From Eledone cirrhosa (Eukaryota): 64,000 nucleotides of DNA. The notes under the pieces are model-generated. The model was not told the DNA's origin. It worked only from the letters and a program-made list of their open reading frames with translations, and did no database searches. Shown piece after piece: positions 1 through 64,000 of this stretch (within the stretch, counting starts at the first letter, position 1; each line of letters starts with the position of its first letter). Made by a program: the position numbers and the translations under genes. The stretch spans positions 295,368,001 to 295,432,000 of the forward strand of contig OZ024743.1 in the NCBI GenBank assembly GCA_964016885.1, in the 5' to 3' direction.

Positions 1-845
1 TCCTGGTGTGATGTTGAAGAGAGCAGGGCCAATTGAGGTGAAATAATTGTGCCGTATTGTTGTTATGAGTTGCGATTTAGATTTTTGTTTGGGACGGATA
101 GCACGGGGCCCAAGCCTTGGGTGTATTTTGAAGGTGATGCCGACATCATTTGTGCAGTGCTGATGAAACTTTTTCCACATCATGCAGATAATATAACGCT
201 CACGGCGACGTTGGAGTGAGTAAAGTTTCAGCTTTTCTAGTCGACCCCAGTTGTCAAGGTTTGACATGCCATCTATCTTTTTCGTGATTGCCCTTTGGGG
301 AGCTTCAAGTTTCATGATACTTTGTTTCGTGTGGGGAGACCACAGTGGACAACAGTATTCAAGGTGTGGTCGGGCAAAAGTGGAGATGAGAAGGATAATG
401 GTGTGGGTATTTCTCGACTGGAAGGTTCTGAGAATCCAGGAACACATTCTGGTGGCATCTAACAAAATCGGAGACTTGGGAGTAACCGTGGACAGCAATA
501 TAAGCTGAGCCACGCATATAGGCAGCAATGTTGTTAGATGCCACCAGAGTTTCACCGGAGGGAAGGGAGTACGGTAGTTTCAGAGCATCCTCTTTTTCAA
601 AGTGGATCATTTCGAATTTGTCTTCGTTCAGTAACATGTTGTTTTTTCCGTCCATTGGGTAACAGCCAGTAGGTCTGACTGAAGGCTTATCCGGTCATCG
701 ACGCCATTGATGACCTTTTGGAGCTTGGAATCATCAACGAAAATTCTAATGTTGCTGTGTTTGATGATGTCAGTGATGTCATTAATATAGATGATGAAGA
801 GAAGTCGGCCCAACACAGTGCCTTGTGGGACCCCACTACTGACTA
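1..845 (-). pseudogene. Non-LTR retrotransposon (CR1/L2-like) RT and C-terminal fragment
   Basis: Minus-strand [21 protein letters not shown]...IFVDDSKL...LQSDL, and downstream RPHLEYCCPLWSPH...LYSLQRRRER; frameshifted, with a small internal inversion. Confidence 0.9.
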
Positions 846-868
846 TGTATATGTATATATATATACAC

Positions 869-899
<31 letters not shown>

Positions 900-1131
900 C
901 ACATATACATACACACGCACATATACATTTATATATGTGTGTGCATATATGTATGTATGTTTGTATATATATATATGTGTGTATATGTATATGTATGTAT
1001 ATATGTATATATATGTGTGTGCATGTATGTATATGTGTATATATATATGTATATATATATGTGTATATATATATATATATATGTGTGTATGTGTGTATAT
1101 ATATATATATATGTAAATATATGTGTGTGTG

Positions 1132-1183
<52 letters not shown>

Positions 1184-1192
1184 CATATATAT
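845..1192. repeat. (TA)n/(TG)n microsatellite, representative of dozens of tracts in the window
   Basis: Direct reading; source of the YI/HT/CV-repeat ORFs. Confidence 0.98.
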
Positions 1193-1355
1193 AGTATTAA
1201 GGATACTATTTATGGTTATGTATATACTAAAACTTTTTATAGTTATATATATTTTTTAAACCCTAAACAGTTAAAGACAGTAATTTATTACTACCATATT
1301 ACCAGTAAGATAAATAGCTCAATGTAATAACATCAGTTGTTTTACAGATGAAAAA

Positions 1356-1405
1356 TTGCTCCGAAGACACCTAGCCTCGGTTTTGACGAAACAATTGTAA
1401 GCTAA
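1356..1405 (+). ncRNA. Degenerate minimal HHR motif in a short TA-flanked insert (1193-1441)
   Basis: gct-CCGAAGA...GAAAC-AATT-GTA-agc; palindromic loop III, weak stem II. Confidence 0.5.
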
Positions 1406-1502
1406 TAAATGGTTTGAACAGAAATTTGATTCACGTGATTTCTATATACATATATATATATGTATGTATATATATATACATATATATACATATATATATA
1501 TA

Positions 1503-1869
<367 letters not shown>

Positions 1870-2052
1870 AGATAAGCGGAGCAAGCAAGATTCAAACAAT
1901 TTTTTTTAATAAATTAAAAAATATAATTTAAATATTTACCTATTCCAATTGCTTTTACCGATCAGTTTCACTTCACAAAAGATTGGAGATCCCTAGGGAC
2001 TTCCAATGGAAAAGTTTAGATCATCAGAAAGCATTTTCCTTTCCTAGATATA

Positions 2053-2129
<77 letters not shown>

Positions 2130-2175
2130 ATGTGTGTGTGTGTGCGTGTGTGTGTGTGCGTGTGTGTGTGTATGT

Positions 2176-2665
2176 GAATGCGTCTGTGGACACCTGGAAT
2201 ATAGCTTAAGAGAAATTTGAAGATAATGAAATGATAGGCACCCAATATTTTGAACTGGTTTATAGAATTCTCTTGGCCCTTGTCATCCCATGTAGAACTT
2301 TAAAGAATTAGCTTTTAAAGAATTTCCCTTTTCTTTAAATCCATCAACCATGACCCACCTCCAACGATCTTATAGACACTTGAAATATAGGCATTGTTAG
2401 CTTAAGAGAAACTTAAAAATAAGGAGTGGCACCCCATTCTGAACTTGTTTATAGAATTCTTTCTGCCTTTGTCACTCTAAATATAAATTATAGCTTTAAA
2501 GAATTAGCTCTTAATTAATTCCCTTTCTATCAACCAATGACCTCTACCCATTCCACTCCCCACCCTCTCCTACCACCTGAAAAGAGCTATAAATACAACA
2601 TTTATTTTTGGTAAGCCAGATTCCTGATGATTTCTAAAGTTTTGAACAGTTCTAGTCCTGTAGAA
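2176..2665 (+). mobile_element. PLE-like 3'UTR/pLTR fragment, family C (also 20440-20980, 59684-59876)
   Basis: Matches 20440-20890; ends in a decayed HHR (CTGATGA at 2624). Confidence 0.7.
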
Positions 2666-2793
2666 CTGACGTCACCAGCCCTGTTTTTCCACATGTGCGT
2701 TTTATTTGCATAATCACGCATGATGGTAAACTAGCCTGCTTTTAAATTCCCTTTTTGGCATATTAATCAGTGAGAATCTGGCTATCGTGTTGA

Positions 2794-2876
2794 GCTCTGC
2801 TGAGGATCGTATTCCAACCGTGCCCATCTCCACTGAAATTTTACGTGAAATAGTCTTTTGCAATACTATACAGAGC
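2794..2876 (+). ncRNA. Type I HHR, family D
   Basis: Stem I gctctg/cagagc; CTGAGGA; stem II base cgta/tacg; GAAA-tagt...acta-TA. Confidence 0.8.
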
Positions 2877-3427
2877 ATTTGTAGTTGTCCCAAATTGAAG
2901 GATGAGTATTTTAAACTTTATTTTATCATGAGTTAAGGCTCTATTGATTTTCCACTGGATTTCACTAAATTCTGTGGGTTAAATCTATATCCTGATTCTT
3001 TTTGAATTGAGTTTGAATTATTTTTCCCACATCTTACATTAACTATTTTCTCATGTTGACGCTATAGTCCCTTATATATTATGGAATACTGTTGGCTTCT
3101 TGCTACAATACTTTCTATACCTTTCATTTATATATTTATACTCGGATTTCTTTCCTAGAGTGCTTAAATATTTTGTGACTAATCCCCATATTTAAAAAAA
3201 AACCCGCGATAATATTGCTTTTTGCTGAACTCCTTATTGTAGAGTTTTGTTCGGAATGTTTTTGACTGTAGTTTCATGTAAACAAACATTCGTCTCATTC
3301 TGACGTCACCAGCCCTGTTTTTCCACATGTGCGTTTTATTTTCATAATCACGCATGATGGTAAACTAGCCTGCTTTTAAATTCCCTTTTTGGCATATTAA
3401 TCAGTGAGAATCTGGCTATCGTGTTAA

Positions 3428-3510
3428 GCTCTGCTGAGGATCGTATTCCAACCGTCCCCATCTCCACTGAAAGTTTACGGGAAGTAGTATTTTTCAAGAC
3501 TATACAGAGC
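3428..3510 (+). ncRNA. Type I HHR, family D, second unit (GAAA mutated to GAAG)
   Basis: Lies 634 bp from the first copy with the same stems. Confidence 0.65.
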
Positions 3511-3745
3511 ATTTGTAGTTGTCCCAAATTGAAGGATGAGTATTTTAAACTTTATTTTATCATGAGTTAAGGCTCTATTGATTTTTCCCTGGATTTCACT
3601 AAATTCTGTGGGATAAATCTATATCCTGATTCTTTTTGAATTGAGTTTGAATTATTTTATTTAACTATTTTCCCCTTTTGACGCTATAGTCACTTATATA
3701 TTATGGAATACTGTTGGCTTCTTCCTACAATCCTTTCTATACCTT

Positions 3746-3818
<73 letters not shown>

Positions 3819-3820
<2 letters not shown>

Positions 3821-4252
3821 AACGAGTAGGACCCCGACGGCTGAACTGAAGCCGATTCGACGGCTAATTCTGGACTAAATGAACATTTTTATCCTGCTAT
3901 ATGAATAGCCGAGCTTTTCAGGGGTTAATTCCATATATGGTAAAAGTGATTGTCACAAGGATTGGTCAAAAGTCTGTTAGCTACCCTTCCCTCCACAAAT
4001 TGCCATGATAGAATTATTGTCTCAACAACAAACTTTTGACCAATCCTTGTGACAATCACTTTTACCATATATGTAATTACCCCCTGAGAAGCTCGGCTAT
4101 TCATATACCAGGATAAAAATGTTCATTTAGTCCAGAATTAGCCGTCGAAACGGCTTGAGCTCAGCCGTCGGGGTCCTATCGTTCCTATTACCCACTCTAC
4201 TACCCTAAGTATTGAGTACTTTGGTGCGTTATGGTCCACCTGGTTCATTCGT
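3819..4252. mobile_element. Family K fold-back insertion with HHR-like motif (4079-4174 +, mirror ~3830-3925 -)
   Basis: Arms 3819-3973 and 4033-4187; acccc-CTGAGAA-g..cggcta/tagccg..c-GAAAcggct...agccGTC-ggggt. Confidence 0.75.
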
Positions 4253-4364
4253 AATATATATATTACATATATATATATATATATATACATACATACATAT
4301 GTATATACATATGTATATACATATATATATATATACATACATACATATATATATACATATATAC

Positions 4365-5485
<1,121 letters not shown>

Positions 5486-5664
5486 ATATATATGTAGGAG
5501 GTGAGTTTTATTGTAGTACAATAAAGCAATGCAGATATCGGATAAGAAGCACTCTACAGTTTGTAGGACTGGAGTATACATAATATATAAGATCAAAAGA
5601 TGGTTAAAAGAGTTCCATGTATTTTATTATGCGCATTTCATTTAACCTTAATATCATGTCTTCC

Positions 5665-5735
5665 TATTTTATCTGATGAAAACACAAATATTATTGCATG
5701 ATGATATTTGTTTTTGAAATGTGAATAATAAAATA
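5665..5735 (+). ncRNA. Minimal HHR in 5' pLTR (loop III mutated to GTGA)
   Basis: tattttat-CTGATGA-hairpin-GAAAT-gtga-ATA-ataaaata. Confidence 0.75.
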
Positions 5736-5923
5736 CATGGAACTCTTTTAACAATCTTTTGATCTTATATATTATGTATACTCCAGTCCTTATCCGATAT
5801 CTGCATTGCTTTATTGTACTACAATAAAACTCACCTCCTACATTAACTTGCTCCTTAACGGTTGAGCGCTAACTCTCATATTGGATACCTTTTGATGGTC
5901 CTTTATATTTTTTCTTCTACAAC

Positions 5924-8323
5924 ATGGATTATTACAACATAACCAATTCATCTAAAGACATTCCTATACCTGGTAAATCTGAATTCACCAAACTTCTAAT
6001 CGAAAAAACTGACTCCTTTGTAAGAAGACTTAGATGGATAGCTTATTTCTATGACCAGCGCCTAAAAAGGAACTTCTATACCAAAGAACATAACTTCCTC
6101 GATCATCTATTTAATTCTAGAAGAAATCCTCCTTCCAACAAAAATCTAGTGCAATTCGAGGAAGAGTTAACAAAAATTATAAAAAATCTTAAATTCAAGA
6201 GATACCCTTACAAAGGACAAGAGCACCTTGTAAATCTCAAGAACACAATTTCAAACCTAAATTCCTCAAAAAATGTTTTAGTCCACTCTGACAAAACCAA
6301 TAATTTATATAGTATTTCCAAGGATAACTATAACAATCTTATCCTAAAGGAACTTAGGAAAAAATATCGTAAAACCAACCATGATAATTTAGAATCCATA
6401 AACTTTGAAGCCTCTGAGATTATGTCAAAACTTGGCATCGGAAAAAAGATCGAACCATTCCTCCCAAGAACTCCGAAGATAAATCTCAAGGATCACAAAA
6501 ACAATTTTCGTACTGAACTACCTGTTAGATTAATCGCCCCCTCTAAATCAGATCTTGGGGTTGTTAGTAAAGCCATCTTGGATAGAATTATCCCACAGGT
6601 TCGTTCTAATTGCTCTTCTTTGAACTTAAATTTATGGTTTGGTACTTCTGAAGTGATTGGCTGGTTCAACAAATTGAATAATAAAAACAAACTAAAATTT
6701 GTTCAATTTGATATTGCCAACTACTATTCTTCTATTTCGCCTTCACTTCTCAACAATGCTCTATCTTTCGCATTTAAATATTCTGACATCACCACAGATG
6801 AACTTCACATCATTCTCACCGCACGTAAAACCATCCTAGAATTCAACAATGAATATTGGACCAGAGCTGATACCTCTAACAACTTCAACATCACAATGGG
6901 AGCATCCGATTCATCCCAATTGACAGATTTAATTGGTATCTTTATTTTGAACTCTTTGAGTCGGAAAATTCCTCAACTTCGCGGTGGAATTTATCGTGAC
7001 GATGGACTCGTTACTATCTTAAATTGCAACATAGTTAACCTTAATATTATTAAGAACAATATACGTAATCTCTTTAACCAACATAACTTAAAAATTGAAT
7101 TTGATAACAGCATCAAACTAGCTAATTTCTTGGATGCATCTCTTAATCTTGACACTGGCCTATATTACCCTTACCATAAAAACAACGAGAACCTAAATTA
7201 TGTTAATTTTAGATCTAACCACCCCACTAATATTAAGAATGCTATAGTTAGTAATATTGGAAAAAGAATATCTAACCTATCTTCTAATAAAAATATCTTT
7301 GATGCTAACGCCAATTACTATAATAACGCGCTTTCTAAAGCCGGCTATCCTGATAAAATCAAATATAGTAAAGAAACAAATTCTAGAAGATCTTACAGTA
7401 GAATAAATAATCATGATCATTCCAATAACTTTAATAAAAGACCTAGATACAAAAACATAATCTGGTATAATGCTCCTTTCTCCATCTCTATTAATAATAA
7501 TATTCCTAAATTATTCTTTAGTACCTTAAATAAATGCTTCCCTCCCTCACATATCTATAGTAAAATATTTAACAAACACACTATAAAATTTTCCTATTCG
7601 ACATCCTCCAACATTTCCAACATTATCTCTAAACACAACAATAAAATACTAAATACTAAATCTCTTCCTTCCAACACTGAATATCATAATAATAGTAATA
7701 GTACTCCCGACGTCATTGTAAACTCTAGGCTAATTTCTGCAAACCCAAATACAACGTCAAACACAACTTCGCTAAATGTTCTTAATCCCATTCTAAATCA
7801 AGAAACTATTACCTCTATCGCAAATAACTTCTCCAATCCAATTCCTTCAATAGATAAAACTAGATCACTCGTTAATAATCTCTCTAATCGCAATTGCAAT
7901 TGCCCTGTTAAAAATATATGTCCTCTCAGCAACCATTGTCTTGATAAAAACTTAATCTACGAATGTAAAGTTATAACTGACACCAATTCCTTCACCTATT
8001 TGGGCTCCACTTCCACCTCCTTTAAAGCTCGTCTTTATAATCATCATTCGTCTTTTAAATACCAACTTAAAAGAACCAACACGGCTCTCTCAGAACTCAT
8101 ATGGTCCTTGACAGACAAAAATATTAAATATAACATCTCTTGGAAAAAAGTTTCTTCTTCTTCGCCATACTTGAACAGTTCTCTATCCAAGACTGGCAAT
8201 CTCTGTCTAAATGAAAAATTTACCATTATATCTAATTTAGATTCTATAATAAATAGACGCACTGATTTGTTTTCTCTCTGCTTGCATAAATTCCACAGAA
8301 CATTCCATAAAGTCTACAGCTAA
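5924..8323 (+). CDS. PLE reverse transcriptase plus GIY-YIG endonuclease (799 aa)
   Basis: SKDIPIP..RRLRW N-terminus; QFDIANYYSSI, ITMGASDS, GIYRDDGL, NFLD; CNC..CPL..HC; LIYECKV..YLGSTSTSFKARLYNH. Confidence 0.95.
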   Translation: MDYYNITNSSKDIPIPGKSEFTKLLIEKTDSFVRRLRWIAYFYDQRLKRNFYTKEHNFLDHLFNSRRNPPSNKNLVQFEEELTKIIKNLKFKRYPYKGQEHLVNLKNTISNLNSSKNVLVHSDKTNNLYSISKDNYNNLILKELRKKYRKTNHDNLESINFEASEIMSKLGIGKKIEPFLPRTPKINLKDHKNNFRTELPVRLIAPSKSDLGVVSKAILDRIIPQVRSNCSSLNLNLWFGTSEVIGWFNKLNNKNKLKFVQFDIANYYSSISPSLLNNALSFAFKYSDITTDELHIILTARKTILEFNNEYWTRADTSNNFNITMGASDSSQLTDLIGIFILNSLSRKIPQLRGGIYRDDGLVTILNCNIVNLNIIKNNIRNLFNQHNLKIEFDNSIKLANFLDASLNLDTGLYYPYHKNNENLNYVNFRSNHPTNIKNAIVSNIGKRISNLSSNKNIFDANANYYNNALSKAGYPDKIKYSKETNSRRSYSRINNHDHSNNFNKRPRYKNIIWYNAPFSISINNNIPKLFFSTLNKCFPPSHIYSKIFNKHTIKFSYSTSSNISNIISKHNNKILNTKSLPSNTEYHNNSNSTPDVIVNSRLISANPNTTSNTTSLNVLNPILNQETITSIANNFSNPIPSIDKTRSLVNNLSNRNCNCPVKNICPLSNHCLDKNLIYECKVITDTNSFTYLGSTSTSFKARLYNHHSSFKYQLKRTNTALSELIWSLTDKNIKYNISWKKVSSSSPYLNSSLSKTGNLCLNEKFTIISNLDSIINRRTDLFSLCLHKFHRTFHKVYS

Positions 8324-9214
8324 TATCCAATACTTTATCAATTTAGAATCCTTTTCTCAAAGGCACACATATATATATATACTTCTTTAAAAATATACCC
8401 ATCTTTCTACCTTATTTCAAAGTTATTTATTATACATTATATAATACTTGTTACTCATTCTATATCACTCCTATTTATCACTTCACTTTCTTCCTTTTCC
8501 TTTTCTTTCCTTTTTCTTTTAATTTCTAACCCCTAATCTGTACCTTTTCTCACTGTGCCTAACATTGAAACAATTATTACACAATACAATATATTCTTAC
8601 TTTATATCACCTTGAAAAAATCCTTCGTAAACATAACCATTTATTTTGACGTTAGATTATTTATCCTCAGTTCATTATTTTTTTCTCCCTTTCATCTAAC
8701 TTACTCATGCTCATCTCACAATATATCCTTACTTACATTACTTGTTGTTTTTTTAATAATACATATCAACATTTTCTTTTCATCGCACATATTATTAAAC
8801 CCTTAAATATTATTCTTAATTCATATTAACATTTTCTTTCCATCGCACATATTATTAAACCCTTCAATATACAAACCTTAACTTTACATTATTTTTTTCT
8901 CTTCGTTAATTTTCAAATTCTTTTAATTTATACATTATCTTCCAACGGTTTTTCAACCTCTCTATGTAAAACAATATATTTTTCTCAGTTATATTCTCTA
9001 TCACCATCTCTCCTCCTATCTCATCCTTCCTCATTATACTCCTCCCCCTCCACTTTTTACTCTCATCTCCTCCTCTTTTTCATCCTTTCTAACCTCCCCC
9101 CCCTCAAAAAATTGTTTTTCCCAATATCACACATCAATCTAAAACTACTTTTCATATGTTGATTTAAAACTGCACTATTCACAAGTGTTTTTTAACCTTC
9201 ATATCATGTCTTCC

Positions 9215-9285
9215 TATTTTATCTGATGAAAACACAAATATTATTGCATGATGATATTTGTTTTTGAAATGCGCATAATAAAATA
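9215..9285 (+). ncRNA. Minimal HHR in 3' pLTR
   Basis: Stem I tattttat/ataaaata; CTGATGA; stem II caaatat/atatttg; GAAAT-GCGC-ATA. Confidence 0.88.
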
Positions 9286-9322
9286 CATGGAACTCTTTTA
9301 ACCATCTTTTGATCTTATATAT

Positions 9323-9352
<30 letters not shown>

Positions 9353-9354
<2 letters not shown>

Positions 9355-9470
9355 GTTATACTTTGGGAGGGTCATGTTGCCAATAAGAAACACACGCACC
9401 AGTTGCTTTCACCAGTTGCTTTCACACGGTTTCAGATAAAGAATCTTGCTAAACAAATTCAGAAACGAAA
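9353..9470 (-). mobile_element. Tiny 3'-terminal fragment of PLE family F (also 57244-57288 +)
   Basis: Reverse complement of 20320-20375. Confidence 0.75.
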
Positions 9471-10055
9471 TATATATATGTTGATTTTATTGATTTTTTC
9501 AGTTACTTATATTGACTGTTGAATAGCTCTGTTATATTTAACCATTCTGTCGAGAGCTTTATTCGATTTGTGATATTTTGCATTCTCGCAATAATGCACA
9601 ACTGAATCATTCGCTTAATAGAGGTGTTACCTCCCTTGCTGAATCCCACGAGGGATCAGTAATAGCCACACTATCTATAGCATCTTGGAGCAAAACCCGT
9701 TGATAACACGACTGCCTTGTTCATCATCTCACAAGAAGCACAACATTCTTTATGTAGGCGGACAGTACCTGATTTGGAGTCGCAGAAACCAATACTGGAT
9801 TTTACCATCAGTCCAGGTTCCGGGAAAGTATCAACACATATATTTTTATTGTTTGACCCGAATTACTTGGTCGTTTTGTTTTGGCTGTGCGGATGATATG
9901 TTTAACCATCATCTCAGTGTGTTTGGCCCTTAACGTATGTTGTAGCTCTGATTCATATGATTCATCGAGCGCTTGCCACTCATATGGGACGTTGATTTTC
10001 GTTAATTCCTGAGCTGAAAACGATTCTCGCTAATTTATATCTATATTTATATTTA

Positions 10056-10142
<87 letters not shown>

Positions 10143-10922
10143 AAACATTTCAAGAGTAACCAATCTTAAAGAGAGAGATGGAGATAAGAGAGGAGATAGG
10201 AGAGGAGAAGAGAGGTTGGTGAATTAGTTAGAAACCAAAATGTAAAGTGTAAAGGTATGTGCTCAATGTTCAATATGCAGTGGAAGGCAGCTAGGTGGCT
10301 GGGTTCGTGCAGAGGTTAGGTGCACAGAACTGGAAATATTCATTAGTTAAGCAAAACAAGACCACACATTTCACAGGTAGACATTATTAAAAGATTGTCA
10401 ACATTGTTTTAGTTTAATGTAAGGAATGTAGAGAATAATAATAATAATAATAATAATAATATTAATAATGTCCGTTTACAATTGTTTCGCTACTCTATAT
10501 AATGTTTCTGGATGAAATGATTATAGATCATTATTGATCTGGTTCAGTTGAAGATAATTAACTTAATTAAAATTAGAGAAGCTCATCGGAACTTCAAAAA
10601 TAATTTGAAGTTCCGATGAGCTGCTCTAATTTTACCTAAGTTATTTATCTTCAACTGAACCAGATCAATAATGATCTATAATCATTTGATCCAGAAACAT
10701 TATATGGAGTAGCGAAACAATTGTAAACGGACATTATTAATATTATTATAAAATAAAGTACCAGTAATACACTGTGTAATTTGCTGGCCTTGTGCCTAAC
10801 GTAGAAACAATTATAATTATTATTCTCTACATTCCTTACATTAAACTAAAACTATGTTGACAATCTTTTAATAATGTCTTCCTTGTGAAATTTGTGTTCT
10901 CCTTTTGCTTAACTAATGAATA
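10143..10922. mobile_element. Fold-back pLTR insertion, family H, with HHRs at 10474-10593 (-) and 10610-10728 (+)
   Basis: Arms ~10336-10597 and 10605-10922; gtt-CCGATGA-gctgctc...gagtagc-GAAAC-AATT-GTA-aac; SINE 3' piece at 10750-10812. Confidence 0.85.
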
Positions 10923-11295
10923 TATATGTATAAATATATATATATAGCAATAAAATTTATCGATGTCGTAATCATTAAGCTCCTGACTTTCTGATAGTCA
11001 TATGGGCGCCTCCATGAGAAATGCCGTGTTTGGCATTTTATACCAGGTAGTGATATATTTTCGTCGAGTATGACTACAGCCAATTTCTTCCAGAAAAGAT
11101 GGCAGACCGAAACGGAAAGGGAGAATGAGAAGAACAGTCAACGCTAGTACCAATGAAATTCATTACTAAGCTCGGTCGGATTTGAGTTTTGAACAGAGGA
11201 ATCGTGTGGAAATATCATTAGGTATACCATCCCACGTCCTAACGACACACACACACACACACACGCACAAACACACAGACGCACACACACACACA

Positions 11296-11347
<52 letters not shown>

Positions 11348-12959
11348 AATGTATATATAAATGTATATATATAAATGTATGTATATATATATATATAAAT
11401 ATATATATATACATACATACATACATACATACAATATATATACGTGTTTCGTTTATGTGATGATGGTATTAGTAATTGTATGTTTATTTGAATGTTTGTG
11501 TATTATTTTCCTTTCTTCATACGTGAAAATTAGTAATCGTATGTTACTTTACAATTTGTTTCGATATACTTTGTCTTTTGATTGTTATGTTCAGACTATT
11601 TGTTTATTTCATAGTTTTCTTACAATATTAGAATTTATAAAATCTGATTATAAGACCTGAAGCAATGCAAATTTATTTAATGCGGAAAGAAAATAATCTC
11701 GTATTAAGTGATTTAGTTATAAAGAAATTTAATATATAGTTTGAATAGAGGACTCCAAAATATAATTACTGTCTCATGTTCAAATAAATGAACAAGGTAG
11801 TGATTATCGGTTACTGCAATTTATACAAACTGTGAGGTGGTGACATCAAATTCTTACCGAAGAAAATGTTATTATATTAGCCAAGATTATAGTGATTTGT
11901 AATTAAATTTGTTTAAATAAATTTTAATAAAAATAAGGATATATTTGAAAATTCCAATAGAGTGAAAGCAACGTATTATATGTGTTTCGTGTCTGCCTTT
12001 GTGACATACATGGGAGAGACGAAATTCACAGGTGGAAGTTGTATGATATATACTAGAATATTGGGCTTCTTTTGTTTATAGAATTACAGCTTGGTAAATG
12101 TCACCTTCATACCCCTCTTGCTCAAATGTTGCCCTCCTAGTGAGGTTGCAACGAGGTTGGTGAGAGATACAGCGTGTTTTGATTTTTTGAAATTTAGTCA
12201 GACTTCTTTCGTCAATATCCATTTTCTTTCCGAGAGAAGAAACCACAGAAAAACAACCCCAGTACGGAATTGGTACTTCAATTATCTATCCCTAAAAGAT
12301 GATAGGTGAACTAGACATCACCATGATTTAAACCAGAAGGAATACCGCAAGTTATTTTATTCAACATACCAACGATTCTGCTAATTTATTGCCATGCAAC
12401 TAGGTAATATAAGCCATTAAAATATAATGAATTTTGGTTTAAAGTTATTTCTAACATCCATATAAGGTTTCAGGGATTTCTTCGATTTAATCAATGTTAT
12501 TTTCTGAATAGTATGTTAATTTATCAATCGCAAAAGGAACACTACATTATTTATCACCCAGCTTGAACTCGGTAATATCCCTACATGACCGACTTTACCT
12601 GGCAGACTAAACAATGAGACTCCTCTATAATCTCCCTTGTCATCTTTTGTTTTGGAAAATTGTGATTATTGATCCTGATTGTCATTTAATTGGTACCTTT
12701 TCAAAGCTCAAGATCAGGCAACACCCACGAGTCAGCCAGAGCATGCATTCTCTAGTTAAGGATTTTAATATCTCTGACCGAATTTCATCTACCCTAGAGG
12801 ATACGCCAAACTTAAACTGTTTAATTTCTCTGATAACTCCAGTCTCCGAAAGAATACAATCGCGAATACAATGGTCAAAATGAGGTTCCTGTGGAGTAAA
12901 TGTACGCGGTAGGGGGCAAAGCTTGAAGATCATGAAATCACTCCAGGTTGATCACAGTT

Positions 12960-13110
12960 TCGGTATTAGGTACGTATGTCTAAGTAAATATTGGCTGGAC
13001 ACATTTTACAGGCAAAGTCAACCAGTGGGAGGCTTAGAGGTAGAGGACGCGCAAGATGTCTAGATAACATCCATAAGCTCATTTAGTCTCGCTTGCGGAT
13101 CCTCTACATT
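12960..13110 (+). mobile_element. Old RTE-like LINE 3' fragment
   Basis: Resembles 21190-21310 (aagatg..tagataacatccat). Confidence 0.45.
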
Positions 13111-14398
13111 ATGAACATATATAAAAAGTTAGTGCCTCCCTGGTATAAGGATGCAAATTGGCAGAGTTGTTAGACCATCGCATGAATTGCTTTGCAGTAT
13201 TCGATGTTTTTTCTGGGCTCTGATTTCAAAGAAATTTAACTCAGAGAAAGTGATCGTGTCTGGAGAGGGCGTGGGCTCCACCAGGTCTAAATAAAATGCG
13301 CAAGAAACTCCGTATGTCTCTACAGTGGCCCTACGACTCTACTAGGTCATACATGCGTACCACACAGGTAGTATAATTTATAGTCAACAGAAGGACAAAA
13401 TGCGAATTTAAACTTTGTAGTATTCGAATTCCGAATACCAAAATTCCAACAATATATTGCAAAGTATTTTTAATTATTTCCGACACCTGAACGTTTCTAC
13501 CCACCTATCAGCCACTCAATTGGCCCTAGTATTATATATTTTGGCAACTGATCTTTTTTATTACTTTTATATCATAAGTTTTATGATCTCTAGTGAAGTA
13601 GATTATATGATTCCTACAGGACAATCATTAGTTTAGTATAGTGGTAATTCTGAAAGTTGTGTTATTAGTCTATTAAATAAGAGAACAGATAAATCAATTA
13701 GATTTGGAGGGGTGTAAGTACCTTTAAAATTGTAATACTCAGGCCCACTTAGCTTCATATCTGACATACCTGATCTGGCCTACCTGTGCATGTTTGTTTT
13801 AGTACCTACGTGTCAGTATCCGTATGTATGTATCTGTATGTATTTACCTATCTGGCCCATGTGTGTTTATGTATTTAGCTCTGTGGTATATATATATGTA
13901 TTTACCTACGTGACCCATGTAGGTTTGTATTTACCTATGTGGCCTACGAATTTATATATCTGGCTTGTTTGTGTATATATTTACATATCTGGCCTGTGTG
14001 TGTATGTATGTATTTATCTATCTCACTTATGTGTGTATGTGTGTATGTATGTATTTATCTATCTGACTTATGTGTGTATTTATTTACTTATCTGACCTAT
14101 GTGTGTGTGTGTGTGTATGTATTTCACTATATGTATGTATTTACCTATCTCGCCTGTATGTATGTATGTCCTATTTTCGGGTCGTCGGCAATTAACCGGC
14201 AACCCCACCAAGTTTACTTGGTGAGGAAGGTGATTTTTGAGACCCTGCTGGACAAAAACCAAAACCTGACAAAGGGCGGAAGAACTCAGAGGAGTCAAAC
14301 TGCAATCCAAAAGTGTGTAAATATGTCTGTATATATATATGTATATATATATATAGTTTTGCGAGGTTTTTGATATGAAATCGTGTGTCGAAACAAAT

Positions 14399-15050
14399 AT
14401 TGTTATACTTGGGGAGGGTCATATTTGTGTAATATTGCCAGAATTAATAACAGAACACACTCACTGTTTGGTTGGTTTTCGCTTTTCGCTGCTGTGTCTT
14501 TTATATCGGTTAATTTAATTTATTCGGTCCTCAATGTTGCCATTGACTGACCAACGGTCAAAATTACAGATACAATATAGACACAAACACATATATATAT
14601 AGTCTATCAAAGTTCTTTCGTTGCACATCTGCAACATCGTCAGAGATGCTATTGTTTCCTCCCGTTGCATTGTATATCTACGCCATCTTTATTTAGTCTG
14701 TTTATATATTTATTTGTTTGTTTTTTTTTTGTCTTCTTTGCGCATGCGTGTGTATAGTGTTTTCTTTGATGTGTGTTCGTGTTTTGTTTGATGTGTGTTC
14801 GTGTTTCGGTGACTGTTTATTGGTTAATGTATTCTATCTTTACTAGTGTGTGTTTATATGTGTTTGTTGTTATTGTGTTTGTGTATGTATTTATTTATTT
14901 ATCTATTTATTTATTTATTTATACTTCTCTTAGGTCAGTGTTGTTTGTGTGGGTGTTGTATTTATTCCATTCCTTTTTTCTGTTACAGGAGAAGGCAACT
15001 CATAAAACTGGGATAACTCCGACATAAAACCTGCGGCTCAGTAGATACCG
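14399..15050 (-). mobile_element. PLE family F-related 3' fragment with HHR (14607-14647)
   Basis: Terminus ttgttatacttggggagggtcat; minus strand CTGACGA-tgttgca..tgcaac-GAAAgaactt. Confidence 0.7.
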
Positions 15051-15594
15051 ATGATGTTGATCTTTTCTTCTTTTCGGGCTATAGCAACTGTCGCTCAGAG
15101 AGTGGGATTGTCTCAGTGCACAGTCTTTCCTCGCTTTAAAAAGAATCTTCACGCACAGGCATTGCACGGTAGCATTAATTGATAATTATTAATAATGTTA
15201 TATCGTGCAATGGCCATACTCGATAACGAGGGGGCGGCCATTATCATGTATGTATGTACCTATCTGGCCTGTATGTATGTATGTACCTATCTGGCCTCTG
15301 TCTGTATGTATTTATCTATCTGGCCCCTATGTATGTATTTAACTACCTGACCCTATGTGTGTATGTATTTACCTATGTGGCCTGCGTGTGTATGTATGTA
15401 CATATATAAGCTATGTGTGTCTATTTATCTATCTGAGCTATGCGTATATGTAGTTACCTATCTGGCTTGTGTGAGTATGTATTTACTTATCTAGCCTATA
15501 TGTGTATGTATGTACATATCTGACCTATGTGTGCATATATTTAACAATCAGCTCTATGTGTGTATGTATTTACCTATGTGTGTATGTATTTACC

Positions 15595-15788
15595 CAGACC
15601 TGTCAACTCTCCCCGTCGGTCGGGGAGATCTCCAACTCATTTTGGGGTGAGTGAAAGATGTCATCTCTTGTGAAAATTAGTATAGCTTTCATTATGTAAA
15701 ATCTCCCCATTTTGCCTCACTCATCCCCGTTTTGGGGTATCTTTTTCTTGGTAATCCCCGTTTGGGTTTTTAGAGGTTGAAAGATTTG
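15595..15788. mobile_element. hAT-like MITE
   Basis: Imperfect TIR CAGACCTGTCAAC/GTTGAAAGATTTG (10/13); 8-bp flanking duplication tatttacc, although the host is itself repetitive. Confidence 0.55.
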
Positions 15789-16222
15789 TATTTACCTGTC
15801 TGGCATATGTGTGTATGTATTTACCTATCTGAATTAACTGATCTGGCCTATCTGCTGTATGGGCTAGTTTTAATGACTGCGTGTTCGTGTATGTTTCTGT
15901 GAATGGATTTCTGTGTTGATCTGTATTTGTCTCTATGTTTTGATCACATATATCCACTGCAATACAAACCCCAACTACACAATATAAAAGCTATCTTTCA
16001 CATTTTGTTTATGAAGATCTATTTCACTCATATCACTGCTTTTACAAGTCAGGCATTGGATTATCTTAAAATATTTTAAGTGCCAATAATGTTTAATCCA
16101 TAACAAACTTCGTTGAATTTCTATATATATTTCTAAATGAAAATAGTTATTGCCATAAAGGTGATGATTGTGATGATGATAATAATGATGATGATGGTGA
16201 TGGTGATGATGGTAATTTTAAC

Positions 16223-16274
<52 letters not shown>

Positions 16275-16540
16275 TAGTAAATAACAATTAATTATAATAG
16301 TAATGTCTGCATTTGCTCGGAGGAACAAAGAATGGCGAGTATGGTGTTTGACTGTAAATACACAGACGCTTATTTTCCTCAAATAAGACACTTTTGTTTT
16401 ACCTTTATTATTATTGGTGTCTGTCTTGTTTATCAAATTGATAAAGACGTATTGTTGTTATTGTTAGAAAGAAGTGTGCAACAATAGGGAGAGAAAGGAA
16501 AATTTAAATGGAGAAAATGTGAGGACAGAGAGAATAAGAT

Positions 16541-16722
16541 AATTGTTTCTACTTCTGGCACAAGGCCAGCAATTATCCCAGTGTATTACTGGTACTTTAT
16601 TTTATCGATCCCGTAAGGATGAAAGCCAAAGTTAACCTCGAACTCAGACCACAAAGGGCCCTAACTCTTTGCTGCAAAGCATGGCGTCCAACCCTCTACC
16701 GATACTGCCAATCCACTGCCCA
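16541..16722 (-). mobile_element. tRNA-derived SINE (octopod type)
   Basis: Same family as 34619-34800. Confidence 0.85.
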
Positions 16723-16789
16723 CAGATAATGAGAGAGAAATAAATGAAGATATATATATATATATATATATACACAGTTCAACAGTAAA

Positions 16790-18580
16790 CAATATTAAAG
16801 AGAGAGATAGAGATAGGAGAGGAGAAGAGAGATTGGTCAATTAGTTAGAAGCCAAAGCGTAAAGGCATGTGTTCAATGTGCAATATGCAGTGGAAGGCAG
16901 CTAGGTGGCTGGGTTAATGCAGAAGTTAGGTGCACAGAGTTGGAAATATTCATTAGTTAAGCAAAACAAGACCACAAATTTCACAAGGAAGACATTATTA
17001 AAAGATTGTCAACATATTTTAGTTTGATGTAAGGAATGTAGAGAATAATAATAATAATATTAATAATAATAATGTCCGTTTACAATTGTTTCGCTACTCC
17101 ATATAATGTTTCTGGATCAAATGATTATAGATCATTATTGATCTGGTTCAGTTGAAAATAATTAACTTAGGTACAATTAGAGCAGCTCATCGGAACTTCA
17201 TAAGGAATATAAATTAAAATAAGGAAAGAATGTTACATGAATGTAATGTTCCATATATAGGTATTTTACTATGGTGTCCTGGGTATATCTATTGTCTGCC
17301 ATTAAAATCTCATTCTCCACAACACCTAACCTAGCTAGCCACATCGCATTAAGTAACCATCATAAACTAAGACAGTATAACTCACACACCGCGGTACCAC
17401 CACCTCCATCAAATACACCACACCACTACACCAATACTTACTCTAGTAGCACACCTCCTCCAGCTAATCCTTTTAGCACGGACCAACCGCATAGTTTAAA
17501 CAACCCTACTCTCACTAACCGCAGAAGTAACTGAAACTACCGTTACCATAATGCATACCCACTAAATGGACATTGCCTGACACCCAATATAGTTTATAGG
17601 TGCACAGTTAAAACTGCTTCGCATACCTGCTCCTATATCGGCTCTACCTCTAACCCTTTTAAGGTACGCTATAACACGCACTCCTATCCCTTCCGAGGCC
17701 CTAACAACAGATGTTCGACATCTCTAGCTAGGCTCATTAAAAACCTTAAATTAACCAACATTGAACATTCTCTAACATGGGATATCTTGGCTAGGGCTCA
17801 ACCGTTCAATGGACGAAAAAACTCTTGTGACCTCTGTTTTACCGAAGCATATTACATAACTCTATCACAACCTCTACCGATTAACGATAGAACGGAGGTA
17901 ACTATTAGCTGTCAACATCGAAGAGCTAATTCATTCGCCAGCAGAATATTTGACCCGACATAGTCATCTAGCCCCATTTTTACTTATAGCTAATAATTTA
18001 AATAGTTATAGCTAACTTAGATAATTATAAGTTACCTCCCTTACATTGTCTCTCAATTAAAAAATTAAAAAATTAGCACTTCTTAACTATAAACTACCCA
18101 CAATTTCTAATTTCTCGAGGAGTTACTTCCCCTGAAACCACGCTCGAATTAGTAAGGTAAATATGTCCATTGGCGGCCATCTTGTTACCCATAGGCAGAT
18201 CTCACACAATGCAGCCTCGACAGAAGAATACTGCTCGACTATGGCAGACAATAGATATACCCAGGACACCATACTGAAATACCTGTATATGGAATATTAC
18301 ATTACATTCATGTAATTTATATTCCTTTTGAAGTTCCGATGAGCTGGTCTAATTATACTTAAGTGAATTATTTTCAACTGAACCAGATCAATAATGATCT
18401 ATAATCATTTGATCCAGAAACATTATATGGAGTAGCGAAACAATTGTAAACGGACATTATTATTATTAATATTATTATTATTATTCTCTACATTCCTTAC
18501 ATGAAACTAAAACTATGTTGACAACCTTTTAATAATGTCTTCCTTGTGAAATTTGTGGTCTTGTTTTTCTTAACTAATGA

Positions 18581-18582
<2 letters not shown>
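16790..18582 (+). mobile_element. 5'-truncated Naiad-like PLE, family H, with inverted 5' arm; HHRs at 17078-17196 (-) and 18333-18451 (+)
   Basis: 16945-17302 is the reverse complement of 18241-18582; CCGATGA...GAAAC-AATT-GTA. Confidence 0.88.
17303..17963 (+). pseudogene. PLE linker plus GIY-YIG endonuclease remnant (mostly missed by the ORF track)
   Basis: After TGA at 17532: NYRYHNAYPLNGHCLTPNIVYRCTV..SYIGSTSNPFKVRYNTH..WDIL..CDLC..CQHRR, stop at 17961-17963. Confidence 0.9.
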
Positions 18583-18620
<38 letters not shown>

Positions 18621-18645
18621 TCATTAGTTAATATATATATATATA

Positions 18646-20375
18646 AGAAAATGATTGCACATGTGGTGGGGGCCAGCATAAAATTAACCCTTAAGGAACA
18701 TATGTTCAAATTTAATGGAAAAAAATATGCCCAAGAGGAAGGAGCAGCTATTGGTGTATGCATTGCAGGCGACATAGCTAACTTATTCATGATATGGTGG
18801 GACAGTAGACTTAAACTTAAACTTAAAGAAAAATTAGAAGACCCCTTAACACTGATAATGTACTCCCGCTGCGTTGATGAAACACCCCCACTAGAGAACA
18901 GTCAGGAATTAGAGAAAAACACAATGGAAAGCATCCAGAAAATAGCTAACTCCATCCACCAGAGTATTAGAGTTACTATAGACTACCCAAGTAAACACCC
19001 CAACCATCTATTACCTGTACTAGACACAGAGCTCTGGTTAGATACCATTAATAACAAAAAAGAAATCCTCCATTCCCATTATGCCAAACCCATGACTTCC
19101 AAATATCTGATCCACCGAAACTCAGCTGTTTCGGACCATACCAAAATCAACATACTGATTGCGGATTTGGTACGGGTGATGAGAAACGTGTCCCGCATGT
19201 TTAACCCCGAAGAACTAGAGAGACACATTCAACACTTCATCCAACGTATGCAGTTCTCTGGTTACAATCAGAGAGATAAAATCAGAGTGTATAGAGGAGC
19301 CAGAACCAAATGGGAAAAAATGGTAAATAATGACACAAATGGGACCTTCCCCTTGTATAGGAGCAAATTTTGGAATAGAATAGAAAGAACTAGGAATAAG
19401 GCTAATATAATAAACTCATGGTATGATAGCAATAAATACCAGAGTGTAATGTTCATCGATACAACCCCTAGAGGTGAATTAGCTTACTATTTAGAAGGGC
19501 CCTAGATAAACATAAACTCAATATTATGATAGTAAAAAGACCAGGTACCTCCGTAAAAATACTTATTAGCAAGACATACCCTTTTCAAAGACCCCCCTGT
19601 ATAGATAAGAAATGTATAACCTGTAAATTAGACCCTCATATTAACTGTAAAACTAGAAATGTAGTATATAGCATAAGATGTACTGAAGGACAATGTAGAG
19701 ACAAAAATATAGTGTACATAGGTGAGACAGCTCGTAGTGTAGGGGAACGGATAAATGAATACTTGCGAGACCTTCAAGATAGTAAATAATCATCTGTACT
19801 ATACCAACATGCTAAGATAGAACACAAGGGTAAATTAGAGAACATAGAAATAAAAATAGAATCTACACACAGAAAATACGCAATGTTTAGACAAATCACA
19901 GAGACAATAAACATAAAAGAATTACAACCAAAATTAAATAGAAAACATGAGTGGAACAGCAACATCACAACTTACAATTAAGGACAAAATGAAAACACAC
20001 ACGCACATAGAACAAACAACCAACCTGTAACATGTAAATAAACAAATAAATAAACGAATATAAACACACACAGACACCCGGATGTGGCGCATGCGCAGAC
20101 TGAGCACACAACACACACACAGAAACAAAATGGCGTAAGACAGAACAAAGGAGAGGCACAAAAACAAAGAAAAGAATCCCCAGTCACTGAAGATGTCACA
20201 GAATGTGTGATGAAAGAACTTTGACAATATATAAACAACCATCTGGTTGTGGAACCAACCAACCAACCGGAAATTTATAAATTCCTAAATTTATAAATTT
20301 ATTATAATAAATTGAAGTGAAACAACTGGTGCGTGTGTTTCTTATTGGAAACATGACCCTCCCAAAGTATAACAA
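18646..20375 (+). mobile_element. 5'-truncated non-Naiad PLE (possibly Nematis-like), family F: RT ~18651-19505, GIY-YIG ~19526-19980
   Basis: FKFNGKKYAQEEGAAIG..IANLFMIWWD, LPVLD, MQFSGY; CKTRNVVYSIRC..VYIGETARSVGERI; stops and frameshifts. Confidence 0.9.
20183..20225 (+). ncRNA. Minimal HHR, family F
   Basis: gtca-CTGAAGA-tgtcac..gtgat-GAAAG-aa-CTT-tgac. Confidence 0.6.
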
Positions 20376-20841
20376 TATATATATATATATATATATATGT
20401 GTGTATATTTATATGTGTGTGTGTGTGTGTGTGTAATGTGAATGTGTCTGTAGACACCTGAAATATGACAATAAGGACAGGCACCCAATATTTGAACTGG
20501 TTTATATAATTATCTTAGCCTTTGTCACTCTAAGTAGTGCTTTAAAGAATTAGACTTTAAAGAATTTCCATTTTCTTTAAACCCCCAACCATCTTATAGG
20601 CACCTGCAATATAGGCATTGTTGGCTTAAGAGAAACTTAAAAATAAGGAGTGGCACCCCAATTTGAACTTGTTTATAGAATTATTTCTGCCTTTGTCACT
20701 CTAAATATTAGTTATAGCTTTATAGAATTAGCTTTTAATGAATTCCCTTTTCTTTCAACCAATGACCTCCACCCATCCCACTCCCCACCCTCTCCTACCA
20801 CCAGAAAAGATATAAAGACCACCATATTTACTTGGACAGTC

Positions 20842-20892
20842 AGATTCCTGATGATTTCTCAAGAATGAAACAGTTCTAATCCTGTAGAATCT
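20842..20892 (+). ncRNA. Type I HHR, family C
   Basis: agattc-CTGATGA-tttctcaagaat-GAAACAG-loop-CTGTA-gaatct. Confidence 0.85.
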
Positions 20893-20997
20893 CATCTATA
20901 TTAAAACTTTTATACTCTGCTATGTATTGAGTAACTTACTTACTGTGGTTACCTCCGATTCAACACGGAATAACTTAACTATGTATATATATACTAA

Positions 20998-21431
20998 TGA
21001 CCGAAAGAATACGATCGCAAATAAAAGCGACCGAAATGGGGATCATCCGAAAGGTCTTTGGAGTAACGTTACTCAATAGAATGCGTAGCTCGGTAATAAG
21101 AATGTCACTCGCGGTAGAGCAGCTACTTCTCTGAATTGAGAGATCACAGCACGGATACTATGGGCATGTTGTTAGAATGTCTCAGGAAAGAATCGCTGGA
21201 CAGATTCTACGGGCGAAACCCAAAGGAGACCCAAAGTTAGACCCCGATCAAGATGGTTAGATAACATCCATGAGATTGGCTGGTCACGCTTGGAGATCCA
21301 GGCGGATCAAATAGAGACGGTAGCTTCTGACAGGACCCGCTGGAAGGAGTGTTTGAGGACCCTGCCCCCAACGACCCTCACAAGAAGAAGAAGAAGAAGA
21401 AGAAGAAGAAGAAGAAGAAGAAGAAGAAGAA
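20998..21431 (+). mobile_element. RTE-clade LINE 3' end with (GAA)n tail
   Basis: IKATEM..RKVFGVTLLNRMRS..YYGHVVRM..RPRSRWLDNI..DRTRWK; tail 21382-21431. Confidence 0.85.
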
Positions 21432-22410
21432 GAGAGAGGGAGAAAGAGACTTAGAAATAGAGAGATAAAGAGCGAAGGAGACAGACAGTCAGAGAATGAA
21501 AAGAGGCAAACTATCCAATCTATCAGTGGAATAGAATGGAAATGTGTTAAAATTATCGATCACTGTATAAAAAGACACATCACTTTCATTGAATGGTTAT
21601 GGATAAGACAGATTTATTTGATGGGGTTCATAGAACAGCTGAAACAGAAAGACGGCGAGATTCTCGTTTTTATTTTGTGTTGTTATTTTCTTCTTTTTTT
21701 GTGGTAGGTTATATTTTTGAGAGGGGTAGGAGATAAGGAAGGAACAAGGATGTTTACGAAAATAAAATATAATAAAATCACAGACTCAAAATAACTATCA
21801 AATAAAACGGACCACTAAAGCAAGCCAAATACTATTGATGTCCTTAGACATGATTGCTGTAAATGGTTCAACTGGCATAATATGTCATCTATTACTTGTT
21901 GTGAACGCCAGATAGATTTTAACTAGAATATAATGTTGAGTACCATGTTATTTATGAAACAATATTTGGGGGTTAAAAAATAAATTATCACTTCAAAAAC
22001 TTGTGTCGACGAAATCGTTAGAGTATCGGTGGTGATAACTTGCGGCATTTATTTCGGCTTTTGTTTTCTGATTACCATCCGAATGTGGACTACCCGAGTA
22101 GGAGATGTAATCTAACATTTGGTTTAGGATAACCACGTAGTCATCGGTTGCTTTTGTGGAGTTAACTTTGTTGTAATCATTCAGGCCATGCTTCTGGTTT
22201 ATGGCACTACCACCTGACGCCGAGGCCCTCAAAATGTCATGGTCTCTGCCCATACCTCCCTTATTGAACAGTAAAAGATATGCCACTAATGTCCTAACAA
22301 ATGGTTTCTTTTAAATGATTAAGGGACATGGTGTATCGTCTAACACTTCCCCTATACGATATCTATTTATGTAAAATCTGTCTCAAGCCAGGAGGCTAGT
22401 CAAGCCGGTG

Positions 22411-22600
22411 CTTATCCCTGTTTCGTGGCGTCAAGCGACCGAGAGTACTCGACTCCTCCCTCGACAGGATGCCATACCGTCGTAGGGTGAAACCGCCAAC
22501 CATTGCAGTTATTCATTTTCAACTGAGTATTCTGGAGCAACGTGAAATGAAGTATTTTGCCGTGAAGAACACAACACACAATCCTCCATTTGCCATGCGA
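22411..22600 (-). mobile_element. Old SINE-like repeat
   Basis: Minus strand tgtgttgtgttcttcacggcaaaatacttcatttcacgttgctccag resembles conserved SINE central domains; recognised by eye only. Confidence 0.45.
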
Positions 22601-24003
22601 TAGGCAGCACTTAGTCGTCAATATAATGCTGAATCATTGAGTAGAGAGCGCGAAAGGAGTGACTATACGTCTTATGTCCGTGTTAGTGTCTCATCAGTTA
22701 CAAATTGGCTTTGTAGACGTTTCGTTTTATGGATAGTCGGTAATACATGGTAACATTAGAAATATGAAATATCCATTTGATAATACGTGACGAAATAAAT
22801 CTAATACGTATTAATATAGAGGTGAAACTCGAACTGAAAACGAAAGACTTCTATACGTTTAACTATATAATTAGTGTACATTCACTCCATTTGAAATTTT
22901 CGGGCTAGCAGCAGTTTTTCGTCGAAGAAATATATTTCGCAATTTTTCACTCTGCCCACGATTGTTCTGAACAATTTGATCATGACGCTTCTTGCGTATT
23001 TACTGCAAAAACAATGTTCCTAACCAGTTAGGTTAAGAATTATCAACGTGTCACCTGACTTATATATATTCTGTCTCTATTTCACAAACCATTACTTATC
23101 TCTCCTTATGCTACATTTCTTCTCCATCATCATCACCATTACCCCCATTATTATGTTCATGCCCAGAATAAAGGGGAAATATGAGTAATAACATTATCGT
23201 ATGAACGTAGCAACATGTCTCATAAGCTGGAGGCTGTCGAGCACCAACTAAATTGTCAAGCACTTTTACTAAATTCATCTTCTATCAATGTATTCCCTTG
23301 CTGATATTCACCATCACATATTGAAAACGTTTAGATACAATAATTCTATGTTGTTATTGCAATTTGAGTATATCTAAACCTGTATTAACTTCGTGGAGTC
23401 CATCTTTCTTCTAAAACTAATAATTTGCTGATATTCTCATATATATATATCTCATTTTCTCATAAAACAGACACCTACCTGGAAATGTGACTGAGTTGAT
23501 GTTACTGTATTTAAGCTTATTCCTCCGCTGTTTTATAACATCCTTTGAATTTTATATGTGCCCTTCCTGGCTGGGTCACTATATCACAAGAAATCACGCA
23601 TCAAACTGTAAACGTACTCACAAAATAGCATACTTTAAATGGTTCCATGCAGTAAATAGATCATAGATCATGACCAAAGATATTCTACACTATTGAAACA
23701 AAGATAAATAAAATTGAACATACCTGGACATGAAATATAAAACATAAAATCTCAGCTCAATTACAAACCATAGTGTCACGTATGAAGTTTCTCTCAATAT
23801 CTACAATATATCTGCAAGTTCTACAACATTTTTATAAACTACTAGCAGAAGTTTAATTACTTTAAAGTACTTTTAATGATTCCATTCAATTATGAATATT
23901 GAGGCATTGAAAGTAAATACGGGTAAGTTTGAAAATATACAACAATAGCATCTACTCACCATATGTCAGACCGGCAAGACTGCAGTGGTGCTGAATAGAG
24001 GAG

Positions 24004-27000
24004 TCACAACACCTCTATGTAGACCACATTTTTTGTTCTGCCTTTGGGCGCACGTATGAATAAGTTCTGCTTGCATCCCACTCTTGAGCATGCGACGTAT
24101 AATTGGCCGTGTGATAAGCACGGCTGGGCTAAATGCAGGCCTGCCGTTGATAGCGTTTGGCCTTGGGACTTGTTGATTGACATCGCGAAGCAAAGTTTAA
24201 CGGGGAATCGAAGTCGCCGCAGAGTACAGGGGCATTCTGTACCTGATGCAGTTAAAGGTATTCTGGGTATGAAGACGTTTTCTCCAGCGCCGAAGCCCGT
24301 GAGAATTGTGGCTTCAATTACATGCGGCAGGAGGTTTCTTACCACTAACCGTGTTCCGTTGCAGAGACGTAGTGGTTCCAGGTTCCGCAACAGCATGACT
24401 GGAATCCCAACTTTGACGCGCAGTTCATGGGGTGGCAGTCCAGAGAGGTCCAAGGAATTGAGGAATTCTGTTGGAAAATCGTCAACCGCATCTTTGTCCA
24501 CCACTTTGTCCACAGATTTCTAGGTACGGAGGTTTTCAGGAATGCGTTGCAGAGGTCCTCATTAATTTTGCAACTGAGACATTTTTGGGAGCCAATATGG
24601 CTCTATCGCATAGCCAACTCGTGTTTTTTAGTTGGTCGCCATATCGGGAATGACAGAGGCTGTGAGGTCGTCAACAGTGTCGACAACGATGCCTACTTGC
24701 GAGACTACCATTTCTCCAGCTGCATCTGAAGCTGCAGTGCCGTCACCAACTGTTAAGAGGTCCTTTGAGAAGTCGGCTGCTGAGTGGTCGTAGAAGCAGT
24801 TGGGCTCTCGTGTTTGTTGTGAGGGTCAGGATTGTCACTTTCTGCCACAGGTGAGATGCCCTAATGCAAGCCCCACAGTGTCGGCCCTGGTGGCTTTTGG
24901 AACAACTGGAAGAGTTTGTCGAAAATCGCCAGACAGCAGTAGAGGTACTCCTCCCATCGGCTGGTTGCGTTCCCTGATATCTCATAGGGTCCTGTCTAAC
25001 GCCTCAAGGGACCCTTTATGGGCCATTGTGCATTCGTCCCACACAATTAGGTGGCATCTTTTCAAGACTTCAGCTTTGTCAAAGTCCTTGGTGATGTTGC
25101 AGGCTATTGTGTCGTCTGAAGTCGTGTTGAATGGTAGTTTAAATGCGGAATGAGCTGTCCTACCTCCGGGCAGCAGAGTTGCGGCAATGCCAGAAGAAGC
25201 CACAGCCAGGGCGATTCCTTTCTGCTGTTGCACTTTGGCGAGGAGGAGTTTATTGATGAACGTTTTACCAGTTCCCCCTGGGGCATCCAAAAAGAAGATA
25301 CCTCCTCTCCGTTGTCGAATGGAAGTGCAAACTGTGTCATACACCCGCCGTTGGTCCTGCAACTTTTTCGGCTGTTTTCGTTGTTGAACAGTTCGATGGC
25401 GTGGACGTCGTAGGCAGTTTCCTGAATTATGCCCGTCGGAAGTTTGTCCGAGGCCGTTCGCTGAACTTTTGGCAGTCCGTAGAATGGAAGGTCATTTCCG
25501 CCGGCAGTTAGGATTTTGTCCTCGATATCAATGAGAGCTTTGTTGAAGTATTCCTCGCTGAGTCGTACGTCGGAATGAGTGAGTAGCAGTTGTCCTTGGT
25601 GTATGTAGTCATCGGAAAGGTCCTCTTTGTATTTGTCCCATAAGGATGCAGGGTCACTTAACTCGCATATCTGCAGTAGCACCGCAAACAGTTGCCGAAG
25701 AGTTCGCGCTGAGCGTATTGTAGCTGCCTCCGCCAATGTCGCATCCCACTGAGCGCCATCTTCCAGCAAACCCCGTCTAAGCCAGGCTGCGCGGAATGAA
25801 GTACAACGCTCTCTGTTGATTGTTTTCAGATCGTCGAAAGATCTCGGTCCTACCACGTCATGCAGTAGAAGGCGGAGATAAAAGCATTCCTGTTGGTTAG
25901 GATGAATGGTGTACACTCTCCCAAGGGTAGAGGACATTTTAATGTCTGTATGTCCCTCGACGGGTTGTCCTTTCACCCTTCTTAACCAAATTCTGTTGTC
26001 TGTGTTCCATGTGTAGTATGATGGCACTTGAGAGTAGAAGATCGTCTTGGTGAGGGGACCGTTTCGGCTTAACTTAAAAAAGGCCGTAAGTGTGGTGTCC
26101 TTGGGTTCCTCTGCTATCTCAGCAGCGGTGGAGGCGGTGAAGTAGACTCTTCGACCGTTTTCAAGGTGCACCGCCAACTGTTTGATTGGGGGGTAGTTAT
26201 GGTGTATTGTAAAGTGGAAGAATCGCCAGAACGCTTCATTGCTGCTGATGTATCGGCCGACCTGGTATCGAGTTACTTCGTCTCGGTTGTTCTCCATTGT
26301 AAGACCAATGGACCCCTTACTTGCAGACGTATTTTATCGATTGGACGGAGTGGCAGTATTCAACGTTAATGTGGGCGTTACAGAATTTAAGCAGAAGTGG
26401 GCAGTAGGGTACAATCCACCGGTTGTCGATGTTGTGATGTGGTGTTTTCGCAACAATTCCTCCACCCGCTGGGTTCCTGCGGCTGTATAATGGATAACCG
26501 TCGCCACCTGTCCGAGTTTCTCGGAGGAATGGCCTAGGATACCTCTTGGTGCACCTTCTTTCTTTAATGCATGGAGAATTCCTGTTGAAACCGTTTCCGC
26601 ATGGCCCATGAACCATGTGAGCAGTGACGATGTTGTGGAGTTCTCCGTCTAATTTTGGGTCGGGTATTTCTGCTGAAATGATGCTGTCAATGCTGCTTGC
26701 GTTGATTTTTGTTATCAGCCAAATGAGTAGGTGAGCGTGTGGTCGGCCTCTCTGTTGCCACTCAACGGTGTATACGTAGCACCTAACAGGTCCAAAGGCC
26801 TTGCCTGATTTTAGGAGTTCAATAAGTTTTGTCAACTTCAAGTGAAAGACTCGTGCCGTAAGTTCGTGTCTGTCTGACGCCCTTTGTCCGGGGAATAATT
26901 CCGCGGTAATTTCATTCCACTTAGAGTTGCATGTTGAAATGATGAAGAGATCCGGTCTGCCGTAGAAACGCACGTACGTCATAGCATCCTGTGTACGTTC

Positions 27001-28557
27001 ACTCGTGTATCGGGGACTCCCAATGAAGGTCGACGGAAGGATACAATGTTTTCCTAGGTTCTCTGGATCGACGTCATTCCTTACTCCATCCCGTAAGTGA
27101 ATGTAGCTGTCCGAACGAAGGCCTGATTGATTGTTCCTTATGTAGCACAGCCTTTCAGATTCCATCTTTGCGCACGCGTCTAAAGCAATCTGGTTGAAGA
27201 GTACTCTTGCACGGTGGAGTTGGTTAAAGCAGCATTCGCGGACCATGAATCGGTAGAGGAAACAGTTTTGTGGCTGTTGCACAAAGGAATTCCAAAGTGG
27301 TATCCGTCGTCACCGAATGGGAAATGTAGGGGATATTGGAATGCGTCTCGCTGATCCGTTGCAGACTATTGTCTCTACACTGAAGTATGATGTCCCGCTT
27401 GTTGTACTGTTCTCCATGAAGAAGCACAGCTATTTCATTGCACGTGGGAGTGTTAAAATGTCTGGCGTGGGTGCCTGGTGGTTTCCTCTCAGCGTCGATT
27501 ATAACAGCAAAATTTGGCAACGGAGCAGCCTCCAATGCGCATTTAAACCTGCGAATGTAGTTGTTGTTTTCGTGCAGTATTCTCTGGAGTTGCAACAGAA
27601 TTTTCATGTCTGTGCCAGGCCAAATTGAAGCGCATCGTTCCGCTTGGTCCAAATAAATAGTCAGTGACAAAGTATAGCTGTCCGTCTGTCGTGGGCAGTA
27701 GCGAACCGATTCTGTGGTAAATTTGTCTTTGAACTTTAAAGGTAGGCATGAAGCCGTCCTCGCGTATGATGTTAGCTCCGAAAGAGGTCATTTGGAAGGC
27801 AGCGTTGTATCTCCTAGAACATCGAAGGAAGTGTTCCGACTCCGCTGTGGAACCGGTCAGTAGAGACTTCAAAGGTTGTGGTAGTTTCTGTAGAGCAGGC
27901 AGTTTCACTTTGCCGTCAGAGCAGCATATCCCTGCAGTCTCCCCAGGCCATATTTTTGCCCGTCAATATTAGCAAATGACAGACATGGATCCAACCTGAA
28001 CTTCTGGCATCAGTGCATAGTTTATTGTTGGGTCATAGTGGAAAGACATATGAGACGACAGAGTGCAACTGATCCTCTGTGTACCTCGTTTAGCACTCCA
28101 GCGGAGTGCGTTGGCGTTTAGCCTTTGTAATTGAATTTGCGCAGTCTCTGATGCACGAACGGAAGCTGTTGAAGCGGCGTCCGTACGTTGTCGTCTGGAA
28201 CGCTGCCCTTCGTCCTCGGCAGCACGTGACGCAGCAGTTGAGGCGGCATCTCTTCGTCGTCGACTGTAACGGTGTTCTTCGTCCTCACCGTCACGTGGAG
28301 GCCGCATTTTTGCTTCGTCGTCGAGAATGTTGTTCATCAGTTTGCGCTGCACGTCCAACTACAGTTACAAATGCATTTCCGGAAAGGCGGATGCTCCTCT
28401 TTTTTTCTGTCTCGGTTGCCCAGGTAATTGCATTTCGAGTTGCATTTTGTGACAACCGAGTCAATTTTTCTACGGACAAATCTGTAGCTCTTCTTCGTTT
28501 GGCAGCAGAAGCAGCTTTAGTTTGGCGACTAAGTCGTGGTCTTTTTTGGGGTGGCAT
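24004..28557 (-). pseudogene. Helitron RepHel (HUH Rep plus PIF1-like helicase), multiply frameshifted
   Basis: YTVEWQQRGRPHAHLLIW (HUH), SIKYVCK, DAPGGTGKT, GRTAHS, IVWDE, LRNL..LCNGTRL, FAMSINKSQGQT, HGQLYVACSRV. Confidence 0.95.
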
Positions 28558-29000
28558 GACCGTAGATTCAAAGAATGTGTTTGGTAGCGAAAATGTTCAA
28601 ATGAACTTTGAATTAGTTTAAAGTGAGTACTATATTATAGCAGGACCGAACACGTAAATATTTATGCAGGTAATGGAGCATGAAGGGTGGAGTAGCCAAA
28701 ACTTTCAATTGAACGGAGAGTAAGTGGAAAGTGAGTACTAAGTAAGATCTATGAAGAATGCACGTCAAATAATAGGTCAAACCTGTAAGCCAAGCCTGTC
28801 TGAGTTATAGCACAAAAGAGCGTAAACGGGGGCGTTATTTTGGAGCACACTGGAAAATAAATTATCGAAATCGGACGTTCGTTAAAAAAGTTTTCTCATT
28901 AATTTTTTGTCTCATATTGAGAAAAACAAAGAAAGAAAATTACAAAAAGGACAACAATAAAATATAATGTCTTTGTTGAGAATCATGTAAATAAATGCTT

Positions 29001-29660
29001 AAATTTTGATATTTGATGTATGACGAACGAAGAGGGGGAATGATCTATTATAGAGAGAGAGGAGTTTTGTCGTTGTTCTAAACTGTAATGGTGACGGAGG
29101 CAGAAACTTTTTAAAGAGAGTTGCAAAGGAGATTGAGGGTAGTCAGAGGAATGAAGCGTGTAAGAGAGAGGGTTATCAAAGTGTGTGTCGCGTTCCTTCA
29201 GAGGCGGAGGCAGTAACCTTTTAAAGAGAGTTGCGGAAGAGATTGAGGGTAGTGAGAGGAATGAAGCGTGTAAGAGAGAGGGTTATCAAAGTTTGTGTCG
29301 CGTTCCTTCAGAGACGGATGCGGTAAAATGTAACGTTGAAAGAGCAGTATGTATTTAGTGTTATCGGCTTTTTAAATTTTGATATTTGATGTATGACGAA
29401 TGAAGAGGGGGAATGATCTATTATAGAGAGAGAGAAGTTGTGTCGTTGTTCTAAACTGTAATGGAGACGGAGGCAGTAACCTTTTAAAGAGAGTTGCGGA
29501 GGAGATTGATGGTAGTGAGAGGAACGAAGCGTGTAAGAGAGAGGGTTATCAAAGTTTGTGTCGCGTTCCTTCAGAAACGGAGGCAGTAACCTTTTAAAGA
29601 GAGTTGCGGAGGAGATTGAGGGTAGTGAGAGGAATGAAGCGTGTAAGAGAGAGGGTTACA
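29001..29660. repeat. Helitron-internal tandem repeat, 110-bp unit in a ~373-bp higher-order repeat
   Basis: g(a/g)cggaggcag at 29093 and 29203; aaattttgatatttg at 29001 and 29374. Confidence 0.85.
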
Positions 29661-30369
29661 GCATGTATTTAGTTTTATCGATTTTATTTCATAGAAGCAG
29701 GAAATGTTTGGCAAAAATAATTACGCGTTGACCTGTCCTGGTACATTTGGAGCACATTGGAAAAAAAATCATCAAAATCGGTAGAGAAATATGGAAATGC
29801 ATAAAAATCATACACACACACATATAGACATTTACCGTTTTATATATATAGAGATGATAACAACATACCTTTACCAAATTATAGCTAGTAAAATTTTGGT
29901 TTCTAATTTAGGCACAGTAATTTAGGTAAGAGTATGTTGGTTATATCCACTCTAGTATCTGACTAATAATTTATTCATGAACTATGTAAGTATGAATAGT
30001 AAAACTGGTTATGGTAGGTTTAGACTCAGAAGATAAAGAGCTATGACTGAATATTGTGACATCCTCATGAAAGAGCTATTCCAAATCACAATCGGGGAAT
30101 GACAAAAACATGTCCTCCCTCAACACTGCACTATGATGCAGATTACAAATAAAAAATAGAACGATATGATACTACGCATCGAACTTAAACACCTGTGCTG
30201 TGGAGCCAACGAGAGAACTTAGATCTTGATATGAGATCGATTTCATGATTTTATTTTGTCGTGAATTATGACACAATATTTTATTTAAATAAATTTGTTT
30301 CTTATAATTACATATTATGTATATCAATGCAGGAATAGAATCGAAGATACATTTGCTTGGCAATCAAGA

Positions 30370-31600
30370 CGTCCCCGGTGGTATTTTTAGACTAGTTAAG
30401 ACTATTAGGAAGAAATCCAGCCTGTCCCAGTGAGAGAACAGTGAATCTGTTATTAAGTTGTTCAACTCCTTCAGCACCAAAAAGGCCAAATTCACCCAGT
30501 TCGACATAGTGGAGCCTGTTGAATAAAGCATTGAAATTCGCCCCTACATACAATGATTGGAAAGTCGGATCATTACACACCGCAGGTAAACCCGCTTCTT
30601 CAGTATTGGCGTAGACTTGACAAAAAAGTCAACTACATCAGAACTATTTGATGTCTCAATGGGATTATCCAATATCGTTGATGTATGCGATTTGGTTGGA
30701 TTATACACATTAGATACGTTGTGAGTCAGATTCCCGGACTTCCACACGAGTTTATACCACGAGGACGGTCTGACACTATCGAGCTATAAATGCGGTCACA
30801 ACCGTTTTAGAAAAGACCTAATAGCTACATTTAACGATTTAGGACTTAAGATCACTGTAGCCACTAAGTTGACTAGCGCATATTATCTAGACATTAATTT
30901 AGATTTTCGCACACACACATTCGGATCTGTCCACAAAATTAATGAAAAATTAACCTATATACACAATGACATATGTCACCCAACTGCGGTCATCAGAAAC
31001 GTCCTTTAAAATATCAGTACTAGGATTTCTAACCTTTCTTCCAGCAAGACCATCTTTGACTGAGCGGCAACTTACATTGCGTTAGCCAAAAGGAGCTTCT
31101 CTAATAAAATGTCTTACTCCTCTCCTAATCCCACTGCCAGTAGAAAAAGAAGTAGGAATAAAAAAGTAATTTTGTTCTGTCCACCCTTCTCTCTCAGTGT
31201 TAGAACCAATGCAGATAGGACCTTCCTAGCAATTCTAGATAAACACTTCCCCACAGGGTATAAATACAGACTTATCTTCAATAAACACAGAGCGAAACAC
31301 GGTTATTACTGTGCTAAAAATATGTAAACCCACATCACCACCAACTCCAAGCACTCACTACCAAACGGATGTTCTTGCAGAAGGCCAGAAACATACCTCC
31401 TTGAATAACAGTATAATTCATCCGCAATAGTCTATGAGGCTGAAGTTACATTTAGACACTCGGATAAGCGATCGTCCACGAAGCTAGCAAGCCGCATATG
31501 GTCACTCAATGCAGACGTCGATTACTCCATAGAATGGAAAGGTTTGACCAAATCTAGACCATCCGGTAATTGTAATTTCTCCTGTAAATTGTCTCCAGAT
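30370..31600 (+). pseudogene. Heavily decayed Naiad-like PLE RT
   Basis: KFTQFDIVE..LNKALKFA, DVSMG..DVCDLVGLY, YLDINLD, VILFCPPFSLSVRTN..FLAILDKHFP..IFNKH. Confidence 0.85.
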
Positions 31601-31952
31601 TACGAGTCTAACTTGAGTTGTCTCCGGTGTCGATCTTTATGCGCAGTATCAAGTCAGCTGATATACACTCCCGTTCTTAGCACAACCCTTCGAGTTGAAA
31701 ATCCGTAAGGTAAAACGTGCGTCCTCGAGTGTGGTTCGCTAATTTTTGTGGAACTAACTCCATACCGAACGCGTCCTGTGGACTTAGTGCTCTACTTATG
31801 ACAGATATAACCTCCAGGTTTTTTATCACAATATATATATATATATATAAGCAAAAGGGATGTTTAATTTGTTAGTGTTTGACTATCCAGGAAAAACTTG
31901 AACCGTTAAGATCTCCTTCCTGGATATGTCAATATTTATAAAACAAACTTTG

Positions 31953-32013
31953 TATTTTATCTGATGAGAGCGTACCAAAGTTTTGGTACCCTTGAAATAT
32001 ATATAATAGAATA
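31953..32013 (+). ncRNA. Minimal HHR in a ~200-bp TA-flanked insert (31851-32057), family Q
   Basis: tattttat-CTGATGA-gagcgtacca..tggtaccctt-GAAAT-ATAT-ATA-atagaata. Confidence 0.85.
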
Positions 32014-32227
32014 AATATTGTTTTATAAATATAGTTTCCATTTATTAATATCATTGATATATATATATAGGAAAATGTTCAACACCCCGACGGCAGATCT
32101 CAAGCCGTTTCGACTGCTATTTCTGGACTAAATTAGAATTTTTAGCGTGGTATTGAGTACTCTGGTGCATTATGGTCCATCTGGTTCCTTACCACACTTC
32201 CTTCGTTATATATATATATATATATAG

Positions 32228-32262
<35 letters not shown>

Positions 32263-33081
32263 GGCATAATTTTCATTCTCTCTGATTCTACGCGTATTTC
32301 GAATTTATTGAAATATCTATTATGGCAGTACCTGCTCATACATCTGCATAAACTCTAACATGTATGCGCGGAGCCTTTTTCATTTTTTATATTTGATTTT
32401 ATGTAAAATACACTAATCTACACTAAATATAAACAGTACCACACCGCCAAATCCATCCCTAGCCAGTCAGAAGAACTTCGGATTAATGAATGGAAGCTTG
32501 GTAGAAATCCTAGTGACCACGTGAAAATCTAGTTAAGATATTTGGCGTATTTTAAAGGAAACAAATATAGGACATATTATTTGATTTGTTTATAAGAAGA
32601 TTTCGTACGTATGAATAAGTTAATAGCATTTACTTTGATGTGCTAGTGTTAGATAAGCTTTAAGTATTGAATATTTGCAATTTCTCTGTACTTCTTTCCG
32701 GTTTGATTTACTTTAAATTTCTCAAAGCCAAGAAAAACAGAATAATTAATAAGAAAAACAATAGCAGATCCCCAAAAGAAAATATGGTAAACAATCTAAA
32801 TCAGAAAATAGCAAATGGAAATATGGAACACTGAAGAAATTTTCTGAATACAATTTTATCTTTCAAATGAATATTTCCTATAATAACGAAATAGGAATAA
32901 AAACAAAATAAATAATAGTTTGAATACGCAAATAGTTTTATAGAGAAACTGACGTCTAAAAAGATGTGTATTCCTTTATTGTTTTAATCAGTTAATTACA
33001 TTAAAATGTACAAGAGATTTCAAATGCCATATGCATTTGTTCGTGAATTAAAGAACAATAAACCTTTTATAATAAAGCAAA

Positions 33082-33258
33082 TAATTGTTTCTACTTTTGG
33101 CACAAGGCCATCAATTACCCAGTGCATTACAGGTACTTTATTTTATCGACCCCGTAAGGATGAAAGGCAAAGTCAACCTCGGCGGGATTTGAACTCAGAT
33201 CGTAAAGGGACGTAACTATGCTGGAAAGCATGGTGTCTGACCCTCTACCGATACTGCG
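33082..33258 (-). mobile_element. tRNA-derived SINE
   Basis: B box ggatttgaactc on the + strand; family match. Confidence 0.85.
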
Positions 33259-34433
33259 CAAATAATGATCACTTTATAGAAATTATTAGACACCGTATTG
33301 AAGACGTATTCGTATTTAGTTCTAATATCTGAATATGCATGCATTCTCTATTTTTTTAAAATTTGTCTTTTATCGTCTTTTGCCGCCGTTAGGATAATAC
33401 CAGTTATAATATAAGGCAGGGTTTGTTTACCTAAAACGACATTATTTTAAAAGAATTTTCCCATGAATCCTAATATTTTGAACCCCCATCTCCTTAACAA
33501 ACCGGTTATATTAACTTTTCCGATTTTCATCACTATCGAAAGTTATATGCAACTGAATATTTATTTATATAAGTGTCTGTAATAAGTAAAAGAAATGATT
33601 TAGTTAATGTGATGGTTAACGCTGTTTTCTTGATACTATGTTCCAAATTTCAAATTGAATGGCAGACAGTTTTCTGTAGACGAGGTTCTAAAAAACATTT
33701 ATTGTAGATTTAGAAACGATTTTGACATTTTATGCAATTTATGTGGCAGCATCTGAAAACTTTGCTCATACATCACTGACAACCAGAACTATAGTTGGGT
33801 GTCTCCAGCGCTCCGCTGACTACAGGTTCGGAACAACTGGTCCAAGAATAGATGTAGCCGAATATTTTTTATTTTCTACAACTCTTACTCTTTCTAAAAA
33901 ATCAAAGAAAAAAGAATGATTAGTTATATTATTGTTGCGTACGAGTTGATTTCCGATATCGCCACATTTTGAATAATTAGTTGTTTCTAATTAAGACATA
34001 AGGTCATTTTAAAGGGTTTCATATATACAGTGATTACATCAGACATTAAGACTAGATCGTTATTTTATATTGTTTGATTAGGAAAGGTGAAAAAGGAATG
34101 TGTTCCCTCAATAGGTTACAGTCCCAGAACGTTACGAGCCAGAACAAATACCGAAATGCAAGGTCTCGACTCTCTAACAATTTGCAAAAAAGCATCGCCT
34201 TGCCACATTATAAATATTAAAATATTGAAATGGAGGGATTTTTGCTGTGTTACCTAGAGGAAAATGTACGGGTTGTGACGCAACACAACTAGCTAAATAG
34301 GGACCACAATGACGTAACAAACTCAACATTTTCAGGCGTACAGCTATTCTACAATACCGATCAAATGATTGAATAAAATCATATGCCAGATGTTCAATTC
34401 TTTCCTGATTATAGGGCATTTGTGATATGCATA

Positions 34434-34507
<74 letters not shown>

Positions 34508-34509
<2 letters not shown>

Positions 34510-35032
34510 TAATAATAATAATAATAAAAAGGACGATTTGTTAGGTCTTCATTACGTTTATTGAGTAGTGACGAGCGTTTCGCTATTGATCAATTCAAGG
34601 TTCAATATGTATCGACATGGCGGTGAATTGGCAGTATCGGTAGAGGGTCGGACATGCTTTCCAGCATAGTTACGTCGCCTTACGATCTGAGTTCAAATCC
34701 TGCCGAGGTTAACTTTGCCTTTCATCCTTACGGGGTCGATAAAATAAAGTACCAGTAACGTACTGGGTAATTGCTGGCCTTGTGCCAAATGTAGAAACAA
34801 ATATGTATCGACATGGCCAGACTCTGGAATCAGAAGCTCATCGGATTTCTGTTATGGTAAGCTAATCAATAGCGAAACGTGCGTCACTACTCAATAAACG
34901 CAATGGAGACCTAACAAATCGCCCTTTTTATTATTAGTATTACACTTTGTTTAGTACTACACGTATATACTTACTGGAAACTACTCATCTAGTGCTCACT
35001 CAGGTGAACCTACAGTAACTGGACGTTACAAT

Positions 35033-35035
<3 letters not shown>
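34508..35035. mobile_element. Fold-back pLTR insertion, family R (related copy 58905-59160), with split HHR 34570-34847 (-)
   Basis: 34515-34590 is inverted at 34863-34942; minus strand CCGATGA-gc...gc-GAAAC-gctc-GTC. Confidence 0.75.
34619..34800 (+). mobile_element. tRNA-derived SINE with 17-bp TSD
   Basis: A box-like tggcagtatcgg, B box gagttcaaatcc; TSD aatatgtatcgacatgg at 34604 and 34800. Confidence 0.92.
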
Positions 35036-35081
<46 letters not shown>

Positions 35082-35471
35082 TGTATGTATACGATAATAT
35101 AGCGTATGTTTAATTAAAAACATTTTGAAGACCTTGCGCTATCATTTTAATGTAGTGACTATGTCACTTACTTCTTTGTTTTGCAAAGGAAGAGGGAGAA
35201 GCTGACAGATTCTGTATACATGAATGTATGTATAGTATATTTGTATAATATAGTATGTTTAAAATGATAGCGCAAGGTCTTCAAAATGTTTTTAATTATA
35301 GTATATTACCAAATATACTATACATACATTCATCGCTATTTCAAAGCACCAATCCTAATTTTTAATCTTTGCTGGAACGGCAATCGCTCTGTATAATTAG
35401 TTCCTGATTATTACTAGAATTCTATAAGAATCCAGCCTGTATAATTTTCGGCAGAGGTCGGGGAACACGTT

Positions 35472-35512
35472 GCTCTGAGGAACAATAACAGTGTGAAATA
35501 GAATCTGTCAGC
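35472..35512 (+). ncRNA. Compact HHR in a rearranged fold-back insert (35078-35531)
   Basis: gct-CTGAGGA-aca..tgt-GAAATAG-aat-CTGTC-agc. Confidence 0.65.
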
Positions 35513-35598
35513 TTCTCTCCCTTCCTTTGCACTAGCAGCAGTGCCACTCAATTTGAAATACAATGCTAGTTCGATCAGATCTTCAGAAAATAGTTATC

Positions 35599-35636
<38 letters not shown>

Positions 35637-35643
35637 GATAACT

Positions 35644-35751
35644 AGTTTCTGAAGATCTGATCGAGCTAGCATTGTATTTCAAATTGAGAGGTACTGCTTC
35701 TAGTGTTCAGCAATTTTTAGACAACTTTATCAGAGAAACAATTGTTAGACT
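35644..35751 (+). ncRNA. HHR with long domain II in insert 35632-35957
   Basis: agttt-CTGAAGA-tctgat...atcaga-GAAAC-AATT-GTT-agact. Confidence 0.8.
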
Positions 35752-35979
35752 GTAAATAAATCCCCTATTTTGTACTCTTGACCTTTTCAATTTTATTACT
35801 CCAATATTAACTTACATAGGAATACAAGTGAAATCACAAACTCGTCATCTACGCAAACATCTTGTTGAGCCAAACAACGCCGTACGCTAAAACTATCCAT
35901 AAGAAGTATTCACAACCTCTAAATGTATTACCTATAACGATCTTTTGTTATCCCTTATATATCTACATCTATATATATA

Positions 35980-36010
<31 letters not shown>

Positions 36011-36019
36011 ATAGATATA

Positions 36020-37010
36020 CATGAACAGTATAGAAATTATTATGAGCAAGAAGCACACAGTATTTCATAATATAAAAGTGACTATAGCATCAAAATGGGA
36101 AAATAGTTAACGTAAGATGTGAGAAAAATAATTCAAACTCAATTCAAAAAGATATAGATTTAGTGAAATTCAGGGAAAAATAAAGTCTAAAATACTCATT
36201 CTTCAATTTGGTAAAACTAAAAATGCTCTGTATAGTCTTGAAAAGACAATTTCACGAAACTTTCAGTGGGGTTGGTCACGGTTCGATCCGATCATCAGCA
36301 GAGCTCAACACAATAACCAAAATCTCACTGATTATAATATGCAAAAAACGGTAATTAAAAGCAGGATAGTTCGACATCATGCGTAATTATGAAAATAAAA
36401 CGCACATGTGGAGACAGGGCTGGTGACGTCAGAATGAGACGAATGTTTGTTTACATGAAATAACAGTCAAAAATATACCGAAAAAAACTCTACAATAAGG
36501 AGTTCAACAAAAAGCAATATTATCGCGTTTTTTTTTTTAAATAAGACCGGGATTAGTCAGAAATAATTTAAGCACTCTAGGAAAGAAATCCGAGTATAAA
36601 TATAAATGAAAAGTATAGAAATTATTATGAGCAAGAAGCACACAGTATTTCATAACATATAAGGGACGATAGCGTCAAAATCGGAAAATAGTTAACGTAA
36701 GATGTGGGAAAAATAATTAACTCAATTCAAAAAGAATCAGGATATAGATTCATCCAACAGAATTAGTAAAATTCAGGGAAAAATCAATAGAGCCTTAACT
36801 CATGATAAAATAAAGTCTAAAATACTCATCCTTCAATTTGGAAAAACTACAAATGCTCTGTATAGTCTTGAAAATACTATTTCACGAAACTTTCAGTGGG
36901 GATGGTCACGGTTGGATTCGATCCTCAACAGAGCTCAACACAATAACCGAAATCTCACTGATTATAATATGCCAAAAAGAGAAATTAAAAGCAGGCTCGT
37001 TCGACATTCA
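36020..37010 (-). mobile_element. Family D partial tandem; HHRs at 36225-36304 and 36855-36934
   Basis: Reverse complement of the 2666-3750 unit; HHR spacing 630 bp; TA-flanked. Confidence 0.85.
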
Positions 37011-37016
37011 GTTTAC

Positions 37017-37097
<81 letters not shown>

Positions 37098-40000
37098 ATA
37101 TGTATATATGATGGATCCGCCATCAGTTTCAATCATATGAATTCAGTCGTTCGGTTATTCATTTCAGATGTAAATGGTTATGACTCCTGTATCCACATTT
37201 GATTGTCAGCCACATTCAGCGGGATACAGTATATGACAAGGCTGATCCTTTAGATTACAGGTACAATCCATATGACGGGCTTCAATATAATTTCACTCTC
37301 AGATCGGCAGTTAAACCGAGATAGTAAAGATATATCCATGAAGACAAATCTGACCCGAATCCTCTTATCTGCGAAACGAACTTTGTAACCACTCCACCAC
37401 TCCACCATGCCTGTGCATACTGGTTTTTAATGAACACAGATTGCTGTATTTTTTTTCTCAGAACTTACGAATTATATATGAATAGGTTTCTAACATTTAT
37501 TGGATGCTGTATGAAAGCCATTCTTATCTAATCAACATTTTGCGATAGAATTGATATACAAATGCTTTAACAAATTGAGGTTGTGGGACATATCATCGGG
37601 CACTTAAATGGTCTTCGTTACTAGATGATCGTGTTTGAACATCACAAAAGTAATAAGGGTTAATTGAATATCTATATAACAAATATGTAGGGAAGTTCAA
37701 ATTACTGTAGCTCAGTTCCCTCAAGCTTCCATTTTTGAGATTTTTATTCCTCCCTCTCAAATCTTGTTTACAGTGAGATGATTTCAGTTGCATCAGTGAT
37801 AATTAAGAATCATTTCGAAGAGCAGTATATAATATGGATAACAAAATTATATCCACACACCTATTGATTAATAAATTCACTTTTCAATGACTAAACATAT
37901 TTCTTGAGAAAAGTTTCCGTATTTAAATCATATCGTTTTGTTAAAAAACATTCTATTCAAATATTCCAAAGTAAAGCATTCAATGCGTCATCTTGAAGCC
38001 ATTTCAGTTTACATCATTAATATAAAGATTTTTATCATGATGAAACATTAAATGCATATGATCTGTTATATACAACATTGGCAAAAAGATTGAATTTATT
38101 CACTAAAGTTACTTATAAGCCATCTTGAATCACTTTATGTCTTCATTCGGTTATATTGAATGTATATTTATTGAAGACGTGGTCCAACTAATCTCGTGGA
38201 GTTAAGTTTCTTCAATATTGAGGAAGAAAATTAATTCATTTATGATGTGGGAATAATGTCGGAAAACGTCTCCATCTGTGTATGGAGGGGAAGGTTTGTG
38301 TGAACTTGTGTGTATAAATTGTTTTTCACGAATTACATGAATGAGAAACTTCAGTATATCAACAAACCTGTCTCTAGTATCCAATATTAGATGACGAATT
38401 GGCAGAGCCATTTGTTTCAGCACTTTGCGCTCTTTTCGAGTTCAATCTTAGTTTCAGCCTTTCGGAGTCGATAAATAAATAGTTATCTAGTGGCTGAGGA
38501 TATCGGAATTGTTAAAAACTTTACACAGAATAATTTGTCCTTATTCTATGCGTTTTGAATAGTATTGCAGCCTTTATGTGTTGAATGCAACTGGTAGGAT
38601 TTGCTAGCAGCATATTATCACCAATGAAAAGACCAATGAAACATAGTTTCCTTTGTCCGAACTGATGATAGGCTTCTTTAGTGTCTTTTCTCACATTTAT
38701 ACAGCCAATTCCAGTATCATATATCTCATTCCCATTATACCCACATCAGAATGCAAGAAAAGGAGGAGGAACGGCATAAAAACAAAAATTTCATTTTCAC
38801 ATTTTCTTCCCAACGTACCACCAATATGTGACAATTACGTACAATTGGACTTAAACTATGAGATATTTCCTGCGGCGATACCTAGTCATTGTTTAACAAA
38901 ACCAAAACATTAACAGATTAGTAACAATTAAACAGCATATAACTTAATTATATCTTTGCTTCTGTTGTGGCTGTAGTTGCTGTGGGTGTTGTTTTTGATG
39001 TAGCTGTTGTTATTACTGATTATATAAAGTTTGGTGTTGAAAAGTACAATACAATGGAATCTGTATAAAATGTGTCACAAAACATGAATATGTAATTGTT
39101 GATGTTTATTAACCAAGCTACATGAATGAAACCCAACAAATGTTCAGGTACATATATAATATAGCAGGCCCTCACGTCTCTTCGTTGCAGAACGTCAGAT
39201 AGATGATGACCCCAGAGGAAAAAATGGGGAACAATTTACCACACAAAATAGTGAGGTAAAAGCACTGTAAAAACCATTTCAAATCATGGGACTCGTCCTT
39301 GTGTTTGTTCATCAGAATCCCGATGGCAATGAGTAAGAACGTGGTTCGAGAGTCCAGGAAAACCTGTGTTTCCGCAATGCTTAGTTCACTCTTCAAAACG
39401 TAGTGAAAGGCTTGGCGGAATGCGACATTGAAAACTATAATATTAATTTTAGAACACTGTTTTTCAAATTCACTGTATTCTGTATACTGCATCTATTGAT
39501 CAGACCCTGTACATATAAAACCGGTTTAATCCTAATTGATTACTGAGATCAATTAGGTACCTATATTAAAGTTGGCAACACTTTGTCGAATTTCCAATAA
39601 TAACAACATGAATATGTCGCTTTACATAAGCTGGAGTGAAATGCAATTAATAAGTCACGAAATGAATTATGCATTTGAAGTTAATTACAAATATATTAAT
39701 AACAAAAACACCCCGCAACACGAATACCAGTGAATAAATATGCTGATGTTCATGAGGATAATGAAGATATTTCTAATAATAATAACAAGGGATTATGCGT
39801 ACAGTACAATGCAAATTATATACAATATGTCAGAAACATGGCCGCGTACATACACGAACAAATATACACATACTTTCTTACATGCACATACATACACAAG
39901 GAAATATAATCAGTAACTTCTAAATTTCACCAGTTGTCGGCTTTGTCGAACGAAGTTCCAAGTCATTGTTAATTTTTACCTTTTTATAATTAAGTTCTAT

Positions 40001-41319
40001 ATTCTACTATTATATATTGAGATTTAAACGAATGGCTGTTAACAGAACGGAGTTGTCACACTAGAACATAAAGGGTGTTCAGTAAATTGACTCTGGTTTT
40101 CGCTTTGTATGTCCTCTGGACTAGGCTATTCAGATGATCATCGTCGACGGCCACAGTTCCATCGCAAACGTTACCCTTTTTTATTACCATTAAATAATAA
40201 TAAAGTGCTGAGACTGTATTAAATAAGTGAGTCGATTTATTCGTACACCAACCTGGCCTCATCATTCATTGATGTATATCTTTCGGTTCATTGTTTGAAG
40301 GAAAATGATAACTCTACTCGTAAACTTGTCTCATATCCTATACACTCGGATGTATTACTTGAATCATGACGCAGGGGTGTTAACTGGATCGTTGATTCAG
40401 CTGCTCACAATAGCGACCAACCTGTACTTGACTATTCCTATGCCAAATTTCAAGCTTCTGTTACTGCCTTATTCATTACCATTATTTAGGAAGCAAATAA
40501 TTCAATAGCTTATTTTTCACAAGGATGATGGATTAAACAGTATAACAAATGCATATTACAAAAATGGATGAGGTATTCAGAGATACGAGTATGACAAAAC
40601 AATCATAATATAGTGACAGTAGATATAAAAAGGAAATTACGTCCCAGTATGGCTATGGCCAAACTGGGTTAATCAGTAAAACCCACATAACTCAAATTAG
40701 CATTACTGCCTCGGTCGTTCCGTCTACAAACGTCTGTCTAGAATAGAGGCATTTAATTGGCATGATGCGCTACGTAATCCTATATTTGGCATATTTACAG
40801 GAAAGCCGACGCTTCTTCTTCCCTCTCTCATTTATCTCTAAGTGGAGTCTGAAAACGACACTAAGGATTCGGCAACGAGGAAACTATTGTTCAATATACC
40901 TTCGACCCTGCCCACCAAACACTGTATAAAAATAGCCAACAGACAGTACAATTCCTTGCGTTTCGTGAGCAAAAGAAGGTGTAGGTGTGAACTCACGATA
41001 GATTCACAATAAATACGAGTGACCCGAGCTGTTTAACTTTACTACACATGTCAGCAATATGAAGGCACAGACCATGTGTGTCTTGAAGAGTTTGGTCTTT
41101 CTACGCGCATCTCTGTCTGATATATTAAAATGACACTTTTCTCAGAAAAATCATCTCCTAAATTCAGTATATTTGATGTTCTTGGTTGAGACTATGAGTG
41201 AAATCCACTACAGATATGTAAATGACAAAGGGGTGCTTGTCGTTTCACCTTCACAAGAAAAAGAAAGTGTGAAATGTGTGAAAATATGTAATGCTAAGGA
41301 AATACGACACAGCCAAAAT

Positions 41320-41505
41320 AATTGTTTCTACTTTTGGTACAAGGCCAGCAATTATCCCAGTGCATTACTGGTGCTTTATTTTATCGACACCGGGTGGATG
41401 AAAGGCAAAGTTAACCTCGGCGGGATTTGAATTCATACTGTAAAGGGCTGTAACTCTATATTGCAAGGCATGGCATCCGACCCTCTACCGATATTGCCGA
41501 TCCAC
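41320..41505 (-). mobile_element. tRNA-derived SINE
   Basis: Family match. Confidence 0.85.
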
Positions 41506-42179
41506 AGTCGAAATATTGTTCTTTAATTGTGAACTGGCAAAAATGTACACTACTGGTTTGATATTTGATTATCGGATTTTTATGGCACTGCTAGAGGAAC
41601 ACATAGACGGACTTCTTTATTGATTTGTATTTCGTTTGAAATACCTGGGAATTTGACTGGAGACTCAGATGCTAATCAGACATGGAAATCAAATAAAATT
41701 CCTGCCCCAATATCAGATCGAAGGGCCAGAAGTTATAATATTAGTGAAGTCCTGAAAACCGAATTGTTTTAATTGCGGTGTAACTACTCAAATTGAAACA
41801 TTCAATCATCACATAAAACAATTACATAACCGAAGTCTACTACGATTAATACAATAACACAAAAACTGCAACAAACGCCATAACATAAAATACATTAATA
41901 AATATTACAATTATATCAACAATAATAAAACAACAACAAATAACTGCGCATAAAAAGAAACATAATAAAAAATAATAAAAAGAAAAGAGAAAACATTATC
42001 TCATTCTGTTATCTTCATCTTCGTAACACCACCAGGGGCATCGTTACAATCATCATCGTCGTTGTCATTAGGATCATCACAATCACCTTAATTATCTAAA
42101 CAATCATCTTAATTAACATTCTTTATATTTATGGACGTGCAAAATTGAAATGCATTAAATTCTTCACAAAGGTCTCACT

Positions 42180-42352
42180 AGTATCGGTAGAGGGTTGTAC
42201 GCCATGCTTTGCAGCACAGTTACTTCCCTTTACGGACTGAGTTCAAATCCCGCCGAGGTTAACTTTGCATTCATCCTTACGGGGTTGATAAAATAAAGTA
42301 CCAGTAATGTACTCCGTAAATGCTGCCCTTGGGCAAACAGTAGAAACAATTA
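42180..42352 (+). mobile_element. tRNA-derived SINE
   Basis: gagttcaaatcccgccgaggttaactttgc. Confidence 0.85.
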
Positions 42353-42379
42353 TTATTTCAATAGTATTACAACAGCAAC

Positions 42380-42821
42380 ATCAACTACTACTACTACTAC
42401 TACTACTGCTGCTACTAATTCTACAGCTACAACCCCAACTACTTAATTTTACTACAATTACTAACGCTGCTACTTCTACTAACACCTTCACCACCACTAC
42501 TACCACTACTACCAAAACTACTACAACTAACTGAAACCAAGACCACAATGACTGTTTCAACTATTACAACCATAACCACCACTACTAATAAAACTAACAT
42601 GAAACCAACACCACAATTACTCCTCCCCTCCTCCTCCTTCTTCTTCTTCTTCTTCTTCTTGTTCCCCTCCTCTTTCTTCTCCTCCTCCTCCTCCTCTTCT
42701 TATTTTTATTTTTCTTCTTCTTCTTCTTCTTCTTCTTCTTCTTCTTCTTCTTCTTCTTCTTCTTCTTCTTCTTCTCATTCTTCTTCTTCTTCTTCTTCCA
42801 CTTCTTCTATTACTATAAGTT

Positions 42822-42853
<32 letters not shown>

Positions 42854-42900
42854 GTGATGACGACCACGTTTATGATGACGATGACAGCGACAATGACAAC
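42380..42900. repeat. (ACT)n/(TCT)n low-complexity block
   Basis: Direct reading. Confidence 0.95.
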
Positions 42901-43338
42901 AGAGGCGACTACAGCGAAGGCTAAGTCTACAATAACATAAAACCTAAACTAAACAAGAACTAAATATTACTTAAGGTGTATGATATTTGAACTAACTTCC
43001 TCCCCCAAGAGAAGTTAACGTAGTTTGTGTGAATTAATAATTCTGGATAACGTCAAAAATGTTATATATTCCAGGACTTTTCTGGGCCTTAAAGAGATTT
43101 AAGTTTATTTGTCTACGTTTATTTCCTTTCAAAAATAACGTTAGATTTGCCTATTGTGATATAGTAGCTGATAACGTTGAGACAACGAATAGCAAATATT
43201 TTTCTTACTGAAAAGAAAATCAGAATGTTATATTCTTTAAATATTGATGCCATTTCAATATTTGTCTCGAAGCAAATGTATTTTGGTAAGTACCTTAGGA
43301 GTGTTGCGAAAAAATCAAGCATTTGTAAACCCAAACGT

Positions 43339-43375
<37 letters not shown>

Positions 43376-43403
43376 TACACACATATATAGAGATGATTAT
43401 GTG

Positions 43404-43435
<32 letters not shown>

Positions 43436-43450
43436 TGTGTGTGTGTAGGC

Positions 43451-43500
<50 letters not shown>

Positions 43501-43502
<2 letters not shown>

Positions 43503-43729
43503 CGTGATGACGTCCCTCACGCCGGATTTCTGCCGGATGACTTCGCTCCTGATGTGCTCTCTCAACTAGATTACTAGCATTGATCTCTCCATGACTCTTT
43601 GAGCCGTTACCAGCCTCTGCTCTTCTCTCTTCGTTGTAGCCCAAGTTTCACTGCCATATAACATTGTAGGTACAACTGTGCTATTGAAGAGGTTGGCGCG
43701 TGTGGTCTTGTCCAACCTCCCCTTGAGCA

Positions 43730-43731
<2 letters not shown>
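43501..43731 (-). mobile_element. RTE LINE fragment (related + copy at 45687-45878)
   Basis: [44 protein letters not shown]. Confidence 0.85.
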
Positions 43732-43767
<36 letters not shown>

Positions 43768-43772
<5 letters not shown>

Positions 43773-44303
43773 GTAAGTATGCATGTATACGTACATACAT
43801 ATATGTATACAGACGTACAGTAGCATGCACATATATATATATATATACATATACATATGCATACAGGTACACATACATATATGCACGTATCAGTTTAGCG
43901 GCGCTTATTATAACGTCGCTTTGTTCGTTTGTAAACAAACTGAACAGCCTGAATTTATGCCATACGGTGTTAAGGCAACCACGTCACCTTTTTGTTCAAC
44001 ACTGACACAGAATCGATGTACTAGTTTCAAGCTTGTTAGCTATCATAAGCACCGTTTACCCATCTGCCAGATAGTTGAACGTTCGAAAGTATAAACTTTC
44101 CTTATGAAAATTAACGGCTGAGCAGCCTAATTTGCATATTGAGTGAGTTAAATTGGTCAGGCATACCGAAAACCGAAAACGATAAATTGAAACAAAATGA
44201 AAACGAAATTTCATTTCTCACTCTTAGTATGGCACTTACTTAAATGTAAGTATGCATGTATACGTACATACATATATGTATACAGACGTACAGTAGCATG
44301 CAC

Positions 44304-44336
<33 letters not shown>

Positions 44337-44881
44337 CATATGCATACAGGTACACATACATATATGCACGTATCAGTTTAGAGGCGCTTATTATAACGTC
44401 GCTTTGTTCGTTTGTAAACAAACTGAACAGCCTGAATTTATGCCATACGGTGTTAAGGCAACCACGTCACCTTTTTGTTCAACACTGACACAGGAACGAT
44501 GTACTAGTTTCAAGCTTGTTAGCTATCATCAGCACCGTTTACCCATCTGCCAGATAGTTGAACGTTCGAAAGTATATACTTTCCTGTGTCAGTGTTGAAC
44601 AAAAAGGTGACGTGGTTGCCTTAACACCGTATGGCATAAATTTAGGCTGTTCAGTTTGTTTACAAACGAACAAAGCGACGTTATAATAAGCGCCGCTAAA
44701 CTGATACGTGCATATATGTATGTGTACCTGTATGCATATGTATATGTATATATATATATATATATGTGCATGCTACTGTACGTCTGTATACATATATGTA
44801 TGTACGTATACATGCATACTTACATTTAAGTAAGTGCCATACTAAGAGTGAGAAATGAAATTTCGTTTTCATTTTGTTTCA
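43768..44881 (-). mobile_element. ORF-less partial tandem (~475-bp monomer) with fold-back arm, family X; HHRs at 44014-44054 (decayed) and 44497-44537
   Basis: 43768-44100 repeated at 44241-44584; 44585-44881 inverted; cggtg-CTGATGA-tagct..agctt-GAAAC-ta-GTA-catcg. Confidence 0.85.
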
Positions 44882-44968
44882 ATATATATATATACATATG
44901 TATATATATATATGTGTGTGCGTGTATTATGTATATAAGTATGTATTTACGCATATTTATGCACAATC

Positions 44969-45028
<60 letters not shown>

Positions 45029-45275
45029 TATGTACATATATATATCTTTAATTTAATTCTATGTATATGATAACCTCTATATTTAATAATCTCCCAATTG
45101 GTTGAGATTAAATTTGGTGATACATGGCTGCGCTTTCTAGCAGTAAGCCTACCCGCCGTAAGCAACCAATCACACGCTTTCTCTCTGGCTGCTACACAGC
45201 TACATAGTGATCTTAGCCATTTTTTAATCTAAATTTGGCGCGGTCGGTTTGAAAAATTAAATGTCTGATTTTGAG

Positions 45276-45358
45276 TTTATCTCCTGATGAAACCTAACTC
45301 TGGACAATTCACATTATTTGGATGTCCTAAATAAGGAAGAAACCATGGTAGAGATAAA
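45276..45358 (+). ncRNA. Minimal HHR in TA-flanked insert (~45045-45640)
   Basis: tttatctc-CTGATGA...GAAAC-CATG-GTA-gagataaa; perfect 8-bp stem I. Confidence 0.85.
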
Positions 45359-45639
45359 ATTACAGTATGTGCGCATTTCTTCTAAGGTTAATTTTACTAC
45401 TAATTGTGTGTGATTGATAGTATATTTGATCGGATTCTGCATGCTGCCGAAATGTTTGATGAATAATGGAACGGGGCTGCCGCGAAGAGGCTGCGATCAA
45501 TTGTTTGTCAGAGATTTCCCCGTAAGAAAATGTATTCTTAAAGCTTGCTAGATTTGATTTTGTATATGGTTAATTATGCTAATTGGAAGAAGAAATAGTA
45601 TATATTTTAATATCTGATTGATTCTATAGACATGATTTA

Positions 45640-45689
<50 letters not shown>

Positions 45690-46527
45690 TGAAGGAGAGG
45701 TTGGACAAGACAACCCGCGCCAACCTCTTCAAGAGCACATTTTTACCTACAATGTTATATGGAAGTGAAACTTGGGCTACAACGAAGAGAGAAGAGCAGA
45801 GGCTGGTAACGGCTCGACGAGCCATGGAGAGATCAATGCTAGGAATCTAGTTGAAAGAGCACATCAGGAGCGAAGTCATCATAGCTCAACACCGCTACAA
45901 TCCACCGTGATCCACTTCTTGACTTTCATTGAAAAATCTTTTTCTCTTTCTGATTTTTTTTGGTTTCCGATTGTTTTAGACGGTTTTTTTTTGTGACAGC
46001 TTTTTTTTTAACAATTATCTTACCTTATATGTATATACAACGACAGTTTAGAGAAAGATTATCATTGAAGCATCTAATAGATTCCGCAATGTTTCGTTAG
46101 AAACATATCTTACAGTCTTAGTTTAGGAAAAGGAAACCAAGACGTAAATTATAACGTTTCAATGCTGTAGGGCAAACGTTACAATTATGGAAACCTAAAA
46201 CTGTAATTAAAGTGTATAAATGATAATATATTTATGTACAGTAACTATAGATATTTTACTATGTATAATATGTCGTTTAAAAAGTGTTAGATTTATACAA
46301 ATGGGAATTATAATGTCAATTATCACTTAGTAAGCGAATTTTTATAACTAATATTAGAATATACTAAATGAACGTTAACATTTATGGAAGCATTAAACTG
46401 TAATAAATATATCTATGATTAAAATAAAGTTACTAAGAAATTCAATAACCAAAATCTGTCTCTACGGAGGAAAGAAACTACTAAGATTAAGGCATTTAAC
46501 GTAACATAAATGGTGTGAAAATTGTAG

Positions 46528-46606
<79 letters not shown>

Positions 46607-46757
46607 TTTATTACGGCTATGTGATGAGTGAGTCTTGATATTCTGAGTTACTCATCTTGTCTGTTGTCATATGAGTTAACAGGTGCAACTCCAGAGAAAC
46701 AAGACTCATCACTTAAAATTTACTTCTGAACTCATTCTGAGTCCCTCAATAGCACAC

Positions 46758-46802
<45 letters not shown>

Positions 46803-46948
46803 TTTTGAGTTTATGTTGGTTGTATACCAACACCTCAGTATGCAGGCTGGAGCACTCGACGAAGTGCGCAGGTTGGTTTGGTTACTCCGGAGTAGTGTAA
46901 AATAAAGTTAAATAAAAGTCAAATGATTAAAATTTAGCTTCGTTTATT

Positions 46949-47003
46949 ACTGCTATATATATTTCAGTGACAGCCATCTTTGGCTGTGACCTCTTCAGGC
47001 AGT
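46949..47003 (-). ncRNA. Minimal HHR
   Basis: actgc-CTGAAGA-..acagcca/tggctgt..-GAAAT-ATAT-ATA-gcagt. Confidence 0.85.
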
Positions 47004-47482
47004 TTGAATTAGTATGGTATAGACAAGTACATATGTTGTTTAGGTGTATGATATTGTCAATACTCTGATATGCCCAGTTCCTTGTTGGGTTGTTAATTCA
47101 CTGGGGAACTGGAGTCCTATGAATTCAAACAAACGAATTTTAGTGTCACAGGTCCCCTTCTCCTCTCATTGGTCAGTTATTAGTGTTGTCATTGTTGGAG
47201 TTAGCTTAAAAATTGATAAAATGGTAGAAGGGACAAGGTGTTGAAGGAACAAAATATCAAAAAATGTGTCAAACTTCCCATTGTTCAGTTCTGAGAGCAT
47301 TCCTCAGTCAGAAGTCTATAGAATTCTTTCTGGGGTGAGGCTCCCTGTAGTGTTTATGCCTGCTATTGTTCAGTACATTTGACCTCCACCATTATTTTGG
47401 TACTGTTGTTGTTGTAGTGGTCAGCTTATATCTTGCTGCTGCTAACAATTTAGAAGTATTCAGTTTGTGTTTTATAGAATAG

Positions 47483-47563
47483 ACTCCCTGATGACGTAAG
47501 GATTCTCTATGGTTGCGTTCTGTAACCATATTTATTCCATTACAGAAACTAATTAGTTGGAGT
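47483..47563 (+). ncRNA. HHR
   Basis: actcc-CTGATGA-extended stem II-GAAAC-TAATTA-GTT-ggagt. Confidence 0.82.
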
Positions 47564-47759
47564 GAAATTTTAGTAAGTTGATTTTCATAATTTTCTTATT
47601 TTACGTCTTTCATATAATTATTCTGCATCCCCTTGCATAGAACCACAAAGTTACTAAGACAAAACATATATATTTGCTAGCATAGGTATGCATCTGTATA
47701 CATATGTTGGTAGATATACTAATTCTTTATACTTTATATATATATATAAAAAAAAAAAA

Positions 47760-52064
<4,305 letters not shown>

Positions 52065-52072
52065 TATATATA

Positions 52073-53052
52073 CTAGCAGTAAAGCCCGGCGTTGCTCGGG
52101 GTCGCTCAGTAGCTGTGTTAAAGTTACAATGTTAAGTTTCTTTTTTGGCTTAAAAACTGTAGTGTCTACTGTGCAGACTTGCATGTGGTGTTTTTGATTA
52201 ATATTCCCTCAACCAACAATATGCCTTATGAAGTTAAGAAAACATAACGATAACCCGAATGTTATAACAAAAGAGGATGCTGGGGATAAAAACTGCACTG
52301 GTTATTTATTAACAAAGATCGAAAATGTAAACACTGCAACGCAGAGAAAAACATTAGCGTAACCAAATTATCAGTTATGTCTGTCTGCACGCCTATATCA
52401 CCTCTCTGCACGACTGTCTGTCTGCACGCCTATATCACCTCTCTGCACGACTATCTGTCTGCACGCGTATATCACCTCTCTGCACGACTGTCTGTCTGCA
52501 CGCGTATATCACCTCTCTGCACGACTGTCTGTCTGCACGCCTAACGAAATTTACAGATACATATATTTTAAATAAACTTATATAATTTTTGCTTTTTTTT
52601 ACGAAATATTTGCTTGTTTTACGTAGTCTTTAAATAGACTTGTTTTCAAGTAAAAATATTGTTTTAAAAGGCTTTTAAATGGAAATGAAGCAAAACGGAA
52701 GCTTAGTGTTCGAACTGATGAATTTTGCAGGTCAATATTTTGCTGGCTCGACAACTGTTCGTGTATTGTGTTAATGTCATTTTAAACGCTGAGAAAGCCA
52801 GCGTAAAACGTAAGACGCTCAATGTAAACAGAACAAAGGGAAATAACTCGTCACTTACGCTCAAAAATCGATACATTAGATTCGATTTCGTCACATAGGG
52901 TGGGTCAATTTGAAATATTTTTTTCCGATGTCTTCGCTAGGGCTCAATGTACAAGTATAGCAATTTCGGTGCAATTCCGTCAGAGATTCTAAGAGGAGAT
53001 GTGTGCCAAAAATCGATAGACACACAGACAACCACAGCTTTATATATATAGA
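52073..53052 (-). mobile_element. Non-autonomous Helitron, unit 1
   Basis: 5' TCTATATATATAAA; 3' hairpin ccgagcaacgccggg then CTAG; internal ~36-bp minisatellite. Confidence 0.9.
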
Positions 53053-53942
53053 CTAGCAGTAAAGCCCGGCGTTGCTCGGGGTCGCTCAGTAGCTGTGTTA
53101 AAGTTACAATGTTAAGTTTCTTTTTTGGCTTAAAAACTGTAGTGTCTACTGTGCAGACTTGCATGTGGTGTTTTTGATTAATATTCCCTCAACCAACAAT
53201 ATGCCTTATGAAGTTAAGAAAACATAACGATAACCCGAATGTTATAACAAAAGAGGATGCTGGGGATAGAAACTGCACTGGTTATTTATTAACAAAGATC
53301 GAAAATGTAAACACTGCAACGCAGAGAAAAACATTAGCGTAAGCAAATTATCAGTTATGTCTGTCTGCACAACTGTCTGTCTGCACGCCTATATCACCTC
53401 TCTGCACGACTATCTGTCTGCACGCGTATATCACCTCTCTGCACGACTGTCTGTCTGCACGACTGTCTGTCTGCACGCCTAACGACGAAATATTTGCTTG
53501 TTTTACGTAGTCTTTAAATAGACTTGTTTTCAAGTAAAAATATTGTTTTAAAATGCTTTTAAATGGAAATGAAGCAAAACGGAAGCTTAGTGTTCGAACT
53601 GATGAATTTTGCAGGTCAATATTTTGCTGGCTCGACAACTGTTCGTGTATTGTGTTAATGTCATTTTAAACGCTGAGAAAGCCAGCGTAATTTTTTACGT
53701 AAGACGCTCAATGTAAACAGAACAAAGGGAAATAACTGATAACTTACGCTCAAAAATCGATACATTATATTCGATTTCGTCACATAGGGTGGGTCAATTT
53801 GAAATATTTTTTTTCCGATGTCTTCGCTAGGGCTCAATGTACAAGTATAGCAATTTCGGTGCAATTCCGTCAGAGATTCTAAGAGGAGATGTGTGCCAAA
53901 AATCGATAGACAGACAGACAACCACAGTTTTATATATATAGA
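53053..53942 (-). mobile_element. Non-autonomous Helitron, unit 2
   Basis: Near-identical to unit 1 with fewer minisatellite units. Confidence 0.9.
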
Positions 53943-53955
53943 TATATATATATAG

Positions 53956-54126
<171 letters not shown>

Positions 54127-54406
54127 TTGGTTAAGAGAGTGGGACTGGCTTTGTGCAGTGCCTTTGCTCACTATAAAAGCTTCATGGCACAGGCATTGCT
54201 TTATATCTGGAGATTTCTCTGCATTTGTCGTCACATGGTACCATGGGCCCAACACTATGTGTCAATAATTGTCACAAGTGTAGTGTTTGTACCAGAGTTT
54301 TCAAGTCGCTAGCTGGACTAAAAAGTCACACTCGTTCAGCGCATCGGTAGGGGTTCTCCCACATGGATAAAAGTAGTGGCTGTACTCGAAAACCAGTTGG
54401 CAGCCA

Positions 54407-54455
<49 letters not shown>

Positions 54456-54705
54456 CAAGTAAGACCCCGACGGCTGAGCTCAAGCCGTTTCGACGGCTTA
54501 TTCTGGACTAATATGAGTCCAGAATTAGCCGTCGAAACGGCTTGAGCTCAGCCGTCGGGGTCTTACTTGTTCCTATTACCCACTCTACCACCCTAAGTAT
54601 TGAGTACTTTGGTGCATTATGGTCCACCTGGTTCCTTACCACATTTCCTTCGTTATATATGTAAATATATATATATATATATATATGTGTATGTCTGTGT
54701 GTCTG

Positions 54706-54767
<62 letters not shown>

Positions 54768-54809
54768 CATACATATATATATGTGTAGGTATGTGTGTCT
54801 GTGTGTGCA

Positions 54810-54840
<31 letters not shown>

Positions 54841-54846
<6 letters not shown>

Positions 54847-56198
54847 AGATCAAAAGATGGTTAAAGGAGTTCCATGTATTTTATTATGCGCATTTCAAAA
54901 ACAAACATCATCATGCAATACTATTTGTGTTTTCATCAGATAAAACAGGAGAACATGATATGAAGGCTAAAAAACACTTGTGGATAGTGCAGTTTTAAAT
55001 CAACATATGAAAAGTGGTTTTAGATTGATGTGTGATATTGGGAAAAAATATTTTATTTAGAGAGGGGGGGTGGAAAGGATGAAAAGGGAAGGAGATGAGA
55101 GGGAGAGATGGGTGATAGAGAGAAAGAGATAGTTTTTATAACTGAGAGGAGATATATTTTTTACATAGAGAGGTTGAAAACCGTTGGAAGATACTGTATA
55201 AATTAAAAATTTTGAAAATTAACGAAGGGAGGATATGTGCGAGGAAAAAATATTTTATTTAGGGAGGGGGGGGGATGAAAAAAAGGGGGAGGAGATGAGA
55301 GTGAAGGTGGAGAGGGAGAGATGGGTGATAGAGAGAAAGAGATAGTTTTTATAACTGAGAAAAAGATATATTGTTTTAACATAGAGAGGTTGGGAACCGT
55401 TGGAAGATAATGTATAAATTAAAGGAATTTGAAAATTAACGAAGGGAAATTATGTATGAATATAGAGAGAAAAAAATAATAATTGTGGATGAATATTCTA
55501 ACGTCAAAAAAAGAAATGTATATATTGTGGCAATTTCAAAATTAACGAAGAGAAAAATTATTAAGGTTTGTGTGTAGAAGGATTTGAGAAAAATAATGTG
55601 AAGTTAAAGTTTGTATATTGGTTGAATTGATAATATATGCGAATAAAGAGTTAATATGTATTAATAATGAGTTCGTTGATGGGGAGAAAAAAATAATAAA
55701 TTAAGGATGAAATTGAGATTAAAAAGATTTATGATAGAGAGAAATAATAATAATGATTGCGGATGAATATTGTATATGTTATGATTTTACAAGGTGAAGA
55801 TAGAATGAGGGTAATGAGTAAACAAGTATTATAGAGTGTATAATGCCCTTTAAAGTAAGGTAGATGGGTATATTTTAAAGAGGTGTATGTATATGTGCCT
55901 TTGAGAAAAGATTCTAAATTGATAAAGAATTGAATATTAACTGTATACTTTGTGAAAAGTTCTATGGAATTTATGCAGGCAGATAGAAAACAAATCTGTG
56001 CGTCTATTTATTATAGAATCTAGGTTAGAGATAATGGTAAATTTTTCATTTAGGCAGAGATTACAGATTTTAGATAGAGAGCTGTTCAAGTATGAGGATG
56101 CAGAAGAAATCTTCTTCCAAAAGATGGTATATTTAATGTTTTTGTCTTTTAAGGACCATATGAGTTCTGAGAGAGCAGTGTTAGTTCTTTTAAGTTTG
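54841..56198 (-). mobile_element. 3' fragment of Naiad family E; HHR at 54877-54946; GIY-YIG tail 55937-56198
   Basis: LKRTNTALSELIWSL..KICNLCLNEKF..HKVYS matches the end of ORF 5924-8323; pLTR match. Confidence 0.92.
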
Positions 56199-56220
56199 TA
56201 TATATATATATATATATATA

Positions 56221-56973
56221 AATATAAGTATGTATACGTACATACATATATGTATACAGACGTACAGTAGTATGTATATATATGTACATACATGCACACA
56301 TATATATATGTACGTATGGATTCACCAAACATTTATTATAATGCTCGGTGTGTTTGTAAACAAACATCCCGTATTAAGCTGTAGTGTCTAGCAACCACCG
56401 TTGCTCGTTTGTTCAACACTGACAAAGGAACGCTGTACTAGTTTCAAGCTTGTTATCTATTCGTCAGCAACGTATACCTTCCTGGCAGGACGTTGAACGT
56501 CCGAAAGTGTATACTTTCCTTATGCATATTAATGGCTGAGTAGCCCAATTTGCATATCGAGTGGGTTAATCGGCCGGGTGCACCGAAAACGATAAACGTT
56601 AAAAATGAAACGAAATTTCATTTCCCACTCTTAGTACGGCTGTTACTTAAATATAAGTATGTGTACGTACATACATATATGTATACAGACGTACAGTAGT
56701 ATGTATATATATATACATACATGCACACATATATATACGTACGTATGGATTCACCAAACATTTATTATAATGCTCGGTGTGTTTGTAAACAAATATCCCG
56801 TATTAAGCCGTTTGGTGAATCCATACGTACATATATATATATGTGTGCATGTATGTATATATATATACATACTACTGTACGTCTGTATACATATATGTAT
56901 GTACGTACACATACTTCTATTTAAGTAACAGCCGTACTAAGAGTGGGAAATGAAATTTCGTTTCATTTTTTCC

Positions 56974-56977
<4 letters not shown>
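56221..56977 (-). mobile_element. Family X variant: 429-bp partial tandem plus fold-back; HHR at 56431-56472
   Basis: aatataagtatg at 56221 and 56650; inverted arm ~56809-56970; cgttg-CTGACGA..GAAAC-ta-GTA-cagcg. Confidence 0.85.
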
Positions 56978-57007
<30 letters not shown>

Positions 57008-57011
<4 letters not shown>

Positions 57012-57132
57012 GTTTCTACTTTTGGCATAAGGCCAGTAATAACCCAAGTGCATTACTGGTAATTTATTTTATCGACCCCGTAAGGATCCCGGCGGGATTT
57101 TATCTCAGAATGCCAAGGGCCGTAACTCTATA
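57008..57132 (-). mobile_element. Truncated tRNA-derived SINE
   Basis: Family match. Confidence 0.75.
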
Positions 57133-57177
57133 TATAATGAAATATCTATAAATGTGTGTGTGAAATATGTATATATG

Positions 57178-57246
<69 letters not shown>

Positions 57247-57283
57247 CGTTTCTGAATTTGGCAACATGACCCTCCGAAAGTAT

Positions 57284-57322
<39 letters not shown>

Positions 57323-57341
57323 CCATTTATTAATATCATTC

Positions 57342-57402
<61 letters not shown>

Positions 57403-59156
57403 AAAATGTTCAAGACCCCGACGGCAGAGCTCAAGCTGTTTTGACGGCTATTTCTGGACTAAATTATATTTTTAGCGTCGTAATAAATAGCCGAATTTTA
57501 CAAGGGGTAATTCCTTATATCGGAAGGTTGTAGTTGTCAAAAGGATTGGTCATAATTTCTTGTAAACACAATTAAATATTTCATGCGATGGGTGGGAGCT
57601 GGTGGTGACAGAACTTGCCTGTAGAACAATGAGGGAGTGGGTGGAGCCGGTCAAGCGTTGAAAGTGAATTATATACAGCAAATTCTAAGGAGTGTGGATG
57701 AAATTAGGCTAGCTAGAAAGCAGGCGAAAAAAGTATTCTGGATGAATCTGAGAGTGGGAAGTTATAGAATTAAAAGGTTAATAGATTGAAATAAAAAAAT
57801 TAAAATATAATAAATAAAAATAATAATAATATTAATAATTAAATAATTAAAAATAATTAAAAAAACTAGAGTCTAAAACAGCTGCCATATATTTATAGCT
57901 GGTATTGCGTTTTCGGCCGATGCTATATACAATTTATTGGGTTGGAGTACTGAGGCTACAAGAGCCCGATGTGCTGCCTCAGGGTAAACGAAAGATGAAA
58001 AAGAAAAGGAAGAGGAGAGGGAGTGGAAGAAATGAGAAAAGAGATAAAGGGAAAAAATAAAAGAAGTACATCTGCCTATGTATGCTGGGGTTTCCCCTAT
58101 CTTGTTCGGCAAGTGGGGAAAAGAAAAATGTTACAGCCATTGTCTACCCACCCGGGTCATGAGGGGGTGTGAGGGCGAGGTAAGTCCTACGCAATTGCTG
58201 TTTACAGGCGGTTACAAGTTTGTCTTTTTTGTTTAGAAGCTGGTCCTTCGTAAACAGCATTTGTATTGTTTCCTCCGAGCATAAGTTATACGAACGGTGT
58301 CCTCCCATGTAGGAGTTAGCCCTGGAAAGTAAGCTCCAAGTAAGATGGTATGTGATGTTATTATCTTGGAGGTCCCAGATGTGGCCCGAAAGTGTAATGG
58401 CATGTCACCGTGCCGGGTTTCTGAACGTATGTCGGTATTGGTAGAGCCGTGTCTTAAAGTCACAAGCGGTTAATACTATATAGGCTTTCTTTGAGTTTTC
58501 CGTCATCACGTTGCATTGGTAGATCGCGTTACGTTCTCGGCATCTGTTGTTGAGGGGGTACGTAGATCTATCAGGGCAGTTACACCTCCTCGTCGGCTCT
58601 CCACTACTGTCTAGGCTGTTTCTTCCATAGGCGTTGAGTTTCTTGTTGTTTGAAGAAGCGATGTTTTGTACGAAGTTGGGTGTGGTGCTGTAGGAGAGTT
58701 TGATAGTTTTTTTCTTGATTATATTGTGGTAGCGGTGTTGTGGTGGAAACTGTTTTACGAGGAGCCAAAAAAATGTTTTCCCGATTGGTGTTGCAACCTC
58801 GGCATTGTGGGGAGAGTTGAACCACGTTACATGGCGTGAGTGGCGGCGTCGCCTGCTGGTTCCGCTAAGGAATATATAAATATATAAGAAATGTATATAT
58901 ATGCAGGGAGTGTAACGGGAAATTATTGTAGGTTCACCTAGGTGAGCACTCGACGTTTAGATTCACGTCTTTAGCGAGGTGTAGAGCTAAAAAAAGTGTA
59001 ATTATAATAATACAAGGACTATTTGTTATGCCTTCATTACGTTTATTTGTTCGTTACGCGCGTTTAGCTATTGATCAGCTCAAGGTTCGATTTGTATCGA
59101 TCTCGACCGACTCTGGAATCAATACCTCGTCGGACCTCTGTTGTTGTAGTGACAGA

Positions 59157-59266
<110 letters not shown>

Positions 59267-59459
59267 TTATTTAGGTTTGTTGGTTTAGCACTGGATAGAA
59301 CTGGGTTCCGTATGGTCAACCACGATGTAATATTGTAGAGAGCACTCAACGTAATGCAACTCACCCGTCTTCGTTTGTGTAGTTGGTCGTACGAGTACGG
59401 AGTTAATTATTATAAAATAACAGGAGGCTAGACTGGTGTAATTCCTTGAAAGGTTTATT

Positions 59460-59517
59460 ATACTATGATCATTTCAATGTTCGGGTTCAGTATGAATGCG
59501 GTGACATTATCAGGTAT
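59460..59517 (-). ncRNA. Degenerate HHR (CTGATAA core)
   Basis: atac-CTGATAA-tgt..aca-GAAAT-GATC-ATA-gtat. Confidence 0.55.
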
Positions 59518-59742
59518 TTGAAATGTAACAAAGGAATATAATAGACAAAACCCATGGGGCTGAAAATCAGAGACATGAGCGCGACCGAACATCTATCAGC
59601 TTCTACCCCGGTCGGTCGCCCCCAAGTGGTGATTATTAATCCTACTTATGTCCATCTATATATATATATATATTTTTTTTTTTTTTAATATAGAAAAGCT
59701 TCTACAGGACTAGAACTGTTTCATTCGTGAGAAATCATTAGG

Positions 59743-59791
59743 GCTTCCTGATGATTTCTCACGAATGAAACAGTTCTAGTCCTGTAGAAGC
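59743..59791 (+). ncRNA. Type I HHR, family C, in palindromic insert 59684-59876
   Basis: gcttc-CTGATGA..GAAACAG..CTGTA-gaagc. Confidence 0.85.
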
Positions 59792-59889
59792 TTTTCTATA
59801 TTAAAACATTTATACCCTGCTATGTATTGAGTACCTTATTTACTGTGGTTACCCCTGATTCAAACCGGAATAACTTATATATATATATA

Positions 59890-60889
59890 CTAGCAGAAGT
59901 GCCCGGCGTTGCTCGGAGTTTAATTGCTTTAAAGTACATTTAATGACTTCACTCAATTATGAATACTGAGGCATTGAAAGTAAATACGGGTAAGTTTGAA
60001 AATATACAACAATAGCATCTACTCACCATATGTCAGACCGGCAAGACTGCAGTGGTGCTGAATAGAGGAGTCACAACACCTCTATGTAGACCACATTTTT
60101 TGTTCTGCCTTTGGGCGCACGTATGAATAAGTTCTGCTTGCATCCCACTCTTGAGCATGCGACGTATAATTGGCCGTGTGATAAGCACGGCTGGGCTAAA
60201 TGCAGGCCTGCCGTTGATAGCGTTTGGCCTTGGGACTTGTTGATTGACATCGCGAAGCAAAGTTTAACGGGGAATCGAAGTCGCCGCAGAGTACAGGGGC
60301 ATTCTGTACCTGATGCAGTTAAAGGTATTCTGGGTATGAAGACGTTTTCTCCAGCGTCGCAGCCCGTGAGAATTGTGGCTTCAATTACATGCGGCAGGAG
60401 GTTTCTTACCACTAACCGTGTTCCGTTGCAGAGACGTGGTGATTCCATGTTCCTCAACAGCATAACTGGAGTCCCAACTTTGACGCGCAATTCATGAAGT
60501 GGCAGTCCAGAGAGGTCCAAGGAATTGAGGAATTCTGTTGGAAAATCGTCAACCTCATCTTTGTCCACCACTTTGTCCACAGATTTCTAGGTACGGAGGT
60601 TTCCAGGAATGCGTTGCAGAGGTCCTCATTATTTTTTGCAACTGAGACATTGTTGGGTGCCAATATGGCTCTATCGCATAGCCAACTCGTGTTTTTGTAG
60701 TTGGTCGCCATATCGGGAAAGACCGAGGCTGTGAGGTCGTCAACATGTCGAAAACGGTGCCTACTTGCGAGACTGCCATTTCTCCAGCTGCATCTGAAGG
60801 TGCAGTGCCGTCACCAACTGTTAAGAGGTCCTTTGAGAAATCGGCTGGTGAGTGGTCGCCGAGCAGTTGGGCTCTCGTGTTTGTTGTGA
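59890..60889 (-). mobile_element. Helitron 3' fragment (helicase C-terminus 60071-60580) with intact hairpin and CTAG
   Basis: Highly similar to 23842-24840. Confidence 0.93.
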
Positions 60890-61436
60890 ACTGAATGTCT
60901 ATATAAGAGCTAAGATATCCCCACAAAATCCCTACCTTAGATATTTCATCGATATATCCCAACATTTAACCCACTCTAATATGAGTATGGGGGAGACAAA
61001 CTTTTTCAAACTATAGCCATCAAATTACGCAGTTTCTGTATAAGAAAATACGTTAAATATCCATTATTTCCTGCAGTGACTACAATGTATAATTTATATG
61101 AAGCATTGTGAGAAATCTAATACATAATAAAGAGAATGTTGTCAAAGCTGCCACAATGCGGATTGAAATAGAAAGATACGACTGTTGTAAAAAGCACGAA
61201 AAGAAGGTCTTTGCTGGAAACGTCATGATATATATAGATGAAAGACATTATATTTTGTTTTGTTCCGTTATCCATTTTACCTCAGTTTTATCTTTGTATT
61301 TCGATCTACATAGTTCATGATTAAGCAACACTTTCTTTGTTATTTATATAAGTATTACCTACATACATACATACATACATACATACATACATACATACAT
61401 ACATACATACATACATACATACATACATACATACGT

Positions 61437-61469
<33 letters not shown>

Positions 61470-61583
61470 GAGAGAGCGAGAGAGAGAGAGAGAGAAGGAG
61501 AGAGAGAGAAAGAAAGAGAGAAAGATGAAATCGAAAATAAACTGGAGTCTTATTTTTAAAAAATATATATATTTATTTGGTTC

Positions 61584-61619
61584 CTTTACCGGTTTCGCAG
61601 TTCTTCTGCTTTTCAAAAG
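61584..61619 (-). ncRNA. Minimal HHR with U3-A8 core
   Basis: ctt-TTGAAAA-gcag-aagaa-ctgc-GAAAC-cg-GTA-aag. Confidence 0.7.
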
Positions 61620-62321
61620 TAGAGTTGAGATGGAGGGTCTGTGGTTTTTCTCACATCTAGTTGGTCTTTGAATGTTACTTGTTTTATATGGAAAAAGGTG
61701 GTTCGAAACGCCAGGTTTTTAGAGAAGTAATTTGATTGGTTGGTCAATAAGTATAATAAATTTCGCGCCAGTTCGCGTTAGAAAGTTCTTCAAACAAGGG
61801 GTGGGGCTCAGGCTGTGATTTCATATATGTGTGTTTGAATTTCTTTTTACTTAAAAAAAGGGGGCTCACGAAGGCTTTTTTTAATTAAATGTAATTTGAT
61901 TGGTTATAAATGAAACCCTGCTCTCACGTGAACAAGTTCATTAAATTTCGCGCCCGTATTTGGGAATTTATTTTGTAGCCTTTTAGAGAATTTTATGACA
62001 AACAAAAGATAATGGTCAAGAGAAATGGGATGGGAGAATTGATCTGGTTCAGTGAATATAGCAGGTTGTTTTTTCATATATGAGTGAAGTTTGGTTGGTT
62101 GATGTAGTCACGTGAATAAGTATATCAGCTTTCTCGTATTTGTTTGAATTTCTTTCTACTTTAAAAAAAGTGGCTCACGAAGGCTTTTTTTAAATAAATA
62201 TAATTTGATTGGTTATAAATAAAATCATGACTGTCACGTGAACAAGTTCATTAAATTTTGCGCCCGTATTTGGGAATTTATTTTGTAGCCTTTTAGAGAA
62301 TTTTATGACAAGCAAAAGATA

Positions 62322-62506
62322 ATTGTTTCTACTTTAGGCACAAGGCCAGCAATTAACCAGTGCATTACTGGTACTTTATTTTATCGACCCCGTAATGATA
62401 AAAGACAAAGTTAACCTCGGCGGGATTTGAACTCAGAATGGCAAGGGCCGAAACTCTATGCGTCAAAGCATGGCGTCCAAATCTCTACCGATACTGCCAA
62501 TCCATC
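62322..62506 (-). mobile_element. tRNA-derived SINE with ~17-bp TSD
   Basis: gacaa(g/a)caaaagataat at 62307 and 62507. Confidence 0.88.
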
Positions 62507-64000
62507 GACAAACAAAAGATAATGGTCAAGAGAAATGGGATGGGAGAATTGTTCTGGTTCAGTGAATATGGTTGGTTCGCTGAGGTGTCAGAATTCAGAT
62601 TTTCTATTGAAATAAAGAAAGTAAAGATATGTATGATTATTTGTTTGCTTGTGTGTGTGTGTGTAGGAAGATGATTCTATTAGTAGAAATGGGGGAGGGA
62701 GTTGTGTGTGTGTATATAAGGATGTTATGAGTGTGTGTGGGAGTATGTTAAGATGGAGAGAATATATATATTTTGTGTGTGTGTATATGTGTGTAGGAAA
62801 GTGATTCTATTAGTAGAAATGGGGGAGGGAGTTGTGTGTGTGTGTGGGGGGGGGGTTATGTGTGTGTATGGGTGTTATGTGTGTGGGGGAATATGGTTAG
62901 CATGTTAAGATAAAGAGAATATATATATATATAGTGTGTGTGTGTGTGTGTAGGAAAATTATTCCGTTAGTAGGAATATTTTTGAATGAACATATTTTAC
63001 TTACTTATTCGTATTTGTTCTGTTGTATTGTCAGCGCAAACTTATGTTAAGGTTTATTTAGCTCGAGTTTTTATTTTCTAAAGTAGAAGGTATGTGTGTG
63101 TGTATGTGTCTGTTTGGATGGTTAGCATGTTATGGATCTTGACATAATGTATATTAAACCATATTTAATGCTGGTCTATATTTTTGAATAAACATATTTT
63201 CCTTATTTATTCGTATTTGTTCTGTTGTATTGTCAGCGCAAAGGTAAAATGGGAAGACTTGGAGTTTGAGTGTCTTATTACTTGCGCATATGTCTAGATG
63301 TGCGCCTAGTGGTATCTCTCTCGTGGTTGGAACTCGTAATTGTTGGCGATGAACTGTCATTCTGTTTTTGAGTGTGAGTTTAGTTTGTCCTATATAATCT
63401 TCATTGCATCCTTTACATTTAATGGCATAAATTAGATTTTTTGATGAGCAAGTGAAGTGATTTTTTACGGCAAAATTTAGTCCTGATTTAAATGTATACG
63501 TGTTGCCTCCAATGAGGTGAGTGCAGGTACCACAATTAGAGTGACCACATTTTTTGACAGTTGGTTGTGGGTTTGTGGTAGGTAATTTAGCATTGGTGAG
63601 TAATGTTTTCAGTGATTTCGGTTGTCTTTTGCTTTTGATTATTGTGTTTCAAGGGCTTTTTTCATTCTTGGGTCTTGTTTCAGTAGTGGGACGTTCTTGG
63701 GAACAGTGTTGTAAGTTTCCGCATTTCTTGGGTTGTGTGTTGAGATATATGATAGAATATTGGACGTACCTTGAATTTGTTTCTGTTTTCGTAATTCATC
63801 AATGCCTATTGCATTAGCCCTTTCTATTCCATTATTTATTAGTAATGATGGGTACTCTCTTTCGAGTAGAATTTCCTTTAATTCTTGAAGTCTTTTATTT
63901 CGCATTTCATAATTGGAGACAATTGTGAAAATTCTTCTTGCTAGATTAAAAGGAATGTTCGTCTTCGTGTGCTTTGGATGGTTGGAGATGAATAGCAGGT

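What the first reader, a model, noticed from the sequence alone, without database searches (positions are those of the whole stretch)
2666..3750. Retrozyme candidate 1: 634-bp ORF-less tandem unit with one full HHR per monomer
Seen: two independent loci (2666-3750 +, 36020-37010 -), each 1.6-1.7 tandem units, HHR spacing 634 and 630 bp, ending near the same position before (TA)n, with no meaningful ORF. Stem III is a real helix (consensus tagtctt/aagacta), so it could cleave as a monomer. The stem II base covaries between loci (cgta/tacg vs cgaa/ttcg). Known: animal non-LTR retrozymes are tandem HHR repeats that yield monomeric linear and circular RNAs, usually with shorter units. Inference: a long-monomer cephalopod retrozyme, reverse-transcribed from a circle or multimer by PLE RT.
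Basis: partly seen in the sequence, partly recalled or inferred. Interest (0 to 1): 0.85.

Follow-up and report, generated by a model that had tools for sequence, protein, structure and literature searches.

The report
Hammerhead repeat spreading through TA microsatellites
A 634-base non-coding repeat carrying a hammerhead self-cutting RNA motif is scattered thousands of times in the TA microsatellites of this animal genome, and the pattern of its copies suggests it likely spreads as a small RNA circle copied by a Penelope-like retrotransposon's enzyme, although neither the cutting nor the RNA could be tested here.

Summary
Observation confirmed with corrections. The 634-bp unit and its type I hammerhead are real (1 of 5000 shuffles; two compensatory pair changes). 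Each window locus has one hammerhead with a core mutation, so these copies are decayed. The unit is a dispersed family: 4180 exact matches to a 3'-end 17-mer, 1437 to a hammerhead 17-mer. Copies share a fixed 3' end at an internal TATATAT about 260 nt downstream of the cut site, have variable 5' ends and lie in (TA)n. None of 162 arrays joins an ORF at a shared junction. Units within one insertion share one haplotype (13,631 locus-pattern versus 196 position-pattern and 185 control sites), and coverage does not drop across the cut site. This fits target-primed reverse transcription round a monomer circle, likely by a Penelope-like enzyme; Hydra-clade elements with intact ORFs abound, but no sequence link to a helper was shown. 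Non-LTR retrozymes are known, with units up to 972 bp, so this is a new member. Its value is genomic evidence on how they move. Cleavage, circular RNA and host taxon are untested.

The parts
2666..3751 (+). Locus 1: 1.7 head-to-tail units of the 634-bp monomer, 5'-truncated, fixed 3' end
2794..2876 (+). Type I hammerhead, copy 1: stem I 2794-2799/2871-2876, core from 2800, U.U at base of stem II, long loop II, stem III with one mismatch; predicted cut after 2870; core intact
3428..3510 (+). Type I hammerhead, copy 2: predicted cut after 3504; core mutated (GAAA to GAAG), likely inactive
2871..3504 (+). Predicted cut-to-cut monomer RNA, 634 nt; family majority 33% GC, circular fold z -2.8
3129..3135 (+). 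Internal TATATAT (monomer 460-466): the position where nearly all genomic copies end; inferred priming site for reverse transcription
3073..3081 (+). Second internal TA run (monomer 404-412): 5' boundary of the common 68-nt mini copies
3751..3818 (+). (TA)n target microsatellite at the 3' junction of locus 1
36020..37001 (-). Locus 2: 1.56 units of another subfamily, between (AT)n 37020-37109 and a TA-rich run 35956-36019
36855..36934 (-). Hammerhead, predicted cut after 36861; C3 changed to U
36225..36304 (-). Hammerhead, predicted cut after 36231; core intact, one stem III mismatch
5924..8323 (+). Context, not part of the unit: Penelope-like ORF with Hydra-clade motifs (RW, DKT, CxCX5C, YRDD, C-terminal GIY-YIG-like Y.G.T); candidate helper in trans, link not shown

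Best explanation
This is a dispersed, non-coding, hammerhead-bearing retroelement family whose copies sit in TA microsatellites with one fixed 3' end, and it likely spreads as a self-cut, re-ligated 634-nt RNA circle that a Penelope-like reverse transcriptase would copy into new sites. Shown: the unit, the ribozyme anatomy, copy number, target, fixed end, 5' truncation, read-through of the cut site and one haplotype per insertion. Inferred: a transcript of a two-hammerhead array is cut twice and the monomer is ligated (a host RtcB-type ligase by analogy with PMC7229834). The helper's endonuclease nicks (TA)n, and the nicked end primes at the internal TATATAT about 260 nt downstream of the cut. 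The enzyme then runs round the circle until it falls off, giving from 0.1 to about 3 units. The 5' end joins, often through TA microhomology. Only the rare copies long enough to hold two intact hammerheads could seed the next round.
For: Fixed 3' end at monomer 450-475 in 97 of 102 similarity-picked arrays and 54 of 60 pattern-picked loci. TA runs at the 3'/5' junction in 90/83 of 102 and 55/49 of 60. Exact 17-18-mer counts fall with distance from the 3' end: 4180, 1574, 1437, 560, 373, controls 0-2. The two patterns either side of the cut give about 2130 and 2110 after rough normalisation, and only 1 of 26 arrays starts at the cut. In 52 arrays, four-unit comparisons gave 13,631 locus-pattern sites, 196 position-pattern and 185 control. 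At 38 lineage-diagnostic sites units of an array disagree at 59 of 1396 (4.2%), the background rate, against 479 expected for random pairing. Rare variants lie in one unit 626 times and in both units 80 times, so the tandem dates from about the insertion. Lineage substitutions avoid paired and core hammerhead positions (0 of 44 against 33 of 309, P 0.007) while post-insertion mutation does not (4.6% against 4.2%). Core position 7 is the free one (T 110, G 104, C 33, A 4), and stem I has a G-C to A-T change (208 and 18 of 251). Inverted 5' copies directly abut the array in L056 and L179, a Penelope hallmark (PMC8557442). Hydra-clade elements, which target (TA)n per that paper, have many intact 821-codon frames here.
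Against: No RNA or cleavage evidence. Stem II is not in the predicted fold, and a rival hairpin would sequester part of the core (hammerhead fold -14.7 against -22.5 kcal/mol). The selection test left out core position 7 and the compensated stem II pair; with that pair counted it is 2 of 46 against 31 of 307, P 0.14. The covariation rests on about two events: pairs with a two-sided change are 5 against 3.9 in shuffles, 144 of 500. Among the 148 closest array pairs position-pattern sites are 20 against 10 control, and L061/L062 share two position-specific variants. One array (L024) is a haplotype mosaic. The two longest arrays were clearly expanded at DNA level. In the one purified Penelope system, hammerhead cleavage was dispensable and uncut RNA was the template (PMC11167929). 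Eight of nine Xenopus retrozymes did not cleave in vitro (bioRxiv 10.64898/2026.07.22.740005). No significant sequence link to any helper.
Confidence: 0.62

Rival explanations
1. Same family and same helper, but the template is an uncut linear multimeric transcript from a few homogeneous source arrays, primed internally at the TATATAT. The hammerhead would have another role, such as 5' processing or protein binding.
For: Internal initiation on uncut RNA was shown in vitro for a Poseidon element (PMC11167929). It explains read-through of the cut site equally well. Long arrays of 7 and about 15 units exist and show homogenising exchange. There is a slight position-pattern excess among close pairs, 20 against 10.
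Against: About 41 lineage variants are fixed in all units of the arrays that carry them, with no disagreement above background; a multimer lineage needs a separate homogenising step each time. Position-pattern sites equal the control overall (196 against 185). The long arrays examined have mostly decayed hammerheads.
Confidence: 0.22
2. The template is the cut linear monomer, and the reverse transcriptase jumps from its 5' end to a 3' end of the same molecule; no covalent circle is needed.
For: It gives one haplotype per array and needs an active hammerhead, as observed. 5 of 26 arrays have a 5' end at monomer 202-223.
Against: No loss of coverage across the cut and only 1 of 26 starts exactly at it. 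Jumps between molecules should give haplotype switches at the cut site; the one clear mosaic seen (L024) differs between monomer 312 and 452, not at the cut.
Confidence: 0.08
3. The unit is the pLTR or 3'UTR, or a recent internal deletion, of an autonomous Penelope-like element that was not sampled.
For: Xenopus retrozymes match pLTRs in 24 of 57 families (bioRxiv 10.64898/2026.07.22.740005). The 3' tail resembles the 5'UTR of the window's Hydra-clade element at P 0.015-0.07. Only 60 of 560 exact hammerhead-pattern hits were read with long flanks.
Against: 0 of 162 arrays continue into an ORF at a shared junction; upstream sequence is always more monomer or a target. No significant protein similarity in the unit (best E 0.18, wrong strand). 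No match in 30 loci of the Hydra-clade family apart from one 29-nt TA-rich end. An ancient origin from a pLTR stays open and is compatible with the best explanation.
Confidence: 0.05
4. Tandems arise at the DNA level (unequal exchange, satellite birth) from single inserted ends, as the 2026 preprint proposes for retrozymes.
For: It is true for the two longest arrays: identical non-adjacent units and a two-unit higher-order repeat.
Against: A copy shorter than one unit has no internal repeat to recombine. Arrays of 1.1-3 units start at arbitrary 5' positions and end at one 3' position. Rare variants are mostly private to one unit (626 against 80; 35 of 52 arrays share at most one).
Confidence: 0.03

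Closest known systems
Animal non-LTR retrozymes (Cervera and de la Pena 2020, PMC7229834; Li, Clavereau and Pollet 2026 preprint, 10.64898/2026.07.22.740005)
   Same: Non-coding tandem units, one type I hammerhead each, GC below 50%, stable predicted circle, co-occurrence with Penelope-like elements. The U.U at the base of stem II is also described for axolotl HHR_Amex2.
   Different: Unit of 634 bp, above the 150-450 bp of the 2020 paper but inside the 51-972 bp of the preprint. Stem III of 7-8 bp against the usual 1-2 bp (PMC4209133), and a loop II of about 30 nt that Rfam misses. Most copies are shorter than one unit. A fixed internal 3' end and (TA)n targeting were not described for retrozymes in the parts of those papers that I read. 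RNA not demonstrated here.
Penelope-like elements, Hydra clade (Craig et al. 2021, PMC8557442) and Poseidon PAc (Frangieh et al. 2024, PMC11167929)
   Same: Partial tandems, 5' truncation, occasional inverted 5' copy, (TA)n target, reverse transcription starting inside the RNA downstream of the hammerhead. The window's Hydra-type element also ends at an internal TATA run of its own 5'UTR.
   Different: No ORF. The start lies about 260 nt from the cut (about 40 nt in the window's element). It coincides with a target-like TA run, whereas PAc starts at a site without homology to the target. Hammerhead sequence differs from the other hammerhead families seen in the fetched loci.
Non-autonomous Chlamys elements such as MRC1 (PMC8557442, passages)
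   Same: Non-coding, multicopy head-to-tail insertions moved by Penelope-like machinery.
   Different: Those generally share 3'-end sequence with an autonomous family and lack canonical hammerheads; here the hammerhead is conserved and no parent was found.

Membership tests
Non-LTR retrozyme | Head-to-tail units with one type I hammerhead each | tested here: met
Non-LTR retrozyme | No protein-coding region | tested here: met
   longest stop-free frame 85 codons on the circle; no significant hit with five Penelope proteins
Non-LTR retrozyme | Dispersed multicopy family, GC below 50% | tested here: met
   33% GC
Non-LTR retrozyme | Unit length in the reported range | tested here: met
   634 bp: inside 51-972 bp (2026 preprint), above the 150-450 bp of PMC7229834
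Non-LTR retrozyme ('active' copy as defined in the 2026 preprint), family level | Two consecutive units with complete hammerheads | tested here: met
   23 of 37 arrays with two or more hammerheads have two intact cores
Non-LTR retrozyme ('active' copy), the two window loci | Two consecutive units with complete hammerheads | tested here: not met
   each window locus has one core mutation
Non-LTR retrozyme | Self-cleavage of the RNA | not testable with these tools
   indirect only: substitution pattern
Non-LTR retrozyme | Monomeric linear and circular RNA in vivo | not testable with these tools
   no run on record as RNA was offered
Non-LTR retrozyme | Target-site duplication longer than 4 bp when present | tested here: inconclusive
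   junctions lie in (TA)n, so a duplication cannot be read
Non-LTR retrozyme | No LTR, primer-binding site or polypurine tract | not tested
   no LTR-type organisation seen in any array; PBS and PPT were not searched
Autonomous Penelope-like element | RT plus GIY-YIG ORF within the repeated unit | tested here: not met
   0 of 162 arrays
Non-autonomous derivative of a given Penelope-like family | Sequence homology with the parent's pLTR or 3' end | tested here: inconclusive
   P 0.015-0.07 to one of five families tried, uncorrected; none
Penelope-type mobilisation (works like) | Fixed 3' end, variable 5' truncation, partial tandems, microsatellite target, occasional inverted 5' copy | tested here: met

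The most novel reading that the evidence does not exclude
The copies record the retrozyme life cycle that has so far been a model: a hammerhead-made monomer circle is the obligatory transposition intermediate, reverse-transcribed in trans by a TA-targeting Penelope enzyme from a priming site inside the circle, about 260 nt from the ribozyme cut, for more than one round. That would separate the ribozyme's job (making the circle) from the priming site, and give a natural rolling-circle target-primed insertion system that can be rebuilt in vitro.
Probability: 0.5. Interest if true: 0.68.

Novelty: new member of a known kind. Interest (0 to 1): 0.46.

Why it matters
How animal retrozymes reach new sites is open: one paper proposes reverse transcription of RNA circles (PMC7229834), a 2026 preprint proposes local DNA amplification of pLTR ends and says the mechanism is unresolved. 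This family is numerous, diverse and young enough (units about 4% apart) for its insertions to discriminate between these. They favour one monomer template per insertion and show where priming occurs. That yields a concrete bench system: a defined RNA, a defined target and abundant intact candidate helper ORFs. As a catalogue entry alone it is ordinary.

Tried and rejected
Pseudoknot between loop II and the leader of stem I: looked plausible by eye, but 719 and 434 of 2000 shuffles did as well; dropped. GIY-YIG remnant in the unit: E 0.18, antisense to the hammerhead; rejected. Head-to-head Penelope ORFs at the 5' junction of L115 and L109 as the helper: they belong to different families; not taken further. 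Tail homology with the window's Hydra-clade 5'UTR: marginal. A-to-G hotspot at monomer 141 as RNA editing or a position effect: 10 of 48 last units against 2 of 32 others, P 0.11; site excess not significant after correction, P about 0.19. Chimeric template switch with the upstream neighbour at 2177-2665: it is a separate family that normally ends about 20 or 85 nt further on in (TA)n; insertion into its TA tail with a short deletion is simpler. Rfam: no match. Pfam: only GIY-YIG in 1 of 5 window ORFs. Earlier findings: nothing by sequence or in this genome. Host taxon was not determined. No structure prediction, protein-database search or covariance model was run.

Full report
Observation. 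The sequence at 2666-3751 (+) holds 1.7 head-to-tail copies of a 634-bp unit, and 36020-37001 (-) holds 1.56 copies of a subfamily 78-89% alike. Each unit has a type I hammerhead: 6-bp stem I, CUGANGA, U.U plus a 4-bp stem II with a loop of about 30 nt, GAAA, a 7-8 bp stem III and AUA. Cut-to-cut spacings are 634 and 630. One of 5000 shuffled monomers gave such a motif. Rfam misses it. Each window locus has one core mutation, so neither is likely to release a monomer. Monomer positions below count from window 2670.

Family. The monomer search gave 3651 first-look candidates, of which 38 were scored. Exact patterns gave 4180 hits at monomer 411-427, 1574 at 223-239, 1437 at 172-188, 560 at 123-140 and 373 at 486-502, with reversed-pattern controls of 0-2. 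Dividing by the share of aligned units that match each pattern (0.61-0.74; sample biased to window-like subfamilies) gives roughly 6900, 2130, 2110, 900 and 510. So there are several thousand insertions, most without a whole ribozyme.

Anatomy of insertions. From 140 similarity-picked loci came 102 distinct arrays: 97 end at monomer 450-475, 90 have TA at the 3' junction and 83 at the 5' junction (this set is biased to long copies). A second set of 60 loci was taken from the contig-C1 part of the 100 listed (of 560) exact hammerhead-pattern hits, skipping those already held: 54 have the fixed end, 55 and 49 have TA junctions, median length is about 550 nt, 23 exceed one unit, and about 3 are long enough for two whole hammerheads. 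The fixed end coincides with an internal TATATAT at 460-466, about 260 nt downstream of the cut. Among 29 arrays picked by the 3' pattern, 10 are minis of about 60-70 nt that begin at a second internal TA run at 403-408. Inverted 5' copies abut the array in L056 and L179. No array in either set continues into an ORF at a junction shared between loci. Neighbouring Penelope ORFs are frequent but of different families, strands and distances, as expected when all target (TA)n. With 0 of 60, a parent making up 5% or more of hammerhead copies is unlikely; a rarer one is not excluded.

Is the ribozyme under selection? Among 251 distinct hammerhead copies the core positions are 90-99% conserved while position 7 is free; stem I has G-C 208 against A-T 18 next to the cut, and stem II has A-T 118, T-A 39, G-T 19, T-T 21. 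On 72 units chosen for an intact core, 90.9% of cells pair and 19 cells change on both sides against 6.1 in shuffles (0 of 500), but the number of pairs with such a change is not above shuffles (144 of 500); the signal rests on about two events. Variants fixed in source lineages fall on 0 of 44 core or paired positions against 33 of 309 elsewhere (P 0.007), while post-insertion changes hit both equally. Position 7 and the compensated pair were left out of the 44; counting the pair gives P 0.14. Folding supports stems I and III but not stem II, which competes with a hairpin covering part of the core. Activity may therefore be modest or protein-assisted, as reported for PAc (PMC11167929); that is inference.

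What was the template? A cut linear monomer primed at 460 would run off after about 260 nt. Coverage is level across the cut (about 2130 against 2110), and 1 of 26 arrays starts exactly there, 5 of 26 within 202-223. So the template was ligated, uncut or jumped. Units within an array are closer than units between arrays in 69 of 70 comparisons (4.1% against 7.4%). For 52 of the 102 arrays (those whose last two units overlap by 150 nt or more; five irregular arrays L005, L039, L059, L070, L129 left out), 1325 pairwise four-unit tests gave 13,631 sites grouping units by locus, 196 by position and 185 in the control pattern. At lineage-diagnostic sites the two units disagree at the background rate, 59 of 1396 (44 arrays). 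Rare variants are private to one unit 626 times and shared 80 times. Each insertion thus began as identical units of one haplotype, which is what a monomer circle gives. Against this: 20 position against 10 control sites among the 148 closest pairs, two shared position-specific variants in L061/L062, one mosaic array, and DNA-level expansion in the two longest arrays of 7 and about 15 units. Homogeneous linear multimers cannot be excluded.

Helper. The window ORF at 5924-8323 has RW, DKT and CxCX5C motifs and a C-terminal nuclease, which match the Hydra clade, described as inserting into (TA)n; Pfam gave no hit for it. Its N-terminus has 17,096 candidates, 150 scored, many with open frames of 821 codons. 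It too ends at an internal TATA run of its own 5'UTR. Sequence similarity to the 634-bp unit is marginal, and other Penelope families here also end in (TA)n, so the helper is not identified.

Literature seen. bioRxiv 10.64898/2026.07.22.740005: parts 1-3 of 5, abstract to discussion; supplements not available and may list families relevant to unit length. PMC7229834: parts 2-4 of 6, results and discussion; supplement not read. PMC11167929: parts 1-2 of 4, main text. PMC8557442: passages and section 11. PMC7761336 and PMC4209133: passages. Five searches listed no paper on this family or on insertion-site anatomy of animal retrozymes; the library is incomplete, and Repbase and Dfam were not available. 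Hammerhead numbering and the rule that position 7 is free are recalled knowledge.

Verdict. A real, new member of the animal non-LTR retrozymes, working like a non-autonomous Penelope-type element; the two window copies are decayed examples. Circle template 0.62, uncut multimer 0.22, jumping on a linear monomer 0.08, pLTR of an unsampled parent 0.05, DNA-level origin 0.03. Interest 0.46.

Noticed in passing
window 2177-2665 (+) and 20420-20985 (+): A second ORF-less hammerhead family (3361 first-look candidates): starts after (TG)n at a near-constant 5' point, has an internal repeat of about 196 bp, a hammerhead with U.U at the base of stem II near the 3' end, and two alternative 3' ends into (TA)n about 60-70 nt apart, like a Penelope tail. 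Unlike the 634-bp family it was not seen as tandem units in 20 loci.
   Followed up: partly
window 5641-9316 (+), with inverted copy 5492-5640: Near-complete Hydra-clade Penelope-like element with an 816-codon open frame, hammerheads in both pLTRs (5675, 9223) and two alternative 3' ends; many intact 821-codon copies in the genome.
   Followed up: partly
window 31961, 44532, 45284, 46998, 47488, 59748 and loci L001-L298: At least 15 further type I hammerhead families, several with long stem II or real stem III helices, in about 1.1 Mb of fetched DNA. The genome is very rich in hammerheads that Rfam does not detect.
   Followed up: no
monomer 404-471, e.g. L256, L263, L264, L283: 68-nt mini insertions spanning the two internal TA runs make up 10 of 29 copies sampled at the 3' end.
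   Followed up: partly
L285 (G000:C1:79095027-79099714) and L286/L287 (G000:C1 about 82128400-82138400): Arrays of 7.4 and about 15 units expanded at DNA level; the second has a two-unit higher-order repeat and a tail-to-tail inverted end.
   Followed up: partly
monomer 141 (window 2810): Recurrent A-to-G change in stem II in several subfamilies, more often in the last unit (10 of 48 against 2 of 32); not significant.
   Followed up: partly
monomer 137-198, 221-226 and 362-375: 5' truncation points seem to cluster inside the hammerhead and at the bases of a long predicted hairpin, perhaps reverse-transcriptase pauses; not tested statistically.
   Followed up: no
window 1443-1694, 3759-4250, 54409-54715, 57342-57555: An abundant palindromic pLTR-like repeat that often sits next to the 634-bp family at TA runs; in L109 it ends an internally deleted Penelope ORF.
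   Followed up: no
window about 23850-28600 (-) and 59917-60965 (-): Degraded Helitron-like Rep/helicase reading frames (identified by eye translations; not searched).
   Followed up: no
window 48831-50957 (-): Second Hydra-type ORF (RWK, DKT motifs), 708 codons, flanked by a 965-bp inverted repeat (47974-48928 and 50994-51958).
   Followed up: no
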